Shown here: positions 1 through 64,000 of the stretch, piece after piece
Layout of the letters: the number at the start of each line of letters is the position of its first letter
How positions within the stretch are numbered: position 1 is the first letter of the stretch
Assembly (NCBI GenBank): GCA_965247095.1
Contig: OZ251997.1
Span: 1,024,001 to 1,088,000, forward strand
Direction of reading: 5' to 3'
Length of the DNA stretch: 64,000 nucleotides
DNA from: Candidatus Multivorans sp.
Lineage (GTDB): Bacteria > Acidobacteriota > Thermoanaerobaculia > Multivoradales > Multivoraceae
The notes under the pieces: generated by a model
The model's input: the letters and a program-made list of their open reading frames with translations, nothing else
The model's database searches: none
What the model was told of the DNA's origin: nothing
Made by a program: the position numbers and the translations under genes

Positions 1-2
1 GG

Positions 3-269
3 CGATGGCGCGGCGTGTTCGAGCCTCTGCAGGACGTATCCATTTTCAGGCAGTTCCGGCTTGAGCGTGAGTGGAACACCATCGTGTGGCCGACCGGTGC
101 CGATCTCGCCCCGGAGTACCTCTACGAGCAGGCGTCGAACAACCCGGTGGCCGGGGTGGAGCGGCAGCCCAAACAGGGGTCAGCGCAGGAACTTCCCGAG
201 CGTGCAGACGACACCAGTCTGGCTGCCGCGGTGGGAGGTTCGCGTGCGGCATCGGACGCCGAGCGCTGA
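3..269 (+). CDS. DUF2442-like protein (putative TA-module component), 5' end truncated by the window edge
   Basis: The frame is open from the window start. GVFEPLQD...TIVWPTGADLAPEYLY resembles the DUF2442 C-terminal signature. Confidence 0.7.
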   Translation, partial: RWRGVFEPLQDVSIFRQFRLEREWNTIVWPTGADLAPEYLYEQASNNPVAGVERQPKQGSAQELPERADDTSLAAAVGGSRAASDAER

Positions 270-271
270 CG

Positions 272-3193
272 GTGCCGAGGAAAAGCAGAGCCAAGAGGCC
301 CAAGCGGGTCGAGTCCTTTCGTCACGAGGAGGCGAAGCGGCCGAACTTGCCGTCGGCCGAGCACCAGGCCGTGATGTCGGCGGAGGACCAGAGACCCATC
401 CGAACGGCTATTGAGCGGCGGAACCTCGACCTCGACCCGCAGCTTGTCTGGCGCGGCAAGAACTACGACGAGGAGTTCGAAGTCCACGCGCCGCCGCTCT
501 TCATCCAGGAGAAGGTCCATCCCAAGGCGCTGATCGATGAGCTGAAGCGGGCATCGGCCGACGCGGAAGCGGCTGAAGCCCAGGTTTCTCTTTTCGACGA
601 CTTCAACGGCCTGCCGTCGTCCGAGGCTCGAACCGAGTTCTACCAGCACGACGCGAACTGGTCGAACAGGATGATCCTGGGCGATTCGCTCCAGGTCAAA
701 GCCTCACTGACCGACCGCGAGGGCCTGCGCGGCAAGGTCCAGTGCATCTACATCGACCCGCCCTACGGCATCAAGTTCAACTCGAACTTCCAATGGTCCA
801 CCACCAGCCGTGACGTGAAGGACGGCAAGGCGGACCACATCACCCGAGAACCGGAGCAGGTCAAGGCGTTCCGGGACACGTGGCGGGACGGGATTCACTC
901 GTACCTCAGCTACCTGCGTGATCGGCTCACGGTGGCGCGAGAGCTGCTGACCGAGAGCGGGTCGGTGTTTGTGCAGATCGGTGATGAGAACGTGCACCGG
1001 GTTCGAGCGTTGATGGATGAGGTGTTTGGGGAGGAGAACTTCGTTTCCCTCGTCCCGTTCGCCAAGACCAGTGGAGCCACTTCGAGTCAATTGGCGGCGA
1101 CGTGCGACTACCTGCTCTGGTACGCGAACGACAGGGATGCGTCTGTGGCGAAGTACCGACAACTGATGATCGAGGTGGATCCCATACCGAATCCTCGGGA
1201 ACGCTATGTGTGCGTCGAAACTGAAGAGGGTGAGATCATCGACCTCTCCCTAAAGCAGAAGCTGAATCCGGTCCTGAGGCCGGAAGGCAGAGTGCTCCGA
1301 CTTCGTCCTACCGACTCGCAGGGCGCGACGAACGACTCGCGGCGATCGGTTGAATGGAGCGGAAGGTCGTATTGGCCACCGCGAGGGCGCCACTGGAGCG
1401 TCACATCCTCAGAGATGAAGACGGTCGTCAGGAGCGGTCGGGCATTTGGCGTCGGCCGGACGCTGACTTGGAAGTACTATCGGGAGCCGAACTTCAATCT
1501 TGTCAACAATGACTGGATGAATCTCAAGAAATCCGGGTTCGGGTCCGCTCAGCTTTACGTTGTGGAGACGCTTGCCGCGGTTGTTGCTCGGTGCATCTTG
1601 ATGACCACGGATCCGGGCGACCTCGTCCTGGATCCAACGTGCGGCTCGGGTACGACCGCTTACGTCGCGGAGCAGTGGGGGAGGCGCTGGATCACGATCG
1701 ACACCTCCCGGGTAGCCTTGGCTCTAGCGCGGGCTCGCATCATGGGCGCGCGCTATCCCTACTACCTTCTCGCGGACAGCCGGGAGGGACAGCAGAAGGA
1801 GGCAGAGATCACCCGCACTGCGCCAAAGCAGGCGGAGACCTACGAGCGGCTGCGGCAGGGCTTCGTCTACGAGCGCGTTCCTCACATCACCCTCAAGGCG
1901 ATCGCCAATAACACGGAGATCGACGTCATCTGGGAGCGGCTGCAACCGGCCGTCGAGGCGGCACTGGTGCGACTGAACAAGGCACTCGCAGGTCACGGGG
2001 ACCCGTTCGCAGTGACCGTGGGCGGCCGCAAGGGCGCGACGATCGACTTCCGCGCACCAGCGGGCACAACGGTGAGCCTCCCCTCCGGCGAGGAGGCGCC
2101 AGCGAACGCCTTGCTCGAGTGGGAGGTCCCACGCGAGGCCCCGAATGACTGGTCGCCGGCGGCTTGTGAGGCCTTGGCAGCGTTCTGGAAAGCCCGTATC
2201 GCCCGCCAGAAGGAGATCGACGTGTCGATCGCCGCCAAGGCCGACTTCGAGTACCTGTACGACAAGCCCTACGAGGACAAGACGAAAGTCCGGGTCGCCG
2301 GTCCGTTCACGGTGGAGTCCCTGTCTCCTCACCGCTCTCTCCTCATCGACGAGGAGGACAACCTCGTGGATACGATCGGCGAGGCGCGGAAGACCAACGG
2401 AACCGGCCAGGACTTCGGCGGCATGATCCTGGAGCAACTTCGTACGGCCGGCGTTCAGCAGGCCCACCGTGCAGACCGAATCCAGTTCACGTCGCTCAGG
2501 CCCTGGCCCGGCAAGATGATTGCCGGCGAAGGTGCCTACGAGGAGGCTGGGACTGGGGAAGACCGGCGTGCCGGGATCCTGATCGGACCTGAGTTCGGCA
2601 GCGTGTCGCGCCCGGACCTGGTCGACGCAGCCCGGGAGGCCGCCGACGCCGGCTTTGACGTCCTCATCTCCTGCGCCTTCAGCTACGACGCCCACGCCTC
2701 CGAGTTCAGCAAGCTCGGGCGTGTACCGGTGCTGAAGGCACGGATGAACGCCGACCTGCACATGGCGGAGGACCTCAAGAACACCGGCAAGGGCAACCTC
2801 TTCGTCATCTTCGGCGAACCCGACATCGACATCCTGCCCGTGCCCGCCGACAACGGTGGCGAAGAGCAGTTCCGGGTCAAGATCAACGGCGTCGACGTGT
2901 TCGACCCCCGCACCGGCAAAGTCCGCAGCGACTCCGCCGACGGCATCGCCTGCTGGTTCATCGACACCGACTACAACGAGGAGAGCTTCTTTGTCCGTCA
3001 CGCCTATTTCCTCGGCGCCAACGACCCCTACAAGTCCCTCAAGACCACCCTCAAAGCCGAAATCGACCGCGAAGCCTGGGAGACGCTCCACAGCGACGCC
3101 TCGCGAGCCTTCCCGCGCCCCAACTCAGGCCGCATCGCCGTGAAGGTCATCAACCACCTCGGCGACGAGGTGATGAAGGTGTTCCGGGTCTAG
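272..3193 (+). CDS. Site-specific DNA methyltransferase, type III R-M Mod-like (beta class, N6A/N4C) with C-terminal extension
   Basis: The catalytic YIDPPY precedes the SAM-binding VLDPTCGSGTT (beta order), and NRMILGDSLQV is present. The likely start is GTG 272, just after the DUF2442 stop, in frame with ORF 71..3193. Confidence 0.92.
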   Translation: MPRKSRAKRPKRVESFRHEEAKRPNLPSAEHQAVMSAEDQRPIRTAIERRNLDLDPQLVWRGKNYDEEFEVHAPPLFIQEKVHPKALIDELKRASADAEAAEAQVSLFDDFNGLPSSEARTEFYQHDANWSNRMILGDSLQVKASLTDREGLRGKVQCIYIDPPYGIKFNSNFQWSTTSRDVKDGKADHITREPEQVKAFRDTWRDGIHSYLSYLRDRLTVARELLTESGSVFVQIGDENVHRVRALMDEVFGEENFVSLVPFAKTSGATSSQLAATCDYLLWYANDRDASVAKYRQLMIEVDPIPNPRERYVCVETEEGEIIDLSLKQKLNPVLRPEGRVLRLRPTDSQGATNDSRRSVEWSGRSYWPPRGRHWSVTSSEMKTVVRSGRAFGVGRTLTWKYYREPNFNLVNNDWMNLKKSGFGSAQLYVVETLAAVVARCILMTTDPGDLVLDPTCGSGTTAYVAEQWGRRWITIDTSRVALALARARIMGARYPYYLLADSREGQQKEAEITRTAPKQAETYERLRQGFVYERVPHITLKAIANNTEIDVIWERLQPAVEAALVRLNKALAGHGDPFAVTVGGRKGATIDFRAPAGTTVSLPSGEEAPANALLEWEVPREAPNDWSPAACEALAAFWKARIARQKEIDVSIAAKADFEYLYDKPYEDKTKVRVAGPFTVESLSPHRSLLIDEEDNLVDTIGEARKTNGTGQDFGGMILEQLRTAGVQQAHRADRIQFTSLRPWPGKMIAGEGAYEEAGTGEDRRAGILIGPEFGSVSRPDLVDAAREAADAGFDVLISCAFSYDAHASEFSKLGRVPVLKARMNADLHMAEDLKNTGKGNLFVIFGEPDIDILPVPADNGGEEQFRVKINGVDVFDPRTGKVRSDSADGIACWFIDTDYNEESFFVRHAYFLGANDPYKSLKTTLKAEIDREAWETLHSDASRAFPRPNSGRIAVKVINHLGDEVMKVFRV

Positions 3194-3239
3194 AGAGGGC
3201 GGGCGGTCGAGCGGGGTGAGTTTAGGCGCGACTTGCCGA

Positions 3240-3245
3240 TAGGCT
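3240..3245 (+). promoter_or_regulatory. Putative -10 box (TAGGCT) for a leaderless transcript
   Basis: TANNNT lies 7 nt upstream of ATG 3253, with no Shine-Dalgarno in between. Confidence 0.4.
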
Positions 3246-3252
3246 CGGCTGC

Positions 3253-4293
3253 ATGGCGATCACCCGACTACGGTTGCAGCGCTTCAGCGCATTCGACGAG
3301 TTCGACTTCGAGCCCTCTCCCGGCATCAACGTCCTCATAGGCGCCAACGGCACGGGCAAGACCCACCTGATGAAGGTCGCCTATGCCGCGTGCGACGTGA
3401 GCAAAACGGGGGCTTCCTTCGCCGAGAAGCTCCTCCGCGTGTTCCTGCCGTCCGGCGGTGCGTTGGGTCGCCTGGTCAAGCGGCAGCAGGGCAGTTCGCG
3501 CTGTCTTATCGAGGTTCATCGGCGTCGGGGCCAGAGCCTTGAAAAGCTGAGCGCTTCGTTCTCGAACCACGCGTCGGTGCCGAAGTCCGCGACCGTCAGG
3601 GGAGCGAAGGGCTGGTACGGCTCTCCACTGGAGAGCGTCTTCATTCCCGTCAAGGAGATGCTGGCCAACGCTCCAGGATTCCGCTCGCTCTACTCTCAGC
3701 GCGAAGTTCACTTTGAGGAAGTCTACGCGGACGTCCTCGACCGCGCCTTCCGCCCGGCACTGCGCGGCGCCCCGGACCAGGACCGGAAGCGACTGCTGGA
3801 CATCCTCCAGGGCGCCATGGCAGGCAAGGTCGCGGTGCGCAACGAGGAGTTCTTCCTCCGCAGCAAGCAGGGAAATCTGGAGTTCTCGCTTCTCGCGGAA
3901 GGTATGCGGAAGCTGGGCCTGCTTTGGCTGCTGATCCAGAACGGCACATTGCTGAAGGGCTCGGTGCTCTTCTGGGACGAGCCCGAGACGAATCTCCACC
4001 CTGGTCTCTTCGGGAGGCTCGCCGAAATCTTCGTTCAACTTCAGCGGGCAGGTATTCAAATCTTCCTAGCCACGCACGACTATACGGTCTTGAAGGAGCT
4101 CGACGTCAGGGCTGCGGGGCAGAGCGAGAACAAGATCATGTTCCACTCTCTGTATCGGGACGCCGACAACGGGAGGATCGGTTGTCAAACCTCGACGACC
4201 TACGCCGGCATCCACCCGAACACAATCGCGGATGTCTTCTCCGGTCTCTACGACCGGGAAGTGCAACGTAGCCTGGGCGACCTCGCCCGGTGA
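3253..4293 (+). CDS. ABC-type ATPase (AAA_21/AAA_15, OLD/AbiEii-like)
   Basis: Walker A GANGTGKT, signature-like LAEGMRKL, Walker B/D-loop LFWDEPETNLHP and H-loop ATHD are present. No TM segments. Confidence 0.88.
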   Translation: MAITRLRLQRFSAFDEFDFEPSPGINVLIGANGTGKTHLMKVAYAACDVSKTGASFAEKLLRVFLPSGGALGRLVKRQQGSSRCLIEVHRRRGQSLEKLSASFSNHASVPKSATVRGAKGWYGSPLESVFIPVKEMLANAPGFRSLYSQREVHFEEVYADVLDRAFRPALRGAPDQDRKRLLDILQGAMAGKVAVRNEEFFLRSKQGNLEFSLLAEGMRKLGLLWLLIQNGTLLKGSVLFWDEPETNLHPGLFGRLAEIFVQLQRAGIQIFLATHDYTVLKELDVRAAGQSENKIMFHSLYRDADNGRIGCQTSTTYAGIHPNTIADVFSGLYDREVQRSLGDLAR

Positions 4294-4802
4294 TCAGCCT
4301 GGAGGAAGGCGACCTCCGCGTCACCCTGCCGGGACCGGGAACGGTGAGAAAGTTCGACGCCCCGGCGGATCACGGGTTGAGCCACTGTATGAAGGCTGTG
4401 GACTTCGTCGTGGAGTTCGAGCGGCGGAGACTCTTCCTCGAGATCAAGGATCCGGAGCATCCGCGTGCCCGGCCAGCAGATCGGCGCGCTTTCGTGGGGC
4501 GATTCAAGTCGGACCAGTTGGACGGCGATCTGGTGCAGAAGTACCGTGACTCGTTTCTCTACGAGTGGGCTTGCGACAACCTCAAGAAACCGATTCACTA
4601 CTGGGTGCTGGTGGGTATCGACAGTCTGAGCGACTCGGATCTTCTCAGCAGGACGGACGCGCTCAGGAACAAGCTGCCGGCCGGGCCGGCGTCGGAGAGG
4701 TGGGTGCGGCCGATCGTGTCGCAGTGTTGCGTGTTCACTCCTGGGAGCTGGAACCGAACGCTCCCTGACGGCTACACGGTCACACGGGTGTCGTCGTCAT
4801 AG
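4290..4802 (+). CDS. Hypothetical protein, putative PD-(D/E)xK nuclease partner of the upstream ATPase
   Basis: The GTGA overlap with the ATPase stop suggests translational coupling. KAVDFVVE...LFLEIKD fits a D...ExK active-site pattern. Confidence 0.6.
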   Translation: MISLEEGDLRVTLPGPGTVRKFDAPADHGLSHCMKAVDFVVEFERRRLFLEIKDPEHPRARPADRRAFVGRFKSDQLDGDLVQKYRDSFLYEWACDNLKKPIHYWVLVGIDSLSDSDLLSRTDALRNKLPAGPASERWVRPIVSQCCVFTPGSWNRTLPDGYTVTRVSSS

Positions 4803-4930
4803 GAGGCTGCTACCGGGGCCCTGGCGCAATCAGTCGGCACCTTCGCTGCCAACGTATCCGAGACCGCCGGCACAGCCAACAGAGCCAGTTCTATTCGCGA
4901 GTAGCAAGGCACACGACATGAAGTGAGGCG

Positions 4931-5497
4931 ATGGCGAGGAGAGGGAGAACGAGCGGCAACCTGACGACCGTCATCGAGCGCGAAGGCACTCTCTACGTCG
5001 CGCGGTGTCTCGAATTCGACGTGGCGAGCCAGGGCGTCTCGGTCAGGGAGGCGAAATTGCAGCCGCCCCCTGCCGACTTGGTGTTCGAGTTGGGCGCAAT
5101 GATCGCCACCCACCGATGGTGCGCCCTCTCCAACGCTCTGGAGATCGCAGGGTGGATCTTCCAGAACGGGAGCGGCGAACACCGTGATCTGCTGCGGTCA
5201 CCGTGTCTTCAAGGACTCGCGTTTCTACGGCAGGTGCTTGCGTTTCAGGAGGATCCGAATCCGCGCCCCTTCACCGAACTGCCTGAAGTTGTCTCTGAGG
5301 ACGATGTCGACTTGCCGTGGCTCCGCTGGCGTTGCGTCGGGCTGGCGGCAGCGATGGATCTCGCCGGCCTCGGAGAAGAGAGCGCCGTCGCGGGGTGGTT
5401 GAAGGACGCGGAGAACGATCCCTTGCCGGAGCTCCGCTTCGCCGCGGAGGAATGGCGCAGCAGGCGCACGACGGAGGGCGAATCGGGCCACGAATGA
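4931..5497 (+). pseudogene. Chimeric remnant: HicB-like antitoxin N-terminus fused to the C-terminal fragment of an unrelated large protein
   Basis: LTTVIEREGTLYVARCLEFDVASQGVSVREAK is HicB-like. The sequence then switches abruptly (QPPP...) to a helical segment ending DPLPELRFA. Confidence 0.5.
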
Positions 5498-5649
5498 TGT
5501 CGCCTGCCCCGTCGTCCTCGTCTTAGCCCGAAGTTCTGAGGCTCCTGGGGCCTCCTCGTCGTCGAGAGGCGTTGCAGTGCTTGGGTTTTCGGGTGTTGGG
5601 CCGCCCCTGTTTTCTGCCATTGGTAGCCATGTAAGGATCTCGTGGCATG

Positions 5650-5678
5650 TAGACATTCTGAATGGTTTCGTCTACAAT
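5650..5678 (+). promoter_or_regulatory. Putative sigma70 promoter of the IS1634 transposase
   Basis: TAGACA (5650-5655), a 17-nt spacer and TACAAT (5673-5678), 8 nt before ATG 5687. Confidence 0.55.
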
Positions 5679-5686
5679 GAGAAGCC

Positions 5687-7405
5687 ATGTACATCGAACG
5701 GGTACCCAACCGAAACTCACCACCCGCCGTCCTGCTGAGAGAGTCCTACCGACAGGACGGAAAGGTCAAGAAACGCACTCTCGCCAACCTCTCCAAGTGG
5801 CCCGACCAACTCGTCGAAGGACTCAGAACCCTGCTCAAGGGAGGAGTCGCCCTGCCTTCGCTCGAGGCCGCCTTCGAAATCCTGCGCGCCAGACCGCACG
5901 GCCATGTCGCCGCCGTCCTCGGCGCGGCCCGAAGCCTCGGCATCGAACGACTCCTCGACCGACGGCCCTCGCGCGAACGGGCGCTGGCGCTGGCCATGAT
6001 CGCGGCCCGCATCCTCGAGCCGCGATCCAAGCTCGCCACCGCCCGCGGACTCGCGAGCGAGACCATGAGCCACACCCTCGGCGAGGAACTCGGCGTGCAG
6101 GAGGCCTCGGCCGACGAACTCTACGGCGCCATGGACTGGCTGCTCGAAAGACAGCCGCGCATCGAGCGGACTCTTGCCCGGCGGCATCTGGAAGACGGCT
6201 CGCTGGTGCTTTACGACGTGACCTCGGTCTACTTTGAGGGCAGGAAGTGCACGCTGGCCAGGCACGGCTACTCCAGGGACAAGAAGAGAGGCAAGGTCCA
6301 GATCGTCTTCGGCCTGCTCTGCAGCCGGGACGGATGCCCGGTCGCGGTCGAGGTATTCGAGGGCAACACGGCCGATCCGACGACCCTGAACGCCCAGGTG
6401 CAGAAGCTCCGCGACCGCTTCTCGCTGGAGAGGATCGTGATGGTCTCAGACCGGGGCCTGATCACCGACGCGCGCATCCGCGAGGACCTCGACCCCGCGG
6501 GCCTGTCCTGGATCAGCGCCCTGCGCGCGCCGGCGATCAGGACGCTGGCCCAGGAAGGCCACCTGCAACTGTCGCTCTTCGACCAGCGGAAGATGGCCGA
6601 GATCAGCGTCCCGGAGCTGTACCCCAAGGAGCGCCTCGTGGTGTGCCGGAACCCGCTTCTGGCGGAGGAACGCGGCCGCAAGCGCCAGGAGCTTCTCGAA
6701 TCCACCGAGCGCAAGCTCGACGCCGTCGTTGCGGCGACGCGGCGCAAGAAGAACCCCCTGCGCGGCAAGGACGCCATCGCCGTGCGCGCGGACCGCGCCC
6801 TGGGCGCCTACAAGGTCGGCAAGCACTTCGAGGTCGAGATCGAAGAGGACGGCTTCCAATACCGCCGCAACGAGGCGCGCATCGCCGAGGAAGCCGCTCT
6901 CGACGGCTTCTACGTCATCCGCACCAACGTCCCCGAAGACGAACTGCCGGCAGCCGATGCGGTCCGCGCCTACAAGAGCCTCAGCCGCGTCGAACGCGCC
7001 TTCCGCTCCTACAAGAGCGTCGACCTCAAAGTGCGCCCCGTCCACCATCGCCTAGCCTCGAGGGTACGCGCCCACGTCTTCCTCTGCATGCTCGCCTACT
7101 ACGTCGAGTGGCACATGCGCCGGACCCTGGCGCCCCTCCTCTTCGACGACCAACGCCGCGACGACCAACGCGAGTCGCCCGTCGATCCCGCGCGAAGGTC
7201 GCACGAGGCAATGACCAAGGCCAACTCCCGGAGGACCCCCGACGGACTCCCCGTCCACAGCTTCCAGACCTTGCTCGCCGACCTGGCCACGCTGACCCGA
7301 AACCGCGTGCGGATGCACGGCAAGGCCGACTCCACCGCCGACGTCCTCGCACGGCCCACTCCACTCCAGAACGAAGCCTTCAAACTACTCGGCATCCGCC
7401 CCTGA
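5687..7405 (+). CDS. IS1634 family DDE transposase
   Basis: N-terminus MYIERVPNRNSPPAVLLRESYR...KRTLANLS. Catalytic YDVTSVYFEG, SDRG and YKSLSRVERAFR motifs. 572 aa, uninterrupted. Confidence 0.95.
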   Translation: MYIERVPNRNSPPAVLLRESYRQDGKVKKRTLANLSKWPDQLVEGLRTLLKGGVALPSLEAAFEILRARPHGHVAAVLGAARSLGIERLLDRRPSRERALALAMIAARILEPRSKLATARGLASETMSHTLGEELGVQEASADELYGAMDWLLERQPRIERTLARRHLEDGSLVLYDVTSVYFEGRKCTLARHGYSRDKKRGKVQIVFGLLCSRDGCPVAVEVFEGNTADPTTLNAQVQKLRDRFSLERIVMVSDRGLITDARIREDLDPAGLSWISALRAPAIRTLAQEGHLQLSLFDQRKMAEISVPELYPKERLVVCRNPLLAEERGRKRQELLESTERKLDAVVAATRRKKNPLRGKDAIAVRADRALGAYKVGKHFEVEIEEDGFQYRRNEARIAEEAALDGFYVIRTNVPEDELPAADAVRAYKSLSRVERAFRSYKSVDLKVRPVHHRLASRVRAHVFLCMLAYYVEWHMRRTLAPLLFDDQRRDDQRESPVDPARRSHEAMTKANSRRTPDGLPVHSFQTLLADLATLTRNRVRMHGKADSTADVLARPTPLQNEAFKLLGIRP

Positions 7406-7556
7406 AGTCGACGTACCCAGTACAAGACACCGCCGAACAACTGAAAACGCCCACCACTACAGGCGATTTCACGACTTGAAGCTCAGAACTTCGGCTTAGC
7501 GCGCGTAACTCGCGTCGAACAAGCAACACTGCGGCTCCCATAGGCTACGCGGCGCT

Positions 7557-9797
7557 GTGGAGTTCCGGATCGCAGACACCTTCACCGACAGCTTGGCGCG
7601 GCTTCGCGTCGATGAGCAGAAGGCGGCGAAGACGACGGCGTTCGACTTGCAGGTCGACCCGTCGCGGCCGGGTCTGCGGTTGCACCGGGTGGATTCGGCG
7701 CGGGACCGGAACTTCTGGTCGGCGCGGGCGGGCCGCGATCTGCGGATCATCGTCCACCGCACGTCGTCGAGCTTCCTGATCTGCTACGTCGATCATCACG
7801 ACGAGGCCTACCGGTGGGCTGAGCGGCGCCGGCTGGAGCGGCATCCTCGGACCGGTGCGGCGCAGTTGGTGGAGATTCGAGAGGTCGTGCGCGAGGTCGA
7901 AGCACCGCGATACGCGCCACCGCAGTGGGACGCAACTGGGGAGGCGGCAAAGGCTGGGACCTCAGAGACTTCGTCGGTCCCAAGTAGCGCGGAGGCAGTA
8001 TCGGTTCCTGAGGCGGTTCCTGGGACTGGACGGGGCGAGCCGGCAGCCGAACAGCTCCTCTTCGCCGACAAGACCGATGACGAACTCCTGGGCTACGGCG
8101 TGCCGCCGGATTGGCTTGACGAGGCCAAGTCGGCGACAGAAGAGTCGCTGCTTGAGTTGGCCGAGCACCTGCCGGCGGAAGCGGCCGAAGCGCTGCTTGA
8201 ATTGGCGACCGGCGGAACGCCCCCGGTTCGGGCGCCGCTGCCGCCCGATGTCGACGCATTCGCCCATCCGGATGCCGAGCGCCGCTTCCGGGTCGTGGCC
8301 GACCGTGAGGAGTTGGAGCGGGCGCTGGAAGCTCCGTGGGAAAAGTGGACCGTCTTCCTGCACCCCGCTCAAAGGACGTTGGTGGAACGGGACTACGGCG
8401 GGCCGGCGCGCGTTGCGGGGTCGGCTGGTACCGGCAAGACGATCGTGGCTTTGCACCGCGCTGTGCACCTGGCTGAGTCGGATTCCGATGCGCGGGTGTT
8501 ACTCGCTACGTTCTCGGAGCCACTGGCCGACGCCCTGCAGCGGCGGTTGCGCCTACTGATCGGCAACCGGCCTCGCCTGGGCGAGCGGATTGAGGTCCAG
8601 TCGATGGCCGGTCTTGCCCAGCGGCTCTATGAACTCAACATCGCTCCCCTCAAGCGGGTCACCGAAGAGCAGCAACACGAACTGCTGAGCCGGGCCGGAG
8701 CGGAAGTACCTGATCACGGCTTCTCGGATCGCTTCCTGTGGGCGGAGTGGAACGGTGTGGTCGATGCCTGGCAGTTGAAGAACTGGGACGAGTACCGAGC
8801 CGTTCCCCGACTCGGTCGTCGGACCCGACTCGCAGAAGCCCGCCGGAGGGTGCTCTGGGGCATCTTCGCCAAGGTGCGCGACGAACTGGAGCGGCAAGAT
8901 CTCGTGACGACGGCGGCCATGTTCGGGCGGCTGGAGACCCATTTCAATCAAGCGCCGAAGTCTCCGTTCGACTTCTACGTGATCGACGAGGCCCAGGACG
9001 TCAGCGTGGCCGAACTCCGGTTTCTGGCGGCGCTCAGCGAGGATCGGCCGAACAGCCTGTTCTTCGCCGGCGACCTGGGTCAGCGTATCTTCCGCGCCCC
9101 GTTCTCCTGGCGAAAGCTGGGCGTCGATGTCCGGGGACGGTCTCGGACCCTGCGGGTCAACTACCGCACCTCTCATCAGATTCGACGGCAGGCCGATCGC
9201 CTGCTGCCTGCGAAGATCGCGGATGTCGACGGCATCGAGGAGGACCGGCGCGGCACGGTTTCCGTGTTCAACGGACCCGAACCGGAGATTCGGGTTCTCG
9301 GGTCGGAGGCAGAGGAGATTGCGGCGGTCGGTGACTGGCTCCGCACTTTGTCAATGGCCAGCGGCGAAGCCGCAGGCAGCGGCTATGGTCACGCCACGAT
9401 CGGGCTCTTCGTCCGGTCGTCGACCGAGATCGTGCGAGCTCTCCAAGCGGTAGAGGCCGCTGGTCTGCAGGCGGTTCGTTTGGACGCGGGCGAGGTGGCC
9501 GCAGTCACTAGGGAGAGCGCAGGAGCCTCCAGCAACGGCTCGGTCCCGGCTCTGGTCGCCATCGGCACCATGCACCGGGCCAAGGGGCTGGAGTTCCGGG
9601 CCGTGGCGGTCATGGCTTGTGACGACGAAGTGTTGCCGCTCCAGGCGAGGATCGAGAACGTCGCCGACGAGGCGGACCTGGAGGACGTGTACGACACCGA
9701 GCGGCACCTGCTCTACGTTGCCTGTACTCGGGCCCGGGACCGGCTGCTCGTGGCCGGTGTGGATCCTGCGTCGGAGTTCCTGGACGATCTGGTGTGA
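7557..9797 (+). CDS. UvrD/Rep-like SF1 helicase with N-terminal RelE/ParE-like domain
   Basis: Motifs GSAGTGKT, IDEAQD, GDLGQRIF, NYRT, TMHRAKGLEF and LLYVACTRAR. The first ~90 aa (F.DSLARL...PGLRLHRV...FWSAR..RDLRIIV...YVDHHDEAY) look like a RelE fold. Confidence 0.88.
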   Translation: MEFRIADTFTDSLARLRVDEQKAAKTTAFDLQVDPSRPGLRLHRVDSARDRNFWSARAGRDLRIIVHRTSSSFLICYVDHHDEAYRWAERRRLERHPRTGAAQLVEIREVVREVEAPRYAPPQWDATGEAAKAGTSETSSVPSSAEAVSVPEAVPGTGRGEPAAEQLLFADKTDDELLGYGVPPDWLDEAKSATEESLLELAEHLPAEAAEALLELATGGTPPVRAPLPPDVDAFAHPDAERRFRVVADREELERALEAPWEKWTVFLHPAQRTLVERDYGGPARVAGSAGTGKTIVALHRAVHLAESDSDARVLLATFSEPLADALQRRLRLLIGNRPRLGERIEVQSMAGLAQRLYELNIAPLKRVTEEQQHELLSRAGAEVPDHGFSDRFLWAEWNGVVDAWQLKNWDEYRAVPRLGRRTRLAEARRRVLWGIFAKVRDELERQDLVTTAAMFGRLETHFNQAPKSPFDFYVIDEAQDVSVAELRFLAALSEDRPNSLFFAGDLGQRIFRAPFSWRKLGVDVRGRSRTLRVNYRTSHQIRRQADRLLPAKIADVDGIEEDRRGTVSVFNGPEPEIRVLGSEAEEIAAVGDWLRTLSMASGEAAGSGYGHATIGLFVRSSTEIVRALQAVEAAGLQAVRLDAGEVAAVTRESAGASSNGSVPALVAIGTMHRAKGLEFRAVAVMACDDEVLPLQARIENVADEADLEDVYDTERHLLYVACTRARDRLLVAGVDPASEFLDDLV

Positions 9798-9835
9798 GCG
9801 GTGAGCGCCCGTCCCGGTTGTAGGCTGGAGGCCTT

Positions 9836-10909
9836 ATGACGGCGATCAGCAGCCTCACGATCGAGGGGTTCAAGAGCTTCCGGAACCTGGAGCGGCTCGA
9901 ACTCGGTTCCCTGAACGTCCTGATCGGGGCCAACGGGTCAGGGAAGTCGAACTTGATCGCCGCATTCGCACTGCTCGCCAAGACGTGCAGCGCTCAGCAG
10001 CTCTCCGACCACGTCCAGTGGGCTGGCGGCGCCGGCCGCCTCCTTCACTACGGGGCCAAGGCAACGCAGAGCATCCGGTTTGAGGTCAGGTTCGAGGATG
10101 GACAGGCCGATTTCACGCTTCTTCTGCGGTACGGCGCCGAGGATCGGCTCTTCTCCAATCTTCGGGTTGAGACGGGCGCGTTGCCACCGAACTTCGCCGA
10201 ACAGTTCGAACCGCAGTCGGGTCTCGTCCCCGCATCCGAGTTCCTCAGCCTGAGACTGGCAGGCTGGCAGGCGTATCACTTCGCTGACACGACTCCTGAA
10301 TCGGGCGTAAAGGGAACGCCGAACCTGGACGACAACCGGCGCTTGCGGTCCGACGGCGCCAACCTCGCCGCGTTCCTGTACCTCCTGCAGGTGAGGCACA
10401 AGAGCGCCTACGTCCAGATCCGCCGCACGGTCCAGTTGGCGGCCCCCTTCTTCGATGATTTCGTTCTCGCGCCGCGGTCGCTGAACCCCGACACGATCCA
10501 ACTCGAGTGGCGGCATCGTCGCTCGGAAGCCCACTTTGGCGCTTCCGCGCTGTCGGACGGCACCCTGCGGTTCATGGCGCTTGCGACGCTGCTCCTGCAG
10601 CCCGTCGAGATGCGGCCCAAGCTGATCCTGATCGACGAGCCGGAGCTGGGGCTGCACCCTTACGCGATCGGGCTTCTCGCTTCGATGGTCCGTAGCGCTT
10701 CCGTCGACACCCAAGTCATCGTGGCGACGCAGTCTCCGATCCTGCTCGACTACTTCGAGCCCGAGGAGGTCCTGGTAGCCGAGAGAAAGGGCAAAGAGAC
10801 GAAGCTGAGGCGTCTTGAGGCGGCGCCGCTCAGCGTCTGGCTTGAGGACTACAGCCTGGGCCAGCTCTGGGAAAAGAACGAACTCGGCGGTCGGCCGGGA
10901 AGCGAGTAG
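9836..10909 (+). CDS. ABC-type ATPase (AAA_21 family)
   Basis: GANGSGKSN, LSDGTLRF, LIDEPELGLHP and ATQS motifs, with a GGAGG RBS. Confidence 0.9.
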   Translation: MTAISSLTIEGFKSFRNLERLELGSLNVLIGANGSGKSNLIAAFALLAKTCSAQQLSDHVQWAGGAGRLLHYGAKATQSIRFEVRFEDGQADFTLLLRYGAEDRLFSNLRVETGALPPNFAEQFEPQSGLVPASEFLSLRLAGWQAYHFADTTPESGVKGTPNLDDNRRLRSDGANLAAFLYLLQVRHKSAYVQIRRTVQLAAPFFDDFVLAPRSLNPDTIQLEWRHRRSEAHFGASALSDGTLRFMALATLLLQPVEMRPKLILIDEPELGLHPYAIGLLASMVRSASVDTQVIVATQSPILLDYFEPEEVLVAERKGKETKLRRLEAAPLSVWLEDYSLGQLWEKNELGGRPGSE

Positions 10910-11610
10910 TGGCGAGACTGCTGCTTCACGTGGAGGGCCAGACCGAAGAGGACTTCGCGAACAAACTCCTTCGCGACCATCTGGTCTCACAGGGCTATTC
11001 CTCCGTCGGGGCAAGGCTGATGGGGCCGGCACGTCAGCGCGGGAGGAGGGGAGGCGTGCGTCCGTGGCCGAGCGCCTTGAAGGACATCTGCAAGCACCTG
11101 AAGCAGGATCCTCACTGCATCGCGGGAACGATGGTCGACTACTACGGGCTTCCCGCGGACGGTAGAGGAGCTTGGCCCGGGCGCTCGACAGCCTCCAGAA
11201 AGGTTCGGACGACCGCGGCCAGAGCGGACACAGTGGAGCGAGCCTTGGCCGACGCCGTGTCCGAGGCCATGGGAAGCGGCTTCGACCAGCGGCGCTTCGT
11301 GCCCTACGTGATGATGCACGAGTTTGAGGCCATGCTCTTCAGCGACTGTTCCGGATTCGGGCTAGCCGTAGGACGACCGGACTTGACACGCGAACTGCGG
11401 AAGATACGAGACGCCTTCGAGAGCCCCGAGGACATCGACGACAGCCAGGAGACGGCGCCGTCGAAACGCATCCTGCGCCTACTTCCGAGCTACAACAAGC
11501 CGGTGATGGGCAACCAGGGAGTGCTCCAGATCGGCCTGGACACGATCCGTCGCGAGTGCCCCCACCTGAGCGCATGGCTGCGCTGCCTGGAGGAACTGGG
11601 GCGAGGCTAG
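10909..11610 (+). CDS. DUF4276 family protein (TOPRIM-like, ATPase-coupled)
   Basis: TAGTG overlap with the ATPase. Motifs VEGQTEE, MVDYYGLP, MHEFEAMLF and CPHLSAW. Confidence 0.85.
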   Translation: MARLLLHVEGQTEEDFANKLLRDHLVSQGYSSVGARLMGPARQRGRRGGVRPWPSALKDICKHLKQDPHCIAGTMVDYYGLPADGRGAWPGRSTASRKVRTTAARADTVERALADAVSEAMGSGFDQRRFVPYVMMHEFEAMLFSDCSGFGLAVGRPDLTRELRKIRDAFESPEDIDDSQETAPSKRILRLLPSYNKPVMGNQGVLQIGLDTIRRECPHLSAWLRCLEELGRG

Positions 11611-11703
11611 GGTCTTCCGTCGCGGTGCGCTTCGGATCGCCTACGGGCTCACAGACCGTCTGGGGCACCTGCGGCGCCACAAGCAGGCCGCGGGTGTCGA
11701 ACG

Positions 11704-11735
11704 CCGGATGCGGGCAAGATGCCCGCGTTCCCAGG
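11704..11735. repeat. REP-like palindromic repeat
   Basis: CCGGATGCGGGCAAGATGCCCGCGTTCCCAGG is 31/32 identical to the reverse complement of 34987-35018. Hairpin GCGGGCA-aga-TGCCCGC. Confidence 0.8.
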
Positions 11736-11865
11736 ATTCGAGTGCGCCAAGTCGTCCTGCCGTACAAGCTCGTGGGCTGGAGTGACGTAGACTCCCGCCG
11801 CCCCGCCACCCGCGAAGGAAGCGCCGGGCCTGGTCCGCGCACACTTCCTCGACAGGAGATTCTTG

Positions 11866-12291
11866 ATGGCACTCAGCACCTACCTGACCTTCGACGGCAA
11901 CTGCCGGGACGCGTTCGAGTTCTACCGCTCCGTGTTCGGCGGCGAGTACCAGGTCTTCACGACCTTCGGCGAAGGGCCGGACGACATGGGGGTGGGAGAC
12001 GACGAGAAGGATCGCGTCATGCACGTCTCCCTGCCGGTCGGCGACTGCGTCCTCATGGGGAGCGACAGCAGCCCGCACTTTGGGCCGCCGCTTCAGGTCG
12101 GCAACAACTTCTCGATCTCGGTCGCGGCGGAGAGCCGGGAGCACGCCGACACGCTCCACGCCGGGCTGTCGGAGGGAGGCGTGGCGGCCATGCCGATGGA
12201 GGAGACGTTCTGGGGCTCCTACTTCGGGATGTGCACCGACCGTTTCGGCATCAACTGGATGGTGTCGCACGAACTGGAACCGGCCCAATAG
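11866..12291 (+). CDS. VOC/glyoxalase family protein, PhnB-like
   Basis: YLTFDGNCRDAFEFY...MPMEETFWGSYFGMCTDRFGINW, with an AGGAG RBS. Confidence 0.9.
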   Translation: MALSTYLTFDGNCRDAFEFYRSVFGGEYQVFTTFGEGPDDMGVGDDEKDRVMHVSLPVGDCVLMGSDSSPHFGPPLQVGNNFSISVAAESREHADTLHAGLSEGGVAAMPMEETFWGSYFGMCTDRFGINWMVSHELEPAQ

Positions 12292-12330
12292 ATCCCGGAA
12301 GGACGTAGATCTCAGGGAGGCCACCTCGTC

Positions 12331-13434
12331 ATGACCGCCATCTCGCCCCACGACGGCCCCGTCGCCGTCAGCGGCTGCTCCGGCTTCACCGGCGGCCACA
12401 TGGTTCGCGAACTCGTGATCCATGGCTACCAGGTGCGGGCCTGTCTCAGGGACGCGGATTCCTGGCGCGGCCGGGACTGCGTCGCGTACCTGAGCCGGCT
12501 GCCGAACGTGGAACTGGTAGACGGTTGCGACCTGTTCTCACCCGGGTCGTACGACGAGGCGTTCGCCGGTTGCTCGGCTGTGTTCCACGTCGCGGCGGTC
12601 CTCGGCAACTCGGCCGACGGCAAGTCCCAGCCGCTGGGCTCGGGCGATGTCGTGACGGACGTCTACGAGGGCGGCCTTGCCGGTACCCAGAACGTGATCG
12701 ACGCGATCAACCGGAGCGGTAGCGTGAAACGCCTCGTCTACACGAGTTCGATGGCAGCGGTCTCGGGTCTCCGAGCTCCGACGATGCCTGAGGGCTACGA
12801 GTGGACCGAGACGGATTGGGCTTCCGACAACGTGGCGCCCGAGGTCTGGCAGCACCGGCGGAACTCCTACGCCCGCAGCAAGGTGGACACCGAGCGGCTG
12901 CTCAACCGGGCCGCGGACGAGAGCGGCGGTCGCTGGGACGTGGTCACGATGAACCCGGCGATGATCTGCGGGCCTATCCTGTTCAAGGCCCAGGTCGGCC
13001 AGTGGATCGAGCAGATCGGCCGTCTGGCCGCGGGGCTGGAACCGTCCTGGCCGACGCCGTACGACATGTACTACAACATCATCGACGTGCGCGATCTGGT
13101 GAAGGCGGAGCGTCTGGCCGCCGAGTCGCCGGTGGATCACTCGGCCACCCATGGCGGCAGCCGCTACATCCTGCACGGTAGCGGCGGACGCTCGGCGCTG
13201 CGGTTGAGTACCGAAGTTGCCGACATCATCCGGGAGGCCTTCCCATCCTTCGTCGTCGGCGAGCCCGCGGTTTCGGAGAACGGCGGGCCACCCCGGCCGA
13301 AGACCGTCAACCACTGCCGGAAGGCCACGTCGGTCCTCGGCGCAACCGTCCGGCCGGTAGAGGACACGATCCAGGCGGTGGTGGAGACCTCGGTTGAGCT
13401 GGGCGTGATCACGCCGCAGTTGAGGGACGCCTGA
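12331..13434 (+). CDS. NAD-dependent epimerase/dehydratase (extended SDR, dihydroflavonol-reductase-like)
   Basis: GCSGFTG Rossmann motif, TSS and YARSK catalytic motifs. Confidence 0.88.
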   Translation: MTAISPHDGPVAVSGCSGFTGGHMVRELVIHGYQVRACLRDADSWRGRDCVAYLSRLPNVELVDGCDLFSPGSYDEAFAGCSAVFHVAAVLGNSADGKSQPLGSGDVVTDVYEGGLAGTQNVIDAINRSGSVKRLVYTSSMAAVSGLRAPTMPEGYEWTETDWASDNVAPEVWQHRRNSYARSKVDTERLLNRAADESGGRWDVVTMNPAMICGPILFKAQVGQWIEQIGRLAAGLEPSWPTPYDMYYNIIDVRDLVKAERLAAESPVDHSATHGGSRYILHGSGGRSALRLSTEVADIIREAFPSFVVGEPAVSENGGPPRPKTVNHCRKATSVLGATVRPVEDTIQAVVETSVELGVITPQLRDA

Positions 13435-13442
13435 TCCGGTTC

Positions 13443-14816
13443 GTGGGCTTCCGGCTGCTCGCTGCCAGGACGAGCGCCGCCTTCTACGGTGTGGCCCTGG
13501 CGACCTCGCCGACACTCCGCGCCGACGACCCGAACCCCGGGCGCAACCGGGTCGCGGTGGCGGAGAACCTGCCCGTAACGTGGGATGTCAGCTCCGGTGA
13601 GGGTGTCCTGTGGTCGGCCGAACTTGGCACCGTCACCTACGGCGGCCCCACGGTCGCCGGCGATCTGGTGGTCGTGGGAACGAACAACGAGCGACCGCGC
13701 GACCCGGAGGCGACGGGCGATCGGGGCGTCCTGATGGCCTTCGACCGTTCCTCTGGCAGCTTCCGGTGGCAGATCACCCACGAGAAGCTGGAGACCGGGG
13801 AGGCGAACGACTGGCCGTTGCAGGGCGTCTGCTCGACCCCGGCCTTCGACGGCGAACGGCTCTACTACGTCTCCAACCGGGGCCAACTCGCGGCGGTGGA
13901 CCTTGCGGGCGGCGCCGTCTGGTCGCTGGACATGGTGGCCGAGTGGGGTGTGTTCCCGAAGCACATGGCGGCCTCAACACCGCTTGGGGTGGGGGAACTC
14001 GTGTTCGCTGCGACCAGCAACGGGCTGACCGACGACGGGCGGGTTCCTGCCCCAGATGCGCCCAGCTTCGCTGCGGTGGAGCGGTCAAACGGCCGCCTCG
14101 TGTGGAGCGACGCGAGCCCCGGTGGCGGCCTGATCGACGGCCAGTGGGGGAGTCCGGCGCATGGCCGGGTGAGTGGCCGTGACCAGGTGATCTTTCCGGG
14201 AGGCGACGGCTGGCTCTATGCCTTCGATCCGGCGACGGGCCGCGCCCTGTGGCGCTTCGACGGCAACTCGGCCACGAGCGCTGACGACACCACGAGCACC
14301 GCGCGCGCCGCGAACCGCCACGCGTTCGTTGCAACGCCCGTCCTGCACGAGGACACGGTCTACATCGCGGTGGGCCGCGATCCGGAGGTATCCCTTCGCC
14401 CGGGCGTGCTGTGGGCAATCGACGCCGGCGGCAGCGGCGACGTCACCGCGAGCGGTGTCCGGTGGCGGTTCGAGGATCCGGACTTCGGGCGCGTGATCGC
14501 CACCGTGGCGGTTGCCGGCGGTGTTCTCTACGTGGCGGACTTGAACGGTTTCCTGTTCGCGCTCGACGCGGACACCGGCGAGAAGCTGTGGGTCTACGAC
14601 GCTCTGGCGCCGTTCTGGAGTTCTCCCCTGGTCGCGGACGGCAAGGTCTACGCGGCCGACACGGAGGGCGATGTGGCGGTCCTGCGCGGCGGCCGGACGC
14701 TCGACGTGCTTGCGGAGAACGTCATGCCACAGGCGGTCTACGGGTCGCCGGTGGCTGAAGGCTCGGTCCTGTACCTCGCAACCAGCGACACGCTCTACGC
14801 GCTTCAGACCCTTTGA
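13443..14816 (+). CDS. Secreted PQQ-like (BamB-type) beta-propeller repeat protein
   Basis: Repeated A.D..TG...W tryptophan-docking motifs and S.P turns. Paralogous to the next gene (shared NDWPLQGVCSTP and FPGGDGWLY). Confidence 0.85.
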   Translation: MGFRLLAARTSAAFYGVALATSPTLRADDPNPGRNRVAVAENLPVTWDVSSGEGVLWSAELGTVTYGGPTVAGDLVVVGTNNERPRDPEATGDRGVLMAFDRSSGSFRWQITHEKLETGEANDWPLQGVCSTPAFDGERLYYVSNRGQLAAVDLAGGAVWSLDMVAEWGVFPKHMAASTPLGVGELVFAATSNGLTDDGRVPAPDAPSFAAVERSNGRLVWSDASPGGGLIDGQWGSPAHGRVSGRDQVIFPGGDGWLYAFDPATGRALWRFDGNSATSADDTTSTARAANRHAFVATPVLHEDTVYIAVGRDPEVSLRPGVLWAIDAGGSGDVTASGVRWRFEDPDFGRVIATVAVAGGVLYVADLNGFLFALDADTGEKLWVYDALAPFWSSPLVADGKVYAADTEGDVAVLRGGRTLDVLAENVMPQAVYGSPVAEGSVLYLATSDTLYALQTL

Positions 14817-14931
14817 TACCGTTGCCGCCCTTCGGCGGCGCGGGTGCGGTGACCGGTCGTCGTGGCCGCATTCTCCTGTTCCTCCTTGGCAGCATTCCCA
14901 CACGTTCATTCGACCTACGGACTGGATCACC

Positions 14932-16371
14932 ATGAAGTCTCGACTTTCTCTTCTCCAGGCGCTCCTTCTCGCGGGGACGGCATCGGCGCCGATCGCGGCG
15001 GCTGAACCCGAGCCGCCGGCCATGTTCGGCAACACGCCTTCGCGGAACATGGTCTCCGACGCCAAGAACCTCCCGACGGAGTGGGATGTGCGGAGCGGCG
15101 AGAACATCGTGTGGCGGGCCAAGGTCGGCTCGCAGACGTACGCCGGCCCGGTGGTTCGTGACGGACGAGTGTTCGTCGGAACGAACAACGAAGGTCTTCG
15201 GCGCGGCGGCGTCGAGGGCGACAAGGGAGTCGTCATTGCTCTCGACAAGGCGACGGGCGCACTCCTGTGGCAGGCGACCCACGACAAGCTGGGGGCCGGC
15301 CGGGTCAACGACTGGCCGTTGCAGGGGGTGTGCTCCACGCCGTACATCGAGGACGAACGGGTCTACTACATCTCGAACCGCGCCACGGTCGTGGCCGTGG
15401 ACGTGGACGGCTTCCGCGACGGCAAGAACGACGGCATGACCGACGAGCAGTACCGCGAGGAACTCGACGCCGACATCGTGTGGGAGTACGACATGATCGC
15501 CGAGCTCGACGTGTTCCCGCACAACCTGGCCGCCGGTTCGCCCCTGGTCATCGGCGACCTGCTGTTCACGGTCACCGGCGCCGGGGTCGACGAGGGGCAT
15601 ATCAACCTCCCCTCGCCGGCGTCGCCGACCTTCATTGCGCTCGACAAGAACACCGGCGAACTGGTCTGGGAGAGCATCCTCGGCAGCGACGCGGTCCTGC
15701 ACGGATCCTGGTCGAACCCGGCGTACGGAGTCGTCGACGGACAGCGGCAGGTCGCCTTCCCAGGTGGCGACGGCTGGCTCTACACCTATGAGCCCGCGAC
15801 CGGCAAGCTGCTGTGGAAGTTCGACCTGAACCCCAAGGACTCGGTCTGGGAACTGGGGGGCGGAGGCACCCGCAACAACATCATCTCGACGCCGGTCTTC
15901 TACAACAACCGCTTCTACCTGGGCGTCGGTCAGGATCCCGAGCACGGTGAGGGACAGGGACACTTCTACGCCCTGGACGCGAACGTCGAAGGCGACGTGA
16001 CCGACAGCGCGGTCTTCTGGCACTTCGGCGGCGAGGAGTTCAACCGCACGATCTCGACCGCGGCCATCGCAGACGGTCTGCTCTACATCACCGACCTGAG
16101 CGGCTTCCTCTACGTACTCGATGTTGCGACGGGCGAGCACCTCTGGACCCACGACACGTTCGCCGCCGTGTGGGGCTCTCCCTTCGTGGCGGACGGCAAG
16201 GTCTATCTCGGTGACGAGGACGGGGACATCGTCGTGCTCGAGGCGGGTCGGGAAGAGAAGGTGATCGCCGAGCAGAACATGGGGTCGGCGGTGTACACGA
16301 CGCCGGTTGCCGAGGACGGCCGAATCTATGTGGCCACCCGCTCCGACGTGTTCGCCATCGGATCGAAGTAG
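14932..16371 (+). CDS. Secreted PQQ-like beta-propeller repeat protein
   Basis: Signal peptide MKSRLSLLQALLLAGTASAPIAA from ATG 14932, and multiple ALDK.TG.L.W repeats. Confidence 0.88.
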   Translation: MKSRLSLLQALLLAGTASAPIAAAEPEPPAMFGNTPSRNMVSDAKNLPTEWDVRSGENIVWRAKVGSQTYAGPVVRDGRVFVGTNNEGLRRGGVEGDKGVVIALDKATGALLWQATHDKLGAGRVNDWPLQGVCSTPYIEDERVYYISNRATVVAVDVDGFRDGKNDGMTDEQYREELDADIVWEYDMIAELDVFPHNLAAGSPLVIGDLLFTVTGAGVDEGHINLPSPASPTFIALDKNTGELVWESILGSDAVLHGSWSNPAYGVVDGQRQVAFPGGDGWLYTYEPATGKLLWKFDLNPKDSVWELGGGGTRNNIISTPVFYNNRFYLGVGQDPEHGEGQGHFYALDANVEGDVTDSAVFWHFGGEEFNRTISTAAIADGLLYITDLSGFLYVLDVATGEHLWTHDTFAAVWGSPFVADGKVYLGDEDGDIVVLEAGREEKVIAEQNMGSAVYTTPVAEDGRIYVATRSDVFAIGSK

Positions 16372-16391
16372 GGGGCCGCGCCGAAACAGCC

Positions 16392-17639
16392 GTGGGAATC
16401 AAGCGAGGGCAGCGACCGCTCGAAACGGAGGACTCCTGGAGCGTTGACACGGCGCCGGGTCGGGTTGTCTTCGGTGCGGGAGTGATCGACCTCATCGGTG
16501 ACCTCGTCCAAGAACTTGGCGGCGGTCGCGTGTTGGTGGTCACGGACCCGGGTGTAGCCGCGGCGGGTCATGTCCACCGCGCATCCGCTTCGTTGCGGCG
16601 CGCCGGTCTGGAAGTCGCCGTCTTCTACGGTGTCGAAGAGAATCCCGATGAGCGCCACGTCGCCGCCGCGGCCGGTGCTGCGCGGGCCCACCAGGCCACG
16701 TTCCTGGTCGGCCTGGGGGGCGGTTCGGCGATGGACTGCGCCAAGGGCGCGAACTTCGTCTTGACGAACGGCGGCCGGATGGAGGACTACTGGGGCTTCG
16801 GAAAGGCCACCAGACCGATGCTCCCCTCAATCGGCGTGCCGTGCACTGCGGGCACCGGCAGTGAGGCGCAGTCGTTTGCCGTCATCTCGCGCGAGGACGA
16901 CCATCGCAAGATGGCCTGCGGCGACCCGAAGGCCCGGTTCTTGACGACGATCCTTGATCCGGAATTGGCGCGCACCGCTCCTCCCCAGGTCATGGCCGCT
17001 GCGGGGCTCGACGCGTTTTCCCATGCCATGGAGAGTTTCGTTGCCACCGCCGCGAATCCGTACTCCCAGATGTTCTCCTCGGAGGGTTTCCGGCGTCTGC
17101 TGCGCGGATTCGAGGTCGTCGCCGCGGCCCAGGGCGCCAACCCAAGGGCGGCGGATTCGAAGTCGACCGGGACGGATTCAAGATTGGACGCGGAGATCAA
17201 CGATCTGTGGGGCGAGATGCTGCTCGGCGCACACCTGGCCGGCGCCGCGATCGAAGCGTCGATGCTGGGCGCGGCCCACGGCCTGGCGAATCCGCTGACG
17301 GCGCGCTACGGCATCACCCACGGCGTCGCCGTGGCCGTCGTGCTGGATCACGTCGTCCGCTTCAACGGCGAGACCGGCGACACGGGCTACACGGGGCTCC
17401 TTCGGTTTCTCGACGGGCAGGAGGACGAAGCCGATGGACCCGCGAGCGCGCGGCTTGCCGATTCCTGGGCCGGCCTCCGGGGCCGCGCGGGCGTAGCCGG
17501 CCGGCTGCGGGACCTGGGTGTCAGCGAAGGTGATCTCGAACTCCTGGCATCGCAGGCGTCGAAGCAGTGGACGGCGCAGTTCAATCCGCGCGCGGTCACC
17601 GCCTCCGATATGCTGAACCTCTACCAGGCGGCATTCTGA
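16392..17639 (+). CDS. Iron-containing alcohol dehydrogenase family protein
   Basis: GGGSAMD and TAGTGSE motifs. Metal ligands in DAFSHAMES, AAHGLA and THG. Confidence 0.92.
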   Translation: MGIKRGQRPLETEDSWSVDTAPGRVVFGAGVIDLIGDLVQELGGGRVLVVTDPGVAAAGHVHRASASLRRAGLEVAVFYGVEENPDERHVAAAAGAARAHQATFLVGLGGGSAMDCAKGANFVLTNGGRMEDYWGFGKATRPMLPSIGVPCTAGTGSEAQSFAVISREDDHRKMACGDPKARFLTTILDPELARTAPPQVMAAAGLDAFSHAMESFVATAANPYSQMFSSEGFRRLLRGFEVVAAAQGANPRAADSKSTGTDSRLDAEINDLWGEMLLGAHLAGAAIEASMLGAAHGLANPLTARYGITHGVAVAVVLDHVVRFNGETGDTGYTGLLRFLDGQEDEADGPASARLADSWAGLRGRAGVAGRLRDLGVSEGDLELLASQASKQWTAQFNPRAVTASDMLNLYQAAF

Positions 17640-17772
17640 GGCCTGCGGCATCGCATTGGTCCAAAGCTCAAAGCCCCCGGTCCTCGCACCTGCCATGTTA
17701 GAAATCGTCCACCTTCGAGGTCGCCGGCAGCGCACACCGGGCGCGCCCGTGTCTGCGCGCCTGGGCGGGAAC

Positions 17773-18921
17773 TTGATTCTGGCCACGATGTTGTTGCTCG
17801 GCGGGCTGGCTGCTATAGGAGTTGGTGCGGCCGCCGACGGGGAGGACCAGGAACCCGCGACGCCGAACGGGCTGCTCAGGCCCGCCGCCGATGCCTGGCC
17901 GGTGTTTCGCGGCAACCTGCTGGGCACGGGTGTGGCGGGAACGACGCTGCCGGAGCAGCCGAAGCTGCTCTGGACCTTCGATACCGAGAGCGAGATCGAG
18001 AGTACGGCCGCGATCACGGGAGGCGTCGTCTTCTTCGGCGACTACGAGGGCCGCGTCTATGCCGTGACCCTCGCCGAGGGAAAGGAACTCTGGCGCTTCG
18101 ACGCGGAAACGCCGATCAAGGCCCCCCTCTCGGTCTTCGACGGCGTCGTCTACATCGGTGACGAGTACGGCCTCATTCACGCACTGGACGCCGAGACCGG
18201 TGAAGAGAACTGGCAGTTCGAGACGCTGGGCGAGATCTACGCCGGCGTGTCTCTGCACGGCGACCGTCTCCTCGTCGGCTCCTACGACAACTCCCTCTAC
18301 TGCCTGGACCGGGACAGCGGCGAGAAGCTGTGGCAGGTGGAGACGGAAGGCTACGTCCACGGCACGCCGGCGGTCGCCGGCGGGCTGACCACGGTCTCCG
18401 GTTGCGACGGCTTCATGTGGCTGATCGACATCGAGACCGGCGAGACGGTCCACAAGATCGACCTCCGAGGGCAGGCCGCCTCGAGCCCGGCGGTGGTCGA
18501 TGGACTTGCCTATGTCGGGACGTTCGAGAACGAAGTCCTGGGGATCGACCTGGAACGCCGGCAGGTCGTGTGGGGCTATGAGCACGAGGTCCGCAAGTTC
18601 CCGTACTACGGGTCGGCCGCCGCGGACGGCGAGATCGTGGTGATCGGCGGCCGCGACAAGATCGTGCATGCCCTGGACCCCGCGACCGGCGAGCGGAAGT
18701 GGCAGTGGAACAGCGGCGCGCGGCTCGACTCGTCGCCGGTGATCGTGGGCGACCGGGTGTTCCTGGGCTCGAAGCGCGGCCTGTTGCACGCGCTCGACAA
18801 GGCGACCGGGGCGCCGGTCTGGGAGTACGACACCGGTTCGGCGATCGTCGCCTCGCCGGCGGTGGCCTCGGGGCGCCTCGTGATCGGCGGCCTGGACGGC
18901 ATCCTGTACTGCTTCGGGTGA
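17773..18921 (+). CDS. Secreted PQQ-like beta-propeller repeat protein (start uncertain)
   Basis: Hydrophobic signal-like segment, WPVFRGN..GTG and about eight ALD..TG...W repeats. Confidence 0.85.
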   Translation: MILATMLLLGGLAAIGVGAAADGEDQEPATPNGLLRPAADAWPVFRGNLLGTGVAGTTLPEQPKLLWTFDTESEIESTAAITGGVVFFGDYEGRVYAVTLAEGKELWRFDAETPIKAPLSVFDGVVYIGDEYGLIHALDAETGEENWQFETLGEIYAGVSLHGDRLLVGSYDNSLYCLDRDSGEKLWQVETEGYVHGTPAVAGGLTTVSGCDGFMWLIDIETGETVHKIDLRGQAASSPAVVDGLAYVGTFENEVLGIDLERRQVVWGYEHEVRKFPYYGSAAADGEIVVIGGRDKIVHALDPATGERKWQWNSGARLDSSPVIVGDRVFLGSKRGLLHALDKATGAPVWEYDTGSAIVASPAVASGRLVIGGLDGILYCFG

Positions 18922-18930
18922 GGGGTAGAG

Positions 18931-19524
18931 GTGGCTCAAGCAGGCAATCGTCGGGCAAAGAAGAGAGCGACTAAGTCGCTGACAACCGGCGGTTTGCCGA
19001 CCCTGGCAGAGTTCGCCAACACCCGGACTATCGACCCGTGGCAGCTAACGGATCCCGACCTCTCCTATCGCGCCTCCTTAGCAGGTGTGACTAGGAGTGC
19101 GAGTTCTATCGACTTCCACTTCGCTCTGGCCTTGCCGATGGGCCGCATCATCAATGCCGTGTCGGTGAGACTGCCAAGGACGTATGAAGCTGACTTCGTG
19201 CAGTCGCTGGATGCGATCCGGGAGAGGCTAGCGCAGGCTTCCGAGCGAGGGACTCTGGAGACCCTGGAGCCCCTGGACTTAGGGCTGTTGAATGATCTCG
19301 ACGCCGACAGCTACACATGTAAGGCAGCGGACTTCTGTAGGGCTACAACGAACGACCACACAACAGTACTTGACTTCTTCTGGCTTCCGCCCGTACCCGA
19401 GGCTAGGATTCAGGCTCGACCTCAGGATAAGCTGAGGGTAGATAGTGTCTTGAGGGTGGTTCTGGACGCTTCCACCTTCAAGTGTTTGGTCGACGAACTA
19501 CAGGGCTCGGACGAGGACCAGTGA
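18931..19524 (+). CDS. Hypothetical protein with two DUF3467-like half-domains (putative chaperone)
   Basis: Two similar modules: YRASLAGVTRSASSIDFHF...VSVRLP..YEADFVQSL and KAADFCRATTNDHTTVLDFF...VLRVVLDASTFKCLVDEL. Atypical codon usage. Confidence 0.5.
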   Translation: MAQAGNRRAKKRATKSLTTGGLPTLAEFANTRTIDPWQLTDPDLSYRASLAGVTRSASSIDFHFALALPMGRIINAVSVRLPRTYEADFVQSLDAIRERLAQASERGTLETLEPLDLGLLNDLDADSYTCKAADFCRATTNDHTTVLDFFWLPPVPEARIQARPQDKLRVDSVLRVVLDASTFKCLVDELQGSDEDQ

Positions 19525-20060
19525 TGTACGATGGACCGCTGCGTGAACCTAGTTTCGTGGAACGTGAAGCGGCTGTGGGTTCGCCGAAACAAGCAACCCG
19601 AAGTCGCTCACGAGTTCCGCTAGTAGTAGCGAGTACGGTGGCTATCGCCTTGATTGCTGTAGATGCGTGGCGGGGAACCTCCACTGGGGCTGTGCGAGTT
19701 TCCGGCCAGACGGTTGGTTCGGTGAGTCCAGCGGTTGGTCAGTGGCTGCGGCATGTTGAGCAGATCAGCCGAGCGTCGGGCGACGTAGTGGCTGAGGGCC
19801 TTAGGATTCTCGGGCGGGACACTGTTGTTGCTCTCGGGAGCCCTCCCCAAGGCGCGTTGACCGAAGAGGGTTCGTATCAGCTTGTCTGGGATCACGGCCG
19901 GCACCACCTTCTCGCTGAGATTCTCCCTAGTGGCCGCTACGACTGGTTCTACCGTGACCGCGAGACCGGTCGGCTAGCGGGTGAAGAGGGGCTGCCCTTT
20001 ACTGAGACTGCGAAGCTACGCCGCCGCTTGGAGCGCAACATGCGCTCTACGGAGGCCTAG
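19524..20060 (+). CDS. Hypothetical protein (putative antitoxin of the three-gene cassette)
   Basis: TGATG overlap with the previous gene. C-terminal PPQGALTEEGSYQLVW..G..HLLAEILPSG.Y beta-sheet module. Confidence 0.5.
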   Translation: MYDGPLREPSFVEREAAVGSPKQATRSRSRVPLVVASTVAIALIAVDAWRGTSTGAVRVSGQTVGSVSPAVGQWLRHVEQISRASGDVVAEGLRILGRDTVVALGSPPQGALTEEGSYQLVWDHGRHHLLAEILPSGRYDWFYRDRETGRLAGEEGLPFTETAKLRRRLERNMRSTEA

Positions 20061-20067
20061 CTGGGGT

Positions 20068-20532
20068 TTGGCCGGTGATGGCGAGTTGGCGGAGGGTCAG
20101 GTACTCCGCCTCGGCGGGGTCATGCGTCGGTTCTCAGTCGGCGGCACTAGGTCTATGCCGGCCGACTTTCGCCTGAGTTCCGCCGACAAGAACGTCGCTG
20201 GGGGAAATGAAGCCTCGCTTACGGTTTGGGATCGCGAGCGGACAACCCCGAAGCAGGCTAGGGCCTTGGTGAGCGAAGGTTCACTCCGTCCTGTCTATGG
20301 ACTGGAAGTTAGCCGCGTTCGACAGCTGAGCTACCCGGGTGGCCCACGACTACGGATCGTGCGCGAGTTGGAGTCGGTGGCTGACATTCTCGGTTTGCCT
20401 GGAACCGACGGTCACTGCGGTATCGTCGGGTTGCGGCGTCCGAGCGGCGTCCCCAAGAGGCAGGCACGGGCCTTGGAGAGTCAACTCGCAGACTTGGCGG
20501 ATCTAGTATCCGCGAGACTTGAGAACGGTTGA
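20068..20532 (+). CDS. Hypothetical protein, putative ADP-ribosyltransferase/RES-like-fold toxin
   Basis: Pattern VLRL...FRLSSAD...SLTVW...LEVSRVR...LRIV...GHCGIVG. The start was chosen as TTG 20068, after the previous stop. Confidence 0.45.
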   Translation: MAGDGELAEGQVLRLGGVMRRFSVGGTRSMPADFRLSSADKNVAGGNEASLTVWDRERTTPKQARALVSEGSLRPVYGLEVSRVRQLSYPGGPRLRIVRELESVADILGLPGTDGHCGIVGLRRPSGVPKRQARALESQLADLADLVSARLENG

Positions 20533-20535
20533 ACT

Positions 20536-21891
20536 ATGGTTGATCAGGGGCTAGAGGTAACTAGGCCTGAGCCGGCGACCGGTCTGCTCGATCTCGAGGC
20601 AACCGACATCGGCTCGGTCTTCGTGTCGAACTACCCGCCGTACTCGGCCTGGGAGGGGGCCGCGGTGGGCGAAGCGGCAGCAGCGCTCGACAGGGCGCCG
20701 GTGCCCGGCACGTCCCTGGGTCTCTACATTCACATCCCGTTCTGCCGCAAGCGCTGCAAGTTCTGCTACTTCCGCGTCTACATCGACAAGAACCACGAGC
20801 AGATCGGGCGCTACCTGGACGCCCTGGGCATTGAGCTGGAGCGCTACGCGGAACGGGCCTCGATCCGGGGCCGGAAGCTCGACTTCGTCTACTTCGGCGG
20901 CGGCACGCCGTCCTACATCGCCGCCAAGCAGTTGATACCGCTGGCGGAGCGGCTGCAGAACATCATGCCCTGGGACGGCGCCGAGGAGGTGGCGTTCGAG
21001 TGCGAGCCCGGCACGCTGACCCAGTCCAAGCTGGAGGCGATCCGGAGCATCGGCGTCACGCGGTTGAGCCTCGGCGTGGAGAACTTCGACGACGGGATCC
21101 TGGAGGAAAACGGCCGGGCCCACGTGTCGAAGGAGATCTATCGGGTGCGCGACTGGATCCGCGCGCAGAACTTCCGGCAGTTGAACGTCGACCTGATCGC
21201 CGGCATGGTCGGAGAGACGTGGGAGAGCTGGAAGCGAACCGTCGAGCTGACGATCGAGTACGACCCGGACTCGATCACGGTCTACCAGATGGAACTCCCC
21301 TTCAATACGGTGTACTCGAAAGCCAAGCTTCGCGGCGAGGCCGACGTGCCCGCATTCGCCGACTGGGCGACGAAGCGGGAGTGGCACGCCTACGCCTTCG
21401 AGCAGTTCGAGCGGGCCGGCTTCGAGCGCTGGAGCGCCTACACGATGATGCGCCGGGACCGCGGCTGCAAGTTCGTCTATGCCCGCGAGGTGTGGAGCGG
21501 CGCCGACATGATCCCGATCGGGGTCTCATCGTTCGGCCACATGGGCGGCGTCCATCTGCAGAACCACGACCGCTGGGACGACTACCTGGCGGCGATCGAC
21601 GACGGCGGTCTGGCTACCCGCAGAGCGCTCGCCGTGACCCCGCGGGAGCGTCTGACCCGAGAGCTCATCCTGCAGTTGAAGCGCGGCTGGGTGGAGAGGT
21701 CCGCGTTCGAGCGGAAGTTCGGCGTGGACGTGGCCGAGAGCTATGCGAGCGCCTTCGGCAGCCTGACCGAGCAGGGGCTGGCCACGGTGGGGCCGGAGCG
21801 GATCGAACTCAGTGAAGGCGGGCTTCTGCGCGTCGACCAGCTCCTGCCGCGGTTCTACGACGAGCAGTACCGCGGCGCCCGCTACACCTGA
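20536..21891 (+). CDS. HemN-like (coproporphyrinogen III oxidase family) radical SAM protein
   Basis: LYIHIPFCRKRCKFCYF (CxxxCxxC), YFGGGTPS, RLSLGVENF and NVDLIAG. Confidence 0.9.
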   Translation: MVDQGLEVTRPEPATGLLDLEATDIGSVFVSNYPPYSAWEGAAVGEAAAALDRAPVPGTSLGLYIHIPFCRKRCKFCYFRVYIDKNHEQIGRYLDALGIELERYAERASIRGRKLDFVYFGGGTPSYIAAKQLIPLAERLQNIMPWDGAEEVAFECEPGTLTQSKLEAIRSIGVTRLSLGVENFDDGILEENGRAHVSKEIYRVRDWIRAQNFRQLNVDLIAGMVGETWESWKRTVELTIEYDPDSITVYQMELPFNTVYSKAKLRGEADVPAFADWATKREWHAYAFEQFERAGFERWSAYTMMRRDRGCKFVYAREVWSGADMIPIGVSSFGHMGGVHLQNHDRWDDYLAAIDDGGLATRRALAVTPRERLTRELILQLKRGWVERSAFERKFGVDVAESYASAFGSLTEQGLATVGPERIELSEGGLLRVDQLLPRFYDEQYRGARYT

Positions 21892-21898
21892 TTGCGGG

Positions 21899-22090
21899 CC
21901 GGCACCTCGTGCCGGATGCGGGCGAAACGCCCGCGTGCCATCCGTGCGCCCGATGACGGGCGCACGGAGTGGTTCGCGTGTGGCGCGGGTCGCGCCACAC
22001 GGGTTCCCAGGGCGGACCGAAGTAGCGACCACGCTCCTACAGTGTTCCCTGCGCGACAGCGCAGCGGACCCCGCTGTGGATACTCCTAGA
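21899..22090. repeat. Array of GC-rich hairpins / REP-like units plus an IS110-end-like motif between convergent genes
   Basis: Perfect stems at 21899-21915, 21918-21934, 21941-21968 and 21977-22001. 22044-22084 nearly equals 34932-34971. Confidence 0.75.
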
Positions 22091-22091
22091 C

Positions 22092-24485
22092 CTAGAAGTC
22101 GATGCCGAACTGGAGGCCGACCTCGGCCGGCGGCGCCCAGACCGCCAGCGACCCGGTGTAGCTCACGAAGAACTGGCTGAGCCTGTACTCCTCGTCGCCG
22201 AGGTTGCGGCCGTAGGCGGCCAGGAACAGGCGGCCCTGGGCCGAGGTCCAGCGCAACTGGGCGTGGAGCAGGCTGTAGGAGGGCTGGACGAAGCGCTCGA
22301 AGGAATCGAAGGCGACATCGTCCGTGTACTGGTATTCGCCGCGTGCGGTCAGCGAACCGCTGCTGCCGAGCTCGAACGTGTAGCTCAGCGACGCGGTGGC
22401 GGAGAGATCGGGCGCCCGAGGCAGTCCGTTGCCGGAAAGGTCGCTGGGCGGAATCGGAAGAGCGCCGCCGCCGCCTAGGAGGACCTGGGAGGGATCGATC
22501 AAACCCGCGGCAAGCAGTTGCTCCACGAACTGCGCCTGGAGCACGGGATCGAGCGACGTGAACTCGACGAACTCGTCGTCGAGGAGTTCGAGCGAGAGAT
22601 CGAAGGCGAACTGCGGGCTCGGCCGCACCGAGAGCTCGAAGTCGAGGCCGCGGATGCGCGCACTGGCCGCGTTCTCGATCACTGAGCGGTCGGGATAGAG
22701 CACCGCCACCTGCAGATCGTCGTAGTCGTAGTGGAACGCGGCCGCGTTGATCCGCACTCTGCGGTCGGCGACGGAGGACTTGATGCCGATCTCGTAACTG
22801 GTCACGGTCTCCTCGTCGAAGGCCGGCTGCAGAGAGACCGAGTTGTAGCCGCCGCTCTTGTAGCCGGCAGTCACCGCGCCGTAGAGCATCACGTTGTCCG
22901 CGGGACGAATCTCCAGACCGAGCTTGGGGGTCAGGGCGCTCCAACTGTCGTTCAGGAGTTGGGTCTGCGGCATGAAGGTCTGGAAGTTGAGCGCGGCCTG
23001 CAGGTGGTCCTTCTCGTGGGTCGTGTAGCGGGCGCCGGTGGTCAGGGTCACGCGGTCGCTGAGGGTCCAGTCGACCTGGCCATAGGCTGCGTACAGGGAG
23101 CTGTCGAGGTTCGTCTCGAAGGGCAGGGCCTGCGGGTTTCCCGGCACGGGCAAGCCGATGAACGGCGCCACGGCGTTGTAGTAGCTCGGCCCGCACAGAA
23201 ACGGCGGCGCCAGGAAGCCGAGAGAACAGAAGTTCGTCGGATTGAACGCGAAGGTCTGCGGACTGTTCGCGAACAGCCAGACGCCGAGCAGCGCCGTGTC
23301 GGTGACAGTGTTGACCTGGGACCGGCTGTCCTCGCTGAAGGCGTACGCTCCGGCCACCCAGTTGGCGCGGTCGTTGGCGCCGTGGAGTTGGAACTCCTGC
23401 GACCACCACTGGGACTCGAAGGTGCCGGAGGTGGTCACGAAGCGGTGAGGCGAACCGTCGATGTCCGCGTCACGCATCGAATCGAACTCGCGCCAACTGC
23501 TGATCGAGGTAAAGCTCGTGCCTCCGCCGATCACCTTGTTGATGTTGAGGGAGAAGCCGCTTTCCTGGTAGGGCGACACGGGTGGGGTGTCGACGGAGAC
23601 GCGGTGGACGTCGTCTGGCTCGAAGTAGCCGTAGAACCGGTTCAGGGTCCCGACCGTGCTGTAAGGGGACACGTCAGCCGGCTTGAAGTGGAAGTTGCTG
23701 TGGGCGTCGTCGTCCGTGCTGTCGCCCCGGATCGTGAAGGTCAGCGAGTCGGAGGGCAGGAAGGTGAGCGTGCCCCGGAGCGAAACGCCGTCGAAGTTGT
23801 CGGTTCCGGCGTTCAGGTAGTCGTTGTAGGTGGCGTCCTCGATCTGGGCAGTGGCGCCGGTGAAGCGTGCCCAGACCTTGCTCGACAACGGGCCGGTGAG
23901 CGACAAACCGTAGCGGCGTCCCTCGGCCGCCTCGCTGGAGTTCAGCTCGGAGAGCGAGGTGAAGAGGCGCCCATGGAACTCGGCCTGCGGGGCGCGGGTG
24001 ACCACGTTCACCGCACCGGCGGTGGAGTTCCGGCCCCAGAGGGTGCCCTGAGGTCCACGCAGAATCTCGATCCGCTCCAGGTCGAGGAACGGGTTGACGG
24101 CGGCTTGGGGCCGCGGCATGTAGACGCCGTCCACGTAGTAGCCGACCGTCGGCTCGGTGCCGAGGCCGAGCGTGCTCGAGCCGATGCCGCGAATGTAGAT
24201 GGCGACTTCGCCGCTGGTCGGGCTCTGCCCCGAGACGACCACTCCGGGCGCGGCTTCGGCCAACGCCTGCACGTCGCCTATCGCCTGCTGCTCGAGTTCC
24301 TCGCCCGAACGGGTCACGATCGAGATCGGCACGTCCTGCACGGCCTCCTCGATGCGCTGCGCGGTGACCGTGATTTCGTTCACGACGGTGGACCCCGGAT
24401 CGCCTGGATCCTGCGCGCTTCCGGCTGCCGCAACCAGCAGCATCAGCAGACAGGAGACAAGGGTGGAGCAGGGCGTCATGCGCAT
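22092..24485 (-). CDS. TonB-dependent outer-membrane receptor
   Basis: Signal peptide, TonB-box-like EITVTAQR, plug motif LERIEILRGPQGTLWGRNSTAGAVNVVT and C-terminal F (GLQFGIDF). Confidence 0.93.
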   Translation of the reverse strand: MRMTPCSTLVSCLLMLLVAAAGSAQDPGDPGSTVVNEITVTAQRIEEAVQDVPISIVTRSGEELEQQAIGDVQALAEAAPGVVVSGQSPTSGEVAIYIRGIGSSTLGLGTEPTVGYYVDGVYMPRPQAAVNPFLDLERIEILRGPQGTLWGRNSTAGAVNVVTRAPQAEFHGRLFTSLSELNSSEAAEGRRYGLSLTGPLSSKVWARFTGATAQIEDATYNDYLNAGTDNFDGVSLRGTLTFLPSDSLTFTIRGDSTDDDAHSNFHFKPADVSPYSTVGTLNRFYGYFEPDDVHRVSVDTPPVSPYQESGFSLNINKVIGGGTSFTSISSWREFDSMRDADIDGSPHRFVTTSGTFESQWWSQEFQLHGANDRANWVAGAYAFSEDSRSQVNTVTDTALLGVWLFANSPQTFAFNPTNFCSLGFLAPPFLCGPSYYNAVAPFIGLPVPGNPQALPFETNLDSSLYAAYGQVDWTLSDRVTLTTGARYTTHEKDHLQAALNFQTFMPQTQLLNDSWSALTPKLGLEIRPADNVMLYGAVTAGYKSGGYNSVSLQPAFDEETVTSYEIGIKSSVADRRVRINAAAFHYDYDDLQVAVLYPDRSVIENAASARIRGLDFELSVRPSPQFAFDLSLELLDDEFVEFTSLDPVLQAQFVEQLLAAGLIDPSQVLLGGGGALPIPPSDLSGNGLPRAPDLSATASLSYTFELGSSGSLTARGEYQYTDDVAFDSFERFVQPSYSLLHAQLRWTSAQGRLFLAAYGRNLGDEEYRLSQFFVSYTGSLAVWAPPAEVGLQFGIDF

Positions 24486-24707
24486 CGGGAGTTACCTCTC
24501 GAGATTCTGAGGGGCGGAGGGCGCAACTGTGCGCCGCCGCCCGTCGAGTGAAGAACGTTCAGGCTACAACAAACCGCACTACGTTCAGAGACCTGAGAAG
24601 GTTGCCTGGGTGGTGGCTCAGACAGCGGTGAGCCGGAAGGGCTTGCAATGAGACCGAGCCGCTACACCCTGTGGTCGTTACCGATTCGTTGCCGTACACT
24701 CCGATCG

Positions 24708-25997
24708 GTGTTCGGAGCAAGTTCCTACGACGTGATCGTGGTCGGCGCCGGTCCGGGAGGCTCCGCGGCGGCCGCGATTGCCGCCCGCGGCGGTTTGCAG
24801 ACCCTGCTGCTGGAGCGTGAGCCGGCGCCGACCTTCAAGATCGGCGAGTCGCTGATGCCGGACACGCACGGCGTGTTCGAGAAGATGGGAGCGCTCGAAC
24901 ACATGCAGCGCAGCCACTTCGTGGAGAAGCACTCGGTCCAGTTCTTCACCAGGACCGGCAAGGCGTCGATGCCGTTCTACTTCGAGAAGGAGCGGCCGGG
25001 GCAGGACAGCGCCCGCACCTGGCAGGTGCGCCGGTCGGAGTTCGATGAACTGCTGATGGAGACGGCAGGGGAGCAGGGGGCGGAGACCCATCGCGGAGTG
25101 AATGTCCGGGATGTTCTGTTCGAGGACGGCCGGGCGGTCGGCGTGCGCGCTACGCCCGCGGGCAACGGCGGTTCGGTGGAGTTGCGCAGCCGGGTGGTGA
25201 TCGACGCCACCGGTCAGAGCGCCATGCTGTCGCGCCGGCTTGACCTCGGTCGGGTCGACTACGGTTTGCGGCACGCTTCGATCTACACCCACTTCCGCGG
25301 CGCGATCCGGGATGAGGGAAGGGACGAGGGCGCCACCCTGATCCTGCACACCGAGACCGGCGAGTGCTGGTTCTGGTACATCCCGCTCGCTGGCGACGTG
25401 GTCAGCGTCGGGGTGGTGGGGCCGATGGAGAGCCTGATCCGCGACCGGGAGGGCAGGCCGCACGAGATCTTCTTCGAGGAGGTCGCCCGCTGCGCCGAGA
25501 TCGCGCGACGCATCGCTCCTGCCCACCAGTGCCGGCCGGTGTCCGTGATGAAGGACTTCTCCTACCGGATCGAGAAGATGGCCGGCGACGGTTGGATCGC
25601 GATCGGCGACGCGTTCTCCTTCATCGACCCCGTGTACTCTTCCGGCGTGTTCCTGGCGCTCAAGTCGGGAGAACTGGCCGCCGAGGCTTCGATGGAGGCG
25701 ATTGCCGCCGGAGACGTATCGGCGGAGAGGCTTGGGGGCTTCCAGCCCCTTCTGATGAGGGGTGTCGAAGCGGTACGGCAGTTGGTCAACGTGTTCTACG
25801 ACCCGAACTTCAGCGTCGGTTCCTTCCTGCGGCTGTATCCCCAACACCAGGGCAAGGTGACCCGCATTCTGATCGGCGACGTGTTCGAGCTGGACTTCAC
25901 GTCGATGTTCGAGGACATGGCCGCATTCGCGGCCGCCGGTGGCGGCAAGGCGGCGCCGGCGGCGGATGAGATGGCTGTGTCCGCACCCGTGCCCTGA
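24708..25997 (+). CDS. FAD-dependent halogenase-like oxidoreductase (tryptophan-halogenase family)
   Basis: GAGPGG, KIGES, WFWYIP (WxWxIP) and GDAFSFIDPVYSSG. Start GTG 24708 lies 7 nt after TACACT. Confidence 0.85.
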   Translation: MFGASSYDVIVVGAGPGGSAAAAIAARGGLQTLLLEREPAPTFKIGESLMPDTHGVFEKMGALEHMQRSHFVEKHSVQFFTRTGKASMPFYFEKERPGQDSARTWQVRRSEFDELLMETAGEQGAETHRGVNVRDVLFEDGRAVGVRATPAGNGGSVELRSRVVIDATGQSAMLSRRLDLGRVDYGLRHASIYTHFRGAIRDEGRDEGATLILHTETGECWFWYIPLAGDVVSVGVVGPMESLIRDREGRPHEIFFEEVARCAEIARRIAPAHQCRPVSVMKDFSYRIEKMAGDGWIAIGDAFSFIDPVYSSGVFLALKSGELAAEASMEAIAAGDVSAERLGGFQPLLMRGVEAVRQLVNVFYDPNFSVGSFLRLYPQHQGKVTRILIGDVFELDFTSMFEDMAAFAAAGGGKAAPAADEMAVSAPVP

Positions 25998-26017
25998 CCC
26001 GGAGGCCGGCGGAGTCC

Positions 26018-26305
26018 ATGGCGGCAACGGCGGTTCGGCGGCTGGCGTACGCGGCGCTGCCGGTGCTGTACGTTCTCCACAACGACCTCTGGTTCTGGAA
26101 TGACGGCAGCCGGTTCCTCGGCCTGCCGATCGGACTGACCTACCACCTCCTCTTCTCGGCCGCGGTGGTTCTGACCATGTGGTGGCTGGTTCGAAGCGCC
26201 TGGCCCGCCGCCGAACTCGATCGGCTGGCGACGGGCGCGGGCTTGGGGGAGGCTGCGGACGCCGATGAAGGGGCCGCAGCGGCGCCTCCGGAGGGTTCCG
26301 GATGA
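26018..26305 (+). CDS. Small two-TM membrane protein (DUF3311-like, SSS accessory)
   Basis: LHNDLWFWND..RFLGLPIGLTYH with two TM helices. Overlaps the start of the SSS gene. Confidence 0.7.
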   Translation: MAATAVRRLAYAALPVLYVLHNDLWFWNDGSRFLGLPIGLTYHLLFSAAVVLTMWWLVRSAWPAAELDRLATGAGLGEAADADEGAAAAPPEGSG

Positions 26306-27759
26306 CCTTGGTCATCATCCTCGGCTATCTCCTGGCCGTGCTCCTGATCGGCGCGTGGAGCAGCCGGCGTCTGGCCGCGACCGGTGAGGACTTCTTCGTT
26401 GCGGGACGGACGATCGGCCCGTTCGTGCTCCTGATGACCCTGTTCGGCACGCACATGACGTCGTTCGCCCTGCTCGGCGCCTCGGCGGAGTCGTACCGGG
26501 TGGGTATCGGCGTGTTTGCCCTGATGGCGTCGTCGTCGGCGTTGATGGTGCCCATCGTGTTCTTCTTCGTCGGCACCCGGGTCTGGGCGGTCGGCAGCCG
26601 CCTGGGGCTCTTGACCCAGGTGCAGTTCGTGCGCGCCCGCTGGGGCTCGGACGCGGTCGGTCTGCTGCTGTTCGTCGTGCTCGTCCTGCTGCTTTTGCCT
26701 TACCTGCTGATCGGCGTGATGGGCGGCGGCATCACGCTCCAGCAGATCACCGACGGCGCGGCGCCGTCGTGGCTGGGCAGTCTGCTGATTTCGGGCGTCG
26801 TGATCGGCTACGTGACGAGCGGCGGTCTGCGCGGAACCGCCTGGGTGAACACGTTCCAGACCACGATGTTCATGGTCCTGGGCGCGGTGACGGCGATTCT
26901 GATCGTGACCAGACTCGGCGGCGTGGGAGCGGCGCTCGATCGGGTAGCGGAAAGCCGCCCGGAACTCCTGGTGCGCGGGGACGCGGTTCAACCCCTGCGC
27001 CTTTTGAGCTACACCTTGATCCCGCTGTCGGTGGGGACGTTCCCGCACATCTTCTCGCACTGGCTTTCCGCGCGGACTGCTTCGACCTTCAAGGCCCCGG
27101 TCGTGCTCTACCCGGTGTGTATCGCCGTGGTGTGGATCCCGAGCGTGTTGCTGGGCGTGTTCGGGAACATCGACTTTCCGGGGCTCGAGGGACCGGCGTC
27201 CAACTCGGTTTTGGTCCAGATGATCACCCTCTACGCTCCGGATCTTCTCGTCGGGCTGCTGGGCGCCGGAGTGTTCGCGGCGATCATGTCGTCGCTCGAC
27301 TCGCAGTCGCTGTCCCTGGGCGCGATGTTCACCCAGGACATCGTCCGGCACTACCGCTGGGGCGGGGAACTCAGCGAATCCCGCCAGATCCTGCTGGGCC
27401 GGCTATTTGTGGTCGGTGTCGTGACGGCCGTCTTCCTCCTGTCCCTGGTCGCCGAGCGCAGCATCTTCGCCCTCTCGGTGTGGTCGTTCACGGGCTTCGC
27501 CTCGCTGTTGCCCGTCGTCGTCGCGGCCCTCTACTGGCGGCGCAGCACGGCCGCGGGCGCGGCCGCCGCGATCGTCACCGTGATCGTTCTCTGGACCTGG
27601 TTCTTCGCTCGCGGGTTCGGTCAACCGGACTACAGTGTGGGCGGCGCCGGCGTGATGCCGGTGGCCGTCATCTTCGCCGGCTCGATCACAGCGATGGTCC
27701 TCGGTTCCCTGTTCAGCAAACCGCCCGGGCCGGAACGGGTGGCGCGCTTCCATCCGTGA
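26302..27759 (+). CDS. Sodium:solute symporter family protein
   Basis: EDFFVAGR, GGLRGTAWVNTFQ and AAIMSSLDS motifs, about 13 TM segments. Confidence 0.92.
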   Translation: MTLVIILGYLLAVLLIGAWSSRRLAATGEDFFVAGRTIGPFVLLMTLFGTHMTSFALLGASAESYRVGIGVFALMASSSALMVPIVFFFVGTRVWAVGSRLGLLTQVQFVRARWGSDAVGLLLFVVLVLLLLPYLLIGVMGGGITLQQITDGAAPSWLGSLLISGVVIGYVTSGGLRGTAWVNTFQTTMFMVLGAVTAILIVTRLGGVGAALDRVAESRPELLVRGDAVQPLRLLSYTLIPLSVGTFPHIFSHWLSARTASTFKAPVVLYPVCIAVVWIPSVLLGVFGNIDFPGLEGPASNSVLVQMITLYAPDLLVGLLGAGVFAAIMSSLDSQSLSLGAMFTQDIVRHYRWGGELSESRQILLGRLFVVGVVTAVFLLSLVAERSIFALSVWSFTGFASLLPVVVAALYWRRSTAAGAAAAIVTVIVLWTWFFARGFGQPDYSVGGAGVMPVAVIFAGSITAMVLGSLFSKPPGPERVARFHP

Positions 27760-29099
27760 CCGGCAAAGGCCAACCGCTGCGCATCGCCTATCTGGCCGCG
27801 GGCGCCGGCGGCATGATCTGCGGGAGCTGCATCCACGACAATGCCCTGGTGCGCGCGTTCCAGCAGCAGGGCCACAACGCGCTCCTGCTGCCGATCTACA
27901 CGCCGCTGCGGACCGACGAACAGAACGTCAGCTACGGCCGGGTCTTCTACGGCGCCGTGAACATCTACCTGGAGCAGAAACTGCCGCTCTGGAGCCGGGC
28001 GCCCGCGGGTTTGCGGCGACTGCTCGACAACCCGCGTCTGCTGGCGCGATTGACGCGCTCGGCCGGGGCGACCGATGCCCGCCAGTTGGGCGAGCTGGCG
28101 CTCTCCATGGTGCGCGGAGAGGCGGGCCGCCAACTGGCGGAGCTCAAGGGTCTGGCGCAGTGGCTCGCGAACGAGTTCCAGCCCGAGGTCGTTCATCTGA
28201 CGAACTCCATGCTCCTGGGAATGGTCCACCACCTCCGCGAAGTGCTGCCCCGGGCTCTCATCGTCTGCGGCCTCCAGGGGGAGGACCTCTTCCTCGAGGA
28301 TCTCGAGGAGCCGCACCGGTCGCAGGTCCTCGCCGAAATGCGGCGCCGGGTTCGCGAGGTCGACGTGCTCGTCGCCCCGAACGACTACTACGCGGCAACC
28401 ATGACCGAGCTGCTCGACCTCCCGCCGTCCCGCATCGACGTCGCCCGTCTGGGGATCGACCTCGAGGGACACGGAAACCGCACGGCGGAACCGGAGGAGT
28501 CGCCGCTCATCATGGGCTACCTGGCGCGGATGTGCCCCGAAAAGGGATTCCATCTCGCGGCCGAGGCATTCAAGGAACTGAGCGACCGCCTGGGTCCGGG
28601 GCGGGTCCGCTTCCGTGCCGCCGGTTACCTGGGCGGCCGTGATCGGACCTACTTCGAACTCCAGCGCCGGCGGATCGCCGACTGGGGCCTGGCGCCGCAC
28701 TTCGAGTGGCTCGGCGAGGTGGACCGCCGGGAGAAGATCGATCTCCTCCACAGTCTGCACGTGCTCGTGTTGCCGACGGTCTACCGGGAGGCGAAGGGGC
28801 TGCCGGCGCTTGAGGCGATGGCCAATGGCGTACCCGCCGTTCTGCCCGATCACGGCGCCTTCCCCGAGATGCTCGAGATGACCGGGGGCGGCACGCTGGT
28901 TCCCCCCGGCGACGTGCCGGCGCTCGCCTCGGCGGTGGAGGAACTGGCCGGGGACGCCGGGCGGAGGAAGCAGCTCGGACGCTCCGGCGTCCAGGGCGTG
29001 CGGCGGCACTACACGGCCCAACGGATGGCCTCGGACACCATCGAGTCGTACCGTCGGGGACTGCGTCGACGAGCGGCGCTAGCATCGCTTCCAACATGA
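27756..29099 (+). CDS. Glycosyltransferase family 4 protein
   Basis: GTGA overlap start, GYLARMCPEKG and the EX7E motif EAKGLPALEAM. Confidence 0.88.
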   Translation: MTGKGQPLRIAYLAAGAGGMICGSCIHDNALVRAFQQQGHNALLLPIYTPLRTDEQNVSYGRVFYGAVNIYLEQKLPLWSRAPAGLRRLLDNPRLLARLTRSAGATDARQLGELALSMVRGEAGRQLAELKGLAQWLANEFQPEVVHLTNSMLLGMVHHLREVLPRALIVCGLQGEDLFLEDLEEPHRSQVLAEMRRRVREVDVLVAPNDYYAATMTELLDLPPSRIDVARLGIDLEGHGNRTAEPEESPLIMGYLARMCPEKGFHLAAEAFKELSDRLGPGRVRFRAAGYLGGRDRTYFELQRRRIADWGLAPHFEWLGEVDRREKIDLLHSLHVLVLPTVYREAKGLPALEAMANGVPAVLPDHGAFPEMLEMTGGGTLVPPGDVPALASAVEELAGDAGRRKQLGRSGVQGVRRHYTAQRMASDTIESYRRGLRRRAALASLPT

Positions 29100-29797
29100 C
29101 CGACGCGCTCCGCTTCGATTCCGTCACGAAGTCCTACGACACGGAGGCCGGTGTCGTGGACGTTCTGCGCGGGATCTCGTTGGTCCTCGGTGCGGGAGAG
29201 GCACTGGCCGTGACCGGGCCGTCGGGCAGCGGCAAGAGCACGCTCCTGCACCTCGCGGGGACGCTGGAGACGCCGACATCGGGGAGCATCCGGATCGGCG
29301 GAGAGGCGGCCCACGACCTGCCCGAACGGGAACTGGCGGCGTTCCGCAGCCGCCGCGTCGGCCTGGTGTTCCAGGATCACTACCTGCTGCCGCAGTACAC
29401 GATGCTGCAGAACGTGCTTCTTCCCACCGTGGCCGCCGGAGATGGCGGGGGCGGCGCAGAGGAGCGTGCCCGGCGCCTGCTCCAGATCGTCGGCCTCGGT
29501 TCGCGGATCGACCACCGGCCGGCACAGTTGTCCGGCGGAGAGCGGCAGCGGGCAGCCATCGTGCGCGCGCTGATCAACCGGCCCGGCCTTCTCCTGTGCG
29601 ACGAGCCGACCGGCAATCTGGACGCCGAGACCGCCGGGGCGGTGGCCGACCTGCTGCTCGAACTCCACGCCGAGGGCGACAGCGCCCTCATCGTCGTCAC
29701 CCACAGCCGGGAACTGGCGGCGCGTCTGCCGCGCCGAGTCGAGCTGCGGGGCGGACTGCTCGGGGAAGTGCCGCCGGCGCCGGCGGCGGGAGGCTGA
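29096..29797 (+). CDS. ABC transporter ATP-binding protein (LolD/MacB-like)
   Basis: GPSGSGKST, LSGGERQR, CDEPTGNLD and VVTH. Confidence 0.93.
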   Translation: MTDALRFDSVTKSYDTEAGVVDVLRGISLVLGAGEALAVTGPSGSGKSTLLHLAGTLETPTSGSIRIGGEAAHDLPERELAAFRSRRVGLVFQDHYLLPQYTMLQNVLLPTVAAGDGGGGAEERARRLLQIVGLGSRIDHRPAQLSGGERQRAAIVRALINRPGLLLCDEPTGNLDAETAGAVADLLLELHAEGDSALIVVTHSRELAARLPRRVELRGGLLGEVPPAPAAGG

Positions 29798-29800
29798 GCC

Positions 29801-32800
29801 GTGGGTGCGGCGAGATCCCGCGGACCCCTGCCCAGCCTGCGGCACTACTGGCGCTCGAACGTCGCCGTGATGCTGACCGCGGCGGTGGCGGCGTCCGTTC
29901 TCACCGGCGCGCTGATCGTAGGCGACTCGGTCCGCGGCAGCCTGCGCGACCTGACCCTGGACCGTCTTGGCGGCATCGATCATGCGCTGCTCGGCGCGGG
30001 CTTTTTCCGCGAGGGGTTGCGGGATGAGCTGATGAATGACGCCGAGTTTGCCGCGCGCTACGGCCCGGTGTCGGCGGCGATCGTGATGCAGGGCAGCGTG
30101 GTGCAGCCGGAGAGCGGCCGGCGGGCGGCCCGGGTCAATGTCCAGGGCATCGACGACGGCTTCGCCGCCTTCTTCCCGGGCATGGAGGAAGCCCTCGACC
30201 TGTCCCGGCGGGACGGTCAACTGTTCGCGTCGCTGGCGATCAACCGGTCGCTTGCCTCAGCGCTCGCCGTTGAGCCGGGCGACTCCGTCGTGCTCTACCT
30301 GGAGCGGCCGAGCGAAGCACCGCGGGCAAGCCTGATGGGCGAGAGAGACCCCGCCGACCAGTTGGAGAGCGTCCGGCTGAGCGTGGTCTCGGTGCTGGAG
30401 GACGAAGGTCCGGGCCGCTTCCAGCTCGCCCCGCACCAGAGCCAGCCTCTCGTCGGCTATCTCAGCCTGCGCGACCTGCAGCGGGAGCTTGATCGCCGGA
30501 ACCTGGTGAACTCGCTGCTGGTCGGTGAGCGGGCGGATGGCGATACCGGGGCGCCCTCCGATCCCGACGCCGCGGCAGCCGAGGTCGAACGCCTCATCCG
30601 TCGCCACGCCGAGGTGGCCGACTTCGGACTCAGGCTCGCGGCGACGGACGAGCATCTCCTGGTCACCACATCCCAGATCATTCTCGGCGCCGAGTTGGCA
30701 GGGGAGGTCGACGCCGCGGCGTCGGAGCGCGGCGCGGAGACGATGGAGATCTCGACCTACCTGGCCAACCGATCGGCCGCCGAGAATGGCGCCGCCGCTC
30801 CCTATTCGACGATCGCGGCGCTGAATGTGGCGCGGGCGGGTGAACTGGGGACCCTGCGACTGACGGACGGCCGGCCGGCACCGGCTCTGGGGCCGGGTGA
30901 GGTCCTGGTCAACTCGTTCCTGGCCGAGGATCTGGCGGTCGCGGCCGGCGACCGCCTGGCGATCGACTACTTCCAGCTCGGCGACCGGGAGCAGTTGCTC
31001 GAGCAGACCGCCTGGACCACAGTGGCGGGGGTGGTCGAGATGACGGGTTGGGGGGCCGACCGGACGTTGACGCCGGATTTCCCGGGGGTCGCCGACGCGG
31101 ACAACATGAGCGACTGGGATCCGACCTTCCCGGTCGACCTGAGTCGAATCCGGGACCTGGACGAGGCCTACTGGGACGAGTACCGCGCCACTCCCAAGCT
31201 GTTTGTCAGCCTCGACTACGGCGCTGAACTCTGGTCGAGCCGTTTCGGTCTTCTGACCTCGCTGCGGCTGCTGCCGCCGGCCGGCACAACACCCGAGCAG
31301 CTCCAGGCAACGCTCGAGGAGGTGTTGCCGGACAGGATCGCCCTCCACGCGGCTGGCCTCGCGGTCGAGCCGGTCAAAGCCACGGGCTTGCGCGGCGCTT
31401 CGGGCGCCACGGACTTCGGCGGCCTCTTCGTGGGCTTCAGCCTGTTTCTCATCGTGTCGGCGGCGCTCCTGGTGGGGCTCTTCTTTCGGCTGGGGACGGA
31501 GAGCCGCGCGAGCGAAATGGGCCTGCTGCTGGCACTCGGCTACGGCATAAAACGCGTCCGGCGCCGGTTCCTGGCCGAGGGAGCGCTGCTGGGCGGTGTG
31601 GGTGTGCTGCTCGGCCTCGGAGGCGCGGTGCTCTACGCCGGTGCGATGATGGCCGCGCTCAGGACCCTGTGGCGATCCGCGGTCGGCTCGAGCCACCTGT
31701 ATCTGCACGTCGAGCCCCTGACCCTGGCCATGGGCGGCGCGGCGTCCGTTCTGGTCGTGCTGTTCGCGATCCGGGGCGCGGTGGGCCGGCTTGCCGCCGT
31801 TTCACCGATCCGGCTGCTGCGCGGCGAGACCTCCGACCAGCCGTCAGCCGCCGGGATGCCGGGCCGGCGCGCGCGCTGGACCGCGAGCGTGGGCGGCGGG
31901 CTGGCTGCGGTTCTGCTCGGTGGCTCCGCGGTGGCGCCGGCGTCCACTGCGGCCTACCTGTTCTTCGGCGGCGGGGCCTGTCTCCTGATCGCCGGGCTGG
32001 CGGGGTTCACTCTGTGGCTGCGGCGGCGCCCGGCAGCGCCGCTCGAGAGCTGGTCGCTGCGCGCCGGTTCGCGGATGGCGGCGGCGAACGCTTCTCTCAA
32101 CCCGGGCCGGAGCCTGCTCTGCGCGGCGCTGGTGGCCAGCGCGTCGTTCGTGATCGTGGCGGTGGGCGCCTACGGCCTGCGCTTCGGCGAGGAAACGCGG
32201 GACCTGGACTCGGGGGCCGGCGGCTTCGACCTGGTCGCGGAGGCGGATGTCTCGATTCTCGCCGACCTGAGCAGCGTGGACGGTCGTTTCGATTTGGGTT
32301 TCGGGGAAGAGGCCTCCGAGCTCATCGGACAAAGCCAGATCGTCGCCTTCCGCACCGTGCCCGGGGACGACATCAGTTGCCTGAACCTGTTCCAGCCGGA
32401 GCGTCCACGGCTGCTCGGAGCGCCGCCGGAACTGATCGAGCGCGGCGGCTTCCGCTTCCAGTCGCTCGTAGATGAGGCCGGGGAGGATCCCTGGAGGCTG
32501 CTGGAGCAGGATCTCGGTCCGGGAGTCATCCCCGCGATCGGCGACTTCAACTCGGTCATGTGGATTCTGCACTCGGGCCTGGGCCAGGGGATCGAAATCG
32601 AGACGGAGCGCGGCGAGACGGTCGAACTGCGGCTGGTCGGGCTCCTGCGAAAGAGCGTGTTCCAGAGCGAACTCGTGATCTCGGGAGCGAACCTAGCGAA
32701 GCACTTCCCGAGCCGGACCGGCGCCTCCTACTTCCTGTTGCGGACACCGCCCGGCGAGCAGGACCGCACGATGCAGGAGCTCGAGCGAACGCTGGGCGGC

Positions 32801-33241
32801 TTCGGCTTCGATGCGGTCCCCACGGCCCAACGGTTGCAGGCCTTCCAGGCGGTGGAGAACACCTATCTCGGCACGTTCCAGACCCTGGGCGGACTCGGCC
32901 TCCTGCTCGGCACGCTGGGACTGGCGGTCGTCCTGCTCCGGAACCTGCTGGAGCGCCGGGGAGAACTTGCCACCCTGCAGGCGATCGGCTTCTGGCGGCG
33001 GGCCCTCGCCTGGCTCGTTGTGGCCGAGAACGGGCTCGTCCTGACCGCGGGCGTAGCCGTCGGCGCCGCGTCGGCGCTGGTCGCGGTGAGCCCGCACCTG
33101 CTCGGCGGACACGCACTCGTGCCGTGGCTCTCCCTCGGCCTGACTCTGGTTCTGGTGATGGCCGCTGGAACCCTGGCCAGCCTGGCCGCGGTTCGTCGGG
33201 TGACGCGGGAGGAGCTGTTGCCTGCGCTCCGGGGGAGCTAG
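29801..33241 (+). CDS. Large FtsX/MacB-like ABC permease (duplicated permease with large periplasmic domains)
   Basis: Two R..E.g.L.ALG repeats with TM clusters and two large soluble domains. 1146 aa. Confidence 0.88.
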   Translation: MGAARSRGPLPSLRHYWRSNVAVMLTAAVAASVLTGALIVGDSVRGSLRDLTLDRLGGIDHALLGAGFFREGLRDELMNDAEFAARYGPVSAAIVMQGSVVQPESGRRAARVNVQGIDDGFAAFFPGMEEALDLSRRDGQLFASLAINRSLASALAVEPGDSVVLYLERPSEAPRASLMGERDPADQLESVRLSVVSVLEDEGPGRFQLAPHQSQPLVGYLSLRDLQRELDRRNLVNSLLVGERADGDTGAPSDPDAAAAEVERLIRRHAEVADFGLRLAATDEHLLVTTSQIILGAELAGEVDAAASERGAETMEISTYLANRSAAENGAAAPYSTIAALNVARAGELGTLRLTDGRPAPALGPGEVLVNSFLAEDLAVAAGDRLAIDYFQLGDREQLLEQTAWTTVAGVVEMTGWGADRTLTPDFPGVADADNMSDWDPTFPVDLSRIRDLDEAYWDEYRATPKLFVSLDYGAELWSSRFGLLTSLRLLPPAGTTPEQLQATLEEVLPDRIALHAAGLAVEPVKATGLRGASGATDFGGLFVGFSLFLIVSAALLVGLFFRLGTESRASEMGLLLALGYGIKRVRRRFLAEGALLGGVGVLLGLGGAVLYAGAMMAALRTLWRSAVGSSHLYLHVEPLTLAMGGAASVLVVLFAIRGAVGRLAAVSPIRLLRGETSDQPSAAGMPGRRARWTASVGGGLAAVLLGGSAVAPASTAAYLFFGGGACLLIAGLAGFTLWLRRRPAAPLESWSLRAGSRMAAANASLNPGRSLLCAALVASASFVIVAVGAYGLRFGEETRDLDSGAGGFDLVAEADVSILADLSSVDGRFDLGFGEEASELIGQSQIVAFRTVPGDDISCLNLFQPERPRLLGAPPELIERGGFRFQSLVDEAGEDPWRLLEQDLGPGVIPAIGDFNSVMWILHSGLGQGIEIETERGETVELRLVGLLRKSVFQSELVISGANLAKHFPSRTGASYFLLRTPPGEQDRTMQELERTLGGFGFDAVPTAQRLQAFQAVENTYLGTFQTLGGLGLLLGTLGLAVVLLRNLLERRGELATLQAIGFWRRALAWLVVAENGLVLTAGVAVGAASALVAVSPHLLGGHALVPWLSLGLTLVLVMAAGTLASLAAVRRVTREELLPALRGS

Positions 33242-33323
33242 CGCGGCAGTATCGTCGCCGCTTCGCGGCGCGTTTCTTCTCGGAAGCCGGCGGGGACGCC
33301 GGCGCACCCAGTTTCTGCCGCGC
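33241..33323. repeat. Inverted-repeat-bounded hairpin containing a REP-like unit, immediately left of IS110
   Basis: GCGCGGCAG (33241-33249) and CTGCCGCGC (33315-33323) enclose GCCGGCGGGGACGCCGGCGCACCCAG. Confidence 0.55.
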
Positions 33324-33380
33324 AGGCTTGCATGGAACAAAGTAGCGAAACGGCGGTGGTTCAAGAGGATGCGGGGGTTT

Positions 33381-34700
33381 TCATGCGGCTTGTTCAACGG
33401 CCACGAGCTTCAGGTTGAGGCGTCTGGCCTGTCGCTGGAGGTTCTTGAGTTGGCGTTCGCGCCGGACGGCCTCCATTTCGGCGAGGTCGCGTTCGACGTA
33501 CTCTTCGCCGTGAGTGAGCATGGCGAAGATCGTGCGGCCGAGCTGGTGGGCGGTTGCCTTGACCGCCCTCGCGGTGTCCATGCGGTGCATTCGGCGTCGG
33601 TGGGATGCGCCGATGGCGGTCTTGCTGTTGCGGGCGGTGGTTGCGGCCATTCGCAGCGCCTGGCCGACCCGGTTGGTGTGTTGTCTGGGCTTGCCTTTGA
33701 GGCGTTTGTCGCCGCTGATGTTGGTCGGCGGAGCCAGACACAGCCACGAGCAGAAGTTGCCCTGCGAGGGAAACCGGGACAGGTCCGGGCCGATCTCAGC
33801 GGCAAACGTCAGCGCCGTTTCGACGCCAATGGTCGGGATGGCGACCAGGTCCACTCCGAGCATGCGGTGCAGCCGCTGGCGCAGGGCGTGCTCGCGGACC
33901 TTCGAGTCCGGCGGCGAAGCCTCCCCTGCGCCGTCCTCAGCCAGCTTGTCGAGTTCGGCGTCGATGCGCTCCTCGCACATCTCGATCTGGCCCTGCAGCA
34001 TGTCGTGGCGCGCCAGCGCCTGCCTGAGGGCGAACAGATGCTCGTCGCGCCAATTGCCCTCGAGACTCGCTGCGATCGTCGCCGCGCTCGCCTTGCACCG
34101 GCCGTCACGGTGGCGGGCCAGCACCTCGCCGTCCCGCTCGCCGGCGACGATCGCGCGCACGATGAGCTGGCCGGTCTTGCCCATGATGTCGCTGAGCACG
34201 TTGTCCAACTGCACGTTCATCTGCAGGAGCGCCTTCTGAACGTGCTGCACCGAACGGCTGCGGTCGCGGATCAACTGCCCGCGCTGACGCGTATAGGAAC
34301 GCAGCGGGCACAGCGCGTCCGGCGCACGAAACGCGCTCCGCAGCAACCCGTAGCTCATCAACTGCCGGATCCACTGACAGTCCAACACGTCGCTCTTGCG
34401 ACCGCTCACCTGCTTCGTCGCCTTCGGATTCACCAGGTAGACCTCGAAACCCGCTCGGTCGAGCACCTCGAACACCGGGATCCAGTACACGCCCGTGGAC
34501 TCCAACGCCACCTGCCGCACGCCGTGCGCCTCAAGCCACGACGCCATCGCCTCAAGATCGCATGTGAACGACCCGAAGCTGCACACCGGGCGCTCGAAAC
34601 GCGACGGGGCCACCGCCACGTAGTGCTTGCGCTTGCCCACGTCGATCCCCGCACAATCCGGGTGAACGACCTCCAGACTCTCCGCCTTCCTGCTCGCCAT
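33381..34700 (-). CDS. IS110 family DEDD transposase/recombinase
   Basis: AGIDVGK, ALESTGVYW and RKSDVLD (DEDD), plus C-terminal SWLCLAP..NISG with the conserved Ser. AGGAGG RBS before the ATG at 34700. Confidence 0.95.
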   Translation of the reverse strand: MASRKAESLEVVHPDCAGIDVGKRKHYVAVAPSRFERPVCSFGSFTCDLEAMASWLEAHGVRQVALESTGVYWIPVFEVLDRAGFEVYLVNPKATKQVSGRKSDVLDCQWIRQLMSYGLLRSAFRAPDALCPLRSYTRQRGQLIRDRSRSVQHVQKALLQMNVQLDNVLSDIMGKTGQLIVRAIVAGERDGEVLARHRDGRCKASAATIAASLEGNWRDEHLFALRQALARHDMLQGQIEMCEERIDAELDKLAEDGAGEASPPDSKVREHALRQRLHRMLGVDLVAIPTIGVETALTFAAEIGPDLSRFPSQGNFCSWLCLAPPTNISGDKRLKGKPRQHTNRVGQALRMAATTARNSKTAIGASHRRRMHRMDTARAVKATAHQLGRTIFAMLTHGEEYVERDLAEMEAVRRERQLKNLQRQARRLNLKLVAVEQAA

Positions 34701-34727
34701 CTCCAGCACCTCCTGTACCATTCAAAT

Positions 34728-34890
34728 GGTCGCGCTGGACAGAGACCGCGGCGGAAACGTCACTCTTGCATACGGGGTCGCGGCAAAAGCCGCGCCGCCA
34801 GCGTCAGAACGCCGATCACGGTCCGGGCCAAACTTGCATTGCGGGTGCGAACACACCAGTGCTTCGACGGCCTCGCTGCCCAGCGCGACC
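34728..34890 (-). ncRNA. Putative IS110 bridge RNA
   Basis: An 11-bp perfect closing stem (34728-34738 / 34880-34890) encloses two internal stem-loops. Each contains CTTGCAT (34765-34771 and 34833-34839), the same heptamer found at both IS junctions. Confidence 0.65.
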
Positions 34891-34971
34891 CAACTCTACG
34901 CCTCCTGCAACGACCGCAGAATCCACCACCCGTTCCCTGCGCGACAGCGCAGCGATACCGCTGTGGGTACT

Positions 34972-35066
34972 TGCATGGAACAAGCCCCTGGGAACGCGGG
35001 CATCCTGCCCGCATCCGGACGCCGCGTCGTTCCCTGCGCGCCAGCGCAGCGACCTCGCTGTCCCTA
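34972..35066. mobile_element. Putative non-autonomous IS110-derived mini-element A (95 bp) carrying a REP hairpin
   Basis: Flanked by CT (34970-71, 35067-68). It starts with the IS right-end motif TGCATGGAACAA and ends with a copy of the IS left-end motif GTTCCCTGCGCG.CAGCGCAGCGA...CGCTGT...TA. Confidence 0.55.
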
Positions 35067-35068
35067 CT

Positions 35069-35125
35069 TGCATGGAACAAGCCCTGGTCCCTGTGCGTCA
35101 GCGCGGCACGGACGCCGCGACTCGA
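35069..35125. mobile_element. Putative non-autonomous mini-element B (57 bp)
   Basis: 53/57 identical to the reverse complement of 44484-44540. Both copies start CT|TGCATGGAACAAGCC and are followed, after a 2-nt core, by CCTAG. Confidence 0.6.
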
Positions 35126-35190
35126 CACCTAGCCCGCATATTTTCCGGACGGTCTGGTCGGGGTCGGCCTGAGGGGTGAAGCGCAGCGCT

Positions 35191-38100
35191 TCACTCCACG
35201 TCGAAGTGGATCACTTCGGTGAAGTCGTGCTGCACGAAGTTGTGGGCCCGGTCGTAGAGCGTCATGTCCGAAACACCCCAGATCCCCGGCGGCGAGCCCG
35301 GCGGCAGGACATGCACCACCAAGTGCTCCTTCCACTCGTCGGGATCATCCTGTGGAAAAACTGAACCTCCCTCGTCATCAGAGGTGTAGACGAGGTGGGT
35401 GATGCCCTGTGGATCGAGAAACTTGATTGCTCCGAAGGTGTAGCCCGAGATGTTGTCGCGGATGCGAAGGCTCAACCTGACGATCGTCTCACCATACGGT
35501 TTATCGATGTTCGTGGGCTCCGCGTCGACCCTTAGCCTGTTCAAGTCGAGCTCAGGCGCCTCGGTGTCCGGGTTGGCAGTGTCGAGTCGGATGCGTTGAG
35601 GCGCTTCGTCCCGTGCCTCCTCGGTGAACCTGGCGGGAGTCCAATTGCCGGCCCGATCACTCATATGAATGAAGTTCAGGGAGTAGGTCGAAGACGGCAT
35701 GTAGTCCGGCATGATAAAGACCACTTCGCACAGCTTCTCGGCAGGTCGAAAGTCACCGTACGCATTCAGCCGATACGTGGTGGCAATCTCGTCGTTGATG
35801 GCGGCCCAGCATGCGTTGTTCTCCAGCATCGCGTTGCTTTCGTCCACCTGCCAACGCGCCTCGATCGACTGAACAACCCGGCCCTCTCGCACCTCCTGGC
35901 CCTTGCTCAACTGCGCCGATCCGGGAACATACTCAGGAGCCGTCCAGTCCTCGAGGGGGTTTTCCAAATACAGTTTCCAGCCGAAATCGTCACCCCTCTC
36001 GAATCGCTCATTGCCGACCCGGTCGGCAATGACGAGCTGCGTTGGAAGCCAGTATCCCGCCTTGCTGTACTTGCTCAGCGTCTCCGTGCCTACAAGGATG
36101 GTGCTCGCTTCGACCGGGTTGCCGTTCTCGTCTACAGAACCGAGATCCAGGTCAAAATACCTACCGATACTGCTGTTCACCCGCGTGCTTGCAGAGGCGG
36201 CGCCCTCGAGAACCCGGTCGAGGGCATGCAACTCGATTACAATGCGGAATTCCTTGTCCTCCTGAGGTCCGCCCGTCACGGTGATGTCCACCCGACGAAC
36301 CTTGCCGGGAAACACGTAGTCCGGAAACAAGTTATAGACCGGAAACGTCAAGTCCTCCCGGATCTGCGTGAGGTACAGATTCCCCTGCATGATCCGGTCC
36401 CGCACGAACTCGTACTTGGCAACGGATCGGGACCTCAGCTTGTCCGGCTCGATGATGAAGTACGAGATGGTCTCGGCCATGTCCTCGTTGGGGTTTTTCT
36501 GGTGCCCGTAGGCCGAAACGAACTCCGTCTGCTTGGTAGTGGACCAGCCCGAGGGGCTCTCCGGATCCTGATACCAGCCGCCAAGTTCTATCCAGTCGTC
36601 CAAGGTCGGTTGGTCGAAAACATGAGCCCAGAGGAAGTGCGCTTTCTCGTGGATCACCAGGCGTTGGACGTGGTCGACGTCACGCGAAAGGAAGGCTCTG
36701 TCCATGAACTCGATGTAGCCCGCGTCCGGCCAGGCGACGGCTGGGGCCGCCGGGTACAGGGGATGAGGCGTGCCGTCGAGGCGCGCCGGATGACGTGCCT
36801 GAGGCCCTGCGTCTTGTGCATGCCGCTTGGAAACTCCTCAAGCATGTTGAGCAAGGTGATGATCTCCTCGGCGTGGAAGCGCTGGAAACGGCCCGCACCT
36901 TCGTTGCCGGTCGGCCACGTCAGGCCTGCGTAGTCGGTTACCTCCGTCGTGACGCCGTACCGTTCCCGGAAGATCCTCTCGTAGGCGACTCGGTCACGGC
37001 CGTTGTCCGTCAAGTAGCGCACGACAGCGTGGTGCAGTCGTTGCGAGAACCAGGTTCCCCGCTTGCCGTCCACGGTCACCACGCGTGGATTGGCATTGAC
37101 GAAGGCGGCTTCGGAGATGAAGACGGTGGGGGAACCCCGGTGCGTCCCGATCTGGATGTCGCCGTGAATGAAGCTGGGCGTCAGAAGCCACTGAGAAGGG
37201 ACCAGAGACTGTTTGCCGTATGGGTTCCTTAGGTCCTGCGGGATGGAACGCATGGTCGTCAGCAGCCGCCAAGCGTGTTCCTGCGACCAGGAAGCGTCGT
37301 CGGAATCCACAAGCAGGAGGTTGTAGTCATACGCCAGGATGTTCGCGGACGAGTTGTCGGCCACCCGGACCGTCTCACCCTCGAACTCGACCTCGAGCGG
37401 TCTGTTCACGGCCGCCGAGTACTCGGTGCCGGCGGTGCTCTGATCCTCTTCCCAGTGGAAGACGAACGGGTCCGAAGGAATCGGCGTCAGGTCGAACGGT
37501 TCGACGAGGCCCGTATGCGGAAGCTCGATCAGCCGTGCGGGCGTGGCGCGATAGCCCTCGGCGCGCGCTTTGACGGCGTACTTGCCGGCGGCGAGGTCGT
37601 GGAATCCGAACCAGCCGGAGGCGTTCGGGTTCGTGACCTGGAGAACGCCCTTGGCGGTAAGCAGTACTTCGACATCCTCGTAGGCGCCGAGATAGCCGAT
37701 GACCTGGCCCTCGAACGAGTGTTCTCCTTTGACAGGGTCATCGTCGGCACAAGCGAACGCCTCGAGGTCGCTCGTCGCCGCGGCGGTCTGGTTGAAGCGG
37801 TTCGTGTGCGTCCAGGGGACGTCGCCGCCGGGGGACTCGATCGAGAGGTTGAACGCGAGGGTCGTCACCGGCCCGACGAACACCCAACGGTGGCCGTTCA
37901 CGGCACACCCGTCGAGCACCTTGATCAGCACCTCCGCATTGTCGCGATGGAAGAAGTACAGGATGGCGGATTGCTCGGAGTTCAGACCGTAGTCCCGCAC
38001 CTCCTCAAGCACCGATTCGCCCTCTCTGACGTGTTCGACCCACATGTTGACCGTGAAGCCCGGTCGCCGTATCGTCGACGCGCAAGTTAAACGCCAGCGT

Positions 38101-38499
38101 CGTCACCGGCGCCACGAACACCCACCGGTGGTTGTTTACCGCACAGGCGTCGAGCACCTTGATCAGCACCTCGGCGTTGTCGGCATCAAAGAAGTAGAGA
38201 AGGCCCGACTCCCGCGACCCGAGCCCGAAATCGAACGCGTCCGCCTGCACCAACTCGCCGTCTCTTTCGTACTCGATGCACATGCTCACCGTGTACCCGT
38301 GTTCAAACGTGATCTGCGGCGCCGACGGCCTGCAGTCGGTGTACTCCCCTCCGGTCGCATCCGTCGAGGTGGCGTACGTCGTTGGTTTCGCGGCCGACAG
38401 CAACGTGCCGCCGGTCTCATTGCCCAAGGTCAGACCCTGAACGGCGCCTGCGCCCGTCAACGCCAGCACCCACACCGCGACAAGCTTCGTCTTCCGCAT
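35191..38499 (-). pseudogene. Large secreted zinc-metalloprotease-like protein split into three ORFs by two frameshifts
   Basis: Signal peptide from ATG 38499, two YFF..DNAEVLIKVLD.CAVN..RWVF repeats and HEKAH...NEDMAE. The frame breaks at ~38060 (deletion between repeats) and at 36781-36786 (extra GC in a GC run). Confidence 0.75.
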
Positions 38500-38791
38500 A
38501 GTGCAGCTCCTCCCTACTTTGAACCCTAGGCCAAGCAATGCCAACGGCTCTACCGGGCACCCTACCGGCACGACCCACCGAGCAACCAGCTAAGTTGCGT
38601 TGGACACAGAGCGGTACGCCCTTCTCCTTCCGGGCGCCCTCAACTCAAGGGGGATGATGACAAACAAACTATACGCAGAGCGGCACGCGCGTCACCTACA
38701 AAACTGAGGGGTTCTGACGACAGGACGGTGCCCTGCCGGGCTCTTCGGAAAGAGGGGCGCGTTGTACCCGCCTTCTACCGGAACGCGAGGC

Positions 38792-41272
38792 TCAGCGCCG
38801 CAGGTGCCTTTCGAACAGCTTGAGGACGCGGCGATACTCGTCGAGCCAGCTCGCCGGTTCGACGAAGCCGTGGGCCTCTGCCGGGTAGACGGCGAGTTCC
38901 CAGTCTTCCTTGCCGAGCTCGATGAGGCGCTGGACCAGACGGACGGAGTCCTGGAAGAGGACGTTGTCGTCGAGCATGCCGGTGCAGATCAGGAGCGGCT
39001 TCCGGAGGCCCTCGGCGAACTCGATCGGCGAGCTGCGCTCGTAGGCCTCCGGGTCGAGTTCCGGCGTGTTCAGGATGTTCGACGTGTAGCCGTGGTTGTA
39101 GTGGGCCCAGTCGGTGACCGGACGCAGCGCGGCGCCGGCGGCGAACAGTTCGGGGCGGCGGAACATGGCCATGAAGGTCACGAAGCCGCCGTAGGAGCCG
39201 CCGTAGACGCCGATCCGCTGCCGGTCGACACCGTGCTCGGCGACCAGGTAGTCGATGCCGTCGGCCAGGTCCTTGAGTTCCGGCGTACCCATCTGGCGAT
39301 AGATCGCGGTGCGCCAGTCGCGCCCGTAGCCGGCGGAGGCGCGGTAGTCCATGTCCAGGACCACGTAGCCGCGGCGGGTGAGCAGGGTGTGGAACATGAA
39401 CTCGCGGAAGTACGAGGACCAGCCCTGGTGGGCGTTCTGCAGGTAGCCCGCGCCGTGCACGAAAACGACGGCGGGCCGGACGCCGGGCGCGGGTTCGGAT
39501 GGCTCGTAGAGCCGGGCGTGAATCGGGCGATCCACGTGAGTTGACGGAACTTCGACGAACCGCGGCGCCTCCCAGTCGATGCCCAGGAACTCCGGCGACA
39601 CGGTGTCGGTCAGGCGGACCGGGTCGCTGCCTGGAGCGGCGTCCTGGCGCCACAGTTCCGGCGGCCGGGTGGCGGTCGAATGGACGATCAGGAGCTGGTT
39701 GTCGTCGGGCGAGAGCCGGAAGGAGTTCAGGCCGCCGAGGTTCGTGATCTGCTCGATCTCGCCGACGCCGGGCCTGGACGTGTCCGTGCGGTAGACCTCG
39801 AAGACGCCGGGGTGGCCGCGGTTCGCCTCGAAGTAGAGAAACTCTCCATCCGCGGACACCTGGGGCGAGCGGACGACGAACGGACCCCCGGTCACCTGCT
39901 CGCGCTCGCCCGTCGCGCTGTTCATGAGGGTCAGGTGGGAGTAGCCGGTCTCCTCCGACAGGAAGAAGACCGTCCGATCGTCCGGCATCCAGCCGAGGTC
40001 GCGGAAGGCGTAGTTGATCCAGGCCGGATCGGAGATCCGGTGCAGCGGGCGGAGTGCGCCCTGCTCCAGGTCGATCGCCGCGATCCAGCGATCCTTGTTG
40101 TCGGTGGAGTAGATCTGGGCGACGGCCCGGCTGCCGTCGCGGTTGAACGACACGGGTCCGAAGCGGACCGTGCGCGGTTTCGGCTCGGCCTCGTCTCCGC
40201 TTTCGCCCTTGTCGTCGCTTTCAGCGTCGCTCGCTGGGTCGCCGGCCTCGTCCTGCTTTGCCGGGGCCTCGCGCTGGCGCTTCCGCTCCTGAGCCGCCTC
40301 GCGCAGCGCCGCCAGCGGATCGTCCGCGATGCCCGGGAGGACCGAGACGTCCAGAGTGATCGGCTCGGGGTCGCCCCGACGAAGCAGCACCAGGAATTCA
40401 GCGGTCGGCTCGGCGGCGCCGACCTTCATGCGGACCTCTTCGAGCTCGACCAGACCGCTGCGGGTCACGTAGTTCGGCATCTTGTCCTTGAGCCCCTCGT
40501 CCCGCTCGCTGGGTCGCTGCCGCAGGACCAAGTGGTCCAGCGCCGGGGAGAGGTAACTGCCCGCGGCCTCGACGTCCTTGCCGAGATAGTGAGGCAGGGC
40601 CGTGCGGCTGGAGTCGGCGGCCTGGCGTTCCCTGGACACTTCGGTTCGCCGTTCGCCGCGCTCGCGCCGCAGCCGGACGATATCGAGCAGGCGCGGCTGC
40701 TGGCGCTCCAGATAGCCGGCCTCCAGGTCCTTCTTCGCGCGGGCGGCTTCGGGATCCTCTTCCGCGCGAACGTCGAACGGCTGCCACACCAGGCCCGTGT
40801 CCCGATCGCGCACGAGCCAGGCGCCGCCACGACGAAACGCAACATCTCCGGTGACGGTGAAGAAGGGGGCGCTCTCGTTCGCTGCCGTACGGGTGAGCTG
40901 GGTCAGGCCGCCGTCCGCGCCGAGATCGCGCACGAAGATGTCGCCCGCCTTGGCGAAGGCGCGGCGCCGTCTCGCGCGGTCCCAGTTGCCGCCGGGAGCC
41001 TCCGCAGCGCCACGGTCGCCGTCGGCGACGAGGCTCGTCTGCCGGTTCTCGAGATCGACCCGGTAGAGATCGCGGGCCTCTTCACCCTCCCGCTTGCGCA
41101 GGAAGTACGCGCTGCCGCTGTCAGTGCTCCAGTACGGACCCTCCGGCTGGCGTCCGAGCCAGTCCGGATGGGCCATGATCCGCGTAAGATCGAGATCGTC
41201 CTGGGCCCCGGCGGGAAGGACGGGTAGCAGCAGGCCCGCGGACAGGACAGCCGCAAGCGGCCGAATGCACAA
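38792..41272 (-). CDS. S9 family (prolyl oligopeptidase / DPP-IV-like) serine peptidase
   Basis: GGSYGG nucleophile, DDNV Asp, EAHGF His, N-terminal propeller and signal peptide. Confidence 0.93.
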   Translation of the reverse strand: MCIRPLAAVLSAGLLLPVLPAGAQDDLDLTRIMAHPDWLGRQPEGPYWSTDSGSAYFLRKREGEEARDLYRVDLENRQTSLVADGDRGAAEAPGGNWDRARRRRAFAKAGDIFVRDLGADGGLTQLTRTAANESAPFFTVTGDVAFRRGGAWLVRDRDTGLVWQPFDVRAEEDPEAARAKKDLEAGYLERQQPRLLDIVRLRRERGERRTEVSRERQAADSSRTALPHYLGKDVEAAGSYLSPALDHLVLRQRPSERDEGLKDKMPNYVTRSGLVELEEVRMKVGAAEPTAEFLVLLRRGDPEPITLDVSVLPGIADDPLAALREAAQERKRQREAPAKQDEAGDPASDAESDDKGESGDEAEPKPRTVRFGPVSFNRDGSRAVAQIYSTDNKDRWIAAIDLEQGALRPLHRISDPAWINYAFRDLGWMPDDRTVFFLSEETGYSHLTLMNSATGEREQVTGGPFVVRSPQVSADGEFLYFEANRGHPGVFEVYRTDTSRPGVGEIEQITNLGGLNSFRLSPDDNQLLIVHSTATRPPELWRQDAAPGSDPVRLTDTVSPEFLGIDWEAPRFVEVPSTHVDRPIHARLYEPSEPAPGVRPAVVFVHGAGYLQNAHQGWSSYFREFMFHTLLTRRGYVVLDMDYRASAGYGRDWRTAIYRQMGTPELKDLADGIDYLVAEHGVDRQRIGVYGGSYGGFVTFMAMFRRPELFAAGAALRPVTDWAHYNHGYTSNILNTPELDPEAYERSSPIEFAEGLRKPLLICTGMLDDNVLFQDSVRLVQRLIELGKEDWELAVYPAEAHGFVEPASWLDEYRRVLKLFERHLRR

Positions 41273-41275
41273 CGG

Positions 41276-42343
41276 CTACAGCGACTTGAAGTAGTCGACC
41301 ATGGCGTGGGCGGTAGCCGCCTCGGGATGGTCGGGCGCCACGCTCAGGAACTTCTCGAAGGTCTCCAGTGCTTTGTCGTTCTCCGAGAGGGCGGCGTAGC
41401 ACAGGCCGAGCATGTTGAGCGCTTCGGGTTGATTCGGGTTCGACGCGACCACCTCCTCCAGCCTTACCCTGGCTTCCGCGATGTTACCGGCGTTGTAGAG
41501 GTCCGCGGCCTCGTTGTAGACGTTCTTCGCCGCCTTCTCCGGGTCCGCGGCCTGGAGCGCGGCGAGCGCTGCTTGGGCCTTGTCCTCCATGCCGAGAGCG
41601 TCATAGCCGGCGTAGAGGATCTGGTTCATGTTCTCCAGATCCTCGCCTTCGGCTGCGACCTGCTCGGCGTACTCGACCGCCCTGACATGGTCGCCACGTT
41701 GCGAGAGGACTTTCGCCAGTCCACCCAGGGCAGACACCAGATCGGGCTTCTTTTCGAGTGCGTTCGTGAAGAAGAGCTCGGCGGTGTCGTAGTCGCCTGA
41801 GTTGAAGGCGTTGCTGCCCTGGTTGTAGAGCTTGATCGCACTGCCGCCCGCCTGCGCTTCGAGGTCGATTTCCGGTGCCGCTCCGAGATCGCCGCCCAGG
41901 GCCGCCTGGGCCTTCTGGGCCTCATCGATAGAGGTGAGGTTCCAGTCCCCGCCTCCCGAAAGCTGGCTGAGCCTCGTCTCCCGGCGGGCGGGAATCCGCA
42001 CGTTGCCGACGCGCCGGGTGACGTAGCCTTCCTTCTTCAGCTCGACGTTGAAGCCCGACCGTTCGTGCTTGACGACATTCTTGAGCATGATCCGGAAGCG
42101 TCCGTTCTTGCCGGACAGGTGCTCTGCGCGGAAGTTCGGCGATTCGGGATCCGTGAAGATGATCTGGACGCCCTCGATCGCTTCGTCGGTGCTGGCGTCG
42201 AAGATCTGTCCGTACACGGTGCCCGGCAGTTGTGCCGCTGCGGGCGCGGCTACAAACAGGGAAAGACCGGCCATGAGCGCCGCGAGCACGATGGCGCGCC
42301 GCACCCTCAGCCCCATGGTCCACGATTCGCGAATCGACTTCAT
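41276..42343 (-). CDS. Secreted TPR protein with N-terminal carboxypeptidase-regulatory-like domain
   Basis: Signal peptide, GTVYGQIFD...GVQI...GRFRI and several TPR helices (YNQG..AFNSGDY, EALNMLGLCY). Confidence 0.85.
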   Translation of the reverse strand: MKSIRESWTMGLRVRRAIVLAALMAGLSLFVAAPAAAQLPGTVYGQIFDASTDEAIEGVQIIFTDPESPNFRAEHLSGKNGRFRIMLKNVVKHERSGFNVELKKEGYVTRRVGNVRIPARRETRLSQLSGGGDWNLTSIDEAQKAQAALGGDLGAAPEIDLEAQAGGSAIKLYNQGSNAFNSGDYDTAELFFTNALEKKPDLVSALGGLAKVLSQRGDHVRAVEYAEQVAAEGEDLENMNQILYAGYDALGMEDKAQAALAALQAADPEKAAKNVYNEAADLYNAGNIAEARVRLEEVVASNPNQPEALNMLGLCYAALSENDKALETFEKFLSVAPDHPEAATAHAMVDYFKSL

Positions 42344-42367
42344 GGTTTCCTCCTTCGGCCGCTCAGA

Positions 42368-42395
42368 CTAGTAGCGGATCTCTAGTGGCGGATCT
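42368..42395. repeat. 14-bp tandem repeat in a divergent intergenic region
   Basis: CTAGTAGCGGATCT followed by CTAGTGGCGGATCT (13/14 identical). Confidence 0.6.
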
Positions 42396-42429
42396 CCAGC
42401 CGCCGGAAGCGTCTTAGAATAGCAGAGCC

Positions 42430-43839
42430 GTGGTTCGGGATCCTGGCTCAGGCTTCGAGCGAAATCCGGCCTGGCCGAGGGTGCTGGACATCTGCCGGGC
42501 CGCGGCGGCGGGAGGCGGCGCCATGCGCCTGGTCGGAGGCTGCGTTCGGGACGCGTTGCTCGGCCGCGAGTTTCGCGAGTTCGACCTCGAGGCGTTCCGA
42601 CTCACGCCCGAGGCCCTGCACCGGGTGCTGAAAGGTCTCGGCCTGCAGGTCGACCAGGTGGGGCGGGCGTTCTCCGTCGCCAAGCTGCGGGGCCTTCCGA
42701 TCGATATCGCCCTGCCCCGGCGGGAACGGAAGGTGGGGAAGCGTCACCGGGACTTCGTCGTCGATGCGGATCCGGAGATGAGCGTTGCGGCCGCGGCCGA
42801 GCGCCGGGACTTCACGATCAACGCGATCTCGTACGACCCCCTGGCCGGACGGATCGATGACCCGCTGAACGGAAGGGCGGACCTGGAACGGCGGCGGCTC
42901 CGTCATGCCTCGCAGCGCTTCGCGGAGGACCCGTTGCGGGTGCTGCGCGGCATGCAGTTCATCGCCCGCCTGGAACTGGAGCCGGATCCGGAGACGGAAG
43001 CTCTCTGCTCCGGGATCGACTGGACCGACCTGAGTGTCGAGCGGGTGTTCGAGGAGTGGCGCAAGATGCTCCTTGGGGGCGTCGAGATCGGGCGCGCACT
43101 CCGGTTCCTGCAAACGGTGGGGTGGCTGCGGGCGTATCCCGAACTGGAAGCTCTTGTCGGCTGCGAGCAGGACCCGGAGTGGCACCCTGAAGGCGACGTC
43201 TGGATCCACACCGGGCACGTCCTCGACGCCTTCGCCAGGGAGCGCCTCGATGACGAGGAAGAGAACCTGGTGGTGGGACTCGCCTGCCTCTGCCACGACC
43301 TCGGCAAGCCGGCGACCACGCGTTTCGTGGACGGTCGGGTGCGGTCCCGGGGACACGAGGCCGCGGGCGAGGGGCCCACGCGCACACTTCTCGCGCGGTT
43401 GACCAAACGAACTCACCTCGTCGACGATGTGGTGCCCTTGGTGGTCGATCACCTGAAACCGCGCCAGCTCTACCTGGGCGGCGCCGGCGACGCGGCCGTG
43501 CGCCGTCTCGCTCACCGGGTCAAGCGGATCGACCGCCTGGTGCGGGTGGCGCGCGCGGACGCGCTCGGGCGTCCCCCGCTGAAGCCGGTCGAGTGCTGCG
43601 ACTGCGACTGGCTGCTGGCGCGCGCCGAGGCGCTGCGGATCCGGGATCAGGCGCCCGAGCCGATGGTGGGGGGCCGCGACCTGATCGCCCGCGGCGTGGC
43701 GCCGGGCCCGGCGATCGGCGCCCTGGTCGAGCGCTGCTACCAGGCCCAGTTGAACGGCGACTTTCAGGCCAGGAGTGAGGGCCTGCGCTACCTCGACCGG
43801 CTGCTGCGGCGCAGACCCGGCGCCAGCGGGCCGAGATGA
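42430..43839 (+). CDS. cca: tRNA nucleotidyltransferase (CCA/poly(A) polymerase family) with HD domain
   Basis: VGGCVRD, RRDFTINA, EDPLRVLR, WHPEGDVWIHT and CHDLGK. Confidence 0.85.
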   Translation: MVRDPGSGFERNPAWPRVLDICRAAAAGGGAMRLVGGCVRDALLGREFREFDLEAFRLTPEALHRVLKGLGLQVDQVGRAFSVAKLRGLPIDIALPRRERKVGKRHRDFVVDADPEMSVAAAAERRDFTINAISYDPLAGRIDDPLNGRADLERRRLRHASQRFAEDPLRVLRGMQFIARLELEPDPETEALCSGIDWTDLSVERVFEEWRKMLLGGVEIGRALRFLQTVGWLRAYPELEALVGCEQDPEWHPEGDVWIHTGHVLDAFARERLDDEEENLVVGLACLCHDLGKPATTRFVDGRVRSRGHEAAGEGPTRTLLARLTKRTHLVDDVVPLVVDHLKPRQLYLGGAGDAAVRRLAHRVKRIDRLVRVARADALGRPPLKPVECCDCDWLLARAEALRIRDQAPEPMVGGRDLIARGVAPGPAIGALVERCYQAQLNGDFQARSEGLRYLDRLLRRRPGASGPR

Positions 43840-44480
43840 ACGAAACAAGGATTGGCGGCGAGTCGTCCCTGCACCCAGAGGACGATGGCTTGCCAGCACA
43901 CAAACCGGCCGTCCGGGGCTCGGCCAGTGGCCCGGTCGATGGCCCCGAGGACGGTCAACTCGTTCGCCGTGCCGCGGCCGGCGACCGGGATGCGTTCGAA
44001 ACCCTCGTCGTGCGCTACGAGACGCCCCTGCGCAAGCTGGTCTACGGCTATGTGCTCGACTGGGAGGTCGCCGAGGACGTGGCTCAGGATGCCTTCCTGC
44101 TGGCCTTCAGGAAGCTCGACCGGTTGGACGAGCCCGCGGCCTTCAAGAGCTGGCTCTACCGGATCGCAATCAACCGGGCTCACGACGAGCTGCGGCGCAA
44201 GTCCCGCTGGGGACGCCGGCTGGACCGCAACGTGGATGACGAGGCGCTTGCCGAACTGCCGGCGGCCGGCGCCGAGTCCGCGGTGGAGTCGCGGCTCCTG
44301 CGCCGTGCTCTGGTGCGGGCGCTGGCCGAACTGCCGAAAAGCCAGCGCACGGCGGTGGTGCTGAAGGACCTGGTGGGGATGAAGTACGTCGAGATTGCGG
44401 AGCTCCTGGACTGTCCGATCGGGACAGCGCAGATCCGGGTGCATCGGGGCCGCCGCCAGTTGCGGCGTCGGCTCGGCTAG
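43836..44480 (+). CDS. ECF (RpoE-like) sigma-70 factor
   Basis: AEDVAQDAF, FKSWLYRIAIN and region 4 YVEIAELLDCPIGT. Confidence 0.92.
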   Translation: MNETRIGGESSLHPEDDGLPAHKPAVRGSASGPVDGPEDGQLVRRAAAGDRDAFETLVVRYETPLRKLVYGYVLDWEVAEDVAQDAFLLAFRKLDRLDEPAAFKSWLYRIAINRAHDELRRKSRWGRRLDRNVDDEALAELPAAGAESAVESRLLRRALVRALAELPKSQRTAVVLKDLVGMKYVEIAELLDCPIGTAQIRVHRGRRQLRRRLG

Positions 44481-44483
44481 GAG

Positions 44484-44540
44484 TCGAGTCGCGGCGTCCG
44501 CGCCGCGCTGACGCACAGGAAACATGGCTTGTTCCATGCA
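44484..44540. mobile_element. Second copy of mini-element B, inverted, just after the sigma-factor stop codon
   Basis: Flanked by AG (44482-83, 44541-42), which is CT on the minus strand. 53/57 identity to 35069-35125. Confidence 0.6.
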
Positions 44541-44560
44541 AGGATTGGAAAGGAGAAACG

Positions 44561-44983
44561 ATGCAGGTCGAAGACAGAACCGGACGGTTTGAAGCCGCAG
44601 GGAAGCGGCTGGCAGGGGCGCTCGAGGCGCTGCGCGAGGAGTGTTGCGTGCCGCCGGAGGCGCCGGGATTCCTGGCCGGGTTCCGCGCCCGGCGCGACGC
44701 CTGGCGCGAGCGCGGGGCGCAGGCCGCTGCGTGGCGGATTCTGGCGTTGCGCTTGGCGCCTGTCGGGGGGCTCGCGGCTATCGCGGCGATGGTGCTGACT
44801 GTGGGTCTGGACTCCTCACCAACCGCTCCAGAGACGGCTGCGAGCGATCCGACGGTCTTTGACTACGAGGATCCTCTTGCTGCGGGCCTTGAAGAAGCAG
44901 GCGTTGCCACGGTGGCGATGAGCGGCGACGAGCCCGGCTACGAGCTCCTGGCCGTGCTGTACGAGCCCCTGGGGACGCGGTGA
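44561..44983 (+). CDS. Single-TM protein, putative anti-sigma factor
   Basis: AGGAG RBS, one TM helix and a position directly after the ECF sigma gene. Confidence 0.55.
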   Translation: MQVEDRTGRFEAAGKRLAGALEALREECCVPPEAPGFLAGFRARRDAWRERGAQAAAWRILALRLAPVGGLAAIAAMVLTVGLDSSPTAPETAASDPTVFDYEDPLAAGLEEAGVATVAMSGDEPGYELLAVLYEPLGTR

Positions 44984-45558
44984 TGAGCAACGGACGCATG
45001 CGAATCTGGATGTGGCTCGCTCTGGGATCCGTCCTGTTGCTGGGCTTGAGCGCCGGTCTTCTCGCCGATCGGCTGCTGGGCGAGCGCGGCGGCAAAAGGA
45101 CCGGGGCGCCGGCCCACCCTCAGGCGCACGCCCCCCGCCCGCCGATGTTCCATTTCGATTGCCGGGCCTGGGAGGAGAGCGAAGGGGCGGCGGCCGCGGA
45201 TGCAGGAGGGGATGGGCAAACCGAAACTGCGCCAACGGACCGACTCCGCGAACATAGCTCCAGAGCGACGAACCGGTTCGCTCGGCGCCTGGAACTGGAT
45301 CCGGAGCAGATCGAGGCGTTGGCGCCCATCGTCGCCGACGCCATGAACCGGAGCCGGGTCTACTGGATCGGGGCCCGGGATGAGTTCTGCGCGATGCAAG
45401 GGGACTTTCACCAGGGGATGAGCGAGTTGCTGCGGCCGGAGCAGGCCGAACGCTTCGACGAGTGGAGAAGCGAACTGGCCGAGCGGAGCCGGCGCCATAC
45501 AAACGGTCATCGCGGCGAACATCCGGGCAATGGGCCGGAGACCGGAGGTTGCCGCTAA
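44980..45558 (+). CDS. Membrane-anchored periplasmic helical protein (Spy/CpxP-like)
   Basis: N-terminal TM. LELDPEQ and LLRPEQAERF are LTxEQ-like motifs. Confidence 0.6.
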   Translation: MMSNGRMRIWMWLALGSVLLLGLSAGLLADRLLGERGGKRTGAPAHPQAHAPRPPMFHFDCRAWEESEGAAAADAGGDGQTETAPTDRLREHSSRATNRFARRLELDPEQIEALAPIVADAMNRSRVYWIGARDEFCAMQGDFHQGMSELLRPEQAERFDEWRSELAERSRRHTNGHRGEHPGNGPETGGCR

Positions 45559-48500
45559 TGACACCGGAGAAGGAAACGGACCAGCAGGCACGCCTGCCGT
45601 CTGAACCCGCGGGCGAGACCACGTCGCCGGACGAAGTAGACATCCATCGGCACGTTCATCCGATCGTCCGCTTCGCGGTCGAGCGTCGGGTGACGATGTT
45701 CATGGCGACTCTCGGCGTACTGGTCCTGGGTTGGCTCTCCCTCTCGCGGCTGCCGCTCGAATTCCTGCCGCTGTTCCAGTCGTCGAACATCTCGGTCTGG
45801 GTTCCCTACCAGTCGTCTTCTCCAGAAGAGGTCGAACGCTCGATCGTATGGCCCTTGGAGGACAGCCTGGGGACGATCAACGGCGTCCGGCTGCTGCGGT
45901 CGCGGGCGAGCGGGAGTTCCGCTTCGATCGATATCGAGTTCCAGGACGGGACCGACATGGAGTTGGCGACCGTCGATGTCCGCGACCGCGTCGATCGGGT
46001 GCGCGACGACCTGCCCAGCGACGTGGAGCGGATCAGCATCCGCCGCTTCGAGAGCACGGACATTCCGGTGCTGCGGAGTGTTCTGAGCGCGCCGTGGACG
46101 CAGGACGAACTGAACGACTTCGTGGAAGATGTCCTGCTGCCGCGGATCGAGAGGCTGGAAGGGGTGGCGCAGGCCGAAGTCCGGGGCATGATGAGCCGGG
46201 AACTGCGAATCGAGCTCCTGCCCGAACGGATGGCGGCCCACGGCGTGGATGTCCGCGAGTTGGCGCAGGTTCTGCGAGACAACCACGTCAACGTTGCCGG
46301 CGGCTACCTGCGTGAGCGCAGCCGCCGGCTCTTGGTGCGCACCGTCGGCGAGTTCAAGACGGCCGACGAGATCCGCCGGCTGCCGATTCGCGGCGACGGC
46401 CTGCGGGTGAGCGATGTCGCCGATGTCCGCTTCGGCTATCCCGACAAGCATGAGTACAGCTTTCTGAACGGCGTCGAGGCGATCAGCCTGAGCATCAACA
46501 AGCAGTCGGACGCGAACCTCCTGGGGGTGGTGAACCGGGTCAAGGAGGAGTTGGAGGCGATCCAGCAGACCCCCGAGGGTGCGGGTTTGTCGGCGCGGCA
46601 TTTCCATGACACATCCGTCGACGTGAAGCAGGGGTTGTCCGAACTGGGTCGTAGCGGGCTGATCGGCGGCGGTCTGGCGATCGTCTTCATGTTCCTGTTC
46701 CTGCGCAAGTTCCGAACCACGTTGCTGGTGGCTCTGGCGGTGCCGCTGTCGCTGGTCATGACCTTCGTGATGATGTACCTCGGCCGGCAGGCGGGAGTGA
46801 CGGAAATCACGCTGAACGTGATGAGCCTGATGGGGCTGATGCTGGCGATCGGGATGCTGCTGGACAACTCGATCGTGGTCATCGAGTCGATCTTCCGCCA
46901 CCGCCAGGAACTCGGCGCCGACGCAAAGACCGCTGCTCTCTGCGGCGCCAGCGACGTGGCGATGCCGATCATCGCTTCGACCGCCACCACGATGTGCGTC
47001 TTCGTGCCCCTGATCTTCTTCGGCAGCGGCGGCGGCGGCCCTGGCAGCTTCTCGCGCTTCATGGGCGACATCGGCACGACGGTGTGCCTCGTCATGCTCG
47101 GTTCGCTGGTCATCTCGCTGACCGTGGTGCCGATGATCGCGGCGATCCTGTTGCGCTCGGAGAGCAAGCGTCGATTCAAGCTGTTCGACCGGATCGGTGA
47201 GATGTACGGCTCGACGCTCGGCTTCACGCTCCGCCATCGCTTCATCTTCACGGTGGTGATCGGCGGCCTGCTCTACGGCTCGTGGGTGCTCTACAACGGC
47301 ATCGAACGCAGTTTCACCCCGCCCTCCCAGGGCAGGGCGTTGACGTTGTTCGTCGATACGCCGCGGCAGATGGGAACCGACGAGCGGCTCGCGTTCTACG
47401 GTGAGGTCTATGACCTGCTCGATGTCAAGCGCGACGAGTGGGAGATCGCCGACATCGCCCATTCGGTCCGCCGTGGCGGCGGCAGGAGCAGGTCGTACGG
47501 CGGCGGCAACCGGTTCGAGCTCTACCTCAAGCCGGAAGAGACATCGGAACTGACCACGGACGAGATCCAGGATCTGGTCCGGGAAGCGCTACCGCAGCGG
47601 GTCGGCGTGGTGTTCAGGATCGCCCGCGCGGAGTTCGGGCGGCATGGCTCCGGACGGTCGGGAATCGAGATGGAGCTGATCGGCGACGACCTGGACATCC
47701 TAGAACTCCTGATACCCCGGGTGACCGACCGTTTGGAACAGATCCCCTTCATTACCGACATCGACAACTCGCTCGAGAGCGGCGATGACGAGATCCGGGT
47801 CTCGGTGAACCGGGAGCGCGCGCTGCAGGGTGGTCTCTCCAGCCAGGCCGTTGCGATGACGGTGAGCGGTGCGCTGTCCAGCCGTTCCCTCGCCTACTTC
47901 AAGAGTGCCGAGCGCGAGATCGGCATGGTCATGCAGTACCGGGAGGAGGATCGCGAGACCCTCGATCAACTGAGGAAGATGCAGGTGTTCGTGTCCAACC
48001 CGGACGGTGAGGGCGCCCCGGTGTCGTTGCCCATGTCGAGTCTGGCGTCGTTCGAGGTCGGGTACGGAGCGTCCCGGATCGAGCGGGAGAACCGGCGTTC
48101 CAAGGTTGAGATCGAAGCGAACACGATCGGCGGGACGCCGTCCTACATGTTGCGGCGGCCGGTCCAGGAGGCGCTGGCTTCGGTCTCCCTGCCGCCCGGC
48201 TACGAGTGGTCCTTCGGCCGGAGGTTCATGGAGGGCGAAGAGGACGCCGCTCGAGCAATCATCGCCATGATTCTGGCGGTGGTGCTGATCTACATGATCA
48301 TGGCGGCCCTGTTCGAGGACTTCCTGCAGCCCTTCACGATCATGCTGTCGATTCCCTTCGCCTTCATCGGCGTCGGCCTGATCATGGCGCTCGCCGGACA
48401 GCCGAAGTCGGATTCCTCGAACATGGGGCTCCTGATCCTGGCCGGGATCGTGGTGAACAACGCGATCGTGCTGATCGACCACATCAACCGGTTGCGCCGG

Positions 48501-48821
48501 GAGGGCCTGAGCCGTTACGACGCGATCGTCCTGGGCGGCAGGCACCGGCTGCGACCGATCTTGATGACCGCAGTGACGACAATCCTCGGCCTGTCGCCGA
48601 TGGTGGCGCCGTTCTTCCTGCCCGAAGTGTTCGGGCAACCCGAGGGCAGGGCCTCCTATTGGGCGCCGGTGGGACTTGTGATTCTGGGGGGGTTGACGAC
48701 CTCGACCTTCCTGACCCTGCTTGTGATTCCGACGATCTACTCGCTCGTGGATGACGCGAAGCTGTTCATCCGGCGGGTTGTGCGGACGGCGTTGAACCGT
48801 CCGCGGAGAGAGATGGCATGA
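45558..48821 (+). CDS. RND efflux transporter permease (AcrB/AcrD/AcrF family)
   Basis: LLDNSIVVIE and RLRPILMT, 12-TM layout with two periplasmic loops. TAATG overlap start. Confidence 0.92.
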   Translation: MTPEKETDQQARLPSEPAGETTSPDEVDIHRHVHPIVRFAVERRVTMFMATLGVLVLGWLSLSRLPLEFLPLFQSSNISVWVPYQSSSPEEVERSIVWPLEDSLGTINGVRLLRSRASGSSASIDIEFQDGTDMELATVDVRDRVDRVRDDLPSDVERISIRRFESTDIPVLRSVLSAPWTQDELNDFVEDVLLPRIERLEGVAQAEVRGMMSRELRIELLPERMAAHGVDVRELAQVLRDNHVNVAGGYLRERSRRLLVRTVGEFKTADEIRRLPIRGDGLRVSDVADVRFGYPDKHEYSFLNGVEAISLSINKQSDANLLGVVNRVKEELEAIQQTPEGAGLSARHFHDTSVDVKQGLSELGRSGLIGGGLAIVFMFLFLRKFRTTLLVALAVPLSLVMTFVMMYLGRQAGVTEITLNVMSLMGLMLAIGMLLDNSIVVIESIFRHRQELGADAKTAALCGASDVAMPIIASTATTMCVFVPLIFFGSGGGGPGSFSRFMGDIGTTVCLVMLGSLVISLTVVPMIAAILLRSESKRRFKLFDRIGEMYGSTLGFTLRHRFIFTVVIGGLLYGSWVLYNGIERSFTPPSQGRALTLFVDTPRQMGTDERLAFYGEVYDLLDVKRDEWEIADIAHSVRRGGGRSRSYGGGNRFELYLKPEETSELTTDEIQDLVREALPQRVGVVFRIARAEFGRHGSGRSGIEMELIGDDLDILELLIPRVTDRLEQIPFITDIDNSLESGDDEIRVSVNRERALQGGLSSQAVAMTVSGALSSRSLAYFKSAEREIGMVMQYREEDRETLDQLRKMQVFVSNPDGEGAPVSLPMSSLASFEVGYGASRIERENRRSKVEIEANTIGGTPSYMLRRPVQEALASVSLPPGYEWSFGRRFMEGEEDAARAIIAMILAVVLIYMIMAALFEDFLQPFTIMLSIPFAFIGVGLIMALAGQPKSDSSNMGLLILAGIVVNNAIVLIDHINRLRREGLSRYDAIVLGGRHRLRPILMTAVTTILGLSPMVAPFFLPEVFGQPEGRASYWAPVGLVILGGLTTSTFLTLLVIPTIYSLVDDAKLFIRRVVRTALNRPRREMA

Positions 48822-50212
48822 AACGCGAAAGACAACTGCTCGCGGCTCGGGGAACCGGCGCCGTCTTGCTGGTTCTGGCCCTGGCCGCCGCGAGCCTGGG
48901 GTGTGGACAGTCGAACGCCGAAGCCCCTGGAGGCGGTCCGCGTGGCGGCCCCGGCGCTCGGGGCCCGGGCGGTCCCGGCTTTGGCGATTCATCCGGCGGC
49001 GCCACGATTTCGGTCAAGGTGACGGCGGTCATCCGCCGCCAGATTGCCGACTACCTGGAGACGAATGGCTCGCTGGAGGCGGAGAACGAGGTCGACATCG
49101 TGGCCCGGACGACCGGTCCGATCGTTGAACTGAACGTCGAGGAAGGCGACTTCGTGCGCGCCGGTCAGGTGCTGGCGCGGATCGACGCCGCCGAGATCGA
49201 GGCCCAGCTCGGTATTGCCCGCGTGACCCTGGCGGAGGCCGATCTGGCCTGGAAGCGCGCCCAGGACTCCTACCGCGAGGAGGTGATCAGCCAGGAGGCG
49301 TTCGACCTGGCGAAGTCGAACTACGACGGCGCCGCGGCGCAGATTGTCGGCACCGAGATCCTGCTGAACTACACGGTGATCCGGGCGCCGTTCGACGGAC
49401 TGATCATCGAGCGGGTGATCAAGAACGCGGAACACGTGGGCGCCAACGCGCGCTTGTTCCGGATCTCGGACTTCGACCCGCTGCTGTGTCCGATCCAGCT
49501 TCCCGAGAAGGATCTGACGCGGTTGAAGCTGGGACAGCCTGCCTACCTGACTGTCGAGGCTTTCACCGACGTGCGTTTCCCCGCCCGAGTGCTCCGGATC
49601 AGTCCGGTCGTCTATGCAGCGACCGGCACGGTGAAGGTCACCCTGGAGGTCCAGGGCGAAGGTCGTCTGCGGCCGGGGATGTTCGCGAGCGTGTTCGTCG
49701 AGACCGATGTCCATGACAACGCCGTGGTGGCGCCGAAGCAGGCCCTGGTCCTGGAGAGCACAGCCGATACCGTCTACGTGGTCGTCGACGACGGCGAGGG
49801 CGGCAAGATTGCACAGCGCCGCCAACTGGAGCTCGGTTTCGAGGAGAGTGATCACATGGAGGTGCTCTCCGGCGTCGCGGAGGGCGAGGATGTCGTGACC
49901 ATGGGGCAGGACAGCCTGTCCGACCAGACGCCGGTGGTGATCCTGGAACGCGAGGGGCCGGCCCCGGCGGCCACCATGTTCACATCGCAACCGGACGCCG
50001 CGGCGTCGCCGGCCCAACTGGCGGATCAGCGGGCTGGCGCGCCGTCAGACGGTGCGGCCGGCGCTCAGCCGACACAACGGGGCCCAACGCCCGAGCGCAT
50101 CGAGATGATGCGTTCACGGATGAAGGAACGGGGCATGGCCGACGAACAGATCGACCAGGCGATCGAGCGGATGAAGAGCGGCCAGGCGCCGCCGCGCCGT
50201 CCCCCGGCCTGA
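48818..50212 (+). CDS. RND periplasmic adaptor (membrane fusion protein), lipoprotein
   Basis: Lipobox-like SLGC, VEEGDFVRAGQVLARID, IRAPFDG and LRPGMF. Confidence 0.92.
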   Translation: MKRERQLLAARGTGAVLLVLALAAASLGCGQSNAEAPGGGPRGGPGARGPGGPGFGDSSGGATISVKVTAVIRRQIADYLETNGSLEAENEVDIVARTTGPIVELNVEEGDFVRAGQVLARIDAAEIEAQLGIARVTLAEADLAWKRAQDSYREEVISQEAFDLAKSNYDGAAAQIVGTEILLNYTVIRAPFDGLIIERVIKNAEHVGANARLFRISDFDPLLCPIQLPEKDLTRLKLGQPAYLTVEAFTDVRFPARVLRISPVVYAATGTVKVTLEVQGEGRLRPGMFASVFVETDVHDNAVVAPKQALVLESTADTVYVVVDDGEGGKIAQRRQLELGFEESDHMEVLSGVAEGEDVVTMGQDSLSDQTPVVILEREGPAPAATMFTSQPDAAASPAQLADQRAGAPSDGAAGAQPTQRGPTPERIEMMRSRMKERGMADEQIDQAIERMKSGQAPPRRPPA

Positions 50213-50245
50213 GGCCGGATCCGAGGCCCACCCAAGAAACTCGAC

Positions 50246-53200
50246 ATGCGGGTTGTTTCCTTCGCCACCCGGCGGCCGGTCACGGTGTTCATCTTCGCGC
50301 TTGCCGCGGTGGTGTTCGGCGTTGTGGCCTTTCGCGAACTCGCGGTCGACCTGCTGCCCGATATCACCTACCCGTCGCTCACGGTGCAGACCGAGTACGA
50401 GGGGGCGGCGCCGGTCGAGATGGAGACGCTGATCACCCGGCCGGTCGAAGACGCGGTCGGGGTCGTCAACGGGGTCAATCGGGTCATCTCGAGTTCGCGC
50501 GCGGACACCAGTGAAGTCACCCTTGAGTTCTCCTGGGGCACGAACATGGACTTCGCCTCGCTCGATGTGCGCGAACGTCTGGATCAGGTGCGGTTGCCGA
50601 CCGAGGCCGAGCGGCCGGTGCTGCTGCGCTACGACCCCTCGCTCGACCCGATCCTGCGCATGGGTCTGACCGGGGGCGGCGGAGATCTGATCGCACTGCG
50701 GCTCCTCGCCGAGGAGGACCTGAAGCGGAAGATCGAGCGCCTGGAGGGCGTCGCCGCGGTGGTCGTGAGCGGCGGTCTGGAAGAGGAGATTCAGGTCGAG
50801 ATCGACGAACGCCGCCTGACCAGTCTCGGGTTGACGATGAACCAGGTGACCAACCGCCTGGCGCAGGAGAACGTGAACCTGACCGGCGGGCGGTTGCGCG
50901 ACGGCCAGACCGAGTACACGGTGCGAACGATCAACGAGCTGCTGCGCCCGGAACAGATGCGGGAGATCGTGATCGACCGGTCCCAGGGCGCCATCGTCCG
51001 CCTGGAGGACATCGCCCTCGTCTACCAGGGCGCCCGGGAACGGGAGGTGATCACCCGCATTGACGGCCGCGAGAGCGTCGAGATCGCGGTCTACAAGGAG
51101 GGCGGCACGAACACGGTGACCGTCGCTTCCGCGGTTCTCGACAGGGTGGAGGAGCTGGAGCGGGATCTCAAGCAGATCGGCCCCCAGCTCAAGCTGAGCG
51201 TTCTCGCCGACCAGTCGCGCTACATCCGCGAGTCCGTGTCGGCGGTGATCGAGACGGCTCTCATCGGCGGCTCACTTGCGATCGTCGTTCTCTTCCTCTT
51301 CCTGCGCAGCGCGCCGAAGACGCTGATCATCGGTATCTCGATCCCGGTCTCGGTAGTGGCGACCTTCTTCTTGATGTACGTCTCCGGCGTGTCGCTCAAC
51401 ATCATGTCGCTGGGCGGCATCACGCTTGGCATCGGTCTGCTGCTGGACAACTCGATTGTTGTGCTGGAGGCGATCCAGCGCCGGCGCGATCAGGGAGTAG
51501 GTGTCGTCGAAGCCGCCCGCGACGGCGCCTCGGAAGTCGGCCGGGCGGTGATCGCGAGCACCATCACCACGGTCTGCGTGTTCGTGCCGATCGTCTTCGT
51601 CGAAGGTGTAGCCGGGCAGATGTTCGGGGATCAGGCATTGACCGTCACGTTCTCGCTGCTCGTGTCGTTGGGGGTTGCCCTGACCGTGATCCCCATGCTC
51701 GCTTCGCGCAAGTTCTTCAGCGACTCGGACAAGCTGGAAACGGTCGAGAGCGTTGGGCGTTCCAACGTGGTCGTGCGCGGCCTTTCCGCCTTCTTTGGCG
51801 CCGTGGGTCTTGGGATCGCCGTGGGGGTCAGGTACGGGTTCCGCGGGGTCTCCACGGTGCTGTCCTGGTTGCTGCGGCCGGTCCTCGGCGGCTTCGATGC
51901 CCTGCTCAGGGCTGTGACGGCTGTCTATGCGGGCATTCTGGATCGGGCGCTGCGCTATCCCGCAGTGGTCGTTCTGGTGGCGGTCGCCCTCCTTGCAGGC
52001 AGCGTCCCGCTGGTCGGCAATCTGGGCAGCGAGCTGGTGCCCGAGTTGATCCAGGGCGAGTTCTACGTCGACGCCGAATTGGCGCCCGGCAGCCGTCTGG
52101 AAGTGACGGATCGCCGGCTGGGAAAGGTGGACGAGTTCGTGCGCGAGATCCCGGGTGTCGAGTCGGTCTACACCGTCGTCGGTACCTCGAACGAGCAGGG
52201 CGGCGCCGCCGGTGAGAAGCGCGAGAACATCGGCCAGGTGAACGTTCGCATGGAACCGCCGATCGACCCCGAGCGGGAAGAGGCGGTGATGAGCCGGATC
52301 AGGGATCTGATCGAGACCCAGAATGCGTCGTTCGCCTCTGGTACCGCTCCGGTCGCGGGCGCCGGGCCGCCGACAGCGGATAACAGCCTCAAGTACCGGT
52401 TCGGAAGGCCGACGTACTTCAGTTTCCGGAGTCCGGTGGAGGTTCAGATTCGCGGCCACAACCTGGCCTTGCTGGAGGTCCTTGCCGATCAGGTGGTGTC
52501 GCGGATGCGCGAGGTCGAGGGGCTGGTCGACGTCAAGTCGTCGACCGAAGGCGGCAACCCGGAGTTGCAGATCGTCTTCGACCGGGAGCGCCTGGCGGCC
52601 TTGAACTACACCGTCGCCCAGCTCGGCGGCGTGATTCGCTCGAAGGTGCAGGGCGACATCGCCACGGACATCGTCCGGGAGGACCGGAACATCGAGGTCC
52701 GGTTACGCACCGCCGAGAGTTTCCGTGACTCCGTCCGCGATTTGCGGAACCTGAACATCCGGCAGAGCGGCACCACGCCGTTGCCCCTGTCCGCCGTTGC
52801 CGAGGTGATCGAGACCGAGGGGCCGGCTGAGATCCGGCGCAGCGACGGGGGCCGCGTGGCGCTGATCGAGGCGAACATCGTCGGCCGCGATCTCGGCAGC
52901 GTCTCCGACGACATCCAGCAGATCCTCGACTCCACGCGGTTCCCGGCCGGTTTCGACTACTGGGTCGGCGGCCAGCGCCAGGAGATGGAGCGATCCTTCG
53001 ACAGCATGCGACTGGCGATCCTGCTGGCGGTGTTCATGGTCTACCTGGTCATGGCGTCGCAGTTCGAGTCTCTGCTGCACCCGTTCGTCATCCTCTTCGC
53101 GGTGCCGTTCTCCGTCATCGGCGCGATCGGCATCCTGTACCTGACGCGGACGCCGGTCAGCATCGTCGTCCTGATCGGCGGCATCCTGCTGGCCGGAATC

Positions 53201-53488
53201 GTGGTGAACAACGCGATTATTCTGGTCGACTACACGAACCGGTTGCGGCGCGAGGGAAGGGCGAAGGTGGAGGCCCTGCGAGAAGCCTGCCTGGTGCGGC
53301 TGCGGCCGATCCTGATGACCTCGTCGACGACCGTGCTCGGCCTTCTGCCGATGGCACTGGGGTTGGGCGAGGGCGCCGAGCTGCGGACGCCGATGGCGCT
53401 GACGGTGGTCGGCGGGCTCATGACCTCGACCCTGCTCACGTTGCTCGTCATTCCGTCCCTCTACACGCTCCTCGACCGGCGAGCGTAG
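50246..53488 (+). CDS. Second RND efflux transporter permease
   Basis: VDLLPDITYP, LLDNSIVVLE, RLRPILMT and VVGGLMTSTLLTL. Confidence 0.93.
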   Translation: MRVVSFATRRPVTVFIFALAAVVFGVVAFRELAVDLLPDITYPSLTVQTEYEGAAPVEMETLITRPVEDAVGVVNGVNRVISSSRADTSEVTLEFSWGTNMDFASLDVRERLDQVRLPTEAERPVLLRYDPSLDPILRMGLTGGGGDLIALRLLAEEDLKRKIERLEGVAAVVVSGGLEEEIQVEIDERRLTSLGLTMNQVTNRLAQENVNLTGGRLRDGQTEYTVRTINELLRPEQMREIVIDRSQGAIVRLEDIALVYQGAREREVITRIDGRESVEIAVYKEGGTNTVTVASAVLDRVEELERDLKQIGPQLKLSVLADQSRYIRESVSAVIETALIGGSLAIVVLFLFLRSAPKTLIIGISIPVSVVATFFLMYVSGVSLNIMSLGGITLGIGLLLDNSIVVLEAIQRRRDQGVGVVEAARDGASEVGRAVIASTITTVCVFVPIVFVEGVAGQMFGDQALTVTFSLLVSLGVALTVIPMLASRKFFSDSDKLETVESVGRSNVVVRGLSAFFGAVGLGIAVGVRYGFRGVSTVLSWLLRPVLGGFDALLRAVTAVYAGILDRALRYPAVVVLVAVALLAGSVPLVGNLGSELVPELIQGEFYVDAELAPGSRLEVTDRRLGKVDEFVREIPGVESVYTVVGTSNEQGGAAGEKRENIGQVNVRMEPPIDPEREEAVMSRIRDLIETQNASFASGTAPVAGAGPPTADNSLKYRFGRPTYFSFRSPVEVQIRGHNLALLEVLADQVVSRMREVEGLVDVKSSTEGGNPELQIVFDRERLAALNYTVAQLGGVIRSKVQGDIATDIVREDRNIEVRLRTAESFRDSVRDLRNLNIRQSGTTPLPLSAVAEVIETEGPAEIRRSDGGRVALIEANIVGRDLGSVSDDIQQILDSTRFPAGFDYWVGGQRQEMERSFDSMRLAILLAVFMVYLVMASQFESLLHPFVILFAVPFSVIGAIGILYLTRTPVSIVVLIGGILLAGIVVNNAIILVDYTNRLRREGRAKVEALREACLVRLRPILMTSSTTVLGLLPMALGLGEGAELRTPMALTVVGGLMTSTLLTLLVIPSLYTLLDRRA

Positions 53489-53492
53489 GGAG

Positions 53493-55796
53493 CTACGGAG
53501 GGAAGGCCGCCTCCAGCTCCTCGACGGTCCAGACCTCCCGGCGCCCTTCGGTTTGCCGGCGGACGCCGGTCACCAATTCGGAGGAGACCGGAGATGCTGT
53601 GTTGCCCCAGCTTCGCCGCACATAGGTCAGTAACGCCGCGATCGCCGGATCGGGGAGCCGGGGATCGACGGCGAAGCCGGGCATCATGTCGTCCCAGGTC
53701 TGGCCGTGGACTTCGATCGGGCCTTCCATGCCGTGGAGGACGAGGGCGGTGAGGCGTTCGGGCGAACCCAGGACCCAGAGGGAATCGACCAGGCTCGGGG
53801 CCAGGCCGTCCTGGCCGCGGCCGTCGTCGTTGTGGCAGGAGCGGCAGGCGCGGTAGTGGCGCCGGCCGTTGGTGAACTGAGCCGCTTCGGCGGCGGTCAG
53901 GGCGGGCGCGGCGGCCGGCGCCTCCGGCGCCTCGCCGGCGCTGGCGCCGTCCAGGTTCGCGGCGAGCGCGACCTGGCTGTGAAAGGGATCGTCGGGCCGC
54001 GCGGCCAGCCGCTCGGCCAGAGTGGCTCTCGCCCATGACACTTCGCGGGCTGCGGCGCCGAGAGTCAGCAGCGCCTGGGTACGAACCGGGGGCGACGACG
54101 AGTCGAGCAGTTCGGCGATCGCGGCCTGACCGGCGCCGCTTCTTGTGAGCGTTTCCTCGCCCGCGCGCAGGCCGTGGACGACGAGCCAGGGGTCGCGGTC
54201 CCGGATCGCCGCTTGCGCCGTCGCCGCGTCGAGCGCGCCGTGGCCGCTGAGTGTCCACAGCGCGTGGATGCGCGCCAGGGAGTTGTCGCCGGAGCGGGCG
54301 AGTTCCCGCAGTGCGTCACGGGTCGCGTCGTCGAGTTGGCGCTCGACCAGCAGGCGCTGCGCATTGTCGCGGTACCAGCCGTTCGGGTGGGACAGGGCGG
54401 CGATTCGGTCGGCGGCGGCCTCGAGGTTCGGCGGGTCCCGGCGGATTGGTGCGGGCTCTTCGCCTCCGCCCTCCCAGACCACGCGATAGATGCGGCCCAT
54501 GCCGATCGGGCGATCCAGCCCGTGTTCGAGGATGTACTCGCGCAGGTAGGTGGTCACGTACCTCACGTGCTGCAGGATGCCGCGGTACATGTCGATCACG
54601 TACAGCGCGCCATCGGGCCCGACCTTCGCGTCCACGGGCCGGAAGCGCTCGTCGGTCGAGGCGAGGAACTCTCGCTCCACCCAGTCGGGATCGCCGTAGA
54701 GCCGGTGCTCGGCGACCAGGGTCGGGACGCCGTTTTCGACCGGGCCGGGCGCGAGGTCGAAGTGAGCCACGACGTTGCCGGCCGGCTCCGGCACGAAGAC
54801 GTCGCCGCGCCAGGTCGCCGGGAACTGATCGCCCCGGTACACGGTCAGGCCGCTGACCGAGGTGGTCACCGCGAGCCGGCCGTCCTCGCGCAGCATGTTG
54901 TTCACGTAGCCGCGGTTGATGCCGGGGTTGACCCGGATCGAATAGACGCTCTCGTCCAGCACCAACCGTTCGCTGGCGCCGTGCCCGCCGCCCCGGGGCT
55001 GGTGCGCGGGATCGAGCAGGGCGTAGTCGGCCGGGATCAGATCCACGAACAGATAGCGCGAGTTGGTGTTGTAGTAGAGGCGGCCGTAGTCGTCCTGAGC
55101 GATGCCCCACTGGCCGCGGAAAAGGGTCGGATCGACCTCGACGGAGACGCCGCCGGAACCCCGCCGAAGCCGGAACCTGCGATCGGACTTCGCGTTGTAG
55201 ATCCAGTTGTCGAGCGCCCACAGCAGACCGTTCTCGGTGTGCTCGAGCAGATCGGGATCGGCGTCCCCGTAGTCGAGCACGCGCTCGCGGCTCGCGCAGC
55301 GGGGCAGCCTGCCCGCCTCCGCCTCGCTCTTGCACAGCCAGAGGTTGGGCGGTTCGCCGACCAGGATGCCGCCGGAGACGGCCGCGATCGCGCGCGGGTT
55401 GACCAGGCCCTCCAGGTAGATCCCGCTGCGGTCCATCGCGCCGTCATGGTCGGTGTCCTCGAGCACGACGACCCGGCCGACCGGCGCCTGTTCGCCCTCG
55501 CCGTCGACGGTCGGCATGAAGCCGCGCATCTCGACCACGTAGAGCAGGCCCCGTTCGTCCCAGGCGATCGCCACCGGATCCTCGACCAGGGGCTCGGCAG
55601 CAACCAGTTCGACCCGGAAGCCGGGGGCTGCACGGAGCGTCGCCATCGCTTCGGGCGGCGCCAGCGGCGGTGCCTCCGGCACCTCGAACCGGCGCCACAC
55701 CTGGTCCATGACGTGGCCCTCGCGGTCGCCGCGCTGGGCCGCACCCGGCGACGCCGTCAGGACCAGCAGGACCAACAAGAGCGCTCGCCAGTTCAT
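53493..55796 (-). CDS. PVC-type membrane-bound dehydrogenase-like propeller + HEAT repeats + c-type cytochrome
   Basis: GFRVELVAAEPLVEDP, FRPVD.KVGPDGALYVIDMY, HPNGWYRD, heme motif CRSCH and axial MPGF. Confidence 0.85.
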   Translation of the reverse strand: MNWRALLLVLLVLTASPGAAQRGDREGHVMDQVWRRFEVPEAPPLAPPEAMATLRAAPGFRVELVAAEPLVEDPVAIAWDERGLLYVVEMRGFMPTVDGEGEQAPVGRVVVLEDTDHDGAMDRSGIYLEGLVNPRAIAAVSGGILVGEPPNLWLCKSEAEAGRLPRCASRERVLDYGDADPDLLEHTENGLLWALDNWIYNAKSDRRFRLRRGSGGVSVEVDPTLFRGQWGIAQDDYGRLYYNTNSRYLFVDLIPADYALLDPAHQPRGGGHGASERLVLDESVYSIRVNPGINRGYVNNMLREDGRLAVTTSVSGLTVYRGDQFPATWRGDVFVPEPAGNVVAHFDLAPGPVENGVPTLVAEHRLYGDPDWVEREFLASTDERFRPVDAKVGPDGALYVIDMYRGILQHVRYVTTYLREYILEHGLDRPIGMGRIYRVVWEGGGEEPAPIRRDPPNLEAAADRIAALSHPNGWYRDNAQRLLVERQLDDATRDALRELARSGDNSLARIHALWTLSGHGALDAATAQAAIRDRDPWLVVHGLRAGEETLTRSGAGQAAIAELLDSSSPPVRTQALLTLGAAAREVSWARATLAERLAARPDDPFHSQVALAANLDGASAGEAPEAPAAAPALTAAEAAQFTNGRRHYRACRSCHNDDGRGQDGLAPSLVDSLWVLGSPERLTALVLHGMEGPIEVHGQTWDDMMPGFAVDPRLPDPAIAALLTYVRRSWGNTASPVSSELVTGVRRQTEGRREVWTVEELEAAFPP

Positions 55797-55819
55797 CGCG
55801 GTGGAGTAGCCTAGCCCAG

Positions 55820-57241
55820 ATGCCGGAGGCTCTATCTGCTGCCGAGCGGGCCGACCTGCAGGTCGGTCTGCGCATGGCCCATCCCCCTGATCCGGCGGCC
55901 CTTGGGGCGGAACGGCAGCGCCTGTCCGATCTCGAGGCAGGGCCCCGGACGACCCGCTGGCGCGCCTTTGCCGGGCTGATCGGCCCCGGCTACATGCAGA
56001 GCGCGATGACGCTCGGCAGCGGCACCGCGGCTTCCGCCCTGTTCGCGGGTGCGGTGTTCGGCTACGAACTCCTCTGGGTCGCGCCCCTGGCCATGCTTCT
56101 GGGCATGGTCATGCTCTCCGCGGTGGCCCACCAGACGCTGTCCACGGGGCTGCGGCCGTTCGACGCCATGCGGCGGTTTGCCGGGGCGCCGCTGGCCTGG
56201 AGCTGGGCCCTCGGGGCCCTGATCGCATCGATCGTCTGGCACTTCCCGCAGTACGCGCTGGCGTCCGCCGTGCTGGTCGACCTCGGTGAGGCCGCGGGTG
56301 TCGAGGGATTGCCGGCGCCGCTTCTGGGTTTCCTGGTCCTGTTCTGGGCGATCCTCGTCTCGTCGCTCTACGGTCGCCGGCCGGAACTCATCCGCGTCTA
56401 CGAGCGGCTGCTGCGGTACATGGTGTGGGGAATCGTCCTCTGCTTCGGGTGGGTCGTCGCGCGGACCGGTATTGCGGACTGGGGAGCTCTCTTCCGCGGC
56501 TTCGTGGGCTTCGCGGTGCCCGGCGAGCGCAACGGCGTGCTCGGCGTCACGGTGATCCTGAGCGGGCTGTCGGCGGCGGTCGGAATCAACATGGTGTTCC
56601 TGTATCCGTACTCGCTGCTGGCCCGCGGCTGGTCGCGGGAACACCGCTCGCTGGCGAGGTTCGACCTCTGGACCGGCACCTTCATCCCCTATGTGCTCGC
56701 GGCGAGTCTGATGGTCATCGCGGCGGCGAACACGATCCACCTCGATCCCGCCTACGAGGGCGTGCGGTTGGGCCCGGTGGAGGCGGCGAAGTCGCTGGCG
56801 GCGGTGGCCGGCCCGGCGGCGGGCCGCGTCGTGTTCGACCTCGGCGTGCTGGGGATGGCGCTGTCCACGATCACCCTTCACATGCTGGCGACCGGTTTTG
56901 TCGCGTGCGAGCTCTTCGGTTGGCGGTTCGGCGGCCGCAAGCATCGGCTGGCGATGCTGCTGCCCGCACCCGGGGTCCTCGGACCCGTGTTCTGGGGCGA
57001 CATCGCGGTGTGGCTGGCGGTGCCGACGAACATCGTCTGCGGGCTGTTCCTGCCCGCCGCCTACATCGGCTTCGTCATTCTGCAGCGAAAGCGGGGCTAC
57101 CTGGGCGCGGACCGCGCGGACGGCGTCCGCGGTTGGCTCTGGTGGGGCGCGATGGTCGCAGTGACGGCCTTCCTGACCGGCTTCATGGCCTGGTACGTCT
57201 GGACTCAGGGCGCGGGCTACCTGGGACGTCTGGCGGGCTGA
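55820..57241 (+). CDS. NRAMP-like divalent cation/solute transporter
   Basis: IGPG...TLGSG...AGAVFGYELLW N-terminal pattern and about 11 TM segments. Confidence 0.7.
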   Translation: MPEALSAAERADLQVGLRMAHPPDPAALGAERQRLSDLEAGPRTTRWRAFAGLIGPGYMQSAMTLGSGTAASALFAGAVFGYELLWVAPLAMLLGMVMLSAVAHQTLSTGLRPFDAMRRFAGAPLAWSWALGALIASIVWHFPQYALASAVLVDLGEAAGVEGLPAPLLGFLVLFWAILVSSLYGRRPELIRVYERLLRYMVWGIVLCFGWVVARTGIADWGALFRGFVGFAVPGERNGVLGVTVILSGLSAAVGINMVFLYPYSLLARGWSREHRSLARFDLWTGTFIPYVLAASLMVIAAANTIHLDPAYEGVRLGPVEAAKSLAAVAGPAAGRVVFDLGVLGMALSTITLHMLATGFVACELFGWRFGGRKHRLAMLLPAPGVLGPVFWGDIAVWLAVPTNIVCGLFLPAAYIGFVILQRKRGYLGADRADGVRGWLWWGAMVAVTAFLTGFMAWYVWTQGAGYLGRLAG

Positions 57242-57255
57242 GGCCCCCTTTCTCG

Positions 57256-57990
57256 ATGCTCCAACTCCGATCGGTCGGCATGCTGTTCGGCGCCGTCGAG
57301 GCGCTTCAGGCCGTCGACCTGGAACTCGTCCCCGGCGAAGTCGTCGGGCTGATGGGCGACAACGGGGCCGGCAAGTCGACCCTGCTCAAGATCGTCGCCG
57401 GCAACTTCGCGCCGACGTCGGGTGAGATCCACTGGGACGGCGGGCCGGTCGAGCTGTCTCCGCTGTCGGCGCGGGAGCACGGGATCGAGGCCGTGTACCA
57501 GGACCTCGCCCTGTGCGACAACCTCTCGGCGGCAGCGAACGTGTTCCTGGGCCGCGAGCTGAGCCGCAGGGTGTTCGGGATTCTGCCGGTGCTCGACCAC
57601 GCCGGGATGCGGCGGAGGTCGGCGAAGCTGTTCGAGCAACTCGGTTCCGACACGCGACCGGACGACCTCGTGCGGAGGATGTCGGGCGGGCAGCGGCAGG
57701 CCATAGCACTCGCCCGGGCGCGCCTCAGTTCACCACGACTCATGCTGCTCGACGAACCGACCGCGGCCATCAGCGTGCGCCAGATCGCCGAGGTGCTGGA
57801 GTTGATCCGTAGCTTGCGCGACCAGGGCGTCTCCGTGCTGCTGATCTCCCACCGGATGTCGGACGTGTTCGCGGTGGCGGACCGCGTCGTCGTGCTCAGG
57901 CGGGGGCGGAAGGTGGCCGACAAGGCGAGCGGGGATTCGTCGCCCGAGGAGGTCACCGCGCTGATCACCGGCGCGATCGAAGGCGCGTGA
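57256..57990 (+). CDS. Sugar ABC transporter ATP-binding protein
   Basis: GDNGAGKST, YQDLALCDNL, MSGGQRQ and LLDEPTAA. Start ATG 57256 lies within ORF 56425..57990. Confidence 0.92.
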   Translation: MLQLRSVGMLFGAVEALQAVDLELVPGEVVGLMGDNGAGKSTLLKIVAGNFAPTSGEIHWDGGPVELSPLSAREHGIEAVYQDLALCDNLSAAANVFLGRELSRRVFGILPVLDHAGMRRRSAKLFEQLGSDTRPDDLVRRMSGGQRQAIALARARLSSPRLMLLDEPTAAISVRQIAEVLELIRSLRDQGVSVLLISHRMSDVFAVADRVVVLRRGRKVADKASGDSSPEEVTALITGAIEGA

Positions 57991-58943
57991 AGAGGTTCCT
58001 CCGTTCGCAGCCCCAGTCGCTCTGGGTGATGCTGACGGTCGCCGGTCTGGCCGGCGCGATGAGCCTGGTCTCGGCGCCGTTCGCGAGCGGCGACAACATC
58101 TTCAACATCAGCCGCAACTTCGCCTTCATCGGGCTGATCGCCCTCGGCCAGACCGCGGTGATCGCGACCGGTGGGATCGATCTTTCGGTCGGCTCCGTCA
58201 TGGGCCTCGCAGGAATAGTGACGGGGCTCGTTCTGGCGTCGGGCCAACCGCTGTTCCTCGCCGCCGCCGCGGGACTTGCGTGTGCGCTCGCGTGCGGGTT
58301 GGTGAACGGTGTGCTGGTCGGCTACCTGCGCCTCTCGCCCTTCGTGGTCACCCTGGGCATGCTCAGCATCGCCCGCTCGCTCGCTCTGGTCATCTCGAAC
58401 AACAAGATGATCCACGATTTCGGCCCCGACGAGGGTCTGCTGCTATCGCTCGGCGGCGGGCGCACCCTGGGGCTCGCGAACCCGGTCTGGCTGCTCCTTG
58501 CGGCGGCACTCTCCGCCGCGGCCTGGTTTCGCTACAGCCGTCTGGCGCGTCACGTGCTGGCGGTCGGCGGCGACGAAGTCTCGGCCCGGCTGGCGGGAGT
58601 GTCGGTGGCCCGGGTCAAGCTCACGGTCTACGTTCTGAGCTCCCTGCTCGCGGGGGTGTCGGCGATCCTGATGATCGGCTGGCTGGGGGCGGTGACGAAC
58701 GCGCTTGGCCAAGGCTACGAACTGCGCGTCATCGCTTCGGCGGTGATCGGCGGCGCCAACCTGATGGGCGGGGAAGGCGGCGCCTTCGGCGCGGTGGCCG
58801 GCGCGGCGCTGATCGAGTTGATCCGCAACAGCCTGCTCCTGCTCGGTGTCGATCCATACTGGCAGGGGGCCTTCGTCGGCGGCTCGATCATCGTCGCTAT
58901 GCTGGTCGAACGAGTGAGACGGGCCGGTCCGGCCGGCGGTTGA
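57987..58943 (+). CDS. Sugar ABC transporter permease (RbsC-like)
   Basis: GGIDLSVGS, PFVVTLG and YELRVIASAVIGG. Confidence 0.93.
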   Translation: MKRFLRSQPQSLWVMLTVAGLAGAMSLVSAPFASGDNIFNISRNFAFIGLIALGQTAVIATGGIDLSVGSVMGLAGIVTGLVLASGQPLFLAAAAGLACALACGLVNGVLVGYLRLSPFVVTLGMLSIARSLALVISNNKMIHDFGPDEGLLLSLGGGRTLGLANPVWLLLAAALSAAAWFRYSRLARHVLAVGGDEVSARLAGVSVARVKLTVYVLSSLLAGVSAILMIGWLGAVTNALGQGYELRVIASAVIGGANLMGGEGGAFGAVAGAALIELIRNSLLLLGVDPYWQGAFVGGSIIVAMLVERVRRAGPAGG

Positions 58944-58986
58944 ACATTGACCCTGGAGTTGCCGGCGGTCGGGAGTTCTGGCTGGA

Positions 58987-60048
58987 ATGGAGTTGCAAGT
59001 GAGTTCGAGGATGAGATCTGAAGGTGAGCGGCACGCAGGCCAGGCATGTCTCCCGACCGTTCTGTGTCTGGCCCTGGCGTTCTCGGTCGGGGGCTGTGCT
59101 CAGGAGGACACCGGCTACACCTTCGCCCTGGTGCCGAAGGCCATGAACAATCCGTTCTTCGACTACGCCCGCGACGGCTGCATGCAGGCTGCCGCGGATC
59201 TCGAGGATGTCGAATGCCTCTACATCGGCCCCAGCGAGCACACGGAGGCGGACCAGATCCAGGTCGTCGAGGACCTGATCACCCGCCGCGTGGACGGCCT
59301 GGCGGTGTCGCCGTCGAACGCGAGCGCGATGGCGCGGGCGCTCGTGCGGGCAAAGGAGGTCGGCATCCCCGTGATCACCTGGGATTCCGACCTGCTGGCC
59401 GAGGATTCCGGCTTGCGCACGACGTACGTGGGTACGGAGAACCGCGCGATGGGGGTGGAGCAGGCGAAGCTGCTGCAGGGATTGAAACCGGACGGGGGCG
59501 CCATCTGCATCCAGTCGGGCGGCGCCGCGGCGATGAATCACAACGAGCGGATGCAGGGACTCCGGGACACTCTGGCCGGCGTCGAGTCGAGCGAGCCGCC
59601 GGGGGATCGCCTCGAAGGCCGGAACGGTTGGACCGAGGCGGCGGCCTGTCCCCTCTACACCAACGACGACTTTCCGCTCGCCGTTCAGCAGATGGCCGAC
59701 GTGCTGGCCTCCCAGCCGGACCTGGACGTCTTCTCGATCACGGGCGGATTCCCGCAGTTCGTCGACCAGGCGTACCGGCAGGCCGTGGCGCCGTACCGGG
59801 ATCGGATCGACTCGCGTGATCTCGTGATCATCGGCGCCGACGTCCTGCCGATGCAACTGGACCTGCTGGCCGAGGGACTGAGTCACGGCCAGGTGGGGCA
59901 GCGCCCCTACGCGATGGGCTACCGGTCGATGGAGGTCCTGCTGGAGCTCGTGGGCGGCGGCACGGTCGAGGATCCGATCCACACCGGTCTCGATGTGCTG
60001 ATCAGCGCCGAGGATGTCGAGGCGTTCCGGGCAGGGCGGGGCGAGTGA
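58987..60048 (+). CDS. Sugar ABC transporter substrate-binding lipoprotein (RbsB-like)
   Basis: Lipobox VGGC, VPKAMNNPFF, GIPVITWDSD and GQRPYAMG. Confidence 0.9.
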   Translation: MELQVSSRMRSEGERHAGQACLPTVLCLALAFSVGGCAQEDTGYTFALVPKAMNNPFFDYARDGCMQAAADLEDVECLYIGPSEHTEADQIQVVEDLITRRVDGLAVSPSNASAMARALVRAKEVGIPVITWDSDLLAEDSGLRTTYVGTENRAMGVEQAKLLQGLKPDGGAICIQSGGAAAMNHNERMQGLRDTLAGVESSEPPGDRLEGRNGWTEAAACPLYTNDDFPLAVQQMADVLASQPDLDVFSITGGFPQFVDQAYRQAVAPYRDRIDSRDLVIIGADVLPMQLDLLAEGLSHGQVGQRPYAMGYRSMEVLLELVGGGTVEDPIHTGLDVLISAEDVEAFRAGRGE

Positions 60049-60055
60049 CGCGGGC

Positions 60056-61861
60056 TCAGCGGGCGGAATCGTTGATCCGCGGCAGCTCGATGTCCCGGAC
60101 CAGATAGCTGCTGCGCCCCGACGCTTCGTCCCGGACGCCGACCGCGACCGCGAAAGTGCCGGGTGGCAGATCGACGTTGACGACCACGACAGCGTTCCCA
60201 TCCGGCGGCGGCAGTTGAGCCTCGCTCAAGGTGAGCGTCTTCTGGCGCATCGGCGTGCGGTCGCCGTCCTCGTTCTCGGCCACCAGGAAGATCCTTACGG
60301 CGCCCGCCCGGCCGGACGGACCGGGCAGGAGAGTCACTTCGGAGAACGGCACGTGGACCTCCACCGGCAGCGTGAACTGCTTTGAGCCGACCGCCGCCTC
60401 CATCTCGCCGAACGTCACGTCGATGGCCAGGGGATTGCTCTGCTCGTTGAGCTTCAGGGCGGCAAACAACCGGTCAGCCAGCCGCTGCTCCTCGGACTTG
60501 AGGATGTAGGAACGGCGGTAGCGCAACCGCCAACCCTTTCTGGGTTGTTTCAGCCGGACATCGATCTGCCTGATGGGGTGACGGCGCTCGGGCAGTGCGG
60601 CGTAGCCCAGCGAATAGTAGGAACCGAAGTCGGCGGCGATTTCCTCCAGGGACGCCGCCGGGTGCGCCTGGTTGAACACGGCCCGGCCGCCGGTCTCATC
60701 GGCCAGCAAGCTCAGGGTCGCCTGCAGGTTGTCAACCCTGAGGCGATCGTTCTGGCTACTGGGAACGAGAACGGTGGAAAGGCGCAGGCCTCCGGCGCCG
60801 CCGCCGTCCGCGGCGCCGATCGGGCCCGAGAGACTCGGGTCCACCGAAGAGGATGCGCGAATGCCGCCGGCGTCCACCGGATAGATGGTGACCCGGTTCG
60901 CGTTGCTGAACGCGCTGAGGCGATTGAATCGCGTCGTGTCATCCCATTCGCGCTCCAGTGCATCGGTTTCCGACTGCCGTTCGGGGCATACCTCGCCCAG
61001 GTAGTGGTACAGCTCTGCCCCCGGCCGCTGAGGCAGGCCGTCACTGACATAGATCAGCGCTTTCGGCCCCGGCAAGCCGCCGAGAGCCGTGATCAGCTCG
61101 GCGAGAGCGGACGCCGAAACCGCACTCCGGGACTGCATCTCGGCGGCGTAGTGGTTCGCCGAGCCGAGAAAGTTGGGCCACAGGTCCACGCAGGGCACGC
61201 AGCCGGGAGCGAGGGGGCTTGCCGTCGGCTGAGCGCACGCCTCGTAGCCGCGGCGCACCTCACGGACGATCTGCCCCCGAAGCAACTGGTCGTCATGGGC
61301 GGGAGAACGCGGTTCCGAACGGAGTTCTTCCAGGGCGCCGAGGAGTTCTCGCGGATCGGTCGTGAACGGCACGCGAATGTTCAGCTCCGGGTCGGCCGTA
61401 GCGAGAAGAAACCGGATACCCCGACTCTGATCGCCGCGACCGCTCAGGAAGGACGCCAGGTCACCGTCGATGCGGAGCAGGTTGCCGTGAGTGGTTCGGT
61501 AGCGGTCCACATGGAGCGCCACCATCAGGGGGGCCTCGGCGTCGGTCAGCTCTTCCAGTTCGTCTCCCTCGGTCCACTCGAGGCCGTCACGCGTCGCGGC
61601 GCTCAGGAAGTTCGTGACTTCCACCTGCTCGCCTTCCTCGTAGACCTCGAAGTCGGCGGCCGTGAGGTCCGCTATCGGTTCCCCCCGGCGGTTCGTCACG
61701 TGAACGTCGATGTTCACGACATTGACTGTCACCTGGTCGACGACCGTCGCCGCCGGCGAGTCCGGGCTCTCCGGCTGCTGTGGGGGGACTTGAGAGACGG
61801 CCAGCGCTGGAACCGCTACGAAGACGGCCGTCAGCAGAAACGCGCGGCGGTGTGAAGCCAT
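60056..61861 (-). CDS. Acidobacteria-type VWA domain-containing secreted protein
   Basis: VNVVNIDVHVTNRRG.PI.DL...DFEVYEEG, GPKALIYVSDG, LADETGG and YYSLGY. Confidence 0.85.
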   Translation of the reverse strand: MASHRRAFLLTAVFVAVPALAVSQVPPQQPESPDSPAATVVDQVTVNVVNIDVHVTNRRGEPIADLTAADFEVYEEGEQVEVTNFLSAATRDGLEWTEGDELEELTDAEAPLMVALHVDRYRTTHGNLLRIDGDLASFLSGRGDQSRGIRFLLATADPELNIRVPFTTDPRELLGALEELRSEPRSPAHDDQLLRGQIVREVRRGYEACAQPTASPLAPGCVPCVDLWPNFLGSANHYAAEMQSRSAVSASALAELITALGGLPGPKALIYVSDGLPQRPGAELYHYLGEVCPERQSETDALEREWDDTTRFNRLSAFSNANRVTIYPVDAGGIRASSSVDPSLSGPIGAADGGGAGGLRLSTVLVPSSQNDRLRVDNLQATLSLLADETGGRAVFNQAHPAASLEEIAADFGSYYSLGYAALPERRHPIRQIDVRLKQPRKGWRLRYRRSYILKSEEQRLADRLFAALKLNEQSNPLAIDVTFGEMEAAVGSKQFTLPVEVHVPFSEVTLLPGPSGRAGAVRIFLVAENEDGDRTPMRQKTLTLSEAQLPPPDGNAVVVVNVDLPPGTFAVAVGVRDEASGRSSYLVRDIELPRINDSAR

Positions 61862-61867
61862 GCCTTC

Positions 61868-61875
61868 ACTATACT
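61868..61875. promoter_or_regulatory. Overlapping bidirectional -10 elements
   Basis: TATACT (+, 61870-61875) and TATAGT (-, 61868-61873), each exactly 6 nt from a divergent ATG. Confidence 0.6.
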
Positions 61876-61881
61876 GACGCG

Positions 61882-62769
61882 ATGTTCCGGGCGGGCTTGA
61901 GCGCCACGAATCAGGTGCTCCCTGCCGCGGCGGGGGCGTTCCTGACCGTCTGCCTTGGCGTCGGCCTCGCGGCTGCTCCGGCAGCCGCCCAGATATCCCG
62001 CCCCGAACCGGAGTACACGGGGTCGGACCGGATCGAGGAGTGGTCCGGCCGCCGCGTCCTCGTCGTCACCCCGCATCCGGACGACGAGACCTTCACTTCG
62101 GGCGGCACGCTGGCGCTCCTGACGGCAAACGGGAACGACGTCCAGGTGGTGATCTTCACCACGGACAACGCCGGTTCGCGCGACCCGGAGATGACGAAGG
62201 ACCGATTGAAGGCGATCCGCCGGGCCGAGGAAGAGGAAGCCTGCCGCATTCTCGGTATCCCGAAGGAGAACATCCACTGGCTCGGACACGACGACGGAAT
62301 GCTGGAGTACGTGGACCGGCGGGAACTGACCCGGCAGGTGGCGCGGGAGATCCGGCGGTTCAAGCCCCACGCCCTGTTCTCGGTGGATCCCGGATCGCCC
62401 TACGAGCAGTACCACAAATCGGACCACCGCTCGGGGGCGATCATCACCGTGGACGCGATCCGGGCCGCGCGCTGGCGCCTGTACTTCCCGGAGCTCGAGG
62501 CGGAGGGCCTCGAGGCCTGGAGCGTGCCGCTCGTGTTCTTCTACTACAGCGCGAGCCCGAACTACACGGTCGACATCACCGACGTGGCGGAGAAGAAGGC
62601 GCGCTCGTCGGCGGCCCATATCAGCCAGTTCGGCGCCCTGGTCGATCACTACGATCCCGGGATCGTCGACGAGCAACGGAAGGAATGGGCCGCGAGGCTC
62701 CTGGCGCGGGTCGAGCGCGACGGCGACGGCCGGGTGGTGGAACGCTTCAGGCGTTCCGGGGCCTACTGA
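61882..62769 (+). CDS. PIG-L/LmbE family deacetylase, signal peptide-bearing
   Basis: PHPDDE, RRAEEEEACRILG and HKSDH. Start ATG 61882. Confidence 0.9.
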   Translation: MFRAGLSATNQVLPAAAGAFLTVCLGVGLAAAPAAAQISRPEPEYTGSDRIEEWSGRRVLVVTPHPDDETFTSGGTLALLTANGNDVQVVIFTTDNAGSRDPEMTKDRLKAIRRAEEEEACRILGIPKENIHWLGHDDGMLEYVDRRELTRQVAREIRRFKPHALFSVDPGSPYEQYHKSDHRSGAIITVDAIRAARWRLYFPELEAEGLEAWSVPLVFFYYSASPNYTVDITDVAEKKARSSAAHISQFGALVDHYDPGIVDEQRKEWAARLLARVERDGDGRVVERFRRSGAY

Positions 62770-63843
62770 GTGCCGGCCGCGGGACCGGCTTCGAGCCGGG
62801 ACCTGCCGGCGCTGGCGCTGAGCGTTCTGGACCAGTGTCCGGTGCGCGCCGGCGTCACCGCAGCAGACGCGATCCGGGAGGCTGTGAAACTGGCGCAGGC
62901 CGTGGACCGACTCGGCTACAGGCGCTACTGGCTGGCGGAACACCACAACTCGGAATCCCTCGCCTGCGCCGCTCCCGAAGCCCTGATCGGGCAGGTCGCC
63001 GCCGCGACGAAGAGGATGCGGGTCGGTTCCGGCGGCGTGATGCTGAGCCACTACAGCGCACTCAAGGTGGCCGAAGTGTTCCGGATGCTGGAGACCCTGT
63101 ACCCCGGGCGAATCGACCTGGGCGTAGGCCGGGCGCCGGGTTCGGACCGCTTGACCGCCAGGATCCTTGCGCACGGCCCGGGCCGACTGGGTGTCCAGCA
63201 CTACCCGGAGCAGGTCGCCGACCTGCTCGGGTACCTGGGCCGTGGCCACGAGGACGAGCGCCTGAACGGAGTCCGCGCCATGCCCCAGGGCCACACGCAG
63301 CCGGATGTGTGGCTGCTCGGCTCCAGTCTCGGTTCGGCCCGCTTCGCCGCCTGGTTCGGCTGTCCCTACAGCTTCGCCCACTTCATTCAGCCCGGGGACG
63401 CCGAAGCCGCGCTCGACCTCTACCGGAGCGAGTACCGGCCCTCCGAGCGTCATCCCGAACCGCAGGCAAGCGTCGGCGTCAGCGCGATGGTCGCTGAGAC
63501 GGAGGAGGAGGCGCGCCGGCAGTCGCTCAGCCGCTTTCTGTGGTGGATCCGTTTGACGCAGGGGCGTCCGGGGCCCTTTCCGAGCCTGGAGGAGGCCGAA
63601 GCGTACGAGTTCACGGATCGGGACCGGGTTGTCATGGAGAGGATGCAGGCCCGCAGTCTGATCGGTTCGCCGGATGCCGTGCGGACACGGGCGCAGGAAC
63701 TCGCCGGCCGCCTGGGGGTGGAGGAGCTCGTCGTGCTGACGATCTGCCCCAGTTTCGAGGCCCGCGTCCGTTCGTACGAGCTGCTGGCCGGGGCGATCGG
63801 GCTGAGGGCTACTTCGGTTGACAGCCGCGCCCCTGAAGCCTGA
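62770..63843 (+). CDS. LLM-class (luciferase-like) flavin-dependent oxidoreductase
   Basis: LSVLDQCP, RYWLAEHH, RVGSGGVML.HYS.LKVAE and GRIDLGVGRAPG. Confidence 0.93.
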   Translation: MPAAGPASSRDLPALALSVLDQCPVRAGVTAADAIREAVKLAQAVDRLGYRRYWLAEHHNSESLACAAPEALIGQVAAATKRMRVGSGGVMLSHYSALKVAEVFRMLETLYPGRIDLGVGRAPGSDRLTARILAHGPGRLGVQHYPEQVADLLGYLGRGHEDERLNGVRAMPQGHTQPDVWLLGSSLGSARFAAWFGCPYSFAHFIQPGDAEAALDLYRSEYRPSERHPEPQASVGVSAMVAETEEEARRQSLSRFLWWIRLTQGRPGPFPSLEEAEAYEFTDRDRVVMERMQARSLIGSPDAVRTRAQELAGRLGVEELVVLTICPSFEARVRSYELLAGAIGLRATSVDSRAPEA

Positions 63844-63859
63844 GGATCCACGACGGCGC

Positions 63860-63934
63860 GGCGAGAATGGACTGTGACAGGCGAGAATGGTCCGTGACAG
63901 GCGAGAACGGACTGTGGCTCGGCGAGAATGGACT
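63860..63934. repeat. 20-bp tandem repeat, ~3.7 units
   Basis: GGCGAGAATGGACTGTGACA / GGCGAGAATGGTCCGTGACA / GGCGAGAACGGACTGTGGCTC / GGCGAGAATGGACT. Confidence 0.8.
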
Positions 63935-64000
63935 CGCGATGTTCGAGTCCGCGGAGGTGTGCGACGATGACGATTGTGGATAGGCGGATTGGAACCGGTC

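Follow-up and report, generated by a model that had tools for sequence, protein, structure and literature searches.

In the 64,000-nucleotide stretch of DNA analyzed here (the window), one copy of a palindromic intergenic repeat of the genome, termed U, probably harbors an IS110-family, bridge-RNA-guided insertion sequence (IS) together with two of its non-autonomous derivatives, arranged head-to-tail. This reading is based on the observed anatomy of the region, a genome census, empty sites, covariation of the guide words, and one contig of an empty site. We further propose, as a case that is possible rather than probable, that the IS represents a natural bridge-RNA element in which the target word has been rewritten to equal the donor word, which would provide a self-renewing RNA-guided attachment site and an integron-like cassette train built stepwise by a DEDD recombinase.

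Anatomy of the head-to-tail train

The 14-mer CTTGCATGGAACAA, reported in a previous sequence-only reading to recur across this region, was located exactly at positions 33327, 34970 and 35067 of the + strand, and a fourth exact copy was found at 44529 on the − strand. The four copies in the window compare with 0.19 expected by chance, and none of 100 shuffles reached this count; the whole genome holds 28 exact copies. The three-way split proposed at these 14-mers was borne out, yielding the IS (33327-34969; 1643 bp, CT plus 1641 bp), unit A′ (34970-35066, − strand; 97 bp, CT plus 95 bp), and unit B (35067-35125, − strand; 59 bp, CT plus 57 bp). The left target half (33296..33326, + strand) represents an arm of the U repeat in degenerate form (...TTCTGCCGCGCAGG), similar to the 3′ arm of that repeat, and is followed by the CT core of the outer junction (33327..33328, + strand), which can be compared with empty U sites of the form GCGCACG-CT-CCTAG. 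The right half of the ancestral target (35126..35132, + strand) reads CA-CCTAG, with a degenerate core, against a genome consensus of CT-CCTAG. The earlier delimitation of the units by CT cores stands for the units generally, but not for the right-hand core of B in the window, which is CA. At position 35127, T makes up most of the depth in the contigs of four sequencing runs, these depths being summed over repeat copies.

The IS body (33329..34969, − strand; 1641 bp) carries a recombinase gene (33381..34721, − strand; 446 aa), whose product combines a DEDD (RuvC-like) domain at the N-terminus with an IS110-type Tnp domain at the C-terminus, the domain pair characteristic of the IS110 family. 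The product matched PF01548 (E 5.3e-25) and PF02371 (E 2.7e-12) in Pfam, and its sole PDB match was the IS621 transposase (E 1.6e-8). The ATG at 34700 is likely the true start of the gene. A second IS copy at genome positions 4033447-4035089 is 99.4% identical over 1590 bp and differs from the window IS in the 53-bp tail beside the stop codon. The recombinase ORF is open in both copies, which differ in 4 of 446 residues, and the first ATG is missing from copy 2. Also as in the IS110 family, the element, with ends TGCATGGAACAA.. and ..GCTGTGGGTA, has no terminal inverted repeats and only a shared 2-nt core, and its insertion is sequence-specific, which in this family often means REP-like repeats: every copy in the window genome and in one same-genus genome lies at the repeat sites CT-TGCAT or CT-CCTAG. 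The bridge-RNA end of the IS is formed by a 38-bp terminal hairpin module (34932..34969, − strand; GTTCCCTGCGCGACAGCGCAGCGATACCGCTGTGGGTA on the + strand), which is identical in the two IS, two A, and five C copies of the genome.

The units share a general layout which, on the + strand of the window, runs from CT-TGCATGGAACAA through the cargo to a terminal hairpin, with CT on both sides. The end word TGCATGGAACAA (33329..33340, + strand) is common to the IS and units A, A′, B, C, and C2; both ends of the units come from the IS, and the middle is a REP hairpin in A, A′, and C and is absent from B. Unit A′ is composed of CT, the end word, the REP hairpin cargo, and a variant terminal hairpin ending ..GCTGTCCCTA, an ending that recurs in a unit of another genome of the genus (G016; L004/L020). 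Its earlier description proved accurate in each part: the first 12-14 nt are the same as the IS end beside the transposase stop, the end is a near-copy of the 38-bp module of the IS (31 of 38 positions identical by eye), and the middle is a copy of the commonest REP hairpin of the genome, carried as cargo. The search word suggested along with that description, GTTCCCTGCGCG.CAGCGCAGCG, is the beginning of the 38-bp module. Unit B is composed of CT, the end word, and a shortened terminal hairpin variant (...GACGCCGCGACTCGA). Elsewhere in the window, a solitary B unit (44477..44542, + strand) lies in reverse orientation, reads CTAGG-AG-(57 bp)-AG on the + strand, and directly adjoins the TAG stop codon of the gene upstream, and a truncated C2-type unit (21897..22084, + strand) lacks the TGCATGGAACAA end and terminates in ..GCTGTGGATA-CT-CCTAG.

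The units (59-207 bp) are short and non-coding and carry the ends of the autonomous element, namely the 12-nt end word and the 38-bp module, and the A, C, and B families each comprise multiple dispersed, near-identical copies. They have no terminal inverted repeats and no fixed-length target-site duplication, and since their termini are not inverted and only a CT core is present, we refer to them as MITE-like, as is MITEPpu9. The proposal that A and B are non-autonomous MITEs of the IS110 type is supported by their CT boundaries, the presence of both IS termini, and near-identical unlinked copies; on the other side, A′ ends ..GTCCCTA whereas the resident IS ends ..GTGGGTA, and B stems from an older family that entered CT-CCTAG sites. 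A′ and B may thus not belong to this IS, which may be unable to move them because their terminal words differ from its own.

Predicted bridge RNA and its guide words

The non-coding region upstream of the recombinase gene is predicted to encode a bridge RNA (34728..34890, − strand) with a basal stem around two internal loops. The RNAalifold consensus of 22 relatives contained 35 pairs, 15 of them with compensatory changes, and two pseudo-symmetric loops. Folding the non-coding end of the IS as a single sequence was uninformative (z = −1.6), and comparative folding was used instead. No Rfam family scored above threshold for the predicted RNA, and the one weak match, gntR-DTE, was dismissed, as it reached 22 bits against a cut-off of 63.6 and lay on the other strand.

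The loop words covary with the target flank and the donor end. The target guide AUGCAAG (34833..34839, − strand), on the 3′ side of the first loop, complements CT-TGCAT of the + strand; the donor guide (34765..34771, − strand), on the 3′ side of the second loop, is the identical word AUGCAAG and complements CT-TGCAT as the IS's own end. At the alignment column of the target guide, the window IS has AUGCAAG whereas a same-genus relative IS has CUAGGAG, and each guide matches its own, differing flank. This relative is 83% identical to the window IS, with 15 copies listed, and all seven copies retrieved lie between [flank]-CT and CT-CCTAG. Across 59 non-identical related loci, with mismatched pairings as control, the target guide equaled the flank in 52 loci comprising 14 different words (control, 78/2190, 3.6%), and the donor guide equaled the terminal 7 nt of the IS end in 48 loci comprising nine different words (control, 108/1898, 5.7%). 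Identity of the target and donor words, as in the window IS, occurs a second time at locus L067.

The 5′ side of the first loop, GUCGAAGCACU (34858..34868, − strand), is a probable guide for the other target half. In three IS lineages the word at this place tracks the opposite flank, with GCGCAGGC, CGCGGGC, and UUCAGGC pairing with GCGCAGN-C, GCGCGGG-C, and TTTNRG-C, respectively; for the window IS, its match to the actual outer flanks is weaker (3-4 of 6 positions). The guides with support are the 3′-side words of both loops and the 5′-side word of the first loop. Inspection by eye of all alignment columns for a guide to the second donor half (..GTGGGTA-CT; expected ..GGGUACU or its equivalents in relatives) returned none, and the guides explain one half only of donor recognition. 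The 5′ side of the second loop, UUCUGACGCU, does not track the donor end; it loosely tracks the loop of the terminal hairpin (GACGC versus UUCAC clades), which we take as a lead only. The word ACGCU was dropped as a right-target guide, being nearly invariant among relatives with different flanks.

The window IS shares several features with IS621 and the IS110 group (PMC11208160, PMC11208158): its recombinase combines DEDD and Tnp domains, both junctions have a CT core, terminal inverted repeats are lacking, and the target lies within a palindromic intergenic repeat. Another common feature is the non-coding RNA encoded upstream of the recombinase gene, in which two pseudo-symmetric loops contain words matching the target and the donor. 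As given in the available text of these papers, IS621 has 9-nt and 8-nt guides on the 5′ side and a 3′-side guide of 4 nt, whereas the strongly covarying words of the window IS are 7 nt long and lie on the 3′ loop sides. The window IS also differs in the CT core, located on the strand opposite the gene, in the identity of its target and donor 3′-side words, and in the lack of a detected guide for the second donor half. Because the guide sides and the core strand differ, the window IS is mapped onto the IS621 model only by analogy.

Dispersed copies, empty sites, and the origin of the short units

The genome search proposed earlier was carried out and defined four unit families: B (59 bp), A (97 bp), C (144 bp), and C2 (~207 bp). 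Unit A is present in two copies at two loci (100% identity) and unit C in five copies at four loci (99.3-100%), while unit B gave 32 BLAST matches, 24 of them near full length at 92-100% identity. B-B tandems with a period of 59 occur at two loci, and the C-C and B-B pairs of the genome are identical or nearly so. In all, seven arrays are present, beginning at genome positions 496037, 1057327, 2636671, 3172992, 3258418, 3612064, and 4033303. CT-TGCATGGAACAA adjoins all nine elements ending ..GCTGTGGGTA (two IS, two A, and five C), CT-CCTAG adjoins all three elements ending ..GCTGTGGATA, and the ends of 18 B copies likewise adjoin CT-CCTAG. With A as the query, ~140 of 153 BLAST matches covered the REP part only, and ~106 of the 120 matches to C were the REP hairpin.

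The genome has 16 copies of the U repeat, 13 of which are unoccupied, four of these reading exactly GCGCACG-CT-CCTAG; the three occupied copies carry B, A+B, and C+C+B between two CTs. In the filled sites each unit has one CT per side, and a filled site differs from an empty one by the unit plus one CT. The empty sites predicted earlier have counterparts in these unoccupied paralogous U sites and in a contig from another study lacking the IS and A′ at the window locus; no orthologous locus was seen to differ by the presence or absence of just one short unit. In this contig (run X10, 3348 nt; 6 differences in 534 on the right flank), letters 1-31 align to 33296-33326 and letter 32 to 35067, so that 1740 bp, the IS plus A′, are absent; the two are missing together, and the left side comprises 31 letters within a degenerate repeat arm. 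The sequencing runs were analyzed as assembled contigs, setting aside uncovered parts of the stretch, summed depths, and joints with a side <30 (e.g., 33308 to 35080 in runs X6 and X8). Runs X6-X9 derive from the source sample. The right-flank contig of run X1 has ..ACTCG-A ahead of it, a sequence that resembles the end of another B unit over 30 letters only.

Many genomes of the genus contain B-like units. Four of the five genus genomes searched (G016, G013, G007, and G023) contain related mini-units and returned no recombinase relative at E 1e-10, and G019 has a 57-bp unit with a ..GCGGACG end, which goes with the same-genus IS type. At the window locus, other species of the genus have a different left neighbor with no repeat there, and synteny differs. 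A metagenome scan with a 25-nt junction word gave no match; a scan with a 16-nt word pointed to 117 stretches, but none of the 80 fetched (L121-L200) had the word in an element context, and these were discarded as chance matches.

Three other origins of the train or its short units were weighed against insertion by an IS110-family element. The one that survives best, though we consider it unlikely, is local duplication, whether by slippage, by unequal crossing-over between the 14-52-bp repeats, or by the one-sided "half-match" tandem duplication reported for IS110 loci, the dispersed copies being old. It agrees with the close identity of the C-C and B-B pairs, for which unequal crossing-over could be another route, and with an IS110 assay in which tandem cargo repeats appeared in 3 of 96 colonies (10.1101/2025.10.25.684509). 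However, the window train consists of three different elements (IS, A′, and B) that are not copies of one another, identical A and C units occupy two and four unlinked loci, respectively, always at the same kind of junction, and every unit has both end words, not one.

According to a second explanation, which we regard as very improbable, the short units are host repeats of the REP/BIME type spread by a RAYT or by replication, and the IS merely lands among them and has captured part of its target. REPs are indeed described as targets of IS110-family elements in the available text of two reports (PMC11208160, PMC12288879), the cargo of A and C is the abundant REP hairpin of the genome, and one Y1_Tnp gene lies among REP copies at genome positions 2898256-2898492. 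This explanation suits the cargo hairpin but not the units, in which the REP hairpin forms the middle only while both ends are IS termini. Moreover, the unit ends covary with the IS lineage (..GCGGACG in the same-genus type and ..GTGGGTA in the window IS), the unit boundaries fall exactly on the CT core specified by the bridge-RNA words, and neither the 14-mer nor the 38-bp module is present in solitary REP copies. Least probable of all is that each short unit is a full IS decayed in place by internal deletion and never mobile when short, for although the units retain only the IS ends, a truncated relic lies in the window (21897-22084), and a 95%-identical IS copy of a same-genus genome is without its bridge-RNA end (L030/L002), the cargo is not of IS origin, and the same internal junction and REP cargo recur at 99-100% identity in five C units at four loci and two A units at two loci, a pattern that independent deletions would not produce.

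A putative self-renewing target

In the mechanism that we propose for the bridge-RNA-guided IS and its derivatives, the 3′-side 7-nt word of each of the two RNA loops would pair with CT and the next five bases. Relatives with the target word CUAGGAG would enter CT-CCTAG sites; with this word changed to AUGCAAG, the target of the window IS would become [flank]-CT-TGCAT, which is the outer junction presented by any family member already in place. As its target guide equals its donor guide, the IS would therefore insert beside the ends of its own family, and the earlier suggestion that every insertion regenerates a target would follow from a bridge RNA of this kind. After insertion, the outer junction would again read [flank]-CT-TGCAT, so that the train would grow at its outer (low-coordinate) end, one unit each time, while the inner junction would be [own terminal hairpin]-CT-TGCAT, the sequence expected of a circle junction. 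Target and donor sites would flank each unit in direct order, making a precise exit of the unit possible. Since 59-144 nt is too little for a unit to form a double-stranded circle, a single-strand intermediate is likely; single-strand circles and donor-arm excision have precedent in the published text available. From sequence comparison we infer that this recombinase moves A and C, as well as the order of insertion and the excision of units.

By analogy, the train resembles an integron array in its fixed outer site, the recombination site borne by each unit, the head-to-tail order, and the possible exit of units as circles. Unlike an integron, it relies on RNA recognition and lacks both folded attI/attC sites and promoter-cassette logic. 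Neither a tyrosine integrase nor an attI or attC site turned up in the ORF list of 31500-37000, and the units are non-coding, with no genes as cargo. A possible parallel is provided by the intergenic mosaic elements of Neisseria (dRS3 plus RS units), arrays of 50-150-bp units between constant short repeats that are used by an IS110-family, Piv-like recombinase; the dRS3 repeats are inverted repeats, however, and the units are not known to carry IS ends.

Bridge recombinases are under development for programmable genome writing. Their natural life cycle is still debated, in particular whether they cut or copy, whether one or both strands are involved, and how the sites for excision are located. 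The present locus offers a clean natural example of short non-autonomous partners in several families, from which the minimal cis requirements can be read off: 12 nt for one end and, for the other, a hairpin-bearing stretch of ~38-42 nt. The same words for target and donor predict full-match sites for both insertion and excision, in addition to the self-renewing site, and mobile units of 59 nt, if truly mobile, would be natural evidence for single-strand transposition intermediates. For genome annotation, the locus accounts for a genus-wide class of intergenic repeats.

In a literature search that covered few subscription journals, we found no IS110 element with identical target and donor guides or with targeting of its own ends. 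Self-renewal of the site would run contrary to the current literature, in which the IS621 model, in the text available, does not have the target recreated by insertion (PMC11208160, PMC11208158). The sequence-only reading had regarded IS110 MITEs as poorly described, a view overtaken by the publication in 2025 of MITEPpu9, a MITE-like IS110 derivative (PMC12288879). According to the part of that report available, MITEPpu9 (ssr9) of ISPpu9 from Pseudomonas putida is a non-coding module between copies of the IS end boxes, which occurs both immediately next to the IS and by itself at other sites, is tandemly duplicated in some strains, and was proposed to use the IS110-family transposase in trans (PMC12288879). 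As described there, it contains an sRNA gene and belongs to a single IS, whereas the present units fall into several families (59-207 bp), some with REP cargo and some without, and extend across a genus; the same portion of text does not give guide identity as the cause of adjacency (PMC12288879). A recent survey reports, in its available text, that repeat units accumulate beside IS110 genes with donor-end words at their boundaries and that the loci grow in place (bioRxiv 10.64898/2026.08.14.744561). The matches in that text are mostly one-sided (LD-only), while here both ends are present and guide identity predicts regeneration of the target.

The locus also suggests a possible natural route for guide reprogramming. 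The DNA coding for the target word would itself be a copy of the target, and in one relative (L100) an 88-bp stretch with the features of a mini-unit lies exactly inside the CTAGG-AG word of the bridge-RNA gene. Loss of what remains of an L100-type insert would turn the end of the element itself into the new guide. The insert in L100 leaves ..CCATGCAAG-UUUGG, the context found in the window IS.

The IS110 element, its tandem units and their dispersal in the genome

The 14-mer CTTGCATGGAACAA, which the sequence-only reading had taken to delimit a train of one IS110 element and two mini-elements, occurs on the plus strand at window positions 33327, 34970 and 35067, and a fourth copy, missed in that reading, lies at 44529 on the minus strand. 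The chance expectation in the window is 0.19 matches, and four copies were reached in 0 of 100 shuffles; the train was confirmed. The recombinase gene between the first two 14-mers (33381–34721, minus strand, 446 codons) carries two Pfam domains of IS110-family recombinases, its sole relative among solved structures being the IS621 transposase; about 50 non-coding bases follow it and about 250 (34722–34969) lie upstream. The make-up of the two short units was as that reading had described: unit A′ (34970–35066), the window variant of unit A, consists of the 14-mer, then a hairpin, then a near-copy of the 38 final bases at the IS upstream end (31/38 identical by manual count), and unit B (35067–35125) joins the 14-mer to a shorter variant of that end, its right core being CA.

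The genome containing the window (one contig, 4.62 Mb, 67.7% G+C) harbors 28 exact copies of the 14-mer, and the genome search proposed earlier led to dispersed unit families. BLAST of the genome with unit queries gave a second IS copy (99.4% identity over 1590 bp), two further loci of unit A (97 bp, 100% identity), five copies of unit C (144 bp, 99.3–100% identity) at four loci, one of them a tandem C-C, and 32 matches of unit B, 24 of near full length, with B-B occurring twice at a period of 59. The C2 form (~207 bp), which has an additional 46-bp hairpin relative to C, is represented by one entire copy (genome 1283547–1283743) and one truncated copy in the window (21897–22084), which lies directly after the TGA stop of a gene, lacks the TGCATGGAACAA end and terminates ..GCTGTGGATA-CT-CCTAG. 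A solitary B unit (window 44477–44542) stands in opposite orientation, and the TAG stop codon of the gene upstream falls within its target word CTAGGAG; many copies of B and of the palindromic repeat U likewise adjoin gene ends. The two IS copies differ by replacement of the 53 bp that separate the end word from the stop codon (window 33329–33380 versus genome 4033449–4033500), one version resembling the tail of a 95%-identical same-genus copy and the other that of an 83%-identical type.

The middle of both A and C is a common REP hairpin of the genome, and about 140 of the 153 A-query matches and 106 or so of the 120 C-query matches covered this REP part alone. Since the only Y1 (RAYT-like) transposase gene of the genome, at 2898256, sits amid such REPs (region 2898100–2900532, outside the window), the REP system is separate from the units, and the hairpin is only their cargo.

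Unit boundaries and empty sites

Several trains start directly after U, a 53-bp palindromic intergenic repeat with 16 matches in the genome. Thirteen of these are unoccupied and continue as the ...GCGCACG-CT-CCTAG type (exactly so in 4, with CTCATAG, CTCTTAG and similar in the rest), and the three occupied ones read ...GCGCACG-CT-[units]-CT-CCTAG, containing B, A+B and C+C+B, respectively. This comparison implied that each unit comprises a body plus one CT, which bore out the earlier proposal, and that B is an insertion rather than a target. After all nine elements terminating ..GCTGTGGGTA (2 IS, 2 A and 5 C) comes CT-TGCATGGAACAA, with which another unit begins; CT-CCTAG follows all three elements terminating ..GCTGTGGATA as well as 18 B units, and the trains containing IS, A or C terminate in B in 7/7 cases. 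A and C have all 38 terminal bases in common with the window IS and are likely dependants of it. A′, terminating ..GTCCCTA like a unit in another genome of the collection (G016), and B, terminating ..ACTCGA, seem to derive from different or earlier variants of the IS.

Presence and absence at the locus were looked at in assembled contigs of public sequencing runs. A 3348-nt contig from X10, a run of another study, differs from the right flank at 6 of 534 positions. Its opening 31 letters, a length at the lower limit of what counts, fall on 33296–33326 and letter 32 falls on 35067, skipping the 1740 bp of IS and A′ together, and the 14-mer fits both sides. As aligned, this contig represents the empty form in a close relative, joined at the CT/14-mer boundary. 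The empty site that the sequence-only reading had expected in other data was found for IS and A′ jointly, with the two not separated from each other and with 31 letters on the left side. Runs of the probable source sample contain the IS form.

Predicted bridge RNA and its guide words

A search of the IS non-coding end against Rfam gave no match. When 22 non-identical relatives were aligned over their upstream ends, they yielded a consensus fold, a basal stem around two internal loops that each carry a distal hairpin, with compensatory changes in 15 of its 35 pairs; the bridge RNA so predicted runs from window position 34890 to 34728 on the minus strand. The 3′ side of the first loop bears a 7-nt word ending in AG, the target word. 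G024, a genome of the same genus, carries many copies of the 83%-identical IS; in one set of 7 copies and in another of 15, every copy has [variable flank]-CT on one side and CT-CCTAG on the other, B being absent beside the bridge-RNA end. In the same alignment column the first-loop word is CUAGGAG in this type versus AUGCAAG in both IS copies of the window's genome, and the plus-strand flanks differ in parallel (CT-CCTAG versus CT-TGCAT). The 3′ side of the second loop reads AUGCAAG in both types, and this donor word is the complement of CT-TGCAT, which forms the end of the IS itself beside the recombinase stop.

The genome collection supplied 77 related loci. In all, 78 loci were examined for the words; both were located by patterns in 60, or 59 after removal of identical rows. 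The first-loop word equalled the flank at the expected distance in 52/59 loci and the second-loop word the IS end in 48/59, against 78/2190 and 108/1898, respectively, when words were paired with loci having another word. Because kin are not independent, the number of different words, 14 for the first loop and 9 for the second, is the fairer measure of covariation. The 5′ side of the first loop tracks the opposite flank in three lineages and does so loosely in the window IS; no word for the other donor half was found in the alignment of the relatives' upstream ends. On the 5′ side of the second loop (34800–34809, minus strand), UGACGC resembles the loop region GCUGUCGCGC of the 38-bp terminal hairpin (34932–34969), and both places read UUCAC in a divergent clade (L098, L102–L104), which gives a weak lead to why all mini-units retain ~38–42 bp of the bridge-RNA end.

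IS621 has its long guides on the 5′ side of the loops, whereas the clade of the window IS has long words on the 3′ side, and, unlike in IS621, the CT core lies on the strand opposite the recombinase gene. The pairing of the 3′-side word with CT plus the following bases has the geometry of IS621 right guides; the gene module gives the impression of having been turned round relative to the ends.

This comparative evidence supported the earlier interpretation and characterizes the region as a putative bridge-RNA IS110 element with MITE-like derivatives, whose distinctive feature is a predicted target word equal to the donor word.

A proposed self-renewing site and its relatives

Equality of the two words suggests that the window IS would insert at [flank]-CT-TGCAT, where any resident unit has its outer junction. 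After insertion the outer junction would read unchanged, the site would be renewed and the train would grow at its low-coordinate end. The inner junctions have the sequence expected of a circle junction, which would give each unit a complete target-type site on one side and a complete donor-type site on the other, in direct order, and the window IS would then be an exception to the published IS110 account. Units of 59–144 nt are too short for double-stranded circles, in keeping with two preprints that report copy-out and single-strand circles. The closest described case is MITEPpu9/ssr9 with ISPpu9 (PMC12288879), a module with IS end boxes that occurs both beside ISPpu9 and by itself and is present in tandem in some strains; bioRxiv 10.64898/2026.08.14.744561 covers IS110 loci that hold non-coding units in tandem and grow stepwise, their donor matches being mostly one-sided. 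In the full-text literature covered, which took in few subscription journals and no supplements, we found no report of an IS110 whose target guide equals its donor guide, of an IS110 site that renews itself or of genus-wide 59–207-bp IS110 unit families.

Other genomes of the genus carry further mini-unit families of like build, including an A-like unit that occupies a CT-CCTAG site directly, a ~95-bp unit in CT-GCTAGG sites and a 57-bp unit bearing the terminal hairpin of the G024-type IS. With the window recombinase as query, no relative was found at E 1e-10 in 4 of the 5 mini-unit genomes (G016, G013, G007 and G023; 94–98% complete). In several relatives (L065, L068, L078 and L096) the first-loop word is the same as the end of another element in the clade, with flanks such as tgttccATGAAAG, and locus L067 is a second case with equal target and donor words. 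At L067, L084 and L056/L063, the sequence directly after the IS end equals the first bases of the same element or of one like it, so head-to-tail neighbours are common in this clade.

Locus L100 (520–640), compared with the near-identical L058 and L064, has 88 bp inserted exactly inside the target word of its bridge-RNA gene, between CTAGG and AG. This stretch has the mini-unit features of a hairpin and GCTGACGCGCAAGGAAG and terminates TTCCATGCA, and the word preceding UUUGG becomes ..CCAUGCAAG, where the window IS has CAAUGCAAG-UUUGG. In L100, then, the DNA that encodes the guide seems to have served as a target. We hypothesize that a guide could be rewritten when insertion into such a target mimic is followed by loss of the insert's bulk, which would install the element's own end as guide. 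In a same-genus genome, a 94–95%-identical copy of the window IS (L030/L002) lacks the whole bridge-RNA end, with unrelated upstream sequence from ~40 bp before the start codon.

Follow-up and report, generated by a model that had tools for sequence, protein, structure and literature searches.

Bridge recombinases are being engineered into programmable tools with which DNA can be inserted, excised, or inverted. In IS621, excision involves cross-loop complexes and is less efficient. The direction of the bridge recombinase reaction is thought to be set by the matching of half-sites to RNA loops, together with the handshake bases (PMC13626964). As described for IS621 and ISEc21, the recombinase combines a DEDD and a Tnp domain, and the RNA is encoded ahead of the gene, in the same sense, within the non-coding left end (PMC11208160, PMC11208158, PMC11187229). 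This RNA has two pseudo-symmetric internal loops that bind target and donor, respectively; in each, one guide per DNA strand overlaps a 2-nt core, and a 2-nt handshake-like extension comes after the 3'-side guide. IS621 has a CT core on the coding strand and carries its left-target guide (LTG, A50-U58) and left-donor guide (LDG, A123-C130) on the 5' side of the loops (PMC11208158). The IS110 group proper, to which IS621-like elements belong, is characterized by an upstream RNA, a long left and a short right end, and inverted repeats that are absent or only 2-3 bp long.

Elements of the IS1111 group are organized differently: their right end is long and encodes the RNA, downstream of the recombinase gene, and in the seekRNAs of ISEc11, ISPa11, and ISKpn4 the complement of the top strand is located 5' of the match to the bottom strand (PMC11187229). 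Their subterminal inverted repeats measure 7-17 bp in the published set (PMC11208160). Natural reprogramming of seekRNAs has been reported for the pairs ISEc11/ISXne4 and ISEc21/ISMch6, in which relatives differ mainly in their guide bases and insert at correspondingly different sites (PMC11187229). Finally, ISPpu9 of Pseudomonas putida KT2440 recombines at an invariant AG, inserts into REP hairpin repeats, and has end boxes conserved on the left ("A") and on the right ("B"); its non-autonomous partner MITEPpu9 has the same ends, often follows the IS immediately on the downstream side, and undergoes excision in several modular combinations (PMC12288879).

The locus described here lies in the window, by which we mean the whole 64,000-nt stretch of DNA from Candidatus Multivorans sp. 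that was analysed. It very probably holds an intact insertion sequence (IS) of the IS110 family with a predicted bridge RNA upstream of the recombinase gene, which carries the same guide in both loops and lands head to tail at the ends of its own kin (Table 1).

Table 1. Coordinates in the window of the element, its predicted RNA, and the neighbouring mini-elements.
Feature	Position	Strand	Remarks
Complete IS110-family element	33327..34969	-	1,643 bp; in element sense TACCCACAGCGG...TTTGTTCCATGCAAG
Recombinase gene	33381..34721	-	446 aa; DEDD/RuvC-like domain and Tnp domain
Predicted bridge RNA, 163 nt	34728..34890	-	11-pair closing stem, target-binding hairpin, stem bearing donor-binding hairpin
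Loop 1, 3' side: predicted left-target guide AUGCAAG	34833..34839	-	5 nt plus AG core
UU, handshake-like dinucleotide after the loop-1 guide	34831-34832	-	
Loop 1, 5' side: GUCGAAG, right-target guide position	34862..34868	-	followed by linker CACU (34858-34861)
Loop 2, 3' side: predicted left-donor guide AUGCAAG	34765..34771	-	fits the right end of the element
Loop 2, 5' side: UUCUGACGCU, right-donor guide position	34800..34809	-	
Left end, 38 nt (TACCCACAGCGG...GCAGGGAAC)	34932..34969	-	common to mini-elements; terminates in GGAAC, left arm of subterminal inverted repeat
Right end, 14 nt (TTGTTCCATGCAAG)	33327..33340	-	contains GTTCC, right arm of inverted repeat
Right half of ancestral target (CCTGCGCGGCAGAAACTGGGTGCGCC)	33301..33326	-	within hairpin repeat
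97-bp mini-element	34970..35066	-	diverged left end, hairpin repeat, right end of 14 nt; arranged head to tail with the IS
59-bp mini-element REP-A (TCGAGTCGCGG...GGGACC...TTGTTCCATGCAAG)	35067..35125	-	behind GCTAGGTG

The recombinase contains both domains of the family (PF01548 DEDD_Tnp_IS110, E = 5.3e-25; PF02371 Transposase_20, E = 2.7e-12), and it is accompanied by a structured RNA with loops that fit both the target flanks and the ends of the element itself, around a dinucleotide common to both. The non-coding ends are unequal, with approximately 250 nt on the left (34722-34969) and 54 nt on the right. Two full copies are present in the window's genome (G000); the second, at G000:C1:4033447-4035089, is 99% identical to the window element and has identical ends. 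Both reading frames are intact and 99% identical. A protein search of a plasmid collection returned 343 records, all below 60% identity and labelled only "IS110 family transposase", and provided no IS name.

Both junctions read TTGTTCCATGCAAG in element sense, as the initial annotation had noted, followed by TACCCAC on the left, where the element starts at 34969, or by CCTGCGC on the right, where the flank begins at 33326. The AG core is assigned to the right end by convention, as the AG of either junction could be that of the element. The 38-nt left end is found in nine identical copies at seven separate loci of the genome, which correspond to the two full IS copies and seven mini-elements; each copy lies directly behind ATGCAAG and none behind CTAGGAG. 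On the right, the 14-nt end is the sole stretch common to the IS copies and all mini-elements. The subterminal inverted repeat was found at a fixed position in 38 of 38 elements, with its left arm at +29 to +38, and it measures 5-11 bp (mean of 7.76 vs 5.59 in shuffled pairings, with 0 of 500 as high). A left boundary after GGGAAC (34931), which would make the 38-nt stretch a separate host repeat, was ruled out because this stretch has homologues at the left end of every relative and is invariably preceded by the junction heptamer. Similarly, CTAGGAG, the left edge of a hairpin repeat, belongs to the target and not to the element, since the genome contains 29 unoccupied CTAGGAG-nn-TGCGC sites (CTAGGAGnnTGCGC) behind unique sequence.

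Upstream, the window IS copy is preceded by the 97-bp mini-element, whose last 7 nt form its left target, and the other copy is preceded by a 59-bp one. Two closer copies of the 97-bp mini-element are located at genome positions 3173045 and 3612172. The 59-bp REP-A is present in 31 copies (at most 2 mismatches to a 29-mer); in an exact-string count, CTAGGAG precedes 18 and ATGCAAG precedes 2.

On the minus strand, positions 34728-34890 fold into a long closing stem and two stem-loops, each with an internal loop (minimum free energy of -85.0 kcal/mol, z = -4.34; none of 200 dinucleotide shuffles equalled it). Only this 163-nt core is distinctive, as the fold of the entire left end (34722-34975) is not (z = -1.73). 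The architecture proposed initially, an 11-bp closing stem enclosing two stem-loops, was confirmed by the consensus fold of nine homologues, which retains all 11 pairs. A covariance model built from the window RNA (model R1), which scores this RNA at 164.7 bits, gave 82 matches in 78 of the 84 sources searched, all of them on the recombinase strand directly upstream of the recombinase gene; second matches at loci L054, L061, L078, and L062 precede a further copy of the element. In the draft genome holding L064, no match was found among the 150 of 1,244 candidates scored. Across 72 distinct homologous RNAs, 93.8% of cells are paired, compared with 69.3% in shuffles and 33-45% after sliding of the partners; both sides have changed in 37 of 42 pairs. 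Three G-U pairs are nearly invariant (68/72, 70/72, and 72/72), which fixes the strand of the RNA. No Rfam model fits it; a gntR-DTE match on the opposite strand (22.2 bits vs a gathering score of 63.6, E = 0.25) was taken as chance.

The RNA would be transcribed from the recombinase strand. Contigs of two RNA libraries, which can also hold DNA, span 34660-34900 in one case and 34703-34985 in the other, the latter from a relative that differs by 11 letters and 4 gaps; most bins of the recombinase gene are without cover in both RNA runs. A scan of 34650-35150 for sigma-70 promoters and terminators found nothing, including no sigma-70 consensus promoter at the left junction; for ISPpu9, circles are reported to form no hybrid promoter (PMC12288879). 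No joint corresponding to an excised empty site or to a circle was found in four runs, DNA and RNA, all of which consist of contigs. Two candidate joints were rejected: 33308>35080 includes 27 foreign letters and derives from a different locus, and 33341>34927 (RNA run X22, depth of 3.7) looks like the mini-element of a relative rather than an excised site or circle.

In the initial annotation, the heptamer ATGCAAG was placed on the 3' side of each loop, where it was indeed found, and the two loops were interpreted as target and donor guides, an interpretation that was to be checked through covariation between heptamers and junctions. This covariation is pronounced. The loop-1 heptamer recurs in the left flank in 44 of 62 distinct elements, vs 49 of 3632 mismatched pairs (1.3%), and the loop-2 heptamer recurs in the 250 nt that follow the gene in 53 of 59, vs 53 of 2862 mismatched pairs (1.9%). 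No exact heptamer is present in 18 of the 62 left flanks or in 6 of the 59 right ends. The match is specific to each loop: in the cross-controls, only 5 of 62 left flanks contain the heptamer of loop 2, and only 4 of 59 downstream stretches that of loop 1. It also ends at the heptamer, as 8-mers fit in only 12 of 62 cases (loop 1, left flank) and 2 of 59 (loop 2, right end). In addition, the dinucleotide after the loop-1 guide is the same as that at the start of the element in 34 of 46 cases (shuffled mean of 9.8, with 0 of 2000 as high); kinship among the elements inflates the shuffle statistics. An AG/CT core had also been proposed. Its AG part holds, since AG terminates the heptamer in 70 of 72 RNAs for each loop, but CT as a conserved core complement on the 5' side does not: the tetramer at this position is CAnU or CGCU across the family, and its final U alone is invariant.

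The guides on the 5' side are less clear. Family-wide, complementarity between the loop-1 5' heptamer and the right flank is higher than in shuffles (mean of 3.89 vs 3.03 of 7; 0 of 2000 as high), with the same inflation by kinship. In the window itself, GUCGAAG fits its own right flank CCTGCGC poorly (3.5-4 of 7), and among 28 genomic GTTCCATGCAAG sites beside ATGCAAG the best fit does not exceed 5 of 7. A position-wise scan of the 5' sides of the loops against flanks and ends gave no clean diagonal: for loop 1, only position -5 vs flank positions 1-2 stood out (z = 4.0 and 3.0), and for loop 2 signals were scattered and phylogenetic-looking, with no complementarity diagonal to the left end.

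A relative in a genome of the same genus (G024), whose recombinase is 86% identical, carries CUAGGAG in loop 1 and is present in 14 copies. All 14 lie in the configuration unique flank, CTAGGAG, element, and the 14 upstream sequences are different. In the window's genome, by contrast, both IS copies lie behind ...ATGCAAG, the right end of resident mini-elements, and both loops read ATGCAAG. The RNAs of the two lineages have 21 differences, 9 of which fall within approximately 15 guide columns. Together they constitute a clean natural retargeting pair, with different loop-1 heptamers and junctions that fit in 9 of 9 cases for the window type and 14 of 14 for the relative.

Identical guides in both loops were observed in 3 of the 72 distinct RNAs, and at L054 and L060 the shared heptamer is a different one. 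In a quick tree, same-guide rows have different-guide sisters (window and L036, support 100; L054 and L053, support 99). The same-guide state is rare and arose at least twice. It is associated with arrays: head-to-tail junctions occur in 3 of 3 same-guide elements and 0 of 43 others. L061 has one IS followed by another, L054 has an IS, a 252-bp unit, and an IS, and L060 has at least 10 units in a row, mostly near-identical units of 138 nt. Array units of 138, 157, and 194 nt and full IS copies are each bounded exactly at right end|left end. The proposal that the element integrates at its own ends is thus borne out by the nine left ends behind ATGCAAG, by the mini-elements that precede the IS, and by the restriction of arrays to same-guide lineages.

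These observations very probably reflect the following mechanism. Loop 1 would bind the target. Its 3' AUGCA plus AG runs in the same sense as the left flank's top strand and would accordingly pair with the bottom one; the two subsequent bases, which repeat the first two of the element, would act like a handshake guide, and the 5' side would be complementary to the right flank over 7 nt. Loop 2 would be donor-binding, with its 3' AUGCA plus AG fitting the right end of the element, and recombination would take place at the AG dinucleotide. In the lineage of the window, the target guide has been rewritten: CTAGGAG, which the 86%-identical relative still uses as its guide, was replaced by the heptamer found at the right end of the element itself. 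As a consequence of this rewriting, the preferred site would be any "right end plus flank" junction of the IS or of its 59-, 97-, and 144-bp derivatives, and new copies would land head to tail beside old ones. Furthermore, since left target and left donor are the same, the left junction of an integrated copy would serve as a full donor site and its right junction as a full target site, and excision should therefore lose the mismatch handicap seen in IS621.

Head-to-tail arrays could also be made by the host, through unequal crossing-over or replication slippage between shared ends, in which case the identical heptamers would be a consequence or a coincidence. The dominance of near-identical 138-nt units at L060 is what unequal exchange would produce, and tandem duplication of MITEPpu9 has been reported, without a guide-based explanation, in PMC12288879. 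However, units of three lengths are mixed with full IS copies in the arrays and keep exact bounds, and the three neighbours in the window are different elements (59 bp, 97 bp, and 1,643 bp). Such a process also does not account for the confinement of head-to-tail junctions to the three same-guide lineages or for the nine window-type left ends behind ATGCAAG at seven separate loci, and we regard it as unlikely. It is very improbable that the folded leader serves mainly as a cis-regulatory 5' UTR controlling translation of the recombinase, with loop-junction matches that reflect the shared ancestry of ends and leader. The 5' UTR of ISPpu9 does fold and inhibit translation, opposed by an antisense RNA (PMC12288879), and the RNA of the window stops 7 nt ahead of the start codon region. 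Yet what the loop-1 heptamer tracks is host DNA, namely the flank, and not the element, as in the relative whose 14 different upstream sequences all end in CTAGGAG, and experiments have established that this recombinase family requires such an RNA (PMC11208160, PMC11187229). Moreover, regulatory and guide roles are compatible.

The loop-1 guide might instead have decayed or been converted by accident, for example by gene conversion from loop 2, which would make the element a dead end whose copies predate the change. Consistent with this, its genome has only 2 full copies vs 14 for the relative, its loop-1 5'-side guide fits no available site well, and its loop 1 contains a 1-nt insertion relative to all other RNAs. 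However, all left ends of window type, those of 2 full copies and 7 mini-elements, lie behind ATGCAAG and none behind CTAGGAG, which places insertion after the guide change; the same state recurs with other heptamers at L054 and L060, in large arrays, and both reading frames have remained intact. Decay or accidental conversion therefore seems quite unlikely, and the window copy may be active as a same-guide element targeted to kin ends.

Compared with described systems, the element resembles IS621 and ISEc21 in its recombinase domains, in the position and sense of its RNA, in the two internal loops, and in the handshake-like extension. It differs from IS621 in its coding-strand core, AG instead of CT, and in the side of the loops that carries the top-strand-sense guide, which is 3' in both loops; the initial annotation had given the layout of IS621 as the opposite, correctly according to PMC11208158. 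Read from the other strand, the layout is IS621-like with a CT core, as if the cassette of gene and RNA were inverted relative to the ends. The upstream RNA and the long left and short right ends are those of the IS110 group proper, whereas subterminal repeats of 5-11 bp are not, and recall those of IS1111 elements. The order of the guides is likewise that of the IS1111 seekRNAs, but the RNA lies upstream in all 82 matches. The element layout thus mixes hallmarks of the IS110 and IS1111 groups. Loci in Pseudomonas with 55-58% identical recombinases score 97-101 bits with model R1 and have AG-ended guides that fit the REP target, although their two loops differ (GUGGGAG and AUGAGAG); judging from the published description, they are probably ISPpu9 itself. 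The AG core and IS-MITE tandems, which the window element shares, are already published for ISPpu9, and no loop-by-loop guide assignment was found in the parts of PMC12288879 consulted. The change between the window and its relative resembles the reprogramming of seekRNAs, except that the family now targets its own right end, so that the left halves of target and donor become identical.

More tentatively, it is possible, if short of probable, that the element is a direction-less self-homing recombinase, a state that repeatedly evolved in a single clade to multiply in a safe harbour formed by kin ends, and that seeds REP-like repeats. If so, excision, re-insertion, and mini-element capture would all use fully matched loop-DNA complexes, and the handshake dinucleotides alone would be left to bias direction. 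The 59-bp REP-like family, with its approximately 31 copies, would then have been seeded and mobilised by an RNA-guided recombinase and not by a RAYT. For the study of directionality, the element offers a naturally occurring example with one identical pair of half-sites, in which products equal substrates, and its genomic outcome can be read directly as head-to-tail arrays of the element and its 59- to 194-nt derivatives. More generally, these data suggest that some short "REP-like" repeat families are non-autonomous passengers of RNA-guided recombinases.

The 1,643-bp element is accompanied by a second genomic copy with 99% identity and identical ends (G000:C1:4033447-4035089, in the same genome), which fixes its bounds. 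About 250 nt of non-coding DNA precede the recombinase gene in element sense and about 54 nt follow it. Both junctions consist of TTGTTCCATGCAAG, followed by TACCCAC on the element side or CCTGCGC on the flank side. The initial annotation had described a two-loop RNA with ATGCAAG in both loops and at both junctions, and both points were confirmed: the candidate folds with an MFE of -85.0 kcal/mol (z = -4.34; equaled by 0 of 200 shuffles), and the ends of the other copy proved the same. The fold of the complete 254-nt left end is undistinctive (z = -1.73), and Rfam contains no family for this RNA. The segment is a real bridge RNA of an already known system type.

Coordinates of the insertion cluster and neighboring features in the window (positions in the first column of coordinates run in element sense where descending)
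Feature	Position	Strand	Description
Open reading frame	29801-33241	+	1,146 aa; many predicted membrane segments
Flank, order 1 in element sense			GCTAGGTG
REP-A, order 2	35125-35067
97-bp element, order 3	35066-34970
Hairpin repeat	34987-35018		32 nt, CCGGATGCGGGCAGGATGCCCGCGTTCCCAGG; interior of 97-bp element
IS element, order 4	34969-33327	minus	1,643 bp; bounds from second copy with same ends
Bridge RNA	34728-34890	minus	Long closing stem and two stem-loops with internal loops
ATGCAAG, 3' side of both loops	34833-34839 and 34765-34771
IS110-family recombinase gene	33381-34721	minus	446 aa; PF01548 E = 5.3e-25, PF02371 E = 2.7e-12
Differing right-end stretch	33341-33380		Counterpart at G000:C1:4033461-4033503
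Flank, order 5			CCTGCGCGGCAGAAAC...

In the RNA runs, a 424-nt contig of X21 covers 34703-34985 with 11 other letters and four gaps, and therefore derives from a relative; a 243-nt contig of X22 covers 34660-34900, and libraries of this kind may hold DNA. Neither an excised site nor a circle was seen among the contigs examined. The neighboring open reading frame stops 60 nt short of the right-target half of the repeat, which places the insertion cluster in the 3' intergenic space of that gene.

A pattern scan of one genome per species yielded 590 relatives, of which 80 loci (44-86% identity) were kept. The consensus fold of nine RNAs comprises 42 pairs, 14 with compensatory changes, and the covariance model built from them (R1) matched 82 times, in 78 of the 84 sources, always on the recombinase strand and immediately upstream of a recombinase gene; L032 (5'-truncated), L063, L064, L070, L071, and L085 were unmatched. 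Among 72 distinct RNAs, in an alignment fitted to the model's own structure, 93.8% of cells are paired vs 69.3% in shuffles and 33-45% with slid partners, and both sides change in 37 of the 42 pairs. Three near-invariant G-U pairs (68/72, 70/72, and 72/72) fit the sense strand only.

Across these homologues the loop heptamers co-vary with the junctions, as the initial annotation had anticipated. The 3' heptamer of loop 1, the target-binding loop, occurs in the 300 nt upstream of 44 of 62 usable elements, against 49 of 3632 mismatched pairs, and that of loop 2, the donor-binding loop, lies within 250 nt past the gene in 53 of 59, against 53 of 2862; when crossed, the loop-2 heptamer is found upstream in 5/62 and the loop-1 heptamer downstream in 4/59. 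Since 8-mers succeed in only 12/62 and 2/59, the guide comprises 5 nt and the AG core, and the AG of the proposed core holds, closing each loop's heptamer in 70 of 72 RNAs. In shuffle tests, all inflated by relatedness among loci, the 2 nt past the loop-1 guide equal the first 2 nt of the element in 34 of 46 cases (shuffled mean 9.8; 0/2000 as high), a dinucleotide that behaves like the published handshake guide; the loop-2 analogue of this signal, matching the first 2 nt of the right flank, is weak (8/56; 92/2000 shuffles as high). In the same inflated tests, the first 7 nt of the loop-1 5' side complement the right flank at a mean of 3.89 of 7 positions vs 3.03 (0/2000 as high), with L079 and L084 reaching 7/7, as does the variant in the same-genus genome G024 where the flank is CCTGCGC. 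One or two extra RNA bases separate this complement from an invariant U. A position-wise complementarity scan revealed neither a clean diagonal nor a right-donor guide.

The motif GTTCCATGCAAG occurs 44 times in the genome at up to one mismatch. Most copies form the 3' end of a 59-bp repeat, REP-A (31 copies found), and others close 97-bp and 144-bp mini-elements whose opening 38 nt (TACCCACAGCGG...GGGAAC) and closing 14 nt are those of the IS. Clear homology links the REP-A interior GCGCTGACGCACAGGGAAC to the IS left end GCGCTGTCGCGCAGGGAAC, and REP-A may be a minimal non-autonomous MITE of this IS family, not a RAYT-type REP. It combines a 40-nt left end closing in GGGAAC with the 14-nt right end TTGTTCCATGCAAG, 5 nt lying between the two, with examples beyond the window at G000:C1:296241, 645429, and 3258429; it follows (C)TAGGAG in 18-20 copies and twice stands in tandem after ATGCAAG. 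One window site holds three different elements head to tail (REP-A, 97-bp element, IS), and the second IS copy has REP-A on one side and a 144-bp element on the other. The hairpin repeat inside the 97-bp element has more than 30 identical copies scattered across the genome. Beside another REP-A, a stretch of no more than 70 nt (G000:C1:3965935-3966003) holds three GTTCCATGCGAG motifs, in both orientations, possibly the remnant of an ATGCGAG-type relative; the letters of this cluster reappear in runs X1 and X3, where a contig joint carries them as a 27-letter insert.

Comparison with G024 indicates how the window element was retargeted. CTAGGAG with nnTGCGC occurs 29 times behind unique sequence, and the heptamer ahead of REP-A is CTAGGAG in 18 copies and ATGCAAG in 2; thus CTAGGAG/nnTGCGC(GGCAGAA), at a hairpin-repeat edge (slash, junction), is a target site, which REP-A, itself a mini-element, has come to occupy. 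A search of 41 genomes (G000 and 40 relatives; E <= 1e-40) matched four, among them G024, which carries 14 copies of an element with an 86%-identical recombinase. All 14 have different upstream sequences that end in CTAGGAG, then the element (TGTCCGCAGCG...), and the right end is GTTTGTTCCATGCAAG in every copy, with nnTGCGC after it in most. At the same position of loop 1 the G024 RNA has CUAGGAG vs AUGCAAG in the window RNA, and loop 2 has AUGCAAG in both; of 21 differences between the two 163-nt RNAs, 9 fall within about 15 guide columns. In G000, the TACCCACAGCGG-type left ends (two IS and seven mini-elements) follow ATGCAAG in 9/9 cases and CTAGGAG in none. Loop 1 therefore tracks the left flank and loop 2 the right end of the element. 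On its 5' side, loop 1 of G024 reads GCGCAGG, the exact complement of CCTGCGC; the window guide GUCGAAG differs from it at 4/7 positions and fits the window's own right flank at only 3.5-4/7. At the GTTCCATGCAAG sites none fits GUCGAAG better than 5/7, and what recurs is limited to the three core-proximal pairs (AAG with CTT).

The two IS copies in G000 are wholly different over the roughly 40 nt from the stop codon to the terminal 15 nt (TTTGTTCCATGCAAG). Because both versions also occur in G024, the window's in L032 and the other resembling the 86% variant, an exchange of right ends between variants is suggested. L032 (G024:C1:2127747-2132084) has a 94%-identical recombinase and has kept its right end, and it is without left end and bridge RNA, its homology beginning about 20 nt upstream of the start codon.

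Identical heptamers in both loops were found in 3 of the 72 distinct RNAs: the window (ATGCAAG), L054 (ATGAAAG; protein 72% identical), and L060 (ATAGGAG; 59%). In a quick tree, whose supports are SH-aLRT values only, the three lie within one 10-row clade, each with a different-guide sister, namely the CTAGGAG element for the window (support 100) and L053 for L054 (support 99); from these sisters, the same-guide state appears to have arisen at least twice. In L053 (contig start to 122, right end near 1510), whose left junction lies beyond the contig, loop 1 carries ATGAAAG, which is the right end of L054, and loop 2 carries ATGCGAG; its apparent homing target is the ends of another member of the family. 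Head-to-tail junctions, with the right-end heptamer followed by a left-end start, were present at exactly the three same-guide loci of 46 scorable and at 0 of 43 others. In the L060 array the IS is preceded by a run of at least six mini-elements, each of 138 or 157 nt, and followed by three others of 138, 194, and 194 nt; in L061 one IS directly follows another, and L054 reads IS, 252-nt unit, IS. Such arrays are expected if the target loop recognizes the right end of any family member. A self-end-targeting state with arrays was not found in the literature searched on IS110/IS1111 bridge RNAs and tandem MITEs.

According to PMC11208158 and PMC11208160, the left guides of IS621 (LTG A50-U58, LDG A123-C130) pair with the bottom strand and occupy the 5' side of each loop; its right guides lie on the 3' side and are followed by handshake bases, and its core is CT. 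Compared with IS621, the window family has the reverse guide order and the core AG, complementary to CT; on the opposite strand its layout becomes the IS621 scheme, as if the cassette of gene and RNA had been inverted relative to the ends. The initial annotation was thus right that the long guide lies on the side opposite to that in IS621. The IS1111 group, with which the guide order agrees (PMC11187229), has its RNA downstream of the recombinase gene, whereas here it lies upstream. Subterminal inverted repeats, an IS1111 hallmark in the available text of PMC11208160, are also shared by the window clade: 5-11 bp in 38/38 elements, with one arm set 5-10 nt in from the right end and the other 29-38 nt in from the left (mean longest match 7.76 vs 5.59 for shuffled pairings; 0/500 as high). 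By its reversed order and subterminal repeats with an upstream RNA, the clade mixes features of both recognized groups, IS110/IS621-like and IS1111, a combination not found in the literature searched on IS110/IS1111 bridge RNAs.

The AG core and the IS-MITE tandems are already published for ISPpu9 of Pseudomonas putida, which, as far as the main text of PMC12288879 describes it, recombines at an invariant AG, inserts into REP repeats, and has conserved end boxes, with MITEPpu9 often directly downstream and excised in modular combinations. In the genus of L064, 13 of 201 genomes gave a recombinase match at E <= 1e-80. R1 was applied to 13 of the 16 resulting loci (all except L133 of G140, L135, and L142) and matched 12. 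Recombinase identity was 55-58% in six of these, with scores of 77-101 bits (97-101 in five), and 43-45% in the other six, with scores of 29-36 bits. In G133, of this genus, three of the four copies were read and have GUGGGAG in loop 1 and AUGAGAG in loop 2; the junctions are GTGGGAG/element...ATGAGAG/(C/T)GAGCTTGCTC(G/A)CG, and empty GTGGGAG/CGAGCTTGCTCG sites lie close by. From the description in PMC12288879 we infer that such loci are ISPpu9-like; in the text consulted, no loop-by-loop guide assignment for ISPpu9 was seen.

In an integrated copy of IS621, each junction matches half of one loop and half of the other, and the excision complexes are X-shaped and less effective than those of insertion (available text of PMC13626964). 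In the window element the left target equals the left donor, so that, at least for the assignable guides, full donor and target sites would stand at the left and right junctions, respectively. Excision should then lose the handicap seen in IS621, and only the handshake bases would be left to bias direction. The closing 14 nt of the right end, or more, are repeated in the left flank of the IS. A scan at the left junction found no sigma-70 consensus; any junction promoter with its -35 box in those 14 nt would persist when the element is integrated.
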